A stretch of DNA of 47,462 bases, from positions 1 to 47,462 of the IMG/VR virus record IMGVR_UViG_3300020109_000007; one strand, given 5' to 3'. Positions 1-47,462 of this stretch are shown here, piece after piece; position 1 is the stretch's first letter; the number at the start of each line of letters is the position of its first letter. Source of the stretch: a virus (lineage: Duplodnaviria; Heunggongvirae; Uroviricota; Caudoviricetes). The position numbers were made by a program, and so were the translations under genes. A model generated the notes under the pieces. That model was not told the origin of the DNA and ran no database searches. It saw nothing but the letters and a program-made list of their open reading frames with translations.

Positions 1-1
1 A

Positions 2-82
2 TCTTCAAGGAATCACGCAGCACTTTGGTATTTTCTACGCAGATGTAAGGCACGACAAGCGGCTCAGGCCCAGGAAAATTAA
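2..82 (+). CDS. 3' end of an upstream ORF (partial, unknown function)
   Basis: Open frame SSRNHAALWYFLRRCKARQAAQAQEN* ends at TAA 80-82, overlapping the ATG at 82 (TAATG coupling). Confidence 0.3.
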   Translation, partial: SSRNHAALWYFLRRCKARQAAQAQEN

Positions 83-438
83 TGGCAATTCCACTAACCG
101 CAGCAGTCTGGGAAGAGACGATGGATCCCTGTGACTTCGTCGACTACGGAGTCGAGTATCGCGACCTTCTTCAGGACGACGAGGAAGTTACACGATTCAC
201 CGTATCTCTTCTCACCGAGTCCACGCTTCTAGGACTTCAACTCGGCACCGGCCCTCATGCTCCTAAAATCGACGACGAGATGGTTACGATCTGGCTCTCC
301 GTAGACCCAGCAAAGCAAGAGGACGCAGTATACCAGGGAACCGGCGTCAATCTTCCGATTGAGTTTACTTTCTTTACGAACTCGCAGCCCGAGCGTCGTC
401 GTCAGAGAACCGCAGTAGTAAGGGTGGTGCAGAAGTGA
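82..438 (+). CDS. Phage fibre-tail adaptor-like structural protein
   Basis: 118 aa, beta-rich, N-terminal MDPCDFVDYGVEY and C-terminal RRRQRTAVVRVVQK resemble the DPxDxxDY... fibre-adaptor family (recognised from memory). Confidence 0.5.
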   Translation: MAIPLTAAVWEETMDPCDFVDYGVEYRDLLQDDEEVTRFTVSLLTESTLLGLQLGTGPHAPKIDDEMVTIWLSVDPAKQEDAVYQGTGVNLPIEFTFFTNSQPERRRQRTAVVRVVQK

Positions 439-659
439 TATTTTATCGAAACAACTACGAGATCGCCTTTCAGAGAAAAGAGAATACGGCTACCGCGTCC
501 TATCGAGGTCGCACTCCCATCTTCTCCTCTGGAAAAGTCTACACGATCGACGGAGATCGCTGGCTAGTAGTCAACTACGTAGCCTCCTCCTACGTTCCGG
601 ACGTTATTAACGTAAATTTCAGACTAGTATATGACAGCCCTGACGAAGATCAGTCCTGA
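435..659 (+). CDS. Hypothetical protein
   Basis: 74 aa; GTGA overlap with the upstream stop; overlaps the terS start. Confidence 0.45.
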   Translation: MIFYRNNYEIAFQRKENTATASYRGRTPIFSSGKVYTIDGDRWLVVNYVASSYVPDVINVNFRLVYDSPDEDQS

Positions 660-1053
660 GGGATTTGACATAGCCAACGCCTTTCTGCAGTTCGGCACCG
701 TAGAAGATACGGCCGAGCAGTTATGCGTTCCGCGTCATGAGGTCGTAGAAGCTCTTCAGCGCCCCGAGGTAAAGAAGTATCTAGACGGCGTATATCTGGA
801 CAAGGGCTATCGAAATCGTGACAAGATCGGAGCACTGCTGGATCGTATAATCGAGGCCAAGATCGCAGATGCAGAAGAGACAGGAATTCTCTCTAGTAAA
901 GACTTAGTAGAGATTCTTCAGATTCAGCATAAGATGCGAATGGATGAGATTAAGGCTGCGAAGGAAAACGTACCAGGCACCGCAATTCAGGTCAACCAGA
1001 CGACCTACGGAGATAGCAACTACGGCGATCTCATGAAGAAGTTACTGCAATGA
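631..1053 (+). CDS. terS: Terminase small subunit, T5-like
   Basis: N-terminal HTH-like segment (ISPEGFDIANAFLQFGTVEDTAEQL), YLDKGYRNRDKI and C-terminal NYGDLMKKLL match T5-like small terminases; lies upstream of terL. Confidence 0.7.
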   Translation: MTALTKISPEGFDIANAFLQFGTVEDTAEQLCVPRHEVVEALQRPEVKKYLDGVYLDKGYRNRDKIGALLDRIIEAKIADAEETGILSSKDLVEILQIQHKMRMDEIKAAKENVPGTAIQVNQTTYGDSNYGDLMKKLLQ

Positions 1054-1406
1054 CCTTTTGGAAGTGGATTTATGAAGTGGGTCCAGGGTGGCCTACAGAG
1101 CGCCAGTGGGTAATGCTCCTGACGTATGGAATGGGTGTGATGATGCTAGTGATGGCGTATCATAATCCCTTATTATGGACAGTAGAGTTGTTTAAGACTC
1201 TCATTACGGTTGTAGTAGTTACAGGCTTCGTAAATCAGATCCTAGCTTACCACTACGCCGCGAACAAGGACGATGCTGAGAAGACTGCTAACACTGGTAA
1301 GGCTTTTGAGGCGATTGCGGCAGCGCGCAGAGGTGATGCAGAAGACCCCAGCATCATTCGAGAAGGAGACGTCGTCTCCGTGGAGAAGACAGATGGAAAT
1401 TCGTAG
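1050..1406 (+). CDS. Two-TM membrane protein (possible holin-like)
   Basis: Hydrophobic stretches WVMLLTYGMGVMMLVMAY and LFKTLITVVVVTGFVNQILAYHY followed by a charged C-terminus; ATGA coupling to terS. Confidence 0.55.
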   Translation: MTFWKWIYEVGPGWPTERQWVMLLTYGMGVMMLVMAYHNPLLWTVELFKTLITVVVVTGFVNQILAYHYAANKDDAEKTANTGKAFEAIAAARRGDAEDPSIIREGDVVSVEKTDGNS

Positions 1407-1689
1407 AGGTTATGTACACTGGGTTGACTCAGAGGGGCGCCACAAGGAAGAGCTGTACAAGCATCCCGACTTGCTGAAGAATGCAAGCGAGCGTGAGAAG
1501 CGATACGCTGAAGAGTTACGTGCCTTGAACGGCGACAGCGAGGATTATACGATTAGCCACAAGCCAGCACCGCTGAGCGCTGCTGAAGAGGAATTTGTAA
1601 ATGGCACTGACGATAAGCAGAGCGGACGTAGTATCGACGGAGATAATAGAGAATCTACCGAATCGGTTCATCAAGCTACCGATAAGTAA
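1393..1689 (+). CDS. Hypothetical acidic protein (start reassigned to ATG 1393)
   Basis: GGAGA upstream of ATG 1393 gives MEIRRGYVHWVDSEG...; the last 89 nt overlap terL in another frame. Confidence 0.45.
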   Translation: MEIRRGYVHWVDSEGRHKEELYKHPDLLKNASEREKRYAEELRALNGDSEDYTISHKPAPLSAAEEEFVNGTDDKQSGRSIDGDNRESTESVHQATDK

Positions 1690-2947
1690 GTATTTGGAAT
1701 CGACGCAGGGAGGAATTGAGCCTCTTCCGTCGCAGATTGCAATCATCAACGCAGTAAATAAGTATCGCTTTGTGTGCGCTGCGATCTCTCGTCGTCAGGG
1801 AAAGACGTTTATTGCGAATATAATTGGACAGTGCGTAGCTTTAGTTCCGGGCTGTAACATATTGATTATGTCGCCGAACTATTCCTTGTCCTCTATCTCG
1901 TGGGACTTGCAGCACATGTTGTTGAAGGCGCACAATCTAGAGACTGAGAAGGACAATGCAAAGGATCGTGTGGTAGAGCTGACGAATGGCTCTACGATTC
2001 GCATGGGTTCTGTAAATCAGGTCGACAGTTGCGTAGGGCGTTCCTATGATTTGATTATCTTCGACGAGGCGGCTCTGACGAGTGCGGGTGAGGATGCTTT
2101 TAACGTATCCTTGCGTCCGACACTAGATAGAGATAACGCTCGCGCAATCTTTATTAGTACTCCTCGTGGTAAGAGCAACTGGTTCAGCAAGTTCTATCAG
2201 CGCGGCTTCAGCTCCGAGTTTCCAGACTGGTGTTCGATTCACTCTACTTGGAGGGATAATCCTAGAATGACTGAGGACGACGTTCTGGAAGCAAAGCGCG
2301 CTATGAGTGAGGCTGAGTTTGCTCAGGAGTATGAGGCGTCGTTTAACAGCTATGTCGGTCAGATCTGGAAGCTGGACGAAGACTGCATCGTTGATCCTAA
2401 TGAAGTTGATGAAGAAAGTGGTTTGCTGAAATACCCAGAGTTTGTTCCAGGAGAAGTCGAGCTAGACATGATTTCGGGACTGGACTTAGGTTTTCGAGAC
2501 GCTACTGCTATGTGCGTTATCGGATACAATTACAAAAAAGACAAGTTCTTTGTGTTGGATGAGTATTACGGTAACGAGAAGACTACAGATAAACACGCTG
2601 AAGCAATTCAGTCGATGATCGACAAATGGGCTTTGGACTACATATTCATCGACTCTGCAGCACAGCAGACGCGCTTTGACCTTGCTCAGATGTACGACAT
2701 TCCAACGATCAACGCAAAGAAATCTTTGCTGGATGGAATTGGACACGTCGGGTCTCTGGTAGACAATAATAAGATTCTAGTGAGTCAAAACTGCACCGAA
2801 GTGCTCAAAGCCTTTGACGCTTATCGCTGGGATCCAAACCCAAACCTAATTAAAGAAAAGCCAGTGCACGATGATGCCTCTCACATGGCAGACGCTCTGC
2901 GCTACGCACTCTACTCATTTGAGGGAGCCGTAGGAATCACTTCATGA
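1601..2947 (+). CDS. terL: Terminase large subunit (T5-like)
   Basis: Walker A ISRRQGKT, Walker B LIIFDEAA, coupling motif ISTPRG, nuclease GLDLG and C-terminal HMADALRY. Confidence 0.95.
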   Translation: MALTISRADVVSTEIIENLPNRFIKLPISKYLESTQGGIEPLPSQIAIINAVNKYRFVCAAISRRQGKTFIANIIGQCVALVPGCNILIMSPNYSLSSISWDLQHMLLKAHNLETEKDNAKDRVVELTNGSTIRMGSVNQVDSCVGRSYDLIIFDEAALTSAGEDAFNVSLRPTLDRDNARAIFISTPRGKSNWFSKFYQRGFSSEFPDWCSIHSTWRDNPRMTEDDVLEAKRAMSEAEFAQEYEASFNSYVGQIWKLDEDCIVDPNEVDEESGLLKYPEFVPGEVELDMISGLDLGFRDATAMCVIGYNYKKDKFFVLDEYYGNEKTTDKHAEAIQSMIDKWALDYIFIDSAAQQTRFDLAQMYDIPTINAKKSLLDGIGHVGSLVDNNKILVSQNCTEVLKAFDAYRWDPNPNLIKEKPVHDDASHMADALRYALYSFEGAVGITS

Positions 2948-3063
2948 TATTGTGGTTTCAAGCACTAGGACTTCTACCGGGTGCACCTGTAAATCCTGGA
3001 GAAGACAATATTATCAGAGTTCCGGCCGTTACGCCGCGCTCTAGAATTACAAGGGTAAGATAA
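2944..3063 (+). CDS. 39-aa micro-ORF (not in the ORF track)
   Basis: MILWFQALGLLPGAPVNPGEDNIIRVPAVTPRSRITRVR*; ATGA overlap with the terL stop; its TAA (3061-3063) abuts ATG 3064, so it fills the gap exactly. Confidence 0.55.
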   Translation: MILWFQALGLLPGAPVNPGEDNIIRVPAVTPRSRITRVR

Positions 3064-3480
3064 ATGGCCGATAATCCAGTTGTTCCACTTCCAGCAAATA
3101 CAGCAATCGCAGCCGATGATATTGGCGGAGTAATGTATCCTCGTACTAAGCTCTCTATAGGAGCCGATGGCAGCGCTAGTGATGTAAGTTCCGCAAATCC
3201 TATGCCTTCTAGAGATAGTGAGGCGAAGACGAGTATTGATAGTGTAAAGACCAGTGTAGATGCTCTTAAGGTAGGTAACCTGGTCTCTGTTACTAAATCT
3301 GATACGGATCTGACTACGGCAATTAGAGCTCTATATGTGGGGACTGCCGGAGACGTAACTGTAAGATCTAACGGTCAAACGGTAGTCTTTAAGAACGTTC
3401 CTGCAGGCCAGTGGCTTCAAGGAAATATCAGTAGAGTCGCTGCGGCAAGTACGGCAGGAGACTTTGTAGGAGTTATCTAA
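3064..3480 (+). CDS. Head-spike base protein, RcGTA Rcc01079-like
   Basis: C-terminal SDTDLTTAIRALYVGTAGDVTV...VFKNVPAGQWL...RV matches the Rcc01079 pattern (RALYVGxxGDV...VPAG); the N-terminal ADDIGGVMYPRTKL...SSANPMP extension is typical of phage structural proteins. Confidence 0.72.
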   Translation: MADNPVVPLPANTAIAADDIGGVMYPRTKLSIGADGSASDVSSANPMPSRDSEAKTSIDSVKTSVDALKVGNLVSVTKSDTDLTTAIRALYVGTAGDVTVRSNGQTVVFKNVPAGQWLQGNISRVAAASTAGDFVGVI

Positions 3481-6400
3481 TGAGATTAGGACTAGGTCTG
3501 GGAGTATCACTGCTAACGCTTAGTACTCAGTTATTAGCTACCATTAAACCTATAGAAGTAATTGGTATTCCTGCGATCAGTGGCATCCCACGTATGGAAC
3601 AGACTCTCACCTTCGCTGATCCTGATAATGCTGCGGTAGAGGGTCGTCGTCTGCTGATACGCGGCCCTAACGCTGCTACAGAAACCCCTGGCTCAGATGC
3701 AGGTATTGCTGTGACTGAGGGAGCATTCGAGCTGTCCAACGCCACTCGTAGCGCTCTACGTGGTAAGTCGCTAAGCTACGGCACCTTGGTAAATGGCGAG
3801 TGGCTCCAGTCTGCTTGGACCCCTGACATTGAGGAATTTTACAGCTTCACCGGCGTTCCTAACGGAACCGCACCGGCGTCTGCGCCCGTCAATATGACTT
3901 TTCACTCAGGAGAGGACCAGCTTCAGGTTCTTAACGAAAAACTCACAACTAAAGCCTCTAATGGTGGCACAATCCGCTCCAATCGTGGGACTCCCAGTCA
4001 TTTTGTCGAGACCCGAGTGGATGGCACTGCCAGTCTTGTCAATGGTGAGGCCTATACGCAGCTGTATCTCTGTGCCAATGCCGACCTTTCTACGTTCTTG
4101 CGCGTCGACGCGCAGACGAATGGGTGCTTCGTTTTCGCGAATAGCGTTCTTATCGGCGCGTTCCAGAACTCGAACATGGGTATGAACTTCGGGAAGACGG
4201 GCAATCCCTCGGTTATTCGCGTCCAGCACAAGGTTGAGGGAGCTACTCGATACCTCATCTTGTTCTTCGACGGCACTGAGATTTCGCGCCTGAACCTTAG
4301 CGCGCAAACGGGCGCGACCAAGACGGCTGTTGACGCCACGGCTGCAAACACTCACGTCATGCTCCGCTGCAATCGGTTTGCGACTCTGGACGACATTCTG
4401 TTTGGCTCAGCGCCGATTGAACGGCTTGTAATTTCGCGGATTGCTGAATTCAGCCCTAGCTATGTGCCGGGTGATAAGCGTGCTCGCGTCACAGCGTTTT
4501 CGTTCGAGCCTCTGACGACGCCGATGTTGCGAGTGGAGGCGGACGGACAGGTGCTGCACGACGCCGCTCCTGTTGAATACAATCGCGCCCCGGATGGAAA
4601 TATCGAGGCTGTATGTGGTTACTCCGGTCGTGCGTGGGAGGGTAAGCAGACCACCTTCACCATGTATGACGCAGCCGAACCCACTGTTGCCAGCAACAGA
4701 AACCAGTTGATTAGGGTTGATGCAACGCCTGGTGAGGCTCTGCATGGCATGAACGAGGCTTTTGGGGTTTCCCTACCGGCCATCAACCTGTTCAAGCACT
4801 TCCGGCCGACATGTAATTTTCAGCAATATGACGGAAGGTTTGTAAACCGATCTGTCTTTCCGGCACGTCTGTTGGTGGACAGTGCTCAGGCAGCTCGTGC
4901 GCCATATCTTCATGAGAATGGTGTGGATACCGTTCATCCTACAGACCATATTGATGGCTCGTTGATCGGTATTATCGACGGTTCCAATACCATTGCTGGT
5001 CCGATTGACCCTCGCGTCAACCAAGTGAACTTTACGCTGGACGTTCGCTGGCCGTCCGATGCTCAGAATGAACTGTATGGCGATTACGTCGTCGAAATCC
5101 CAACGTCGTGGAGTCTGGAACCAAAGGAAGAAATCGGCAATCAGTGGTTGAAGATCAGTGGTCCCGATACCTTGGTGAAGCCGGGTTTCAAGGTTTGGCG
5201 CTTCCGGAAGAACTGGACTTCTCCCGAAGGGCGAGTTCGTCCCCACGTGGACACCTTCTCCTTCATTAATGGCATGGCCGCCATTCCTTCCCGTGAAGTG
5301 CAGAAGACGGTATTCGTCGGGCGAATTAACGCCGATGGCTCTGACTTTCATGATCGCAGCAAGCTGCTTCGTCCGGTCGCTCGCGCATACCTGACGGGAT
5401 TGAACGGCATGATGCGCTACATGAATGACGCTGGCTGCAACCAGAATTACCAGAATGTCAACCACGCTCCGGCTGATCGAGATGTTAAGGGCAAGATCAT
5501 CACTCCGCAGTTGATGACCCAAGTTGACAGCATGACCTGGGACATCATGCCAATCGAGGCGTATGGGGAGGCTTGCCACGCTAACGGCATGAGCCTCTGG
5601 CTGACCTTCCCAGCACTATTGGACGCCGCTGCTCGGCAGGCCCTCTTCAATCGGGCCAAGGCATCTATGCCAGCGGGGCGAAAGATCGGCGGCACGGTGT
5701 CCAACGAGCGCTGGCACTTTGCTCCAGCCTTCCAGCAGACGTTCGATCTTGCTGCCCGTCAAATTGCAGCTGGCCGCTCGGAGTTGTGGATGCAACACGC
5801 AGTTGAGTGCTGCGAACTGTTTGACCAGTTCGCGGATGAACCGGACTTTATTCCGATTTTTGAATGGCAGTTCGGAAACTACACCGCTGCTGAGGGGATC
5901 GTAACCAACTACCTCAACTACCCTATTCCCTCTGGTGGCACTTTGGGTGATCGACTGTCGATCGGCGGTGAGGATCAGCCTGGGCTTATCGTGGGCGCGA
6001 TCTACGTTGGCGACCTCATGGCCTCGTTTGACGAAAACGGAGAGGTGCGTGCCCAAGGGTTTAACGGGGTCAACCGCAGGTACGTCAACATTGCCGGTCT
6101 GGCAGCGAACCTTGGCGATCCGCAAACCGCCAAGAACTACCTCCTGTCCGGCCTCCGCACATGCCTCGAAACGTTCACGAAGCCCGCAAACTACAGAGCA
6201 TGCAATGAGATCGCGCGGGCGAATGTCGCTGCCGGGAGACCGGCCAACTCGGTGATCCATGGCCTGTATGAGTGGGCTGCCCAGAACTTTATCTTCGACA
6301 GCGGGAACCCTGCCGCGCCCGTCACCAAGCAGCAATACACCGATCGAGTTCTACAGCTCCTCAGAAGCCCGGAATATGGAGCGTTCTTTGCTGAGGTGAC

Positions 6401-6578
6401 TGAGTACCTGGACAAGTGCGGCATGAACTCCGCTGCTTTTGCCTCGGCTCAGCAGATCCCTGCTCTTGGCGAGCCGTTGCCTTACGGCTTCTTCTCGATG
6501 GCAGACAGCGTCTCGGCATGGCGCACTCAGTCACCGGCCAAGGAGTACCAAGCGAAGGTCGAGGAACTTCATCCATAA
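3480..6578 (+). CDS. Head-spike fibre (Rcc01080-like N-terminus) with a putative lectin-like domain and a C-terminal glycoside hydrolase-like domain
   Basis: Starts MRLGLGLGVSL directly after the spike base (TAATG overlap); Ig-like PAISGIPR..QTLT; beta-sandwich middle; GH-like motifs GMNEAF..INLFKHFRP, MRYMND, PIEAYGEAC..LWLTFP, VSNERW, LYEW. Confidence 0.68.
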   Translation: MRLGLGLGVSLLTLSTQLLATIKPIEVIGIPAISGIPRMEQTLTFADPDNAAVEGRRLLIRGPNAATETPGSDAGIAVTEGAFELSNATRSALRGKSLSYGTLVNGEWLQSAWTPDIEEFYSFTGVPNGTAPASAPVNMTFHSGEDQLQVLNEKLTTKASNGGTIRSNRGTPSHFVETRVDGTASLVNGEAYTQLYLCANADLSTFLRVDAQTNGCFVFANSVLIGAFQNSNMGMNFGKTGNPSVIRVQHKVEGATRYLILFFDGTEISRLNLSAQTGATKTAVDATAANTHVMLRCNRFATLDDILFGSAPIERLVISRIAEFSPSYVPGDKRARVTAFSFEPLTTPMLRVEADGQVLHDAAPVEYNRAPDGNIEAVCGYSGRAWEGKQTTFTMYDAAEPTVASNRNQLIRVDATPGEALHGMNEAFGVSLPAINLFKHFRPTCNFQQYDGRFVNRSVFPARLLVDSAQAARAPYLHENGVDTVHPTDHIDGSLIGIIDGSNTIAGPIDPRVNQVNFTLDVRWPSDAQNELYGDYVVEIPTSWSLEPKEEIGNQWLKISGPDTLVKPGFKVWRFRKNWTSPEGRVRPHVDTFSFINGMAAIPSREVQKTVFVGRINADGSDFHDRSKLLRPVARAYLTGLNGMMRYMNDAGCNQNYQNVNHAPADRDVKGKIITPQLMTQVDSMTWDIMPIEAYGEACHANGMSLWLTFPALLDAAARQALFNRAKASMPAGRKIGGTVSNERWHFAPAFQQTFDLAARQIAAGRSELWMQHAVECCELFDQFADEPDFIPIFEWQFGNYTAAEGIVTNYLNYPIPSGGTLGDRLSIGGEDQPGLIVGAIYVGDLMASFDENGEVRAQGFNGVNRRYVNIAGLAANLGDPQTAKNYLLSGLRTCLETFTKPANYRACNEIARANVAAGRPANSVIHGLYEWAAQNFIFDSGNPAAPVTKQQYTDRVLQLLRSPEYGAFFAEVTEYLDKCGMNSAAFASAQQIPALGEPLPYGFFSMADSVSAWRTQSPAKEYQAKVEELHP

Positions 6579-6579
6579 T

Positions 6580-6617
6580 AAAAAGTCAAGCACTAAAATT
6601 TTAGTGCTTGACTTTTT
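6580..6617. terminator. Perfect 38-bp palindrome (likely intrinsic terminator overlapping a promoter)
   Basis: aaaaagtcaagcactaaaa|ttttagtgcttgacttttt starts 2 nt after the fibre stop; T-tract on both strands. Confidence 0.65.
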
Positions 6618-6636
6618 TACCCCATAATGTTATACT
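6608..6636 (+). promoter_or_regulatory. Sigma70-type promoter for the head operon
   Basis: TTGACT-17 nt-TATACT with an AT-rich upstream element; AGGAGG RBS before TTG 6658. Confidence 0.8.
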
Positions 6637-6657
6637 GCATGAAATTAAGGAGGAAAT

Positions 6658-7035
6658 TTGGCACATAACCTACGCAGAGATCCCATAAAATTCGTACGGG
6701 ACAAAGCGAAGGCGCGCTACGAGAAGGGAACAGAGTGTGAAATTTGCGGGACAACAGAATCGCTTGATTTTCACCACTATTATACCCTTACGCCTCTCTT
6801 TAACAGTTGGTTAAAGAAAAACAAGATTAGTATTAAGTCAGACGATGACGTACTGGCTATCAGAGATAGATTTATTGAAGAGCACATGGATGAATTGTAT
6901 AAGCATACAGTTACTATATGTCATGAGCATCATATGAAGCTTCACTCTATCTACGGAAAAGACCCTCCTCTAGCAACTGCACCCAAGCAGAAACGGTGGG
7001 TTGCAATTCAGAGGGAAAAGAATGGGCTTTCTTGA
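6658..7035 (+). CDS. HNH-family endonuclease (T5-like nicking/packaging nuclease)
   Basis: CxxC (CEICG), LDFHHY, CHEHHMKLH; sits immediately before the portal as in T5-like phages. Confidence 0.85.
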   Translation: MAHNLRRDPIKFVRDKAKARYEKGTECEICGTTESLDFHHYYTLTPLFNSWLKKNKISIKSDDDVLAIRDRFIEEHMDELYKHTVTICHEHHMKLHSIYGKDPPLATAPKQKRWVAIQREKNGLS

Positions 7036-8212
7036 TTTTACACTTACAAAGCTTAATCCTACGCAGCAGTATCTGAGCAATTCGGGTACTGCTGAATTCT
7101 CGTCAGAAACCGATACGTTTTCCTACCAGCAATGTTACGAGCAAATTGAGATAGTTCAACGAGCCATCAACATGATCGTAGACGACGTTGCAGCAATTCC
7201 GACTTCCGTCGGAAATCAGCTGCAAAATACGTATCGCACGACACCAATAGTGAAGAAGAAGACTCTAGAGAGAGTTCTCAATCATGAGGCAAATCCGTTT
7301 CAAGACGTAAATGCCTTTAAGAGAGCCTTCCTCCTAGACCTAATTATAGAAGGGAACGCCTTTCTATACTTTGACGGAACTCACCTTTATCATCAGCCTG
7401 CTACTAAGATGGTAGTTCTTAGCGATCCTAAGACGCTAGTTACAGGTTATAAGTTCGAGAACTCCGTAACCTTCAGTCCAGATGAGATAATTCACATAAA
7501 GGACAACAGCTACAAGAATATATACAGAGGAGGCTCCAGACTAGAGCCCGCCTTACGCACCATGAAGATCATCATAGAGATGCGTAAGTTTCAGGATAAC
7601 TTCTTTAAGAATGGAGCGGTTCCTGGTCTAGTACTAAAGAGTCCTAATACTCTCAACGATAGGCTTAAGAAGAAACTTTTAGACGAGTGGAGAAAAGGTT
7701 ATCGTCCTTCTTCCGGAGGTCGCAGACCTATGATTCTCGACTCTGGACTAGAGATAGATGATATATCTAACTTTAATTTCAAAGATCTAGACTTCGAGGC
7801 GTCTATCAAGACTTGCGAAGAGACTGTACTGAAGAGCCTAGGAGTTCCTCCTATTCTTCTGGATACGGGGAATAACGCAAATCTAAGACCAAATCATCGA
7901 CTCTTCTATCTTGAGACAATTATTCCAATTCTCAATAAGGTAAACTCCGCTCTATCCAGTTTCTTTGGATTCGAGGTTTACGAGGATACCACTTATATTG
8001 AGGCACTTAGACCTGAGTTGCGAGATCAAGCAGCTTATCTACAGAGTCTAGTGAACAGCGGTATCATTACTGCAAACGAAGCCCGCGATCAGCTTGGTCT
8101 TGAGCCAGACAGTGATCCCGAGAGCGACAAACTTAGAATCCCTGCAAATATAGCGGGTAGCGCAGCTAATCCTTCTGTCGGAGGCGCTCCCAAGAAGGAT
8201 GAAGATGAGTAA
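7022..8212 (+). CDS. Portal protein (HK97/T5 pb7 type); start ATG 7022
   Basis: LLDLIIEGNAF, EIIHIK, NFFKNGAVPGLVL, LGVPPILL, GIITANEARDQLGL portal motifs. Confidence 0.93.
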   Translation: MGFLDFTLTKLNPTQQYLSNSGTAEFSSETDTFSYQQCYEQIEIVQRAINMIVDDVAAIPTSVGNQLQNTYRTTPIVKKKTLERVLNHEANPFQDVNAFKRAFLLDLIIEGNAFLYFDGTHLYHQPATKMVVLSDPKTLVTGYKFENSVTFSPDEIIHIKDNSYKNIYRGGSRLEPALRTMKIIIEMRKFQDNFFKNGAVPGLVLKSPNTLNDRLKKKLLDEWRKGYRPSSGGRRPMILDSGLEIDDISNFNFKDLDFEASIKTCEETVLKSLGVPPILLDTGNNANLRPNHRLFYLETIIPILNKVNSALSSFFGFEVYEDTTYIEALRPELRDQAAYLQSLVNSGIITANEARDQLGLEPDSDPESDKLRIPANIAGSAANPSVGGAPKKDEDE

Positions 8213-8945
8213 TAGTAAGACTAGAGCAATCCAAACTCTAGCTGAGTATTTTGAAACAAAGGGTCGTGTAATGAGTCGTCAAGAGTATACTCGCGAGACT
8301 GACACCCCCATACGCTTCCAGCAGCTAGTAACACTATTTGGCTCCTGGAATAAAGTGGAGAAACTTTTAATGGCAAGAGAAGCACGAGATGCTATCACCA
8401 ACATCGACGAAGTACTAGCTGCTAAGAACCGCGCTGCTCTAGAAGCAAACAAGCAGTGGAGAGAAGCAAGCGAGAACCAGGACAAGAAGGCACTTCGTGA
8501 GGCTGAAGCACAGTACGTAGCTGAAGTTCTCGCAAAGAACGCCGCTACTCCGGAAGGTGCTAACGCTAACAAGATCGCTATTGGCGGACCACTTCCAAGT
8601 GAGCAGCCAGACTTCGATCTAGTAGGTGCTACTGTAGAAACCGATCCTAAGACTCGTGAGCAGACTGTAGTTAACACGAAGCCTGAGATTGTAACTACCT
8701 CTAACAAGGATCCTAAGACTCCTCAAGAGCTTAGAGACGCTGTAAGAGAGGAAGACGGAGCAAAGGACGGATCTCCTGATGTAGGTCATGCTACCGACGG
8801 CGGAAGCCAGGGCACTGCTTCCATCTCTACCACGAATGCACTAGGTGCAGACAGTGGCGACGAAAAGGACGTAGCAGATAAGAGCAAGGCTGCTCAACCA
8901 TCTACCTCTTCCAAGACTGTTCCAAACGACAAGAACAGCAAGTAA
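8205..8945 (+). CDS. Head-associated protein at the T5 decoration-gene position; helical N-terminus with a long low-complexity acidic tail
   Basis: Lies between portal and protease; N-terminal ~60 aa end in LFGSWNKVEKLL; C-terminal half is D/E/T/S/K-rich. Confidence 0.55.
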   Translation: MSNSKTRAIQTLAEYFETKGRVMSRQEYTRETDTPIRFQQLVTLFGSWNKVEKLLMAREARDAITNIDEVLAAKNRAALEANKQWREASENQDKKALREAEAQYVAEVLAKNAATPEGANANKIAIGGPLPSEQPDFDLVGATVETDPKTREQTVVNTKPEIVTTSNKDPKTPQELRDAVREEDGAKDGSPDVGHATDGGSQGTASISTTNALGADSGDEKDVADKSKAAQPSTSSKTVPNDKNSK

Positions 8946-8953
8946 TCTAAACT

Positions 8954-10945
8954 ATGGCTCGCGTTTTTCGCTTAAATTCTACGATTAAGTCAGTAGGCGA
9001 GCAAGAAGATGGTCAGCTAAAGATTGTAGGATATGCAAGTACAGCTGATACTGACAGGGTCGGGGACGTAATTGTCCCCGACGCCTGGCTAAAGAGCGGT
9101 GGTTTAGATAACTTTAAGAACAACCCTGTAATTCTATTCAACCACAACTATTCTGTGCCTATTGGTAAGGCAACTGAAGTTGAGGTCGACTCTACAGGAC
9201 TAAAAGTTACGTGCTTAATCAGTGATGCAGCGGGACCTACTAAAGGTCTCATCAAGGACGGTGTTCTTAGCACTTTCTCTGTAGGATTCATGATTAAGGA
9301 TGCCGACTATAGTGAAGCTACTGACGGATATATTATTAGGGATGCGGAACTACTAGAGGTTTCTGTAGTATCCATTCCTTGCAATGCAAAAGCAACTTTC
9401 AGCATCAAGAAGTCTCTTCAGTCCGATGATGAGTTGCACAAGTTTGAAGAAGAAGTTAACATTTCTAGAGGCCAGGATCCTAATGAAGTAAATACTTCAG
9501 AAGTTGTTCCCTTGCCAGAGTCCGGTACTGTTGTACCTCCGGAGAAAAAATCAATGACCCCAGAAGAAATCGCAGCAATGGTTGCTGAGGCAACCCAAAA
9601 GGCTCTAGCTGACCAGAGAGCCGCTGCTGAGAAGGCTGCTAAGGAAGCCGCTGAGAAGAAGGCTGCTGAAGAAGCCGCCGCTGCTTCCGCTAAGGCTGCC
9701 GCTGAGGCCGCCGTTAAGAGCACCGAAGAGAGACTACTTGCAGACTTTGACGCAAAGCTCAAGGAGAACAACGAGAACTTCGAGAAGACCTTCAATGAAA
9801 TGAAGACCGCTCTAGAAGAGAAGGCTCAGGACCTAGAGAATATGCGCTCCAGCAAGCGTAATCTCATCGACTCCAAGTCCTCTAACCCACTAGAGAACAA
9901 CGAGCTCATGACTGAAGCTGAGAATGCTTTTGTTCTTGCTAAGATGCTTAAGAAGGGCTTCGATGATACTAAGCTCGGTAAGGAAGTTCTAGAAAAGTTC
10001 AACACTCACTCTACTGTAAGTGTTGGTTCCGATGCTCTAGAGCGTACCGTAAGCACGAACATCGAGCGTGATATTTGGAACGAGCTCATTCTTGCTCCAA
10101 TGTTCCGCGAAATCGGTATGAACAGTGCCGAGATGACCTTCCCAATCATGCCAGACGCCGGCTACGCTGAAATCACTGCTGCTACTACCGCAGCCGGTAA
10201 TCAGCCAAATGGTAACATGGATCAGCGTGGTGCAGGTTACGGTGCTCCGTACCAGGGTCTAACGCTCTCAGAGCGTACCCTAAGAACTGTAAAGATGATT
10301 GCTAGAAGCTACCTTGGTAACGAGACCGAGGAAGACGCAATTCTTCCAGTTCTTCCGCTAATTAAGGAGTCTATGGCTCGCTCCCACGCTCGTGGTGTAG
10401 AGAACATGCTTCTTGCGGGTAACACTGACCAGGGTGTTTACACTTCCGGTGCCGCTAACGGTCTTATCCGTTTCGCTCAAACTGGTGGTCGTACTCTAAC
10501 TACTTCTGCTGCTGATACCAAGCTAACCGCAGCCGCTCTATTCGGTATGCGTAAGCTAATGGGTAAGTACGGACGTGACCCACGCGATCTAGTTTATGTA
10601 GTTTCGCAGCAGGCCTGGTTCGAGCTAATCGAAGACCCTGAGTTCATGGATGCCGATCTTGTTGGTGCTAACAACGCTACCAAGCTAACCGGTTCTGTAG
10701 GCCGTCTATACGGTACCGAAGTTGTAATGTGCGACGAGTTCGCTCCTCCAGGTGCCGGTAATTACTTTGCTCTTGCGCTAAACCGCAGAAACTTCCTAGT
10801 GCCACGTCTACGTGGTATGACAGTAGAGAGCGAGTACTCTGTAGATAAGCAGCACACCGTACTCGTAAGCAGCCAGCGTCTAGGTTTCGATGAAATCATT
10901 CCTGGTGCACCTGCTATCGTAGGTCTCAAGTACGCTGACGCGTAA
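8954..10945 (+). CDS. Fused prohead protease (HK97-type) + scaffold/delta coiled coil + major capsid protein
   Basis: Protease motifs GYAST..DRVGDVI, LFNHN, FSVGF, LLEVSVVSIPCN; AEK-rich coil; T5 pb8-like VLEKFNTHSTVSVGSDALERTVSTNIERDIWNELILAPMFREI; capsid C-terminus SQRLGFDEI. Confidence 0.93.
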   Translation: MARVFRLNSTIKSVGEQEDGQLKIVGYASTADTDRVGDVIVPDAWLKSGGLDNFKNNPVILFNHNYSVPIGKATEVEVDSTGLKVTCLISDAAGPTKGLIKDGVLSTFSVGFMIKDADYSEATDGYIIRDAELLEVSVVSIPCNAKATFSIKKSLQSDDELHKFEEEVNISRGQDPNEVNTSEVVPLPESGTVVPPEKKSMTPEEIAAMVAEATQKALADQRAAAEKAAKEAAEKKAAEEAAAASAKAAAEAAVKSTEERLLADFDAKLKENNENFEKTFNEMKTALEEKAQDLENMRSSKRNLIDSKSSNPLENNELMTEAENAFVLAKMLKKGFDDTKLGKEVLEKFNTHSTVSVGSDALERTVSTNIERDIWNELILAPMFREIGMNSAEMTFPIMPDAGYAEITAATTAAGNQPNGNMDQRGAGYGAPYQGLTLSERTLRTVKMIARSYLGNETEEDAILPVLPLIKESMARSHARGVENMLLAGNTDQGVYTSGAANGLIRFAQTGGRTLTTSAADTKLTAAALFGMRKLMGKYGRDPRDLVYVVSQQAWFELIEDPEFMDADLVGANNATKLTGSVGRLYGTEVVMCDEFAPPGAGNYFALALNRRNFLVPRLRGMTVESEYSVDKQHTVLVSSQRLGFDEIIPGAPAIVGLKYADA

Positions 10946-10952
10946 TTGACTA

Positions 10953-10980
10953 TTGGGCGAGGCGTAAAACCCTCGCCCAA
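10953..10980 (+). terminator. Stable hairpin after the capsid gene (terminator or mRNA stabiliser)
   Basis: TTGGGCGAGG-cgtaaaac-CCTCGCCCAA, 10-bp stem with only a weak U-tract. Confidence 0.55.
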
Positions 10981-10995
10981 GGTTTCTATAAAACT

Positions 10996-11580
10996 ATGGA
11001 CATAATCACTTTACAAGAGTATAAAACCTATAATGGAATTACTAAGCCTACTGATGATCCCAAGGTCAGTATGCTAATTTCGTTCGTCAGTAGTTTAATA
11101 AAAGCCTATATTGGGAGAGATTTTTCTACGGAAGAAACTGTCACTGAAGTAATTAGCTTAGATTATGACACAAATCAAATCTTCTTGGAGAAATATCCTG
11201 TTAGGGAAATACTAAGTATTACCGAAACGGATAGATATACTTGGGATTCTACCGTACATGTTCCTTTACTTAAAGATGTTCACTTTGACGTAAACATGAA
11301 AGAGGGAATTATTACTAGGTCCTGGACTCCAGGTAGCTTCGCTAACTGGCCTATTAATCCGGGGGTAGTTAGGGTAGAATACATAACAGGAACAAACGAC
11401 TTGTTTGCTTCCGTATTCCCAGAGGATCTGAAATTAGCTGCTATAGAACTAGTTAATTACTATAAGAATGACGAGTTTAGGCAGTCTAAGGCGCTTCAGG
11501 GCGCCTCTATAGTTAATTCAGTTCCGCAGGGTACAGATTTTCCTCAACATATACAAGTCATTTTGGATAGGTACAGATGA
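10996..11580 (+). CDS. Head completion / head-tail connector (T5 p144-like)
   Basis: ITLQEYKTYNGI..DDPKVSMLISFVSSLIKAYIGR and PEDLKLAAIELVNYY are gp6-like connector signatures; synteny. Confidence 0.82.
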   Translation: MDIITLQEYKTYNGITKPTDDPKVSMLISFVSSLIKAYIGRDFSTEETVTEVISLDYDTNQIFLEKYPVREILSITETDRYTWDSTVHVPLLKDVHFDVNMKEGIITRSWTPGSFANWPINPGVVRVEYITGTNDLFASVFPEDLKLAAIELVNYYKNDEFRQSKALQGASIVNSVPQGTDFPQHIQVILDRYR

Positions 11581-12842
11581 GCAAGGCAGCGCTAGCAGAT
11601 CTTAGTAAAAGGTTACAGGGAGACTCTAAAGACTTTAGAAATGCTACCATGTATCCTGAGATGCATGCTATTAACATAAGAGCTACGTCTATTAAGACTG
11701 AACTGCGCTATGAAATTGAGCAAACTGACCCGGAACTCTTGAAATATATAAGCGACAAAGACATTGGACAAGCTGCCAGTCAGTTTAGACGTGTTTTAAT
11801 GGCTATTGTAGGTAATCCGAGAAGGGGGTTGCGCTCATTAGAAACGGATCCTAATGTAATTGTTTCTGTATCATATGGTGCGTTTTCTAGCGCCTTACGT
11901 GAAGCAGGGGAAGCTGCCCTCAGGCACATAAATAAAGTTCTTACTAATAATAAAGTAGACTATGTTCCTTTATTAGCCTCTAAGTCTATTCAATTGGATC
12001 ATACTAGAACTGTCGCTGAAACAAGAATTACTTCTGCTATTGATGAGGCAGGTATAAACGCTGTAGATTTAGTACGGGAAATGAAGCGTAATAAGCTAAT
12101 TAGTAGAAAAGAATACCAAGAGGTCTACAAGAACGTTTTAGATATTAACTCCTACTATCGAGGAAACTCTAAAGAATTTACTATTAAGGGTTCGGTAGTA
12201 TCTGGAGAGCTCAGATCTGGTAATAGAAACCAGGTAGAGGGTAGAAGCATAATTAACGCTAGAGCTACTGCGTTTCGAAAGGCAGTAGAGAAAGCAATAG
12301 CTTCTAATGACTGGCTAACACAAGCAGCTTCAGATAGCTACAGTACCTATTTAAATAAGCAATTAAATAATGCTGCTGTAAAAGCAGGAGCCTCTGGTAA
12401 GCTGCAAAATCTTAATACAAAGGCTTCTTCAGTAAGATCTGTTAATACGATAAAAACGCAAAACAAGGCCAAAGAATATAGTGCTTTAACATTGGGCAAG
12501 CGTTCTAGAACTGCCCCTCTTGTAAATTTAGCTTCTATAACTGCATACATAAACGCAAGACTACCTCAAGCTATCAGAGCCAATATGGGTCCAGGGTCAT
12601 TAGTCAATAGAACTGGACGATTTTCTGAGAGCGCTCGAGTAGTTGCATCAGGACTTACAGCTAAGGGACATCCTTCCTTAGCTTATACTTATCAAAGAAA
12701 TCCATATGATGTATTTGACCCAGTATTAGGCAGTCTTCCTTGGAATATCCCTTCTAGAAACCCTAAGAGACTAATAGAGAAGTCTATTCGAGATATTGCG
12801 CGAGAAATTATAGTTGGAAGATTTTACTTAAGGAGAGCCTAA
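11577..12842 (+). CDS. Tail completion protein (T5 p143-like, N-terminally extended)
   Basis: C-terminal LVNRTGRFSESARV...AYTYQRNPYDVF...RNPKRLIEKSIRDIA typical of this family; synteny. Confidence 0.7.
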   Translation: MSKAALADLSKRLQGDSKDFRNATMYPEMHAINIRATSIKTELRYEIEQTDPELLKYISDKDIGQAASQFRRVLMAIVGNPRRGLRSLETDPNVIVSVSYGAFSSALREAGEAALRHINKVLTNNKVDYVPLLASKSIQLDHTRTVAETRITSAIDEAGINAVDLVREMKRNKLISRKEYQEVYKNVLDINSYYRGNSKEFTIKGSVVSGELRSGNRNQVEGRSIINARATAFRKAVEKAIASNDWLTQAASDSYSTYLNKQLNNAAVKAGASGKLQNLNTKASSVRSVNTIKTQNKAKEYSALTLGKRSRTAPLVNLASITAYINARLPQAIRANMGPGSLVNRTGRFSESARVVASGLTAKGHPSLAYTYQRNPYDVFDPVLGSLPWNIPSRNPKRLIEKSIRDIAREIIVGRFYLRRA

Positions 12843-13294
12843 TGCACGAACGAAAATATACTAGCAAGCGTTCATCTATTCTCAACGCTTTAACGGATAA
12901 GTTTAAAGAGATTAATGGTACGGGAGATTTTAAGAGCAACATATATGATAATGCTCACTCACGTATGGCTTTCTGGGACGAAATTAACCAATATCCTGCA
13001 GTACACTCCGGACTAGGGCCAGAGAGTATAGTTTACCAAGGTAGTGGTGTAAAAGAAAGATTTTTAACTATAACAGTCAGATGCTTCGTTGAGGGCGAAG
13101 ACCCTCAAGATGCACTGGAGTTGCTCCTGGAAGATCTCGAAACCGTAATAGAAAAGAACGGCAGATTGGCTTATGTAGATTCATCAGGAGCAACAAAAAG
13201 AACAGTAGACATACTTATTCTAAGTATAGATACGGACGAAGGAGCGCTAGCACCTATAGGCGTAGGCGAACTTATACTTCAAGTCCGATACTGA
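12842..13294 (+). CDS. Tail terminator protein (T5 p142-like)
   Basis: FWDEINQYPAV, ELLLEDLETVI, SIDTDEGALAPIGVGELILQVRY; directly before the tail tube gene. Confidence 0.8.
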   Translation: MHERKYTSKRSSILNALTDKFKEINGTGDFKSNIYDNAHSRMAFWDEINQYPAVHSGLGPESIVYQGSGVKERFLTITVRCFVEGEDPQDALELLLEDLETVIEKNGRLAYVDSSGATKRTVDILILSIDTDEGALAPIGVGELILQVRY

Positions 13295-13355
13295 AGATTT
13301 CAGACACGAGCAATAGCTCACGATCTTGAACTCTTCGAGATTGCAGGAGAATTAA

Positions 13356-14483
13356 ATGGCAGTTCCAGCCGGTACTTCCAATCTGTACCTCAGTAGAGAT
13401 ACAAAAGTTTACATCGAGCAAGCTGGTGTAATCTGGGAAATTCCAGTTCTTAATGGCTACAGCGTTAACCAAACTACGAATACCAGTGAGGTTACCCTGA
13501 ATGAAATGAGCGACTCTACTGGTAGAAGCCGTAGAGCTCGTAAGGTATTTACCGACTCCGTGGCTCCTTCTGAATGGAGCCTAACCACATATATGCGTCC
13601 TGTAACGGTTAGTGGCGTTACTAGAGCTGTCGAGGAAGTTCTCTGGGCTAACTTTGTTGCTCCTAACGCTTTTGACGGTACGGCATGGGACGCCGGTGTA
13701 GATATTGCAGCCGACGCGTTGACTTTTGACTTTGAAGACTCTAACAAAACGACTATCGGTGAGTTTAATCTCTACTTCGTTTTTGGCGCAGCTAACGCTC
13801 CGGATGCTAATTACGAGGCAGATGGCGACACTCTGATCTATAGAGTTCCCGGCTCTGTAATTAATGAAGCTGCTATCACTTTTGATATTGATGGCATCGC
13901 TTCGATTGCATGGAGCGGTATGGGCGCTACTAGAGTTGAAGTTGGAGCATTTGATGCTTCTACAGCTATTCGTGCTGGTATTGACGATGACGATAACTTC
14001 ATTCGTAACAGACTTACCCAGGTTTCTCTAGTAAGTTCAGTATCTGGCTCTAGTAAGACTTACAACGTAACTCTAACTGGCGGCTCTATTACTATTTCTA
14101 ACAACCTAACCTTCCTAACACCGGAAGTAATGGGTAGAGTAAACCGTCCACTTGGTCACGTTACAGGTACTAGAACTGTAACAGGCAACATGACAGCATA
14201 CATGGATGAGCAGACCAATGGTACCGTAGATCTAACAGACGATATCTCTAACGCTATCAATACAGTTACTAATAAGTTTGCTGTAGACTTTTACGTAGGA
14301 GGCAAGGATACGGGAGATAATCCTGTTGGTCCTGGCGTTCAGTTCAAGATTCCACAAGCACACTTATCAGTGCCATCCTTTGATATTGGAGACGTACTTG
14401 CAGTAGATATTACCTTTGATGGTCTGCCTTCTACACTAAGTAGCGCAGATGAAATCAGCGTAATTAAGTACGTAGCCGCGTAA
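13356..14483 (+). CDS. Major tail tube protein (T5 pb6-like, no C-terminal Ig domain apparent)
   Basis: LYLSRDTKVY, EIPVLNGYSVNQ, FDIDGIASIAWSG, FIRNRLT, GHVTGTRTVTGNMTAY; AGGAG RBS. Confidence 0.88.
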   Translation: MAVPAGTSNLYLSRDTKVYIEQAGVIWEIPVLNGYSVNQTTNTSEVTLNEMSDSTGRSRRARKVFTDSVAPSEWSLTTYMRPVTVSGVTRAVEEVLWANFVAPNAFDGTAWDAGVDIAADALTFDFEDSNKTTIGEFNLYFVFGAANAPDANYEADGDTLIYRVPGSVINEAAITFDIDGIASIAWSGMGATRVEVGAFDASTAIRAGIDDDDNFIRNRLTQVSLVSSVSGSSKTYNVTLTGGSITISNNLTFLTPEVMGRVNRPLGHVTGTRTVTGNMTAYMDEQTNGTVDLTDDISNAINTVTNKFAVDFYVGGKDTGDNPVGPGVQFKIPQAHLSVPSFDIGDVLAVDITFDGLPSTLSSADEISVIKYVAA

Positions 14484-14494
14484 AAATATAGTTC

Positions 14495-14523
14495 TTGACT
14501 TTTTGGTCCATTAAAACTATAAT
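14495..14523 (+). promoter_or_regulatory. Sigma70-type promoter
   Basis: TTGACT-17 nt-TATAAT preceded by AAAAATATAG. Confidence 0.8.
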
Positions 14524-14533
14524 GTGAACAACT

Positions 14534-14559
14534 TGGGGAGCATTTCTGCTCCCCATTTT
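14534..14559 (+). terminator. Intrinsic terminator-like hairpin
   Basis: TGGGGAGCA-tttc-TGCTCCCCA followed by TTTTG. Confidence 0.6.
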
Positions 14560-14572
14560 GTCTGGGGTTTTA

Positions 14573-15490
14573 ATGACTGAGTATAACTTAAAAAGAGATA
14601 GTAAACTATATATAGTGTACTCAGGTCAGAGACACTCTATTGACATATACCCTGATCTATCTTTCTCTCAAACATTTAGCGAGACTAGTGTGCCGGTAAA
14701 GACCTTGCACAAGCAGGCTGATTTGTTTGAAGATGCGGCAATAACTAAAGCTAATCCAGCTAACTTCAATTTTACTATTCCAATATTACGGGAAAGTGAC
14801 CTTGATATAGTATTAACGCTTCTTACAACTTTAAATTCTTCGGCATCCTTAAATACCGCAGATATTTATGTAGAGAATAATTCGAAAACTTTCAAGCTAG
14901 AAACTTCAGTATTCGAATCAGGAGTGTTTAGAATAGACTCTAAGAGTGTCCTTATACTTACAGCTTCAGGAACTGCCAGAAAGTTGTCCGAATTTTCTGG
15001 AAACATTCCTGGCTCAAGTGTAACTAGATCAAATACTAATACCTTTGTAGGTGTATTTGCTTTAAGTGCTATGTTGGGCTCAGAAGAGCTTACTCATCTA
15101 ACCTCTCTATCTGTAGAAATAGTTAATACAGTTAGTTGGCTAGAGCACGGAACTCTACATAAAAGTTTGGATATTTTGGATGCCTCCGGAACTAGTTTTC
15201 CGGAGGCTTTCGTCGTTGAGTCCAGAAGATTATCTGGAACCCTACAGCGGTATATTACCAAAGACGTGGGAGTTATAGATAAGCCTGTAACTACCTGGAG
15301 TACAAATACACCTATGACTATACGTATAGGTGACGTGGGGTTATGGGCATTAAGATTTAATCTTCCATCCATCGTTTACACAAGTCGTATAGAGCTTTCT
15401 GACTTCTATATACAAAGCTACGACTTTAGATTAAATACGAACAATAATATAAGTGATATAATAGTAAAGGAGAATATACGTGGATCTTAA
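14573..15490 (+). CDS. Minor/baseplate tail tube protein (T5 p140-like); start ATG 14573
   Basis: YNLKRDSKLYIV, SFSQTFSE...KTLH, ITKANPANFNFTIP resemble the tube-protein paralogue; synteny. Confidence 0.75.
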   Translation: MTEYNLKRDSKLYIVYSGQRHSIDIYPDLSFSQTFSETSVPVKTLHKQADLFEDAAITKANPANFNFTIPILRESDLDIVLTLLTTLNSSASLNTADIYVENNSKTFKLETSVFESGVFRIDSKSVLILTASGTARKLSEFSGNIPGSSVTRSNTNTFVGVFALSAMLGSEELTHLTSLSVEIVNTVSWLEHGTLHKSLDILDASGTSFPEAFVVESRRLSGTLQRYITKDVGVIDKPVTTWSTNTPMTIRIGDVGLWALRFNLPSIVYTSRIELSDFYIQSYDFRLNTNNNISDIIVKENIRGS

Positions 15491-15914
15491 GAGTTTAATG
15501 GTAGATATTAAGCAGACTTCTATGGATTACCCAGGCTTCGAAGGCTTTAAGGTAAATATTGCACATATCAGCAGAGAGAAATTAGTAGCCTTAAGAAAGG
15601 GCTGCATTGAAAGTAAGTTCGATAGAAAGACTAGAGTAGCTTATGAAGAACTGAATGATGTTAAATTTCTGGAAAAGTTTACAGAAGCTACAGTGAAGGG
15701 CTGGACTGGACTCAAGCTAGAATACCTCGAGCAGTTGATGCTTGTAGATATCGAGTCTCAAGACCCAAATGCGGAGCTACCTTATACCCCCGAAAACGCA
15801 GTACTTTTAGTACGTAACTCCACCGCTTTTGACGGTTGGCTGAATGAGGTGGTAAACGATCTAGATAATTTTCGTTCAGGACGAAATAGAGACACTGTGG
15901 GCGAGGCTGAGTAA
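15480..15914 (+). CDS. Tail assembly chaperone (gpG equivalent)
   Basis: MDLKSLMVD...YPGFEGFKVNIAHISREKL...TVKGWTGL...NSTAFDGWL; between tube genes and the tape measure. Confidence 0.82.
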   Translation: MDLKSLMVDIKQTSMDYPGFEGFKVNIAHISREKLVALRKGCIESKFDRKTRVAYEELNDVKFLEKFTEATVKGWTGLKLEYLEQLMLVDIESQDPNAELPYTPENAVLLVRNSTAFDGWLNEVVNDLDNFRSGRNRDTVGEAE

Positions 15915-16263
15915 CTGGCAAAATAATTTCGATACTGGAATGACTAGAGAGAAGTACTTTAACTTAATGGATCAGATGAAAAAGGAGCCCAATCCTGATG
16001 ATATTCCTCCAGAGTTAATTGACTTTCCTCAAGACGTTCAGAAAGCTATATTAGTGTTTAATAATCTGGGAGACAGAATCCTCCCTGATATTGGATACTT
16101 AGGCAAGGACTATTCCCAGCTTCCTATCTTTATTGATATATACGAAGTTCAAGACAAGAAGTTGTTTTTGGACACTCTGCTTAAACTAGATACTAGAACA
16201 AGAGAGAAATCTGCCGCTGAGATGAAAGCTCAGAGGGCCAAGCTTAAAGCTAGCAAGCTTTAA
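15874..16263 (+). CDS. Tail assembly chaperone extension (gpT equivalent), probably reached by +1 frameshift; in-frame ATG at 15940
   Basis: The +1 frame is open from 15865 (after TAG 15862-15864): FVQDEIETLWARLSNWQNNFDTGMTREKY...; TTT CGT at 15870-15875. Confidence 0.7.
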   Translation, partial: VQDEIETLWARLSNWQNNFDTGMTREKYFNLMDQMKKEPNPDDIPPELIDFPQDVQKAILVFNNLGDRILPDIGYLGKDYSQLPIFIDIYEVQDKKLFLDTLLKLDTRTREKSAAEMKAQRAKLKASKL

Positions 16264-16274
16264 TGGAATAATTA

Positions 16275-19200
16275 ATGGCACAACAATTTACTCTACGTGT
16301 CAGAGTTACTGACGGTGGTGATATTGAAGGAATTAGAAAGGCTCTCGCCGGCTTAGGGGCAACTGTGTCTGCCACTGAGCGTAAAACTAGATCTGGCAAT
16401 AAAGCTAATCAAGAGTTCTATGATACTCAGAAGAAGGGTGTTATTGGAACTGCTAACTCTACCAAAAGCTTTTCTAAACTAGCTGAGACCATTGGAGGAA
16501 ACTCCAGTGGTCTTGTTGCTGCGTATGCTACGCTGGCAGCGAACGCCTTCGCAGTTAGTGCTGCATTTAATGCGTTAAGAAGTGCTTCTCAGGTAGAACA
16601 GATCTTCAGAGGTCTAGAAGCTGCGGGTGTACGTGTAGGTAGAAGTCTTACGGGAACTGCACGAGGTCTTAAGGAAGTAACTGGAAGTGCTATTTCTACT
16701 GAGCAGGCAATGCGTTCTACTGCTCAAATTGTTTCTGCAGGATTTAATAATGAGGCAGTAACACGTCTCGGTCAAGCTGCACGTGATACGTCTTTCGCTC
16801 TTGGGCGTAACATGACGGACGCACTAGATCGTCTAACTCGTGGTATCGTTAAGCTAGAACCAGAACTTCTCGACGAACTTGGTATCATGACTAAGCTTAC
16901 TGAGTCTAACACTAATTATGCTCGTGAACTTGGTAAGACCGAAGGCCAGCTAACTAATTTCGAACGACGTCAAGGATTTATGAACGCAGTTCTAGCGGAG
17001 GCCGAACTAAAGTTCGGGGGACTATCTGCGGCTGCAGGAGATTCGACAGCTTATGACAAGTTGGCCGCTAAGGTAAGTGATACTACTAATAGTATACTAA
17101 ACTCTGTAAACCTTCTAGCAAAGCCGATAGCAAACGTCCTTTCAGGCTCTAGTTTATTGCTTGGCGGTGTTGCTCTAAGCTTTGCCGCAAGTTTAAGAAA
17201 CCAGCTGATTCCCGGCCTTGCTAACGCAGCCGCTAACGCGGCTAAGTCAGCTCAAGCGTTTAGAGACACGGCTACCGCTAAGACTAAAGCCATAGAAGCT
17301 ACCAGAAGATTAGCCGCTGCCGAGGCAACGCAAGCCCTAGAGTCTAAGAAGAATTTCGCCTTCGTAGACAGGATGCCAAAGAAGTATAGCGAAGTTGCTG
17401 ATGCTGTACGAAAAGGTACGGCTTCTCTAGAAGAGCAAAGAGCAGCTTTAGTAAGCTTGGAAAAGTCTCATCGTGCTAATCAAGTAATTCTAGATAATAA
17501 CCCGGCTTTTGCTGCAGGAACTGCAAAAGGCAACGCTAAGCTTGCCGAACAGCAGAAGATTCAGCAAGAGATTCAGGCTATAAAAGAGCTTCAGGCTGCT
17601 AGAGTACAAGCAGATAATACAGACATAGCAAACAGTGCTCGTGTAGTAGCTGCACGTAGAGAAGCAAAGATAGCATCAAGAGAAGCCCTCGCGCAGCAGG
17701 CATCAGCGGCATCTATAGGTGCTGCTTCACAGCTGCAGCTAGCCGAAGCATGGAAGCAGCTAAGCTTAAGTGTTAGAGCATATGCGTCTGCACAAGCCCT
17801 AGCTGCTACGGACGGTATTTCTCTACTTGGCCGGTTAAGAATAGCTGCATTTGCGGCTTCTGCTGCTGTAAAGACGATTGGTGTGGCTTTTCTTACCGCA
17901 CTACCTTATATCGGTCTAGCAGTGACAGCTGTAGGACTAATTTCGAGCGCTATAGACTCATTGAAGAGTGATAGAATTAAGGCTGTTGAAAAAGCTACTG
18001 AGGATCTCGGAGAAGCTACAAGCAATACGGCTAAGTATATAGCAGAATTAGAGAGAATCAATAACTCCACTGCCGCTTCACATCTTAGAGCAGCACAGTC
18101 TATAACTGTGCAGTCTAATGCAATCGCTGAAATTACCGATAAGTTTGAGGACTTAATTGTAGCGTCTCGTCTAGCCGATAAGGCTGTAAATGAGAGCGCT
18201 GGTGAGTCCTGGGCGAAAGCTTTCAGACGTAATTTTACGGCTCAAGGAAATGCCGCTAATAATCTAGGATTAGATGTAGATTCTAGAGCAATTAAAGCTG
18301 CCCAAGGTATCGCTTCTATCTGGGGCGACATGAACGACGACCCTGTAGCTTCCGGAGCCGTAAAGACTTTAGATAGCCTTATAAGACTAGCCCCTGAAGC
18401 CACTGAAAGAGTAGTAGCTCTGCATGGGGGATGGCGTGCACTAGAGGCAGAGGGCGATAAGGTAAAGTTCGCAAAAAAGGTACGAGATATTTCTCGTGAA
18501 GTGAACTCTACTTATCAGTCTGCTTCCCAAAACGTAACTGATCTGCAAGAGAGTTTCAAAGCTTTAGATAACAGCATTTCGGACTTTATGGTATCGAGCA
18601 ACATTAGTACTCCGTTTGACCAAATGGTTAAGGGGTTCGACGCTGTCTCAGACTCTATCGCTAGATTCAGTATAGCGAGTAGCTCTGGTAATTTTGATGG
18701 CAACTGGCAAGACATGCTGCAAGGTATGGGTGAGAGCGTTAATCGTTTCTTGACTGTAACCACAAAGCAGCGACTAGATATGCTACGGGGTGCGGATCAA
18801 GAGCTTCAAAAACTAAAGCAAAATAAAGAAGTTAATGCTCAAAGAATACAGCAGCAACAAGAACTAGTAGCTTTGTACAGAGATCAGTTCTTGTCGGCTG
18901 CTCAATCAGAACTAACTATTGCTCAAGATAGGCTAATAATCGCACAAAGAGACAATAGAGAGATGGCCTCAAGGCTAAATCTACTAGCTGCAATTGTAGA
19001 GTCCAACAAGAGAATTTACGAGGTTGCAGGCTCTGGACTTAAGGCTCGTCTTGCTCGCGAGAAAGAAATTAGAGACCTTCAAAAGGCTCAGATTTCTAAT
19101 CAAATGGCTATTCAGAGAGGCATGCTAGCAACTGCTGAAGCCAGATTACAAGAACTCTACGCTGCGGTACAAGTAACAAAGCAGCTAGACCTGCAGCTAG

Positions 19201-22200
19201 TTCGTCAAAGAGAATTGAGCCAAGAACAAAGAAAGGCAGAACTTTCTCGACGAGGCATTAATAATCCAGAGAATCTCACTCGGGGAGCTTATTTGGCAGC
19301 TCGTCCAGGAGATACTGCAACAGCAGATCTTATTGCTGCTTATAACGCCGAGGCGCGACTCAATTTAAGAGAGCGTCTGGCAGAAGCAGAAGAAAATAGA
19401 CGGGCATACAAGGCTCAAGAAGCATTAGTAAGAGATCAGAGATCAAGTCTTCAGGCTCAAGCAAATGCTCTAGCAGCTCTATCCGCTCAAGACTTAACTC
19501 GTGAGCAAGAAAGAGCTCTTATTGAACAGAATAGAATTCAATTCAATAATACTCTTTATGACACTCTAGGGAAACAGAGGCAAACTCTAATTGATACTGC
19601 CAATATCTATCGAGATATTGAGGATATTAATGGAGGTATCTCGGACACCTTAAGCTTTCAGTTGAGAGCTATCCAAAGAACTTCAGCAGCAGAGCGAGAA
19701 GCCCTAGAAACAGGGCAGAGATCTCAGCTAGCGGCTCTACAGGCAGCTAGAAGAGTTGCAGAAGCAGATGCTAATAAACCCAACACAAATAACTTAGAAC
19801 GTCAAGCAGCACGAGACGCTCTAACAGATCTAGATTCGCAGATCAGACTAACTCAACAGCAATATGATATTGATTTAGGCAGAGTAAATGCACAAGAAAG
19901 GCTGAATATTGCTCAAAAGGTTTCTTTTGACGCAAGAAGAGAAGGTTTGTCTTGGCAACAAGAATCTTTCAGCCTACTTCAGAGAGAGCTGGAGACCCAG
20001 AGAGAAATTTCGGACCAGCTCACGAGAGGCAACGAGTTACTAGCGCGTCAGAGAGTTCTACGCAGAGGTGTAGACCTAACGGATCGAGGTCAGCAAGCTC
20101 AAGAAATTGCTACCGCCAGGGAAGCATATAAGCTAGCCATTCAAGAAAGTTCTGTAAGAAAGGCAATGATTGACTTAGAGTATGCGCTACTGGATGCTCA
20201 AAGAAGCCAACTTGCAGAAGATCTTAGAGCCAGAAGAGACTTCATCAGTGAAGCCGATCCTAGATACGCGCAGCTAACCTCTACTATCGAGAGATTGGAG
20301 AGTATAAATGTTGAGAGAATAGCAGCCTCGGCAAAAAGGGCTGTAGATCTATCAATAGAGAACGCGCAGAGAGAACTACAGACTGCTATGGGTACTCGTA
20401 CTCGTGGCGGTGTGTTTGCCGGCATGATAGCAGCTGTAGAAGACATGAGAGAGCTTCAGAGACAGAGACAGGCAGCTATGGAGCCAGTTCAGGCTGCTCG
20501 AGAGCAGTCTGTTGTTATTGCGAACAATATAGCTACTAGAACTGCAACTGAAATCTCTTCCCAAGCTACTACCCCTCTAATCCAGTCTAACAATGGTCTT
20601 ATAACTGCCATTCAAGAATGGATGAACAGAATAGAGACGCTCAACAGAGTGCCGCAAACAAGCGTAGATTCTACGCTAACTGGCGGAGGCCGTGGAAGAC
20701 AGGCAGCAGACTTCTTCATGAGAAGACTTGGTCTCACAGCAAATCAAGCTGCAGGACTTGCTGGTAATCTTCAAGTAGAGTCTGGATTCAATCCTAGAGC
20801 TATTGGAGATGGTGGGAAGGCTCATGGTATTGCTCAGTGGCACCCCGATAGGCAGGCTAACTTCCGTCGAGAGATGGGTAAGGAAGTTCTTCAGGCTACG
20901 TTTGACGAACAGCTTGAATTCATCGCCAGAGAAATGGAGAAGTATGAAACTCGTGCTCTCCAAATGCTGCGGGCCTCTACTTCTACGAGAGAATCTGCAC
21001 TAGCTGTAAGTCGATATTATGAGCGTCCTAACATAAGATTTGCTCATAACGATCGCCGTGTAGCAAGTGCCGAAAGCCTAGTCGGTTCTGCGGCACACGC
21101 TGCTCCTGTAGCTCCTGTTCCTTCAGAAGTTCCAGAAAGTATAGAAGAGATCGTAATTGTTGCTAAGAGAGCCGAAGATACCATAGCTCAACTAGCTATT
21201 AGTCTAGATAGGCTAGAAGTACCTAAGATTAACTTGGGCGCTGCTAATAGGGACAGAACGCAGGTAATTAAGGACAGCTTGGTTACTCTAGATGATTTAA
21301 CTGCTCATACTGTTGAGGCTCTAAATCAACTAGGTCCTGATGGTGAGATGGTTACTGCAGTTTATCAGGGTATGAGCCAAATGACTTCAAATGTCATCTT
21401 TGCCCTAGAATCTGTACGCGAAGTAGGCTTCAGCACTGCTCAAGACTTTGGTACCTCTTTTGCTGCAATTGCCTCCGTAGTGTCAGGTGCTCTTTCTACG
21501 ATTCAGGCCGCAACAAGTGCGTCTGCTAGAGCCAAGGAAGAGGCCATCGACCGAGAAATAGCAGCAGAGCAAAAGAGAGATGGTAAGAGTGCAGAGAGCC
21601 TAGCTAAGATTCAGGCTATGGAAAAGCGAAAAGATCAAGTAGCAAAGAAGCAGTTTGAAACAAATAAGAAGATGATGATGGCTCAGGCTGTCATCGGAAC
21701 TGCTACTGGTGTTGCTTTGGCTCTTGGGTCTGGACCGTTTCCTGCTAACGTAATTATGGCTGGTATCATCGGAGCCATGGGCGCCGCACAGCTAGCCATT
21801 ATTTCAGGTACTCAGTATCAGTCGGCAATCGCTAACAGTGCTTCAGCAGAACCACCTTCTACAGTTAGTATCGGCAAGAGAGGCGATAGCGTCGATCTAG
21901 CACGACAAAATACTAACGTAGGAGGAGAACTGGGATATCTTAGAGGCTCTCAAGGGTATGGAAACAATGCTTCCAATTATTCTGTAATTGGATCCGCTTA
22001 TGGAGGAGATGTTCCAAGAGGTTATGGGCCCGCTCGATTCATGTTCGGAGAGAAGGGACCAGAACCTGCAGTGCCTAAGGTACCGCTAACGGTCACTCCT
22101 GCGGATAAGGCTTCGGAAGCTAAGCAGATAAACGCAACCTTCCAAATCTCTACGCTAGATTCTTCTGGAGTAGAGGATATTCTTCTAAACCAGAGAGGTA

Positions 22201-22310
22201 ACATAATCTCCATGCTTAGAGAAGCTGCAAATGCTAATGGTGCTACCTTTATGGAGGACGTAAACACCGCTAACTACAGCAGACCTAACAGTACAGGATC
22301 GAAACTATAA
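16275..22310 (+). CDS. Tape measure protein with an embedded tail-lysozyme-like domain
   Basis: 2011 aa Ala/Gln/Leu-rich helical protein; N-terminal T5 pb2-like GLVAAYATLAANAFAVSAAF and LDELGI; AGLAGNLQVESGFNP..GIAQW insert; hydrophobic segments near the C-terminus. Confidence 0.93.
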   Translation: MAQQFTLRVRVTDGGDIEGIRKALAGLGATVSATERKTRSGNKANQEFYDTQKKGVIGTANSTKSFSKLAETIGGNSSGLVAAYATLAANAFAVSAAFNALRSASQVEQIFRGLEAAGVRVGRSLTGTARGLKEVTGSAISTEQAMRSTAQIVSAGFNNEAVTRLGQAARDTSFALGRNMTDALDRLTRGIVKLEPELLDELGIMTKLTESNTNYARELGKTEGQLTNFERRQGFMNAVLAEAELKFGGLSAAAGDSTAYDKLAAKVSDTTNSILNSVNLLAKPIANVLSGSSLLLGGVALSFAASLRNQLIPGLANAAANAAKSAQAFRDTATAKTKAIEATRRLAAAEATQALESKKNFAFVDRMPKKYSEVADAVRKGTASLEEQRAALVSLEKSHRANQVILDNNPAFAAGTAKGNAKLAEQQKIQQEIQAIKELQAARVQADNTDIANSARVVAARREAKIASREALAQQASAASIGAASQLQLAEAWKQLSLSVRAYASAQALAATDGISLLGRLRIAAFAASAAVKTIGVAFLTALPYIGLAVTAVGLISSAIDSLKSDRIKAVEKATEDLGEATSNTAKYIAELERINNSTAASHLRAAQSITVQSNAIAEITDKFEDLIVASRLADKAVNESAGESWAKAFRRNFTAQGNAANNLGLDVDSRAIKAAQGIASIWGDMNDDPVASGAVKTLDSLIRLAPEATERVVALHGGWRALEAEGDKVKFAKKVRDISREVNSTYQSASQNVTDLQESFKALDNSISDFMVSSNISTPFDQMVKGFDAVSDSIARFSIASSSGNFDGNWQDMLQGMGESVNRFLTVTTKQRLDMLRGADQELQKLKQNKEVNAQRIQQQQELVALYRDQFLSAAQSELTIAQDRLIIAQRDNREMASRLNLLAAIVESNKRIYEVAGSGLKARLAREKEIRDLQKAQISNQMAIQRGMLATAEARLQELYAAVQVTKQLDLQLVRQRELSQEQRKAELSRRGINNPENLTRGAYLAARPGDTATADLIAAYNAEARLNLRERLAEAEENRRAYKAQEALVRDQRSSLQAQANALAALSAQDLTREQERALIEQNRIQFNNTLYDTLGKQRQTLIDTANIYRDIEDINGGISDTLSFQLRAIQRTSAAEREALETGQRSQLAALQAARRVAEADANKPNTNNLERQAARDALTDLDSQIRLTQQQYDIDLGRVNAQERLNIAQKVSFDARREGLSWQQESFSLLQRELETQREISDQLTRGNELLARQRVLRRGVDLTDRGQQAQEIATAREAYKLAIQESSVRKAMIDLEYALLDAQRSQLAEDLRARRDFISEADPRYAQLTSTIERLESINVERIAASAKRAVDLSIENAQRELQTAMGTRTRGGVFAGMIAAVEDMRELQRQRQAAMEPVQAAREQSVVIANNIATRTATEISSQATTPLIQSNNGLITAIQEWMNRIETLNRVPQTSVDSTLTGGGRGRQAADFFMRRLGLTANQAAGLAGNLQVESGFNPRAIGDGGKAHGIAQWHPDRQANFRREMGKEVLQATFDEQLEFIAREMEKYETRALQMLRASTSTRESALAVSRYYERPNIRFAHNDRRVASAESLVGSAAHAAPVAPVPSEVPESIEEIVIVAKRAEDTIAQLAISLDRLEVPKINLGAANRDRTQVIKDSLVTLDDLTAHTVEALNQLGPDGEMVTAVYQGMSQMTSNVIFALESVREVGFSTAQDFGTSFAAIASVVSGALSTIQAATSASARAKEEAIDREIAAEQKRDGKSAESLAKIQAMEKRKDQVAKKQFETNKKMMMAQAVIGTATGVALALGSGPFPANVIMAGIIGAMGAAQLAIISGTQYQSAIANSASAEPPSTVSIGKRGDSVDLARQNTNVGGELGYLRGSQGYGNNASNYSVIGSAYGGDVPRGYGPARFMFGEKGPEPAVPKVPLTVTPADKASEAKQINATFQISTLDSSGVEDILLNQRGNIISMLREAANANGATFMEDVNTANYSRPNSTGSKL

Positions 22311-23056
22311 TGGCAGTATTTAATCAGTTTTCCAATATATTACCAGATCCTAATTTTCCTATAGGCGAGGCGGGAGATCAGACAGCGTCTGGTCTCCCAG
22401 GACCGGGCTTCAAAGCCGTTAACTTTAAGTCTGTAGAATCTACTCAAACCTCCAGAACTAATAGTGGTAGAGGTATTTCTGCAGATCAAGGCTTACAGTA
22501 CTGGGAGTTCGGTATCTCATACAATCCTTTACTCCGAGATCAGTTTGATCCAGTGGATACTTTTCTACTGGAAAGGGGTAAAAGAAAAGTCTTCTATGTA
22601 GCTCTTCCGCAATACTCTCGACCTAAAAGCCCTGCTTTTGCAGTTAGTGTAGCTAATCAAGAGCTAACGGTTTATGGTGAGGATTTCGAAGGCTCTATAG
22701 AGTCAGGAAGATCTAGTCTATATATGACAGGCTCGGGAAGCTTTACAGGAACTAATACTCCGAAGCCGGGCGACATGTTCTCCTTAGAGGACTCCGAAGA
22801 TTTTAATCACCAAAAAGTCTACAAAGTAACTAGAGTAGAGACTAGTGTAACGTACCAAGCGGGAACAGTGAGACCTGCAACTAATGAAGTTAGAGTACAC
22901 TTTTTCCCTCCGCTGCAAAGAACTACAACACAAGGCTCCATAATTAATTTTAACCCGAAGTTTAGAGTCCGTCGAACGTCAGATGTACATGAACATTCTA
23001 TTGACGAAGATGGGCGAATTAGCTTCAGTCTACAATGCGAAGAAATTCAAGCCTAA
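22310..23056 (+). CDS. Distal tail protein (T5 pb9-like)
   Basis: LPDPNFPIG..GPGF, YWEFGISYNPL, VYVALPQY-like segment, HQKVYKVTRVET; directly after the tape measure. Confidence 0.8.
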   Translation: MAVFNQFSNILPDPNFPIGEAGDQTASGLPGPGFKAVNFKSVESTQTSRTNSGRGISADQGLQYWEFGISYNPLLRDQFDPVDTFLLERGKRKVFYVALPQYSRPKSPAFAVSVANQELTVYGEDFEGSIESGRSSLYMTGSGSFTGTNTPKPGDMFSLEDSEDFNHQKVYKVTRVETSVTYQAGTVRPATNEVRVHFFPPLQRTTTQGSIINFNPKFRVRRTSDVHEHSIDEDGRISFSLQCEEIQA

Positions 23057-23069
23057 ATAAAATTTTAGC

Positions 23070-23099
23070 TTGACTTTTTGGTACGGTAGTTGCTATACT
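23070..23099 (+). promoter_or_regulatory. Sigma70-type promoter (18-nt spacer, extended -10)
   Basis: AAAATTTTAGC-TTGACT-18 nt ending TGC-TATACT; ATG 9 nt downstream. Confidence 0.7.
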
Positions 23100-23107
23100 T
23101 AGGTCCA

Positions 23108-26100
23108 ATGATGCAAGAACGTAATATTCATCCCGAGGTTAAAGATCTGCTACTTAGCGGAGAAGAGTTTCAGTATGCCCACCTGGTGAAGTTCGAAAGA
23201 CCTTCTAGAGCTGGGGGCACTGATCCTCAGCGCTATACTTACATAACTGATGCTTCTAGAGAAGTCACCTTTGATGACGCAAGCAAGGACTCTTCTGGAA
23301 ACTTTAATGGGCCTAAAGTTTATGTTGCTAACAAGGTTCTCAAAGTCTCGGCCGTATCTGAAGATGTAGTAGCAAAAGCTAGTTCCTACTCGCTCGTCCT
23401 AGACGGCAATGGATTAGGGGCATATGCTAAGTCTTCTAACGCATCAATAGAGCAGGTAGACGAGATAACTTGGGACATTAGAGTTCCGGGGGTAGATTTA
23501 GTCGAGGCTGGCTTTAGAGAAAACGATAAGATAGCCTTATCAGGAAGTGTTGAGGCTACAGTAAATATTTATAGATTTAGAGCCGCAGATAAGATCAGAG
23601 TGAGACGAATAGACGATGATTTAGTCGTCTCCCCTAGACTGAACTTGGAATTAGCTCTTGCGTCCGAAGAAGTAGTAAGCATACTTCTTGATAAAAATGA
23701 CGACAACTATGCTTCTTTCGTAAATAGAGAAGTCTTCATCTACAAAGCGTATTTTCAAGAAGGTAGGTTGGTTGGAGAACCCTTTCTCTTATTTAAGGGT
23801 ATTATCTCCGGCGTAGGTTTCGATGATGACGATACAGCTTTAACAGTAACATGGAATCTTACTAGTCATTGGGGCGACTTCTCTCAAGTAAAGGGTAGAA
23901 TAACTTCGGATGACTTTCATAGAGCTTTAGACCAGAACGGAGTACCTCAACCTCGGTCAGCTTTGAAAGTATCATACGCTTATGATAAGGGATTTTCTCA
24001 TTCTGAGACGTCAGTTAATCTTCTAGCTAAGTACTCGGTGCAGGTAGAGAAGCAAGACGTTAAAGTAAAGAAAGGATTCCTAGGCATTGGAACCAAGGTT
24101 AAAGTAAGAAAATACTTAGCCACTGAAGAAAGAAGTACAGAACTGGACTTCCAACTTCAGTCGAAGAGTATCCCAGTTATTTATGGCGTAAGAAATACAT
24201 TAGGTACGCCTATATTTGCAGATACACTCAATAATGATAGCTCCACTGTATATGTAGTATATGCTCTAAGTGAAGGTGAGATTGCGGGACTGTATGATGC
24301 TATTATTGATGGTAACTCACTGATCTGCAGCAATAAGGCTGACTTCGATGCTCGCAGTACTCAAACAGATGAAGATACAGTTAATCTAATCTGTAGAGGT
24401 AGAGCAGATAGAGGAGACGTACTAGGAGGTACTGTATCTACAGCACCTAATACTAAAGTTCCTTTTTATGATTTCTACTACAGCAACAGAACTGAAGTGG
24501 TTAGAGCAGGACTTCTTCGTTATGACCTTAACCAAATTCAAAACTATCAGCCATATGTGGAACCCGCAGTAACTACTGTAAACAATTCCGGCGCAGGTGT
24601 GGTTGACGGAGAGAGTATTGCTTTAACATCGCCACAAAACATTGTAATCGACTTCTTCTCGGGAAAACCGGGGCAGAAAGCGGCTTCATCTCTTGTGTCC
24701 ATTGCTAAGAGTAATGGCTTTAAGATTCAAAATGACTACTGGAATGGTAAGGATACTGCAGATTATTGGGGACCTAACCATCGTCTAATGGATACTGCGT
24801 ACGTAGTAGTTAAGTACAAGGTGGAAGAAGGTGAGACCACTATTCCATCGTTAGAGTTTATTGTTCGAGGCAAGCTAATTGACTGCTTTAACTACGATAA
24901 AAGCTACTCTCACTATCCAAAAGCAGTAGGAGAATCCTCAGAAGACTTCCAGTTAGGCGACTTCGTCACCCTCCAACGAGACGACGGTTCTGTACTCTTG
25001 AACTCTGTTCAAATTATAGACAAATGGACATTTAGTAATAAAGACAAGACTCTAAACACACGGTTTAGATTTAGTATAGACCCTCCTTTGGGTTACGTAA
25101 ATGGAGTTCCTACTCTAACTAAGTTTAGAATGGTAAAAGATTCTAAGACTTGGACCATGTTTACGTATAATCATAAAGAGGCAGAAGGATCAAATTCGAT
25201 CGAATGGCTTACACCTATTACTAGTGTAAGTAACTCAAATGGCTTTGTGCAATTTAATTTTGCTCCAAATCCTGCACTTACTATAGGAGGCGACCCGGCA
25301 GAAGACTCCAGCGTATTTTCAGTAGTAGAGGCAGATGGTAGTCCTGTAACTGATCCATACTTTGAATCAGCTGTACTAGTAGGTAGTATAACTAGCTCTA
25401 CTTTAACTACAAATTATTCGTGGCAACTGGCAGGCAGCAACGCTTCTAGTCTTGTAGGTAAGTACTTAGTCAGACGTAATGTAATTACGCTTCCCACTAC
25501 TGCTTCTACAGCGGATGGATTCTATAACAACTACGATATTACGCTGACTAGGATTGACCCGGTAAGAGGCACAAAGACTTCCCAGACTAAGAGAGTAATT
25601 TCGTACAATGGAGCGAGCAGAGTTGCAACCATTGATGAGCTCTGGGACTATGGTCTCCATCCTAAAAATGGAGATGAAATTAGTCTTACTCCTGCATATG
25701 CAGATAGCAGAGTCTCTATAAATCCAGCTATGCAGCTAATGAACTATATCTGCTCTACGACTTATGGTAGAGGTTTAGATCCTCATGAAGATCTAAACCT
25801 TAGTACATGGCTAGAGTCTGCGCGTACGTGCGATCAACAATCAAATGTTACAGTTCAATTAGCTAGTGACTCTTCTGTTACTGAGGGAGACGTATATCGT
25901 TATCCCGCTGAAGGACGACTGCTCTGGCAGGGCAGCGTTGTAGGTAGTGAGGGCGGCTTCGTAGAGTTTACTAATGTCTTAGGTAAGCTTACCAACAAAT
26001 GGAATAGCTGGAAGTCTTACAAGTTAGGAGAACTAGTATACTCGGATAATAGCTTATACCGAGTCGTAACTGCTGGTGTTAAGGCGAATAAGCCTATTCA

Positions 26101-27481
26101 CGTATCTGGTACAGTAGAAGGATTAGAAAGAGTAACCAGTCTTCAACTGTCTAGAACTGGTTCTACTCCTGCGGTGTTGTCTCTCGTTACTGACGGTAAT
26201 CCGGTAAGAGCAATGAAGGATGGCACTATAATTCCTGGCTATTCTCTTTATGATTGTGATGGTGTAGATTATTGGAGATACCTAGGATGGGATGAATTTA
26301 GCCAACGCTATGTTACCAAGCACCAAACGAATATAGGTATTGATACCTCTCTGCCTCTATTCGATAACGTTAATAGCTTCCTTGAGCATTTTGGCGGTGT
26401 GCTTAGATACACTAACGGTAAGTATGATCTAGAAGTTGAAGAGCCCGTAGGGCTTATAGAAAGGACGGAAGAAGAGGTATACAATGTTACCTCAGATCAT
26501 ATAATAGGTAAAATTCGCATAACTGACGAAGGGGTCAGGTCTTCTTTTAATGCCCTAACGGCGGCGTACGCTGATCCTGCGAATAAGTTCGAATCTCGTA
26601 ATATCAGCTTCTTTAACTCTGTTTATCAAAAGATAGACAAGGGTGTTCAAAAGAAGGGTAACTTAACTGTTCCAGGCATTACTAACTATTACAATACTCG
26701 ACTCTTAGCTGATAAATATCTAAATAAATCTCGCTATGGGTTAACTATTAGCTTCAACATGGCCCCTCGCGGTGCCTTAATGTTGGCAGGTAGAGTATTT
26801 CAGCTTCAGAACGAACGCTATGGATGGCTTGATAAGAAGTTTAGAATTACTACTTTAACTCATCAGGTAGATTCTTCCGTAGATATTGTAGCAGAAGAGT
26901 ATGATGATAGCTTCTACGGACTCAGCAATATAAGTAAGCAAGCAGCCTCCGGGTTAGCTTCTAATCTAGGAGCTGTAACGCCTATTGGGTCTCCTACTAA
27001 TCTAACTGCTACTAGTCAAGATGCGGGAACCGAGACTACCTCAGCAGTAGAAGTGCGTTGGGAGAATAATCCACAAGCTAACACTCGAAACATGTCTACA
27101 GAACTATACAGCTCTTACTCACCTTACCTATACGTTAAGGCGGTATCTATTAGCGGAAATACTATAACTACTAGTGAGCCACATGGCTTAAGAGTGGGGG
27201 AGCTAATAACCTCCAGTAGTACATCTAATGGTTTAGTAGCTAATAGGGCTTACTATATAAAAGAGATAACGTCAGATAACTCTTTTACTGTGAGTGACAG
27301 TAAGGATGGGCCGATAAAGGGCTTGTCCGATGGTACTTCTCTAGAAGTATATATGTTAACAGCGAATCTTATTGCAACAATATCTATCCCTACTAACACC
27401 TATGTAGATGTGTTTGGTGGAATAGACAGCAGAGTAGTAAAGTACTACTGGGTAAGACATAAGGTAATTCAAGCACAATGA
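23108..27481 (+). CDS. Baseplate hub / tail-tip protein (T5 pb3-like) with extra domains
   Basis: FQYAHLVKFERP, NREVFIYKAY, WNLTSHWGDF, IPVIYGVR, SINPAMQLMNY..YGRGL, DPANKFESRNISF; FN3-like C-terminus. Confidence 0.85.
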   Translation: MMQERNIHPEVKDLLLSGEEFQYAHLVKFERPSRAGGTDPQRYTYITDASREVTFDDASKDSSGNFNGPKVYVANKVLKVSAVSEDVVAKASSYSLVLDGNGLGAYAKSSNASIEQVDEITWDIRVPGVDLVEAGFRENDKIALSGSVEATVNIYRFRAADKIRVRRIDDDLVVSPRLNLELALASEEVVSILLDKNDDNYASFVNREVFIYKAYFQEGRLVGEPFLLFKGIISGVGFDDDDTALTVTWNLTSHWGDFSQVKGRITSDDFHRALDQNGVPQPRSALKVSYAYDKGFSHSETSVNLLAKYSVQVEKQDVKVKKGFLGIGTKVKVRKYLATEERSTELDFQLQSKSIPVIYGVRNTLGTPIFADTLNNDSSTVYVVYALSEGEIAGLYDAIIDGNSLICSNKADFDARSTQTDEDTVNLICRGRADRGDVLGGTVSTAPNTKVPFYDFYYSNRTEVVRAGLLRYDLNQIQNYQPYVEPAVTTVNNSGAGVVDGESIALTSPQNIVIDFFSGKPGQKAASSLVSIAKSNGFKIQNDYWNGKDTADYWGPNHRLMDTAYVVVKYKVEEGETTIPSLEFIVRGKLIDCFNYDKSYSHYPKAVGESSEDFQLGDFVTLQRDDGSVLLNSVQIIDKWTFSNKDKTLNTRFRFSIDPPLGYVNGVPTLTKFRMVKDSKTWTMFTYNHKEAEGSNSIEWLTPITSVSNSNGFVQFNFAPNPALTIGGDPAEDSSVFSVVEADGSPVTDPYFESAVLVGSITSSTLTTNYSWQLAGSNASSLVGKYLVRRNVITLPTTASTADGFYNNYDITLTRIDPVRGTKTSQTKRVISYNGASRVATIDELWDYGLHPKNGDEISLTPAYADSRVSINPAMQLMNYICSTTYGRGLDPHEDLNLSTWLESARTCDQQSNVTVQLASDSSVTEGDVYRYPAEGRLLWQGSVVGSEGGFVEFTNVLGKLTNKWNSWKSYKLGELVYSDNSLYRVVTAGVKANKPIHVSGTVEGLERVTSLQLSRTGSTPAVLSLVTDGNPVRAMKDGTIIPGYSLYDCDGVDYWRYLGWDEFSQRYVTKHQTNIGIDTSLPLFDNVNSFLEHFGGVLRYTNGKYDLEVEEPVGLIERTEEEVYNVTSDHIIGKIRITDEGVRSSFNALTAAYADPANKFESRNISFFNSVYQKIDKGVQKKGNLTVPGITNYYNTRLLADKYLNKSRYGLTISFNMAPRGALMLAGRVFQLQNERYGWLDKKFRITTLTHQVDSSVDIVAEEYDDSFYGLSNISKQAASGLASNLGAVTPIGSPTNLTATSQDAGTETTSAVEVRWENNPQANTRNMSTELYSSYSPYLYVKAVSISGNTITTSEPHGLRVGELITSSSTSNGLVANRAYYIKEITSDNSFTVSDSKDGPIKGLSDGTSLEVYMLTANLIATISIPTNTYVDVFGGIDSRVVKYYWVRHKVIQAQ

Positions 27482-30432
27482 GTAAAACGTACTACTCCCC
27501 TTTCTATCCTCCAATAGTAGACGGCCCAAGTGGTGTCAAAGGCACTACTAAAGCCGTTGTACCTAGCGGAGATTTTACTATCGTCAAAGACGATGTAAAG
27601 AATATAAAAGATAGAGTTGAGATAATTGAAGCAGGTGGGTTCGGAGACACTACACCTCCGCCTAAGACAATTGGAGTAGTACTTAACTCATTCATTGACT
27701 TTTATCCAGATGGAAGCTTCGTAGTAACTCTTCAGTCTAGATGGACTGCTTCTACTGCTGATGACGTGGCATACTATGAAGTAGCTGTGAAAGAAGGAGC
27801 TTCTTTAGAGCCTGTGATATTTACCGCTGGTTCTAATTTATATACTATAAGGGTCGCTCCCAACCAGACTTATAAAGTTCAGGTTCGCGCTGTAGATAAC
27901 GCAGGTAACAAAGGCGGGTTTTCAGATGAAGTTACTATAGTTAGTGCCCGTGATTTAACGCCACCCTCTAACCCTACTATAATAGAAGTAAAAGCAAGCT
28001 ATAATACTGCTGAAATAGTGTGGAATAATGGACCTGAATCTGATCTTGCTTTTACTGAAATTGTACTGTATAACTCCTCTGATGTAAGGATTGATTCTCG
28101 AAGAGTAAATGCTGCGAAAGGTGGAGGCTCAATGATCTGGACTGGGCTTGCTAGAGCCACAGCATATAAAGTTACTGCTCAAACATTTGATACTTCAGGT
28201 AATGGATCTGCTGTAACAGCAAGACATAGCTTTACCACTGTAGCAGGTATCGACGTAAATGACTTTACTCCTGATGTTCAACCCATTAAGAGAGTTGATA
28301 CTTTACCTTCGCCTTTAAATTATAACGGACCGACTATTGTTTTCAACAAAGCGGACGGTGAGTTATACAGGTATTATAACGGTGCGTGGGTAAGTGCTAC
28401 TAGTGCTGATGTAGAAAATAACAGCATTACTACAGAAAAATTAGTAAATAGCGCTGTTACGGCAGAAAAGCTAGGAATGTATGCAGTAACCGCAGAAAAG
28501 ATTGCTGCAAACGCTGTATCAACTAATAAACTCGTCGTCGCGAATAGACCCATCTCTGTAGCAGGTTTAAACATTCGCGTAAATGCAGATAGAACCGGCG
28601 TAGTATGGGACGCGGGTCAAATTACAGTAGTTAATAATGATGGTACCCAAACTACACACTCCGTTGTTGCAGCAGGCGGAGATTGGGCTTATGGAACGTT
28701 ATTTCTATATGTGCCGGGTCGGGGCTATCTAGACGCTACCACAGATATGAGCTACCTGCAAGACCCTAATCATATCAAGATAGCGCGCTGGAACGGCGGA
28801 TCGGATCTAGTATTATACGCAGGTGTAAGTACTATAATTAACGGTGATCGTATTCTTACGGGAACCGTGAACGCAAATAGACTTGTTGCTAAGTCAATTA
28901 CAGCTAATGAAATCCAATCAGGTACAATAGGCGCAGATCAAATTGCTGCCAATGCAATTACTGCAAAGGCTCTAGCAGTACAAGAGGCTGGGTCGGCTTT
29001 AAACAGAGATCCAGGATTTTCAGATAGTTCTGCTTGGAACCCTTGGAGGTTTGATAGAGCCTTGGGAAATATTGTATTTGTAGCTGACGGTAAGGCAGGT
29101 AACACCGCATATCAAGTATCCGAGAGAGAGGGGGGTGCTATAGGTACTACAAGTCCTCTAGACCCTCAAAAAACCTACAGATTTAAAGCCTGGGCTAGAA
29201 CAGCTTCAGGTACAGGAGACCAAGGCGTATATCTAGGTGTGGGTCTATTGGATGCTAATGGGGTGAATATAACGGGAGATGGGACCTTTTGGTACTATGC
29301 AGCTACAGGTACTGTGATAGGTTCTGAATGGACTCAAGTTATAGGTACTTTTGGATCAGGTACTAGCAAGCCTTTTCCCGCTCAGGCTAGACGTATGTTT
29401 CCGCTAATTATAGGAGCATACGGAACAGGAACACGAGTACACCAATTCCAAGATGTTAGAATAGAAGAAGTAATCCCGGGTACCTTAATACAAAACGGTG
29501 CAATTACTACAAATCATATTACCGTAGGAACTCTGAACGGAGATCGCATAACCGTAGGAACTTTAGACGCGTCCGCCATCAAGGCCGATTCTATTTTAGC
29601 TAGTACCATACGCGTAGGCGGTCCAGGTACTACTATAGCTTCGTTAGGCACTACAGCTACATGGTCCGGTGTCTCAGGTACTGGTAAACCACAAAATAAC
29701 GCTACTGTAGGTGCTCCTGCAGGTACCAACGTAGGAAATACAGAAGCGCAAACGGTTGCTAATAATGCGGCTACAGGAGCTCAAGATCCAGCAACACGAA
29801 TTAACCAAGGCTCTACAATAATTGACCCTGGACGTATTCGTATCGCAGGCAGTACTACTCTCTTTGATTGGAAAGCGGGCGGTGACTCTACGGACATTAA
29901 TGGTGGAAAGATCGCTGCTAATACTATTACCGCAAACAAACTTACTATTGGTGCTCGTAATATAGGTGTAATTGGAATTAACTTTGAGTATAATCCCTCT
30001 AATGGTTGGGTTTATTGGAGTAATGGTTATATCTACTATACAGGTGATAATGGTAATGTAGTAACTCAACCTATAGCGGCGGGAAATAATGGAGGACTAC
30101 CAGCCCATAATTTCTATGTATGGTACCCAGGAGAAGGGTTTATTAGAGCTATTCAAGGAGACTATCCTGATGTAGCTAATTCAATACACCTCGGTTCATG
30201 GTGGGGTGGAACTAACCTAGTCATCAATCATGGCGGTACTATTATCAATGGCGATAGAATTACCACAGGATCTATTACAGCCAATAAGTTAAGTGTCGCT
30301 AGTCTTAGTGCTCTAACAGCAAATATAGGTTTATTACGAACCGCATCTTCGGGTGCAAGACTAGAATTGGAAAGTAATCAGCTTAGAGTCTATGACGCAA
30401 ATAGATTACGAGTTAGATTAGGTATATGGTAA
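27478..30432 (+). CDS. Central tail fibre / host-specificity protein (pb4 position, J-like C-terminus)
   Basis: Two FN3 repeats (VQVRAVDNAGNKG, VTAQTFDTSGN), ITAEKI/ITANKL trimer repeats, CBM-like insert, C-terminal SLSALTANIGLLRTASSGARLE...RVRLGIW. Confidence 0.85.
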   Translation: MSKTYYSPFYPPIVDGPSGVKGTTKAVVPSGDFTIVKDDVKNIKDRVEIIEAGGFGDTTPPPKTIGVVLNSFIDFYPDGSFVVTLQSRWTASTADDVAYYEVAVKEGASLEPVIFTAGSNLYTIRVAPNQTYKVQVRAVDNAGNKGGFSDEVTIVSARDLTPPSNPTIIEVKASYNTAEIVWNNGPESDLAFTEIVLYNSSDVRIDSRRVNAAKGGGSMIWTGLARATAYKVTAQTFDTSGNGSAVTARHSFTTVAGIDVNDFTPDVQPIKRVDTLPSPLNYNGPTIVFNKADGELYRYYNGAWVSATSADVENNSITTEKLVNSAVTAEKLGMYAVTAEKIAANAVSTNKLVVANRPISVAGLNIRVNADRTGVVWDAGQITVVNNDGTQTTHSVVAAGGDWAYGTLFLYVPGRGYLDATTDMSYLQDPNHIKIARWNGGSDLVLYAGVSTIINGDRILTGTVNANRLVAKSITANEIQSGTIGADQIAANAITAKALAVQEAGSALNRDPGFSDSSAWNPWRFDRALGNIVFVADGKAGNTAYQVSEREGGAIGTTSPLDPQKTYRFKAWARTASGTGDQGVYLGVGLLDANGVNITGDGTFWYYAATGTVIGSEWTQVIGTFGSGTSKPFPAQARRMFPLIIGAYGTGTRVHQFQDVRIEEVIPGTLIQNGAITTNHITVGTLNGDRITVGTLDASAIKADSILASTIRVGGPGTTIASLGTTATWSGVSGTGKPQNNATVGAPAGTNVGNTEAQTVANNAATGAQDPATRINQGSTIIDPGRIRIAGSTTLFDWKAGGDSTDINGGKIAANTITANKLTIGARNIGVIGINFEYNPSNGWVYWSNGYIYYTGDNGNVVTQPIAAGNNGGLPAHNFYVWYPGEGFIRAIQGDYPDVANSIHLGSWWGGTNLVINHGGTIINGDRITTGSITANKLSVASLSALTANIGLLRTASSGARLELESNQLRVYDANRLRVRLGIW

Positions 30433-30441
30433 GGAGATTTT

Positions 30442-30735
30442 ATGACGGAAATTAATAACGATGATTACAGGGCAGCACTCGAACTGGTAGAAACCAAGGA
30501 GCTTCAAGTACTTAAGCAAGTTAAGGTGCATATTGATGAGTTGTGCGACTATTTGTCCTCTAAAACTTCTGAAATTAACATGCTTAAAGAACCTATGCCT
30601 TCGGCCGGAAGAGCAAATACAAATATCAGAAGCACTATTGATTCGTCTATTAGTCAGATTCAAGGTACTACTAGTCAACTAGGCTACCTTAAAGCTAGTA
30701 TAGACTCTATACTAAATCCTGCTGGTGTTCCTTGA
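30442..30735 (+). CDS. Hypothetical helical protein
   Basis: 97 aa, AAGGAG RBS, coupled to the next ORF. Confidence 0.6.
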   Translation: MTEINNDDYRAALELVETKELQVLKQVKVHIDELCDYLSSKTSEINMLKEPMPSAGRANTNIRSTIDSSISQIQGTTSQLGYLKASIDSILNPAGVP

Positions 30736-31169
30736 TAGTAGTCAGATTTAAGGAAACTTTTCGAGAGAGAATGCCTGAGTGGATTCTCTCTGCTGCGATG
30801 GTTGGGTGGGGCCTAATAACTTTAGGCTCTCCCGATCTCTTTATAACCCAGCCTTTTTACTATCCTATGCTGTTAGTTATGGGCCAGCTTGAATGGGGTA
30901 TTACCGCACTCGTCACAGGTTTAGTAAGGCTTTGCTTTCTAGTAATTAATGGGGCTTGGAGACCTTCTGCACATATAAGAGCAGTAGGCTGTTTTTTAGG
31001 AGCTATGTTATGGGGCAAGTTACTTATAGCGGCTCTAGGACTAGCTTGGCTATCCCCCATTAATGCTTTATATTTTGCTGCCTTAGTATTAGATATAATC
31101 TCTCTCTGGTTCTGTGCAGGGGATGCTAAGCTGGCAGATCTGGCAGCTAGGGGTAAAAATAAGATATAA
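30732..31169 (+). CDS. Multi-pass membrane protein (about 4 TM), possible lysis accessory
   Basis: Four hydrophobic segments; first gene of the cassette ending in the endolysin. Confidence 0.6.
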   Translation: MIVVRFKETFRERMPEWILSAAMVGWGLITLGSPDLFITQPFYYPMLLVMGQLEWGITALVTGLVRLCFLVINGAWRPSAHIRAVGCFLGAMLWGKLLIAALGLAWLSPINALYFAALVLDIISLWFCAGDAKLADLAARGKNKI

Positions 31170-31555
31170 TGGATCCTACTAGTCTACCTATCTGGGCGCA
31201 GGCGGTTCTCTACATAGTAGTAGCCGTAGGAACAGGTCTTGCAGGTGTATGGAAGTACGTCAAGACACAAGATAAGCCTGGATCAATTAATACAAATAGT
31301 GTAGTCTCTGCTAGTTTTGTCAGTGATCGTACTCTTAAAGACCTAATTGATGCTGTAAGAGAACATCAGGATGAGACTGGCAGAGACACTAAAAAGAGTC
31401 ACAGGCTGGCTCAAGACCTCAAAGATGCTGTAAATGAACTCAACGAAAGCGTGATAGTTCAAACAGATACTACTATGAATTTAGTAAGATTTATTAATAG
31501 AGAGGTTAGAAAGGATAGAAGTGACAGTTTTAGACCTACAGACGATACTGAATAA
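31169..31555 (+). CDS. Single-TM holin-like protein
   Basis: N-terminal TM AQAVLYIVVAVGTGLAGVW followed by a coiled-coil; overlaps the endolysin start. Confidence 0.5.
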   Translation: MDPTSLPIWAQAVLYIVVAVGTGLAGVWKYVKTQDKPGSINTNSVVSASFVSDRTLKDLIDAVREHQDETGRDTKKSHRLAQDLKDAVNELNESVIVQTDTTMNLVRFINREVRKDRSDSFRPTDDTE

Positions 31556-32201
31556 TTTAGGCTATTCACTTGTACTTGATGGAGATTACGGGCCAAAGAC
31601 TCGAAGCGCTCTGCTAACTTGCCTAACTGACGGAACTGATGATGCTTTAAGAAGTGTGGATATTGCAGAAGCTGCTTCTAAGCTTAAGGTAGACTCCGCT
31701 AAAATTTGGGCTGTATGGGATGTAGAGGCTGCTTCTCGTCCCTTTATTGATGGAAGACCGGCCATCTTATTCGAACCTCATATATTCAGTAGACTGACTA
31801 AGCATAGGTTTGATAGAGCTTATCCTTCTATATCATCTAGATCGTGGAATCGAAAGCTTTACCCTGGAAGTCAGGAAGGAAGATGGAATCAATTACTATT
31901 AGCTACAGGTTTAGATGTAGATGCCGGACTTTCTTCTGCAAGCTATGGAGGTTTTCAGATTCTCGGAGCAAACTACAGAGTCTGTGGCTTTAGTAATCCG
32001 TGGGATTTTGTATACGCTCAGTCTAGAAGTGAGGGTGAGCAACTTAGAGCCTTTGTAAACTTCGTTATTGCAAATAAGTTAGATCGTCATTTACAAGCAG
32101 GTAATTGGGCGGCTTTTGCAAAAGGTTATAATGGCCCTGCTTATAAAGAAAATAAATATGATGAAAAGCTTGCTAAAGCTTACAGAAATCGTTTAAGATA
32201 A
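31521..32201 (+). CDS. Modular endolysin: peptidoglycan-binding domain + N-acetylmuramidase (DUF3380 type)
   Basis: LQTILNNLGY..LDGDYGPKT; AVWDVEAA, GRPAILFEPHIF, SASYGGFQILGANY, WAAFAKGYNGPAY..NKYDEKL. Confidence 0.92.
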   Translation: MTVLDLQTILNNLGYSLVLDGDYGPKTRSALLTCLTDGTDDALRSVDIAEAASKLKVDSAKIWAVWDVEAASRPFIDGRPAILFEPHIFSRLTKHRFDRAYPSISSRSWNRKLYPGSQEGRWNQLLLATGLDVDAGLSSASYGGFQILGANYRVCGFSNPWDFVYAQSRSEGEQLRAFVNFVIANKLDRHLQAGNWAAFAKGYNGPAYKENKYDEKLAKAYRNRLR

Positions 32202-32240
32202 AATAAAAGCCGCTACGAGAAATCGTAGCGGCTATTTTTA
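32200..32240. terminator. Bidirectional intrinsic terminator between the convergent blocks
   Basis: AAAATAAA-AGCCGCTACGA-gaaa-TCGTAGCGGCT-ATTTTTA between the endolysin stop (32201) and the nrdB stop (32238). Confidence 0.9.
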
Positions 32241-33227
32241 TGACTTAAAGATGTCTTTCCAGTTTCCGGTTGTGCTAGCACGACTATACGCCGTGGCACG
32301 GTTCTCGAAGAAGTTAACGTGTTCTACTCCGTTTAGAAGTGCCGGAAGCCAAGGCAGATTACCGGGCTTACTGTGAAATATAGATTTAAGGCCTAGAGCA
32401 AGAAGCCGTCTATCAGCAATTTCTCTAATGTACGCCTTAACTTCGCCAGGAGTAATATCGAGATTCTCTAGATCAGCACCTTCAAAACAAGTGTCAATAA
32501 AAGCGTCTTCTAGCTCTACTACTCGTTCTGCTGCACAATAGATTTCATACTTAAGTTCATCCGTCCAGATATGAGGATTTTCCTCAACCATAGTACGAAA
32601 AACCTTAGTCATGCCTTCTACGTGCAAAGTCTCGTCTCTAATAGACCAAGCAACAACCTGCCCCATATTCTTCATGAGATTGTGACGCTGAAAGTTCAGT
32701 AGAATAGCAAAACTTGCAAATAGCTGCACACCTTCGGTAAAGGCACTGAATACAGCGATCGTCTTAGCGAGCTCTAAGAGGTCCTCGGTTCCAAAGTCGC
32801 TTAAGTAGTCGTGCTTATCTACCATAGACTTGTACTGAAGGAACATCTGGTAGGTATCATCAGGAAGCCCTAAAGTATCTACGAGCGCGCTATAGGCGCT
32901 CATATGAGTGCCTTCCATAGCAGCAAAAGTTCCCATCATCTGTCTCAGTTCTGGTTTCTTAAAGATTGGCAGGTAATGGTCGTAGTAACCTCCTGCTACC
33001 CCTACGTCGGCTTGTGTAAAGAACTTTAGAATATTCTTAATAAGATTCTGATTTCCAGGAGTTAGCTTTTCATTATAGTCTCTAACGTCATCAGCGAAGT
33101 TTAACTCTTCTTCCATCCAGTGAGCATGGTTTTGCTTCTTGAAATACTCAAATGCCCACGGATAGTCAAAAGGCTTGTAGTAGTTTCTCTCCTGAAAAAT
33201 AGGAGAGTTTAGTTCATATTTTTGCAT
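32238..33227 (-). CDS. nrdB: Ribonucleotide reductase class Ia beta subunit (start ATG 33227)
   Basis: KPFDYPWA, FFTQAD, MEGTHMSAY (radical Tyr), FTEGVQLF, DETLH, NFFENRATAY. Confidence 0.95.
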   Translation of the reverse strand: MQKYELNSPIFQERNYYKPFDYPWAFEYFKKQNHAHWMEEELNFADDVRDYNEKLTPGNQNLIKNILKFFTQADVGVAGGYYDHYLPIFKKPELRQMMGTFAAMEGTHMSAYSALVDTLGLPDDTYQMFLQYKSMVDKHDYLSDFGTEDLLELAKTIAVFSAFTEGVQLFASFAILLNFQRHNLMKNMGQVVAWSIRDETLHVEGMTKVFRTMVEENPHIWTDELKYEIYCAAERVVELEDAFIDTCFEGADLENLDITPGEVKAYIREIADRRLLALGLKSIFHSKPGNLPWLPALLNGVEHVNFFENRATAYSRASTTGNWKDIFKS

Positions 33228-33228
33228 A

Positions 33229-35007
33229 TTATCCCTCACAAGCTAAACATTCGTCATTATCAGCAAAACTAAACTTGAACTCATGTCGCTCTACCGCTTC
33301 ATTGATGTTCTCAGTTTTGAGTGTTGAATCTGAACGTAGATAATATAGAGTTTTTACCCCTTTCTTCCACGCTAGCATATGCACATCATGAAGCTCATGC
33401 TTGCTTACATTTGGAGCGAAGAAAAGATTTAAGGACTGAGACTGACAGATATATTGCTGCCTGTATGCAGCGTGCTCAATAATCCATCTCTGATCTATTT
33501 CATCTGCGGTCTTAAATACAGCCTTAGTATGGTCATCTAGAAACTCTAGATGCTGCACACTGCCCTTATGGGCCATAATGCTGTCCCAGACTTCCTTGTG
33601 ATTCATACCTAACTCATCTAGATGATGCTCTAGGTACTCGTTATGAAGCATGCTTGTACCGGATTTAGTTTTCTGATTGAAGCAGTTGGCTCTGTAAGGC
33701 TCGATGGAGGGTGACGTGTTACCACAGATAATAGAGCTGGAAGCGTTCGGCGCAATTGCCATCTTATGTGCGAAACGCTCCATGATTCCAAACTCGGCAG
33801 CATCTGGACACGCACCTCGCTCAACAGCAAGATCATAAGATGCTTGATTTGCCTGACTACTAATATGCTTAAACATTCGCATATTGGCACTCATTGCTAG
33901 AGTGCTCTCAAAAGGAATATCATGGCGCTGTAGATAAGCGTGGAAGCCCATAGTACCTAGACCAACGCTTCTCTCCCTCTGAGCACTATATACTGCCTTA
34001 GAGAGTTCATCCGGAGCATTCTCAATGAAGTAAGTGAGAACGTTATCGAGCATTCTCATAACGTCAGGAATAAATTCGGGAACGTCATGCCATTGATCGA
34101 ACTCTTCCAGGTTAAGACTAGACAAGCAGCATACTGCTGTTCTGTCTTCATTCGTAGGAAGAGTAATTTCTACGCATAGATTGCTATGATGTACCTTAAG
34201 ACCTAACTTCTTTTGAAAATCTGGAAGTGCTCTTTGCAGAGCATCAATGTAGATAATATAAGGCTCACCTTGCTCCATGCGATTCTGCATTAACTTGATC
34301 CACAGAACCTTAGCTGGAACAGTCTTAACAACCTGATTTGTGTGAGGATCAATTAGAGGCCAGCTATCATCAAAGCCCGGTTCTAGTGTTGCTCTCTCAA
34401 TAAGTTCCATGAACTTATCTGTAACTAGCACTCCGTGGTGCAGATTGAGAGACTTTCTACTAATGTCTCCCCCTGTAGGCTTACGAATATCTAGGAACTC
34501 TTCGATTTCTGGATGAGACATATCTAGATAAACCGCAGCACTTCCTCTACGAGTAATACCTTGAGAGAAAGCAAGCATTTCAGAGTCTACTACCTTCACG
34601 AAAGGAATAACTCCTGTGCTCTGTGAGCCCCCACTCGTATTAGTACCTGAACTTCTTACGTCTCCCCAATAAGTTCCAATGCCCCCGCCCGCACTAGATA
34701 GAAAAGCATTTTCAGTATAGTGGTCTGTAATTCCTTTTCTACTATCAGGAACATAGTTTAGAAAGCAGCTAATTGGAAGTCCCCGCTTCGTTCCTCCGTT
34801 AGAAAGAATAGGGGTAGCCGGCATAAACCAAAGCTTGCTAATATAGTTATACAGACGCTGTGCGTGAGCGTCATCATCAGCGAAAGTTCTAGCAGCTCGG
34901 GCAAATACGTCCTGAGGGGACGTCTCGCCCGGAACCATGTATCTGTCCTTCAATGTTTCTATGCTAAACTTAGAAAGAGAAGCGTCTCTACTATAGTCTA
35001 ATTGCAT
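33229..35007 (-). CDS. nrdA: Ribonucleotide reductase class Ia alpha subunit, short form with no ATP cone
   Basis: TPILSNGG, ISCF, SNLCVEI, CCLSS, APNASSS, TLYY, C-terminal CLACEG. Confidence 0.96.
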   Translation of the reverse strand: MQLDYSRDASLSKFSIETLKDRYMVPGETSPQDVFARAARTFADDDAHAQRLYNYISKLWFMPATPILSNGGTKRGLPISCFLNYVPDSRKGITDHYTENAFLSSAGGGIGTYWGDVRSSGTNTSGGSQSTGVIPFVKVVDSEMLAFSQGITRRGSAAVYLDMSHPEIEEFLDIRKPTGGDISRKSLNLHHGVLVTDKFMELIERATLEPGFDDSWPLIDPHTNQVVKTVPAKVLWIKLMQNRMEQGEPYIIYIDALQRALPDFQKKLGLKVHHSNLCVEITLPTNEDRTAVCCLSSLNLEEFDQWHDVPEFIPDVMRMLDNVLTYFIENAPDELSKAVYSAQRERSVGLGTMGFHAYLQRHDIPFESTLAMSANMRMFKHISSQANQASYDLAVERGACPDAAEFGIMERFAHKMAIAPNASSSIICGNTSPSIEPYRANCFNQKTKSGTSMLHNEYLEHHLDELGMNHKEVWDSIMAHKGSVQHLEFLDDHTKAVFKTADEIDQRWIIEHAAYRQQYICQSQSLNLFFAPNVSKHELHDVHMLAWKKGVKTLYYLRSDSTLKTENINEAVERHEFKFSFADNDECLACEG

Positions 35008-35015
35008 ATTTCTCC

Positions 35016-35888
35016 TTAATTACTTGAGGATTTAAAATCCGTCATATTACGCTCATTGAGCATTAGTCGCATACCTATATCACGCACGTTATCAGCTCCG
35101 ATTGCCTCTTCGCAATACGTTTCTAGATCCATAAGCTCGTGATTAAGGAAGATGCCTTCCTTACCAAATGCGTTTAGGTTTTGGATATAGACGTACTTAC
35201 CTGGTAGAGGTAGGGAGTCGGCAATATCGAAACTTGAGCCGTGCTCAGCAAGAAGTTTCGCAGCTGTCTTAGGGCCGACCTTTGGCACTCCCGGAATGTT
35301 GTCACCCTTATCTCCCATTAAGCACTTATAGCATAGATACTGTTCAGGTGGAACCTCGTGAGGCCAGTTGTCAACTGTAATCTCCTTACGAGTTACCGTA
35401 CTAAACCGACTAACGTCGTCCTTAACTAGGAGATCCCAGTCTCGGTCAGAACTGATAAGCCATATTTGATTAAAACCGAAATCACGTCTGCGAGTTACTA
35501 GATACGCCGCCAGATCATCAGCTTCCACGCCTTCATAGCGAAGAACTAGATGCCGCTTATCTGCTACTTCCAAGCATCGCTCATATTCCGCAAAAAATGC
35601 TTGAGACTGAAGCTTCTCTGCCTCGCTTTGAGCCTCTGCTAGTTCTTTACGATTTGCTTTATAGTCTGGGTACAGTTCTCGACGGTACCTACTGCCCTTC
35701 ATGTCGGCACAAACAATAATCTGTCCGGCATCATAGGAACGAGCCAGTGACTCGATGGTTGCTACAAATTCATCCGCGAACTTACCCACAACCTCGCTAG
35801 GCTTATATGGGCGAAATCTAAAAGCTAAATTCATAGCGTCAACAATAAGAACATTGTCGTGAGGCAGGTTTGTCTTAAAACTAGCCAT
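35016..35888 (-). CDS. 5'-3' exonuclease / flap endonuclease (T5 D15-like)
   Basis: VDAMNLAFRF, YRRELYPDYKANR, GVEADD, SSDRDWDLL, GDKGDNIPGVPKVGPKTA. Confidence 0.93.
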   Translation of the reverse strand: MASFKTNLPHDNVLIVDAMNLAFRFRPYKPSEVVGKFADEFVATIESLARSYDAGQIIVCADMKGSRYRRELYPDYKANRKELAEAQSEAEKLQSQAFFAEYERCLEVADKRHLVLRYEGVEADDLAAYLVTRRRDFGFNQIWLISSDRDWDLLVKDDVSRFSTVTRKEITVDNWPHEVPPEQYLCYKCLMGDKGDNIPGVPKVGPKTAAKLLAEHGSSFDIADSLPLPGKYVYIQNLNAFGKEGIFLNHELMDLETYCEEAIGADNVRDIGMRLMLNERNMTDFKSSSN

Positions 35889-36520
35889 TAATAATCCTTT
35901 CCTTTTATAGGGCCTGGAGCATGAGGTAACGCTTTTCCAGCAATAAGTCTACCAACGTATGCTCCTGTTATACCATATTGAGCACCTAAACTCTTTAAAG
36001 TTGGTTTATTATTTTTATACTCTGTTCTCAAGTGTAAAATGTCTTCAAATGATAGCTTACTGAGCCGGGTACTTGGAGTTTTTGGTGGAGTATAGTTAGG
36101 GTCTATATAACTCTTATTATTCAGCACATTATGTATACAAGTGGTAGAAACATTAAATTGCTGAGCCAAGTCTTTAAGTTTTAAAGTCCCTTTAGAAGTT
36201 ACCCATAAAGTTCTCAACTTCAGTACACTATCCAATGTAAGTTTACTTTGGGGATGCTCAGACCCGGAAACTCCTGTAGGCGCAATACCTTTATTAGCTT
36301 TATTTAATAACTTACATTTGTATGTGAGTCTATATTCATCAATTAATTCAGTTTCTAACTTAGATGCTTCACCTCGTGATAAACCAGCTTTTAATATATG
36401 AACCTCAAAATAATCTTTGAAAGTTACTTGATGCTCTCTAACTCTTCTTTCAAGATTGTTAGTTAAGCCTATATACATGTTATTCTCATAAAACAGTAGT
36501 AAGTAGACTACGTAACCCAC
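35888..36520 (-). CDS. Free-standing GIY-YIG homing endonuclease
   Basis: VVYLL..NMYIGLTNNLERRVREH, E in EASKLETELI, NKANKG; C-terminal HTH repeats; AT-rich. Confidence 0.85.
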   Translation of the reverse strand: MGYVVYLLLFYENNMYIGLTNNLERRVREHQVTFKDYFEVHILKAGLSRGEASKLETELIDEYRLTYKCKLLNKANKGIAPTGVSGSEHPQSKLTLDSVLKLRTLWVTSKGTLKLKDLAQQFNVSTTCIHNVLNNKSYIDPNYTPPKTPSTRLSKLSFEDILHLRTEYKNNKPTLKSLGAQYGITGAYVGRLIAGKALPHAPGPIKGKDY

Positions 36521-36942
36521 TCAATACTCTCTTTCTGAAGCCAGTCATCCATTAACATAATATAGCAGTCTAACCACGAAATGTAAAGAAATTTATCAAC
36601 CAATGCTGGTTTTTCTTCTGTTCCGACGTAGAGCTTAGATCTATTATACTTAAAGATTAAGAGGGGCTTCTGCTTGCAGGCTTTTGCCTGTTGTTTTAAT
36701 TTAGTCCACCACACAATCAGATTATTAGTCTTGTTAGTGAAAATCTTATCGGTCAACGGAGACTCTGCATAATTCTTTACTTCTATGCAGAATCTATTTC
36801 GTTTTCCGGGAATATGAAGGTCTCCTTTAATTGCTCCACATCCGCTACCAGGGGTTCGCTCAAATGGTAGTCCCGTAATCGAGACAAGTAAATCTCGTAC
36901 ATTAGACTCTCCGCGTGCTCCCTTGGCTCTTGAGTTAACCAT
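36508..36942 (-). CDS. Holliday junction resolvase-like PD-(D/E)XK nuclease (T5 D14-like)
   Basis: SRAKGARGE, ERTPGSG, KGDL, FCIEVK. Confidence 0.85.
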   Translation of the reverse strand: MVNSRAKGARGESNVRDLLVSITGLPFERTPGSGCGAIKGDLHIPGKRNRFCIEVKNYAESPLTDKIFTNKTNNLIVWWTKLKQQAKACKQKPLLIFKYNRSKLYVGTEEKPALVDKFLYISWLDCYIMLMDDWLQKESIEWVT

Positions 36943-37016
36943 GTCTTCTCCAAAGCTCCAACAAATTCATTGAAGCTCGATTCTTCCGTTAGTAAGAGTT
37001 CGTTCTCTACTTTCAT
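36783..37016 (-). CDS. Possible small acidic ORF overlapping the resolvase gene
   Basis: GGAGA upstream of ATG 37016, but a 160-nt overlap with the resolvase. Confidence 0.25.
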   Translation of the reverse strand: MKVENELLLTEESSFNEFVGALEKTWLTQEPREHAESLMYEIYLSRLRDYHLSEPLVADVEQLKETFIFPENEIDSA

Positions 37017-37105
37017 CTGCTATATTCTCCCTGCTACAGCAGTTTCCAAAGTATTTAGGCTTGTAATCTGGCTGAGTATAATCAAGAGGAAGCCAAAGCT
37101 GCTCC

Positions 37106-38908
37106 TCATTCACGTTCAATCCTAGATACATTGTCCTCCTTCACAATTTCTAGCTTAGCTAGCAGTGGGTGTTGCCATCCGTGACTTACGATAAATGTAT
37201 TTAGATCCTCCTTCAGAAGTACCTCTACAAGCTTTTCCTTACCCGGATCATCTAGAACGCTGACGACCTCGTCCAGAAACAATACGTTGATCTTAGACTT
37301 GGAGATAGAGTTCATCAGTTTGCGCAAAGCCAACAACGTAGACGTGTTAACTCGCGCCAACTCTCCAGAAGATAAAGCTTGAATCTCAACCTGACGACCT
37401 TCATCAGTAATAATGACATTCAGCTTGTCACTATCCACAGAGAACTCGATAGTGAACTTACCATCAGATAATTCAGCCAGATACTCGTTAGCAAGCTCCT
37501 CTAACTCCTTTACCTGGTTCTCAATCTTATAGGCAATAAGACCACTAGTGCTAAAAGACTTCTTCAACAACTCCAACGTCGCTAGGTTTTTCTTCTCAGT
37601 CTCTAGCTGCTCAGAGTAAGTCTCCAACTCCTTTTGAAACTGCTCCGACTGCTCTAACACAACAGAAATCTTACTGTTGTGTTTAGCAGCAATCTGGTTC
37701 TGCGCCATTACGGCTCTCAGCTTTTCTTTAGTATTAGACACTTTAAGACCGAGGTTGGTCAGCTCTCCTTCTAGGTCATCTTTCGTAATCGGCTCGCTAG
37801 GCAGAGAGTTGTTGATGGAAGCGTAAAGTTCCTCCCACTCTTTAATCTTCTCCTTCTTATGCAAATAGCGAGTATTGTTAGCTTTAATACTCTCAATAGC
37901 AGCCTTAATATCTGCGATCTTTGCATCAAGCTGAACTACTTCAGCCTTCTCATCCGCTACTAAGCCCGTTTTAAACTCAGGAGTTACAGTCTGTTCACAG
38001 GTAGGACAGGTATCTCCTAGCCCCTCAATCTTCTTAATGTACGCAAGTTTTCTAGTACGCTCTGATGTAAGACCTCCTAGCTCAGATTGCTCATCGTCGT
38101 AAGACTTAGTAGGTTCTACTTGAATAGCTTGAATCTCCTCAATATTTATCTTTTTGAGAAGTTCCTTATACTTGCAGTTATTGGCAATCGCTCGGTTAGT
38201 CTTGTCAATGTTAGCGATCTCTAACGAGATTCGAGCAATTTCTCTTTCTTCTTCGTAAGTCTCATACCCATCTGTGTCTAGAACTTCCATTTCCTCTATA
38301 GATGAAAGTTTATTCTGATTTAGCCACTGGTCTACGGTCTCGACCTTACCCTGAATCTTAGCTACGTTGTTAGCATGTTCTTTTACTGTATCTTTAAATA
38401 GCTCGAAGAAAGCTACATACTCATCCAGCTTTAAAAGATCAATTAGAAATCGTTTCCTATTTGTATCTGTAGCTACCAGGAACTGCAAGCTACTGTTAGT
38501 GTTCTGGTATACAAGTTGAGAAAACATCTTGAAGTCAATCTCCATAATGTCTTCTATTTGCTTAAAAGTAGCAGTGGCGGTGTGACTAGAAATATCTTCT
38601 TCGTTCTTAAATAGCTTAATTTTGATACTAGACTTTCGATCTAGTCTTACTAGATAGTCGTCTTCGTCCTTGCCAAAAGAAAGCTCTAGCCAGTATCCAC
38701 TATCAGTATGCCGATTAGGAATATCAGCCTTTTTGATTCCCTTAGAATTCTTATTGTATAGAGCCTCCTCTAGAATAAGAGCAATAGAAGATTTTCCATT
38801 GCCATTGACTCCGAGAATCTGAGTTAGCGTATCTTGTGTAAAGTCTATCTCGTTATTATCGCCGTAACTAAATAAGTTACCCCACTTTAGCTTTTTTAGA
38901 GTAATCAT
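37106..38908 (-). CDS. SbcC/Rad50-like recombination ATPase (T5 D13-like)
   Basis: Walker A GVNGNGKSS, coiled coil with CPTC hook, signature LSSGE, Walker B LFLDE, VSH. Confidence 0.93.
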   Translation of the reverse strand: MITLKKLKWGNLFSYGDNNEIDFTQDTLTQILGVNGNGKSSIALILEEALYNKNSKGIKKADIPNRHTDSGYWLELSFGKDEDDYLVRLDRKSSIKIKLFKNEEDISSHTATATFKQIEDIMEIDFKMFSQLVYQNTNSSLQFLVATDTNRKRFLIDLLKLDEYVAFFELFKDTVKEHANNVAKIQGKVETVDQWLNQNKLSSIEEMEVLDTDGYETYEEEREIARISLEIANIDKTNRAIANNCKYKELLKKINIEEIQAIQVEPTKSYDDEQSELGGLTSERTRKLAYIKKIEGLGDTCPTCEQTVTPEFKTGLVADEKAEVVQLDAKIADIKAAIESIKANNTRYLHKKEKIKEWEELYASINNSLPSEPITKDDLEGELTNLGLKVSNTKEKLRAVMAQNQIAAKHNSKISVVLEQSEQFQKELETYSEQLETEKKNLATLELLKKSFSTSGLIAYKIENQVKELEELANEYLAELSDGKFTIEFSVDSDKLNVIITDEGRQVEIQALSSGELARVNTSTLLALRKLMNSISKSKINVLFLDEVVSVLDDPGKEKLVEVLLKEDLNTFIVSHGWQHPLLAKLEIVKEDNVSRIERE

Positions 38909-39842
38909 TAAATACTCTCACTCCTTCTTTAATCTGAGCCTCGGGTAAATCTAACACGTACATCCAGTACTCTATTAGCTCCTCCTCTATACTCATCCCA
39001 TTCTTTAGCACTAGAGATACGTCTGAACTTCGCTTTACGATCTTCTTATCAAGCAGATCGGAGTTCTTAACTCCGCTAAGATCAACTACGCTACCCTCTA
39101 ACTCATATACGGTATGATCCGGAAAAGTAGGTACCATCTCGCTAGGGTCACTTACGGTTTTACGAATAAGTTGTGGTAGATCAAACTTATGCCAAGTCCA
39201 CTTAGTAAGATCTGCTTCGTCAATAAGAATGTATCCGGTATCCACTTTATGACGATGAAAGCTAGTAACCATGGGCGACCCTGGGTATACAAGGTTACGT
39301 TGGCAGTTGCTGTGGCTATGCAGATCCCCTAGAAATACAATGGGGAAATCTGCAATAAGGTTAAGATCAATCTCCGGCTTTACGTGCGGCTCAATCTCAC
39401 CTCTAATGTGGCTAAAGAGTGCCTTGGATTTATCCAATTCATCCCAGACACCCTTCTTATGAATAAACTCATAAGGCACGATAGTAAAGCTATCTTCTTC
39501 GTATATCTCATCAATAACAGTGACGAGCGGATTAATCGCATTTGTAGCGGTTTTTAAAGCTGTAAAAAAGCTTTTACCTTTTTTAGTTGCTTCATGATTG
39601 CCGGTTGTAATTAAAACTCTAGTTTTAGCTTCTCTAACATAGTCAAAATATACCTCTAGTTCATCCATGTTAGGTAGTTTATCAAATACATCTCCTGCAA
39701 TTATATGCAGGCTGCATAAACTTTCTACGGCGTGTAATTGTTCGAAAAATTGTTTATATCTGCTCTTTGCCCACTCAGGCGGAACGCTTTTCTGGCCTAT
39801 CTTAATATGCCAGTCTGCAGTCAGTAGAATACGGTTATTCAT
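38877..39842 (-). CDS. SbcD/Mre11-like metallophosphoesterase nuclease (T5 D12-like)
   Basis: TADWHI, AGDVFD, TGNHE, FSHI, GDLHS, YPGSP. Confidence 0.93.
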   Translation of the reverse strand: MNNRILLTADWHIKIGQKSVPPEWAKSRYKQFFEQLHAVESLCSLHIIAGDVFDKLPNMDELEVYFDYVREAKTRVLITTGNHEATKKGKSFFTALKTATNAINPLVTVIDEIYEEDSFTIVPYEFIHKKGVWDELDKSKALFSHIRGEIEPHVKPEIDLNLIADFPIVFLGDLHSHSNCQRNLVYPGSPMVTSFHRHKVDTGYILIDEADLTKWTWHKFDLPQLIRKTVSDPSEMVPTFPDHTVYELEGSVVDLSGVKNSDLLDKKIVKRSSDVSLVLKNGMSIEEELIEYWMYVLDLPEAQIKEGVRVFNDYSKKAKVG

Positions 39843-40444
39843 TTTAAACAGTACTTCCTTATTGTAGCAGGACTTCTGTTGTATCTGTCTGCTATCTCTT
39901 GGTAAGTTAAGCCCTCTAGCCTAGCTTTCTTGAACAAAAGCTCATCTTGTTCAGTAACCGCCCTAGGCTTACGAATTTGACTTCTGGGGCCGCCCACATG
40001 TTTCCAGCTTTTACCCACTACTATAGCAGATATATTTTCTCTGCTAACTCCGTACAATTTAGCTAATTCACCCTGCGGTACTTTATTGTAGCAGAATGCT
40101 GTTCTGATCTCTAGAACGATTTCCTCTGTGAGTATTGCCTGCGAATTTTTCTCACCTAAACGAACAGATATGCCACCTTGGCTGCCTCCCTTATCCAAAT
40201 TGTACCCAAAAGGAGCAATAGAGTTGTAGTCTTTAATAAAATCCGGCTCTAATAAGTACAAGGATCTTACATCATCATTTTCTAGTAATATAGACGAAGT
40301 AAAGGAGGCTCCTATTAAAAGAGCCTCCTTCACAAGACGACTGCCATTACCAGACAAATGAGAAGTTATTCTATGTTTAGGATTTGTACTAACTCCAACA
40401 TAGTGTAAATTCTTATCGCAAGTTAACAGATAAATAGCTGCCAT
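39839..40444 (-). CDS. Free-standing GIY-YIG homing endonuclease
   Basis: AIYLL..HYVGVSTNPKHRITSH, LEPDFI, GYNLDKGG; C-terminal GEKNSQAILTEE..LAKLYGVSRENISAIVVGKSWKHV. Confidence 0.88.
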   Translation of the reverse strand: MAAIYLLTCDKNLHYVGVSTNPKHRITSHLSGNGSRLVKEALLIGASFTSSILLENDDVRSLYLLEPDFIKDYNSIAPFGYNLDKGGSQGGISVRLGEKNSQAILTEEIVLEIRTAFCYNKVPQGELAKLYGVSRENISAIVVGKSWKHVGGPRSQIRKPRAVTEQDELLFKKARLEGLTYQEIADRYNRSPATIRKYCLK

Positions 40445-40458
40445 TTATTCCTTTGCAA

Positions 40459-41100
40459 TTACTTAACGTCAAACTCTTCCCCGACTTCCTCATCAACGGA
40501 TTCTTCTGCTCCGTTCTTAATCTTCTCCAGCAGCTCCTTCTGTTGCTCAGGAGTAGGACGTGGAAGCCACTCTTCAATAGTCTTAGCGTTAGCAATCGTT
40601 TCTCGCTCCTCATCGGTTAGAGGACGCTGCTTAAGCTTTCTCTGAAGAAGTTCGTATGCTACGTTCATTGGATTTGGTCCCGTCTTCTTCTTTTCGAAGA
40701 CAATGTCCCAACCCGTATCAGGATCAGTAGGATCCCCAAGCTCAGGGTCCTTAGCTAGGGACATAATGGACTCGGTTAGCTTCTTCTTTAGGTTCCAGAC
40801 CTTAGCCTCACCGTCAGCAGGGTCGATAACCATAATTGCATAAGCCCACCCACACTTAGCATCTGGATAAAATTCCTTTACCCAATCCTTTTCGCCTGTA
40901 CCACCGAACTTTTCCGTCTCTCGGTTATACTCCAGGCACTCAAAAGGAATTGGCTTACCATTAGTTCCCTTAATCCAGTACACATAACGAGCAAGCAGTT
41001 CGCCGTACATACGAGCCTTATTCTCGCCCGTCTTAACTTCAAAGGAAGGTGCCTTGTTCTTCTGTGCGGAACCTACTGCCTGACCAAACTTCAATGCCAT
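40459..41100 (-). CDS. Single-stranded DNA-binding protein (T5 D11-like)
   Basis: LARYVYWIKG, IPFECL, LGDPTDPDTGWDIVFEKKKTGP, acidic C-terminal tail EESVDEEVGEEFDVK. Confidence 0.82.
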   Translation of the reverse strand: MALKFGQAVGSAQKNKAPSFEVKTGENKARMYGELLARYVYWIKGTNGKPIPFECLEYNRETEKFGGTGEKDWVKEFYPDAKCGWAYAIMVIDPADGEAKVWNLKKKLTESIMSLAKDPELGDPTDPDTGWDIVFEKKKTGPNPMNVAYELLQRKLKQRPLTDEERETIANAKTIEEWLPRPTPEQQKELLEKIKNGAEESVDEEVGEEFDVK

Positions 41101-41501
41101 ATCTTATTTCTCCTATTAATGTCTTCTTCATAGTAGAAATATATCTTCTGATCTACTAATTTAAGAAGTCTATTTTGATTGATAGTGTCCTCACTCACAT
41201 TACAGTGAAAGAGGTCTAGAGTCTTATCTCCAGTTAGCGCGTATAAGGCGTAGCTTCTTAAACTAGCTAGGCCTAAGTATTGAGCTATCTCCTTTACTTT
41301 CCACCTAAATGAATTATTTATTAGTTCATGTGGATTTCTGAGAAAGCTCTCTCCGCTGAAATCTTTTTGCTTCAGCGAGTATTCAGGGTCTCGTATACTT
41401 GTGGCTATGTTAGTAGTAGCATGTGCCTTGAAAGCCAGAAATATTCTACGTGAAGAATTTCCTGCCCATCGCCGTATCTTCGGCCAGCTGAAGAACAACA
41501 A
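41091..41501 (-). CDS. Hypothetical protein of the T5-like helicase-SSB interval
   Basis: AGGAG 8 nt upstream of TTG; EIAQYLGLASLRSY..LDL motif; synteny. Confidence 0.65.
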   Translation of the reverse strand: MLFFSWPKIRRWAGNSSRRIFLAFKAHATTNIATSIRDPEYSLKQKDFSGESFLRNPHELINNSFRWKVKEIAQYLGLASLRSYALYALTGDKTLDLFHCNVSEDTINQNRLLKLVDQKIYFYYEEDINRRNKIWH

Positions 41502-41529
41502 GTATACTACTCCTAAACCAATTTGTCAA
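41501..41529 (-). promoter_or_regulatory. Sigma70-type promoter
   Basis: Minus strand TAAAATAGTTC-TTGACA-17 nt-TATACT. Confidence 0.75.
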
Positions 41530-41537
41530 GAACTATT

Positions 41538-42803
41538 TTATATGTACTCGATTTCAAATCCATGCTTCATATAAAAGCCAACTCGATTGTTAAACTGCCG
41601 CTCTGTAGTGGCGCCTCGTAATATGGGATCTACTACAATTGGCTGAGGCTTATCTGGGTGCAGCCGCTCGATTCTTCCTATCAACTGCTCTAATAGAGGG
41701 TCGTTATTAATAGGTGTAGCCATAATTAGACAGCTTAAAGGATTATATGAAATACCCTCTTTAAAGATAGCAGTGGTTGCACTCATAGAAAGAGTTTCAC
41801 CTCGATCCATCTTAGCAAATTCGCCTTTACGATCTTTAGTTGCTCCTACAATTAGAGAGGTATTATTGCGCTTAGATAACTCTTCTAGAAACTCTACTCG
41901 ATCACATACTAGTAGAACTCTATGACCCTTGCGCTCGTAATGGCTTATTAAGTTGGAAATTAAATCCTTATATAAGTGAGAGTCGCACAGTTGCGTGACC
42001 TGATTCGCCCAGCCGCCACTGTAAGGAAAAGTTATGCCAGTATTCACTGCGTGAACAATAGGGCGCATACTATTTTCTTTTGGAGGCTTGTATACCTTAG
42101 TTCCGAAATAGTCAGGAATTACTACATGCTTACCGTCTCGTCTCTCCAGAGTTCCCGACAGCCCGATCTTATATCGAGCAAATGAACGATCTACAATCTT
42201 AGTAAAAGTGTTGCTAGGTGTATGATGGCACTCATCAACTAATATTGTACCAAACTCTTTACCCAATCCATCCATGCGCGTGTAAAGACTCGCGACATTT
42301 CCTATGGTGATCGGCGCAGAGTAATCACATTTTCCTCCTCCAATTGTTCCTGGAGTAAAGTCGTAACTCTTCTCAACTTCTTCTACCCATTGGTGCATTA
42401 GAGGTAGAGTGTGCACTACAACTAGAGTTTTTAGTCCGAATTTGCCTGAAATAGCGCAACCCGTAAAGGTCTTACCCCAAGAAGGTTTCGCGTTTATGAG
42501 CGCATTATCTTCTATATCATCAAAGATAGCCTGTTGCGACTCTCTTAGATCAAACTTAAAAGCTGGAAAAGTCTCCTCAGGCTTACAACGTTTGTCTACT
42601 ACTTCATAGTCTTCTGGTATGAGGTCAGTTCTACCGATGGGTAGACTTAAAATATCCTTTCGAAAGGTAGTAGAGAGATTTCGTATAATAAGAGGCGGCC
42701 CATCTCCATAAGTAGGAATCTTATAAGTTAAAGCCTCCCTAAGCTCTTTTTCGAGCTTAGGGGTTGCTTCTATAAATATTCTATTACTGAGTACCGCTTT
42801 CAT
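41538..42803 (-). CDS. Superfamily 2 helicase (T5 D10-like)
   Basis: KPSWGKT, LVDECHH, GLSGT, EGIS, QLIGRIER. Confidence 0.9.
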   Translation of the reverse strand: MKAVLSNRIFIEATPKLEKELREALTYKIPTYGDGPPLIIRNLSTTFRKDILSLPIGRTDLIPEDYEVVDKRCKPEETFPAFKFDLRESQQAIFDDIEDNALINAKPSWGKTFTGCAISGKFGLKTLVVVHTLPLMHQWVEEVEKSYDFTPGTIGGGKCDYSAPITIGNVASLYTRMDGLGKEFGTILVDECHHTPSNTFTKIVDRSFARYKIGLSGTLERRDGKHVVIPDYFGTKVYKPPKENSMRPIVHAVNTGITFPYSGGWANQVTQLCDSHLYKDLISNLISHYERKGHRVLLVCDRVEFLEELSKRNNTSLIVGATKDRKGEFAKMDRGETLSMSATTAIFKEGISYNPLSCLIMATPINNDPLLEQLIGRIERLHPDKPQPIVVDPILRGATTERQFNNRVGFYMKHGFEIEYI

Positions 42804-43467
42804 TATTCTTATACTTAGCTGTTAAATAACTTTTTACGAGAGGGCCTCTTACTACGTCCTTGATCTTGAACTCGAAGAAGTTAAACTCATTCATATTCTT
42901 AAGAATATCATAAAAAGGACCTAGACCGGACTTTTCATTTCCCAGGTCTCCATTTTGGAACATATCACCACAGAAATAAATCTTGCAATTATCGCCCACT
43001 CTAGTAATAATGGAGTCTAGCTCGTGCATATTCATATTTTGACATTCGTCAACGATTACTACACAGTCCTTAAGAGTGCTACCTCTAATAAAGGAAGTAG
43101 TCATAAAGCGAATAATACCTTTTAGCTTCAGCTGGTCATAAGCATCGTTTCTATTGAATAGATCCGCCGCAATTTCTTTATAAGGTGCTTCATATACTTC
43201 TGCCTTCTCTTTGTCTGTTCCAGGAAGAAATCCCATGTTACGAGTAGGTACTGCACTTCGTATATAGACTAAAGAGCTATATCGGTCTTTAATCATTATA
43301 TCTTCTAATGCCTTATAAGTCGCTAGAAAAGTTTTTCCGGTGCCTGCGGAACCATGAGCAATCAAATTTCCCGAACACTCCAGCATCTCTGCCTGCGTAT
43401 CTGTAAGAGCCTCAACTCTAACAAGGTTCATAGAAACTTTATTCGCTACTCTTCTTCTCTTTGTCAT
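42784..43467 (-). CDS. phoH: PhoH-family ATPase
   Basis: GSAGTGKT, GFLPG, FIRGSTL, IVDECQN, TRVG, CGDMFQ, DVVRGPLV. Confidence 0.92.
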   Translation of the reverse strand: MTKRRRVANKVSMNLVRVEALTDTQAEMLECSGNLIAHGSAGTGKTFLATYKALEDIMIKDRYSSLVYIRSAVPTRNMGFLPGTDKEKAEVYEAPYKEIAADLFNRNDAYDQLKLKGIIRFMTTSFIRGSTLKDCVVIVDECQNMNMHELDSIITRVGDNCKIYFCGDMFQNGDLGNEKSGLGPFYDILKNMNEFNFFEFKIKDVVRGPLVKSYLTAKYKNNESGTQ

Positions 43468-43476
43468 TTAACTCCA

Positions 43477-43971
43477 TTACACTTTTCTGTAAGTGTCCTT
43501 TGTGGGGTGACTTACGTAATCATAGAGCAACCAGGGGTGCCTTCCTTGATGAAGGACTCTAGCGTAAGCCGCTAGCTCTCCGGGAGGTCTAGGTATAGTT
43601 ATAGGAAAAGAAACACCATGAAGCCACAATAAAGAAGCTTCACCCTTATGTTGCACTGATTTTATCTTATAGCATTTTAACTTACTGCTATAAGTTTTCT
43701 CATAGATTAAGGGCGTGCCTTTAGAATCTATAAAAAATTTGTGGCGATTATTTACCATCTCTGAAGGGTGGAACACAGCTTTCTTCAAAGGTTGCAGGTC
43801 TGATCTACCGCACTGTATTCGACGTATGCCTAGAGTTTCCCCCGGCATATTCCTTTCGTCTAGTACTTTATCGTCTAGGAAAAGTACTCCGTCCGTGCTA
43901 AACCAATTATCATTGGGTAGCACGAACAGAGGGTAGTTAAGCCGCAATAAGCTCTTGTACGTTATCGTCAT
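43477..43971 (-). CDS. Conserved T5-like protein downstream of the DNA polymerase (start reassigned to ATG 43971)
   Basis: MTITYKSL...VLDERNMPGETLGIRRIQ...FIDSKG; the longer track start overlaps polymerase exon 2 too extensively. Confidence 0.65.
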   Translation of the reverse strand: MTITYKSLLRLNYPLFVLPNDNWFSTDGVLFLDDKVLDERNMPGETLGIRRIQCGRSDLQPLKKAVFHPSEMVNNRHKFFIDSKGTPLIYEKTYSSKLKCYKIKSVQHKGEASLLWLHGVSFPITIPRPPGELAAYARVLHQGRHPWLLYDYVSHPTKDTYRKV

Positions 43972-44552
43972 GAGATGAGTTCCAATAATCCTCATACTGT
44001 TCGTACTTGGTTTTTGGATTATCGTTGTCATTACCAAATGAGTAATCAGGACCAACTTCAAAGTCGCATCCGATAGGAGACCCTGGAATAGATACACCCC
44101 TATCAGCCTGAATGAAGCCTCTTAGAATTTCTCCATACTCGTCGGCTAGATCTTCCCTGACTTCTGCAAGAATAGAGTCGTGCACCAGAGCGAAGATGCG
44201 AGCATCAAAGGCTGGATTTGCATTAAGCCAATTCTGCATATCAATAGCAGCTAGCAAGTTAATATCGCTCGCAACAGACTGTACTAGAAAGTTAATTCCA
44301 GAACGCTGCGTGTGTCCCGCGATGCCTCTATCACTAGAAAATACGTTAGGAAGCCTGCGCTTTCTGCCGAAGTGGCTGTAAACATAGCCCTTCTCTCCGA
44401 TGAACTCTTTGTTGGAGTCAATCCAATTACGTAGAGATTTAAACTTCTTAAAGTACTCGTCAATATATTCCTGTGCCTGTTCCTTGTTGCAGTTCACTCC
44501 CGAATCTTTTGTAATCTGCCAAGCAATCTTAGCTGGTCCTGCCTGATACATA
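43937..44552 (-). CDS. polA: DNA polymerase (family A), exon 2
   Basis: (I)MYQAGPAKIA continues motif B; GRKRRLP, INFLVQSVASD, motif C LVHDSI. Confidence 0.93.
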
Positions 44553-44592
44553 CTGTTATTCCATAGTTTTCACTATGGCATGGACTATACCT

Positions 44593-45255
44593 TCATCTAG
44601 TTTTTATACCTCTATTCAAAATATCTAAATAGTAATTGTACTTTCTGCTCAACCTAAGATTCTCTGTAGAATTTGAGTATATGTTACTTAGAAACCTACG
44701 AGAAGAGTTAGTACAATATTTAATAACCTTAACTTTAGCTTTGGTTTGAACAGTCCCATTTAGCTCTAATAACGGATATAGTTCGTCTATTAAAGTATAA
44801 CTACCTACTATAGTGGTATATAAGGTTGCTGTCTTACTGTTTTTATTACTAAAGCTTTCACATATACAACCGTCACCATCAAAGTACCCCCGTACAAAAT
44901 TCCAAAAGAATTTGTCCGGAATAATAGGTAGCTCGTAAGTTTCAGTCTTTCTTTCTGTGATATTAAAGTTATATAGTAAATCTTTATTAATTTGCTTATT
45001 TACGAATGCAGTCTGTGCCCTGTCGTATTTATCAGTATTTACAGATATTTTATGGTTAGATCCTACAAAGGATTGGAACTTCTGTATATGATCTAAGTCT
45101 TGACTATGTAAGCAAATATATAAGGATCCATTAGATATACAACCATCTGCTGCTAAAAATCCTGCCCAGTAGCAAGACTTCTCCGTATACTCAGAGAAGC
45201 AGTAGGGGTTTAATATTCTGGGTTTTTCTAGATGCTCGCCTTTTATAACTTTCAT
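44593..45255 (-). CDS. Intron-encoded two-motif LAGLIDADG homing endonuclease
   Basis: YWAGFLAADGCI and FVRGYFDGDGCI about 100 aa apart; C-terminal LRLSRK; lies between the R and S elements. Confidence 0.88.
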   Translation of the reverse strand: MKVIKGEHLEKPRILNPYCFSEYTEKSCYWAGFLAADGCISNGSLYICLHSQDLDHIQKFQSFVGSNHKISVNTDKYDRAQTAFVNKQINKDLLYNFNITERKTETYELPIIPDKFFWNFVRGYFDGDGCICESFSNKNSKTATLYTTIVGSYTLIDELYPLLELNGTVQTKAKVKVIKYCTNSSRRFLSNIYSNSTENLRLSRKYNYYLDILNRGIKTR

Positions 45256-45261
45256 TTTGTA

Positions 45262-45290
45262 ATTCTAAAGAATTTATACCAAAATGTCAA
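45262..45290 (-). promoter_or_regulatory. Intron-internal sigma70-type promoter for the endonuclease
   Basis: AAATTTTAATC-TTGACA-17 nt-TAGAAT-6 nt-ATG. Confidence 0.75.
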
Positions 45291-45475
45291 GATTAAAATT
45301 TCTTGAAGGTTATCCCAGCAACTTCTGTTCTAGAAGTTCTGTAAGTCTCTGAACCATTGCATAGCTTTCCAGCTATGTCTGGCTGCTGATTGCCATCGCC
45401 ATCACGCGTTAAGGTTTCCAGCAATTGAGCGAGTTTATTACTCTTAAGTTACCTTAAGAGAGCACTATGTTATTA

Positions 45476-47241
45476 ATGCCGAATGTAATAGCCTTAGCCG
45501 CCTGACGAAGCAGAGGGTACTTTTTCTTCACTTCTTCAACTGGGCAGTCTAGCTGAAAGACCATCTTAGCAATGGTACTGTGAAAGTCGCCTCCCTGTTT
45601 GAATACCTCCATAAGAGTTTTGTCTTTGGAGAGAACCGCAGCAACATAAACTTCTGCGGTGGTCAAGTCCATAGATACGATCTTGTAACCAGGCTTTGCT
45701 TTGATACAACCCTTAACAGCGGCAGTAAATCCAGGAATCTTTACTCCATCTACTTCCTTTGTATTATCACGAGGAAGCTGCTGCATGTTTAGCTTGCCTG
45801 ATGAAGACAGACGACCTGAGGTAGTAGAATGTAGATTGAAGTTAGTTCGAAGTCTGCAGTCTCGGTCTAGCTGAGGAAGAATTTTATCTAGGTATGTATT
45901 CTTAATCTTAGACTTCTTGCGAATATCTAAAATAAGTCCAGGTACCGGATGCTCTTCTGCAAGCTCCTCTAGAACTTCTGCATCCGTAGAATCTTTTCCT
46001 GTATCCGTCTTCTTACCAGTCGGAGTTAATTTCAAATGGTCGAACAGCAAGCTTCTAAGCTGCATGACAGATCCAGGGTTAAACTCCTTGCCTTGAGCCT
46101 CTTCAAACTGACGAATAATAGGATTCTGATACATCTTAGCAACAGCTTCGTCAATATCTGTCTGCATCATGATCTGCGCCTTCTTTAGGCGATCTCGATC
46201 AAAAGGTACCCCATTATCTTGGATTTGTTCTAGAAAAGTACTTCCAGGAATAAGAATATTATCGTAGACCCACAGGAGTCTCTTGTTCTTCAAGATTGCA
46301 GGCTTAAGTTGACAGTAGATAAGAAACGTAACTACAGAGTCAATAGCAGCGTAGATCTTAATAATGTCAAAAGGAATAAGATCGAAGGTAAAGTCGTCCT
46401 TTAGGATACCGTGCTTCTTACGGTAATCCTCAATGAACTCGTACATTGGCTTTTCATAGTCGCCGTACTTGGTCATCTTCAATGCTAGTTGCTTTAGACC
46501 ATGATTGCCTGGATTTTCATCAATTAGGTAGTGCAGAAGCATGGTATCTTCATACACTGGAAAAGACCAGCCAAAATGAAAGGACAACATTCCACGGTCG
46601 AACTTCGCGTTGTGAAAGACTACCGTCTTTTTATTCCAGAGTTCCTGCAGTAGTGCAGAGACGGCTTCTGTAATGCAGTCTGAGCTGATATATGCTCCAT
46701 GATCTCTCTCATAGCAGAGACTGATTCCCAGGACATATCCATCTCTCGGATAGAGGCAAGTAGTTTCAGAGTCAAGGGCGACAAAGGGGTTGGGTGAGTC
46801 GATTGCGGCCTGGACGTAAGATAACGCTTCCTCCTCCGTCGTAATTCCGTAAAATCTATCTGTGTCATACCCCATTACCTTTTGTTCGCCAGTTACATAA
46901 GCTGTAAGACTCTCTCTAGAGTCTTGCCAGAGTTTGTTTGCTTCTGGCTTAAATGTAATCATCGCAGGGTTAATAATAGGAATGAACTTCTCATTCACTA
47001 CCTTACCACTGTAATCAGATATGGAACCGTTCTTAGTGTAGTACTTAAAAGCGTCAGCACCAACTAGAATAATCCACTCATAATCGTCTACATTCAGCTC
47101 AATATCTACATCCTTCTTTAGAACCTTCTTGAGTGTAGCGTCTGAACATAGAGCAAATCGGTCGAACTCAAACTTGTGCTCGAAAGCAGCTGCAAAATCC
47201 GTTCTGCTTGGTTTGGTTTCGACCAAGGCTATCTTAGCCAT
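45476..47241 (-). CDS. polA: DNA polymerase (family A), exon 1: N-terminal accessory domain, 3'-5' exonuclease, motif A and the first half of motif B
   Basis: ALDSETT, FHNAKFD, YAAID, TSGRLSSS, MDLTTAEV, DFHSTIA, RQAAKAITFG; spliced ORF = 1766+616 nt = 793 aa. Confidence 0.95.
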
Positions 47242-47461
47242 ATAATTTCTCCTTTAATTTGAGCACTTGTTGGGCTGTCAACTCACCCGGATCATTCATG
47301 CTACTAGGCAATGTAATAGTCCTAGTTATAAGTTCAAGAGACTCAGCTAACTGAATAACTTTCTCTGTGGCTTTCTCGCCCGCCTCGTCTTTATCAAACA
47401 GTATATCTATACCTATAACCCCCTGAACCTTAAGAAGAGTAAGCTTATCCTTTGTAACTTG
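47234..47461 (-). CDS. DNA primase C-terminus (partial)
   Basis: ...IDILFDKDEAGEKA...NDPGEL...KLYG*, Toprim DxD; overlaps the polymerase start as in T5-like phages. Confidence 0.8.
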   Translation of the reverse strand, partial: QVTKDKLTLLKVQGVIGIDILFDKDEAGEKATEKVIQLAESLELITRTITLPSSMNDPGELTAQQVLKLKEKLYG

Positions 47462-47462
47462 A

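Follow-up and report, generated by a model that had tools for sequence, protein, structure and literature searches.

A predicted mobile group I intron within the O-helix codon of a T5-like phage DNA polymerase gene

Introns in phage DNA polymerase genes have been known since SPO1, and the classic examples are those of SPO1, SP82, phi-e, Bastille, PhiI/W31, phiL7, Pf-WMP3 and KASIA. The locus studied here raises the question of how a phage whose DNA polymerase appears as two separate reading frames makes its replicase. The stretch of DNA analyzed (the window; 47,462 nt) is part of a 111,462-nt IMG/VR virus record of a T5-like phage that is 99% complete. On its minus strand, the list of open reading frames contains frames of 595 aa (47241..45454) and 204 aa (44551..43937) that match the first and second halves, respectively, of the Pfam DNA_pol_A domain, with a 220-aa ORF matching LAGLIDADG_3 between them. 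Since there is no second DNA_pol_A gene in the 111,462-nt genome, the interrupted gene must yield the replicase. Our analyses of the sequence indicate that the segment from 45475 to 44553 is very likely a mobile group I intron belonging to subgroup IA, lying in what would be the single family-A polymerase gene of this T5-like phage.

Results

The two polymerase frames join within motif B

The principal features of the locus, each with the evidence for it, are as follows.

45476..47241, minus strand: polymerase exon 1 (ORF list; Pfam DNA_pol_A_exo1 and DNA_pol_A profile positions 20-217)
44553..45475, minus strand: predicted group I intron with subgroup IA architecture, 923 nt (RF00028 halves; homologues; covariation)
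45262..45290, minus strand: sigma-70-like promoter sequence TTGACA-17-TAGAAT, 11/12 (sequence scan)
44593..45255, minus strand: putative homing endonuclease ORF, 220 aa, with two LAGLIDADG motifs (Pfam, PHROG, AlphaFold, Foldseek)
43937..44552, minus strand: polymerase exon 2 (Pfam DNA_pol_A profile positions 230-377; colinear once joined)

Joining position 45476 to position 44552 produces a 793-aa open frame that encodes a family-A polymerase. Exon 1 contributes the 3'-5' exonuclease domain, the polymerase domain as far as ..KAITFG and the first two bases of an Ile codon, and exon 2 contributes the remainder of motif B, motif C and the C-terminus. The 793-aa product is colinear with the intron-less polymerases of Enterobacter phage KKP_3711, Proteus phage Stubb and Aeromonas phage AhSzw-1, and the alignment is gap-free at the joint, where RQAAKAITFG-I-MYQAGPAKIA stands against RQAAKAITFGILYGSGPAKVA in the uninterrupted polymerases. 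The exon ends are those given in the initial annotation of this DNA: on the minus strand, exon 1 ends with AAG GCT ATT ACA TTC GGC AT at 45476 and exon 2 begins with T ATG TAT CAG at 44552, so that the predicted spliced junction reads TTCGGCAT followed directly by TATGTATCAG.

The last full codon of exon 1 (Gly) aligns with position 440 of the 605-residue Klenow chain and with residue 668 of full-length Taq polymerase. With the offset of that chain, Klenow position 440 is Gly763 of E. coli Pol I, which places the insertion in motif B, as had been proposed. The intron insertion point is after the second base of codon 764 (E. coli Pol I numbering). This codon belongs to the O-helix and falls between the equivalents of Phe762 and Tyr766; Phe and Tyr residues of the O-helix contact the incoming nucleotide. 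(Note that no GenBank phage matched the polymerase region in a megablast search, and that the polymerase protein is only 44-48% identical to its nearest relatives.)

The interrupting segment has the core of a group I intron

When the window, and indeed the whole genome, was searched with the Rfam model RF00028 at its gathering score (50 bits), no match was found. In E-value mode, however, cmscan returned the core in two halves, one running from P1 to P3' (45485..45228; 39 bits, E = 3.6e-8) and the other from P8 to P9 (44680..44561; 25.3 bits, E = 4.5e-4). A check with this model had been suggested at the outset, and for the window it gives nothing at the gathering score and a pair of partial matches by E-value. 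The window falls below the gathering score because the ORF of ~650 nt splits the match; two natural homologues at the identical codon that carry no ORF, L020 and L041, score 64.6 and 73.5 bits, respectively, above the cut-off of 50.

The secondary structure model is given below, with intron position i corresponding to window coordinate 45476 - i.

45461..45480, minus strand: P1; exon -5..-1 plus i 1-2, with i 9-15 (RNAfold; guide covariation)
45466..45470, minus strand: P10 guide strand ACAUA; i 6-10 with exon 2 +1..+5 (pairing, covariation)
45441..45460, minus strand: P2 hairpin, 8 bp, GUAA loop; i 16-35 (RNAfold; family)
45428..45433, minus strand: P3 5' strand CUCGCU; i 43-48 (pairs with GGCGAG at 45240..45235)
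45353..45423, minus strand: P4-P5-P5a-P6-P6a domain (RNAfold minimum-energy structure identical to the model, z = -2.9)
i 53-58 with 87-92, minus strand: P4
within i 62-83, minus strand: P5/P5a
i 93-96 with 120-123, minus strand: P6
45360..45377, minus strand: P6a hairpin; i 99-116
45344..45349, minus strand: P7 5' strand GAGACU with a bulged A (A128); i 127-132 with 890-894 (invariant R/S elements)
45316..45341, minus strand: P7.1 hairpin; i 135-160 (10 pairs, 8 with compensatory changes)
45245..45313, minus strand: P7.2, stem AUAAC/GUUAU; i 163-167 with 227-231 (five pairs, four compensatory)
45235..45240, minus strand: P3 3' strand GGCGAG; i 236-241 (invariant, directly after P7.2 in 20/20)
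45228..45234, minus strand: P8 5' strand CAUCUAG; i 242-248 (pairs with CUAGAUG at 44600..44594)
44594..44600, minus strand: P8 3' strand CUAGAUG; i 876-882 (family register)
44582..44593, minus strand: J8/7 (AAGGUAU) and P7 3' strand (AGUCC) (family-invariant; Rfam consensus match)
44553..44580, minus strand: P9.0, P9 and terminal G (covariation)
44580..44579 with 44555..44554, minus strand: P9.0, UG/CA; i 896-897 with 921-922
44578..44561, minus strand: P9 hairpin, GAAA loop; i 898-915
44553, minus strand: terminal G; i 923

At the 5' splice site, exon GGCAU (45480..45476) and the intron dinucleotide UA pair with the guide UAGUGCU (45467..45461) to form P1, a 7-bp helix that is the minimum-energy structure in RNAfold (z = -5.8 for P1 and P2 together) and that places a wobble pair, U45476-G45465, at the splice site. 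At the 3' splice site, ACAUA (45470..45466) forms P10 with UAUGU (44552..44548) through five Watson-Crick pairs, and the intron ends in G44553. The pairing of exon GCAU with GUGC within P1, the wobble pair, P10, the terminal G and the extent of the intron (45475..44553) agree exactly with what the initial annotation had read by eye, as does the presence of three GNRA hairpins, which we assign to P2 (45460..45441), P6a (45377..45360) and P9 (44578..44561). The P, Q, R and S elements noted there are likewise identifiable as AAUUGCUGG (P4 5'), AAUCAGCAGCC (P4 3'), GUUCAGAGACU (P7 5') and AAGGUAUAGUCC (J8/7-P7 3'), and the P3 and P8 pairings, which had resisted inspection by eye, can now be placed. 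P7, the guanosine-binding helix, pairs 45344..45349 with 44586..44582 and agrees with the Rfam consensus sequences GUUCAaAGACUA and AAGAUAUAGUC. One other candidate for the P3 3' strand, GAGCAG at i ~825 near the end of the ORF, was rejected in favor of the invariant GGCGAG. P9.0 is 3-4 bp and covaries in relatives, but in the window it comprises only 2 bp, offset by one base.

Folded alone with RNAfold, the separate domains give the model helices as their minimum-energy structures. From four short natural variants, RNAalifold independently predicted P1, P2, P3, P4, P5, P6, P6a, P7.1, P7.2, P8, P9.0 and P9; 20 of its 80 predicted pairs show double changes. (RNAalifold cannot draw the P7 pseudoknot and shows an artefactual pairing in its place.)

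The segment, then, has the core helices P3-P8, the P/Q/R/S elements and a bulged P7, all placed with RNAfold, RNAalifold and covariation, and its removal restores an uninterrupted host gene with a 793-aa frame. Two additional helices, P7.1 and P7.2, lie between P7 and P3' and indicate subgroup IA. We refer to the intron as IA2-like, a label based on the way it is built and on its resemblance at the DNA level to introns of the Bastille type.

A family of introns shares the insertion codon and covaries with it

A DNA pattern search that combined two invariant blocks of the core identified 36 IMG/VR loci; with the endonuclease alone as query, no related loci were found in viral contigs. Together with phage PR1 and the window, the 36 loci yielded 20 distinct introns of 247-1111 nt located exactly at this polymerase codon, L020 (247 nt) and L041 (253 nt) being natural members that lack an ORF. 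Host polymerases of the family show 46-78% identity over the final 190 residues of exon 1, the 5' halves of the ribozymes are 75-86% identical to that of the window, and the endonucleases are 35-59% identical to that of the window. A tblastn search with the ORF showed that PM135, VTCCBPA139 and PR1 carry a homologous endonuclease directly after the "first" polymerase coding sequence, and the splice sites of PM135 and PR1 fall in the same codon as those of the window. The GenBank records of PM135 and PR1 bear out the expectation that such a gene would be misannotated as two polymerase fragments. With blastn, similarity to the intron core was detected in PR1, in the polymerase genes of Bacillus phages Hakuna and OmnioDeoPrimus and, in other genes, in Vibrio phages (terminase) and Shewanella phage 1/4 (nrdA).

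We examined covariation in the 20 distinct introns at this codon. For the 20 pairs of P4-P6a, 98.5% of cells are canonical and 6 pairs show compensatory changes, and canonical pairing is 24-45% when the partner is slid. P7.1 and P7.2 are 96.6% canonical, with compensatory changes at 12 of 15 pairs, and P9 is 91.2% canonical, with such changes at 4-5 pairs. Over the tested domains, only 24-55% of cells stayed canonical when the 3' partner was slid by 1-3 columns, the observed value was not reached in any of 500 column shuffles, and compensatory changes affect 22 pairs across the domains. P2 is a hairpin of 5-8 bp with a four-base G-rich loop in 19 of the 20 members, and the P8 stem keeps its register in 18 of 20; in both, the stem sequences differ. 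P3 and P7, being invariant across the family, give no covariation signal and are uninformative in either direction.

The guide sequences vary in step with the exons that they would contact. Specifically, the P1 guide is GUGCU where the exon Gly codon is GGC (the window and L031) and GUCCC or GUUCC where it is GGG, and the P10 guide is ACAUA or ACAUG where exon 2 begins with UAUGU, UAUAAA where it begins with UUUAUA, and UACAAA where it begins with UUUGUA. The U-G wobble at the 5' splice site and the 3' terminal G occur in all 20 family members. Covariation of P1 and P10 with the exon sequences fixes both splice sites and, taken with colinearity to intron-less polymerases and the terminal G, leaves 45476/44552, the junction first proposed, as the only one remaining. 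Moving the 3' splice site four bases downstream (after G44549) would allow a better P9.0 but would disrupt the reading frame, so this alternative was discarded.

The intron encodes an intact LAGLIDADG enzyme

The product of the 220-aa ORF matches Pfam LAGLIDADG_3 (PF14528; E = 6.3e-10) over two stretches as well as phrog_4645 (E = 1e-40). Its LAGLIDADG motifs, GFLAADG and GYFDGDG, contain Asp37 and Asp128, both of which are invariant in 15 homologues. AlphaFold predicted the structure with a pLDDT of 91.1 and a pTM of 0.89, residues 1-8 alone being disordered, and AlphaFold and Foldseek together describe a pseudo-symmetric alpha-beta-beta-alpha-beta-beta-alpha double-domain fold. The best Foldseek match was I-AniI (1p8k), followed by I-Tsp061I (2dch) and the bI3 maturase, with the I-OnuI family also represented (probability 1.00 and TM 0.56-0.65 to I-AniI, I-Tsp061I and the I-OnuI family); these relatives were found by fold search only, phmmer having given no match for the endonuclease among PDB sequences. 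With its invariant pair of catalytic Asp residues, confident model and match to I-AniI and I-Tsp061I, the endonuclease is, as modelled, intact.

The ORF begins beside a promoter-like site inside the ribozyme

The ORF occupies the P8 loop, although its start lies upstream of that loop, in a 59-nt insert enclosed by the P7.2 stem that also holds the promoter-like site. It reads through P7.2 3', P3 3' and P8 5', so that its first nine codons double as ribozyme strands (the P3 3' strand is codons 6-7), and its UGA stop codon overlaps P8 3'/J8/7. An insert of this type is present in 15 of the 20 members and is missing from L020, L023, L031, L040 (PM135), L041 and PR1. The ORF starts in the P7.2 insert in the window and in L021, and in most relatives it starts inside the P8 loop.

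The -10 element of the promoter-like site ends 6 nt before the ATG of the ORF (45255). The 47-kb window contains 4 such sites, against 1.46 expected. A site of 10-12/12 occurs in this stretch in 11 other family members, 10 of which have it at the same place with the ORF start downstream of P8 5'. In RNAfold, CAUUUUG (45286..45280) pairs with CAAAAUG (45259..45253) to form a 7-bp stem over the ATG of the ORF; L021, the closest relative, has the same arrangement of promoter and ORF and a compensated stem.

These observations suggest that the promoter in the P7.2 loop probably gives the endonuclease its own route of expression. They also raise the possibility, which we regard as somewhat doubtful, that a promoter buried in the ribozyme separates endonuclease expression from splicing, by way of a leaderless mRNA and an ATG that is locked in the pre-mRNA. 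Transcription from the P7.2 loop would then start at or next to the ATG at 45255 and give a leaderless mRNA, whereas in the long polymerase pre-mRNA the ATG would be hidden in the 7-bp stem; the upstream strand of that stem lies between the -35 and -10 elements and would therefore be missing from the short transcript. The polymerase transcript would be spliced with its core untranslated, and the short transcript alone would make the endonuclease.

Alternative explanations

A self-splicing intron does not sit equally well with everything at this locus. P9.0 is weak and shifted relative to that of relatives, the endonuclease ORF overlaps the core strands P7.2 3', P3' and P8 5', and the exon-1 frame enters the intron for 7 codons, through the guide, before it stops (3 codons in most relatives), so that ribosomes could interfere with P1. 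One might suppose that removal does take place at the RNA level but that the intron is non-autonomous, needing its own LAGLIDADG protein or a host protein as a maturase to fold, and the weak P9.0, the 59-nt insert in P7.2 and the presence among the structural matches of I-AniI (an endonuclease that doubles as a splicing factor) and of the bI3 maturase would all fit such a dependence. We consider this unlikely: fold similarity to I-AniI is common to all monomeric LAGLIDADG enzymes, and the same site retains the ORF-less introns L020 and L041, so that splicing of the core presumably does not require the protein. Moreover, the phage IA2 introns so far tested self-splice under mild conditions (PMC3428280, PMC11878797).

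It is very improbable that the ribozyme is dead and that two separately made polypeptides come together as the polymerase, from a gene divided by an endonuclease gene as nrdA is in Aeromonas phage Aeh1. The exon-1 frame does stop 8 codons past the junction, exon 2 does begin one base before an ATG (44551), and GenBank annotators called two coding sequences in PM135 and PR1; but the break would lie inside the O-helix, between the equivalents of Phe762 and Tyr766, there is no Shine-Dalgarno sequence before the ATG at 44551, and all of the invariant core nucleotides are intact, with guides that track the exon sequences and helices that evolve by compensatory change, a mode of change that implies selection on RNA structure. 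The chance is slighter still that the insert represents an intein, or a free-standing endonuclease gene that separates two others, with only a fortuitous resemblance to a structured RNA. LAGLIDADG domains occur in inteins too, but nothing beyond the presence of the ORF speaks for this reading; the Pfam search showed no Hint or intein domain, and a fortuitous resemblance is ruled out by the cmscan E-values and the covariation. Frame analysis refutes the intein reading, the insert being out of frame and meeting a stop in the exon frame after 7 codons.

Discussion

An autonomous, mobile group I intron is the reading that we favor, and its structure suggests how it would be spliced. One pre-mRNA would cover the whole gene, and the intron within it would fold into P1-P10, P7.1 and P7.2 being placed between P7 and P3'. 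An external guanosine bound in P7 would attack after U45476, held by the U-G wobble of P1; P10 and P9.0 would then position exon 2 and the terminal G44553, and ligation of the exons would restore the Ile codon AT/T and the O-helix sequence KAITFGIMYQAG. As for mobility, the 220-aa monomeric LAGLIDADG enzyme is presumed to cleave, in mixed infections, the exon junction of alleles that lack the intron, and repair of the cut allele would copy the intron in.

The replicase of this phage, of PM135 and PR1 and of ~20 metagenomic T5-like phages is predicted to be the product of one spliced gene, which pipelines split, rather than a pair of fragments with a stray endonuclease. LAGLIDADG-carrying group I introns would be common in T5-like phages of Gram-negative hosts. 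The endonuclease would recognize a highly conserved polymerase sequence and could act as a marker-exclusion factor in mixed infections of T5-like therapy phages. (Other phages have this ribozyme core too, in genes for RtcB, helicase and terminase and in nrdA.)

Among the closest known counterparts are unannotated homologues in Proteus phages PM135 and VTCCBPA139 and in vB_PreS_PR1 (Providencia; Demerecviridae), in which the intron occupies the same codon as in the window, the 5' half of the ribozyme has ~80% nucleotide identity and the LAGLIDADG ORF has 39% amino acid identity. Their ORFs differ, however, in being 261 aa long, with an extra N-terminal segment of ~45 aa and a start inside the P8 loop, and their P7.2 is short and lacks the promoter insert. 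The GenBank entries for PM135 and PR1 give two polymerase coding sequences and an endonuclease, with no intron feature. Within the literature found, coverage of which was incomplete and did not extend to the 2025 group I intron database, there is no description of a codon-764 or motif B intron or of a polymerase intron in T5-like phages or Demerecviridae (PM135, PR1).

The sites of phage polymerase introns in a published comparison are 674, 676 and 881 (E. coli Pol I numbering; PMC3428280), a list from which codon 764, in the O-helix, is absent and to which it would be added. As many as three introns occur in polymerase genes of Bastillevirinae; most carry HNH enzymes, and one carries a LAGLIDADG enzyme (PMC11878797). 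The introns of Bacillus phages SPO1, SP82, phi-e and Bastille (with I-HmuI and I-HmuII as well as I-BasI) and of other Bastillevirinae resemble that of the window in combining an IA2-type intron with an endonuclease in a highly conserved catalytic region of a phage family-A polymerase, and the polymerase intron of Hakuna and OmnioDeoPrimus has ~78% DNA similarity to the core of the window's intron over 100 nt. They differ in that their site is 674, outside motif B (PMC3428280), and their enzymes are mostly nicking HNH rather than LAGLIDADG proteins (PMC11878797). The Hakuna intron, whose core resembles the window's, was checked here and has a 674-type site. The carriers of SPO1/Bastille-type introns, moreover, are Gram-positive myoviruses, whereas the window derives from a T5-like siphovirus.

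In the introns of PhiI, W31, phiL7 and Pf-WMP3, the endonucleases are, as Bonocora and Shub reportedly found in 2004, HNH enzymes inserted in P6a, whereas the window's enzyme is a LAGLIDADG protein located in P8. PhiI/W31, phiL7 and Pf-WMP3 otherwise share with the window an IA2 intron in a family-A polymerase gene, Gram-negative hosts and an intron-encoded endonuclease (PMC3428280), but their insertion sites differ, being 881 in the T7-like phages PhiI and W31, 676 in phiL7 and 674 in cyanophage Pf-WMP3 (PMC3428280).

The td, nrdB and nrdD (sunY) introns of phage T4 resemble that of the window in their subgroup IA2 architecture, P7.1 and P7.2 included, and in an endonuclease ORF that loops out from a helix at the periphery. 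Gott et al. are said to have found, in 1988, that the T4 intron ORFs use promoters of their own and that the start site is occluded in the long transcript. The T4 introns differ in lying in other genes, in encoding GIY-YIG or HNH enzymes and in having their ORFs in P6a or P9.1, whereas the window's ORF is in P8 and extends into P7.2. Judged against the literature found, the element would appear to be a selfish element of a classic kind, new in its site and its phage group, and what would set it apart is an unannotated, widespread family, the O-helix site and an ORF that overlaps the core and has a built-in putative promoter.

Distribution of the intron core

At seven of the loci with a related intron core (L-numbers, mostly from IMG/VR), namely L014, L015, L016, L017, L018, L027 and L045, we found that a core of the type present in the window splits a phage gene for the RNA ligase RtcB, with the insertion point lying between ..P.AVGV and DIGCGM; exon 1 of L016 and that of L017 each match Pfam RtcB with an E value of about 1e-14. 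The core is also present in helicase genes, where the insertion point is the Walker A region (..LVGWG / KT..):

L019, 4197-4286: intron core in helicase gene
L035, 4206-4295: intron core in helicase gene
L043, 10799-10878: intron core in helicase gene

A Pfam search of the short helicase exon returned no match; judged by eye, the window homolog of the split helicase is an uninterrupted 421-aa ORF (41538..42803). Given the helicase-gene core in L019 and L035, each of these loci therefore carries the intron family twice, in copies about 2.2 kb apart or less.

Two more distant family-A polymerases likewise contain the window-type ribozyme core in motif B:

L010, 2314-2404: ribozyme core (polymerase assigned by Pfam DNA_pol_A, E = 2.5e-54)
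L011, 2706-2796, minus strand: ribozyme core (pattern match)

In both, the insertion point is 2 nt upstream of the window-family site, such that the core immediately follows the Gly codon of ..NFG / ..SFG and I/L-x-Y-G comes after it.

Variation among the polymerase introns

Two introns of intermediate length retain the P7.2 promoter insert (in the window 59 nt, with a sigma-70-like site) and have lost most of the LAGLIDADG endonuclease ORF; they look like steps of ORF decay during the homing cycle:

L012, 4438-4810: intron, 349 nt
L019, 1930-2410: intron, 457 nt

The polymerase gene of L020, a metagenomic T5-like locus, contains a second group I intron:

L020, 4871-5153, minus strand: second intron (RF00028, 79.2 bits)
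L020, 4585-4832: neighbouring motif-B intron

Because the second intron ends ~38 nt before the downstream motif-B intron, the O-helix region would be a mini-exon of ~12 codons flanked by introns on both sides.

In the window (45454-45475), the exon-1 frame extends 7 codons into the intron and passes through the internal guide sequence, which pairs with the end of exon 1 in P1, before reaching a UAA stop (45456..45454), so that in this phage the pairing of P1 might face competition from translating ribosomes. In most relatives the frame ends 3 codons into the intron, ahead of the guide.

Annotation in known phages

The polymerase intron is also found in two phages with GenBank/RefSeq records:

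L001, Proteus phage PM135 (NC_042090), 2602-3711: polymerase intron locus
L002, Providencia phage PR1 (NC_041913), 2584-3694: polymerase intron locus

Both records present the polymerase as two CDSs with an 'endonuclease' in between and carry no intron feature; tblastn matches indicate the same layout in Proteus phage VTCCBPA139.
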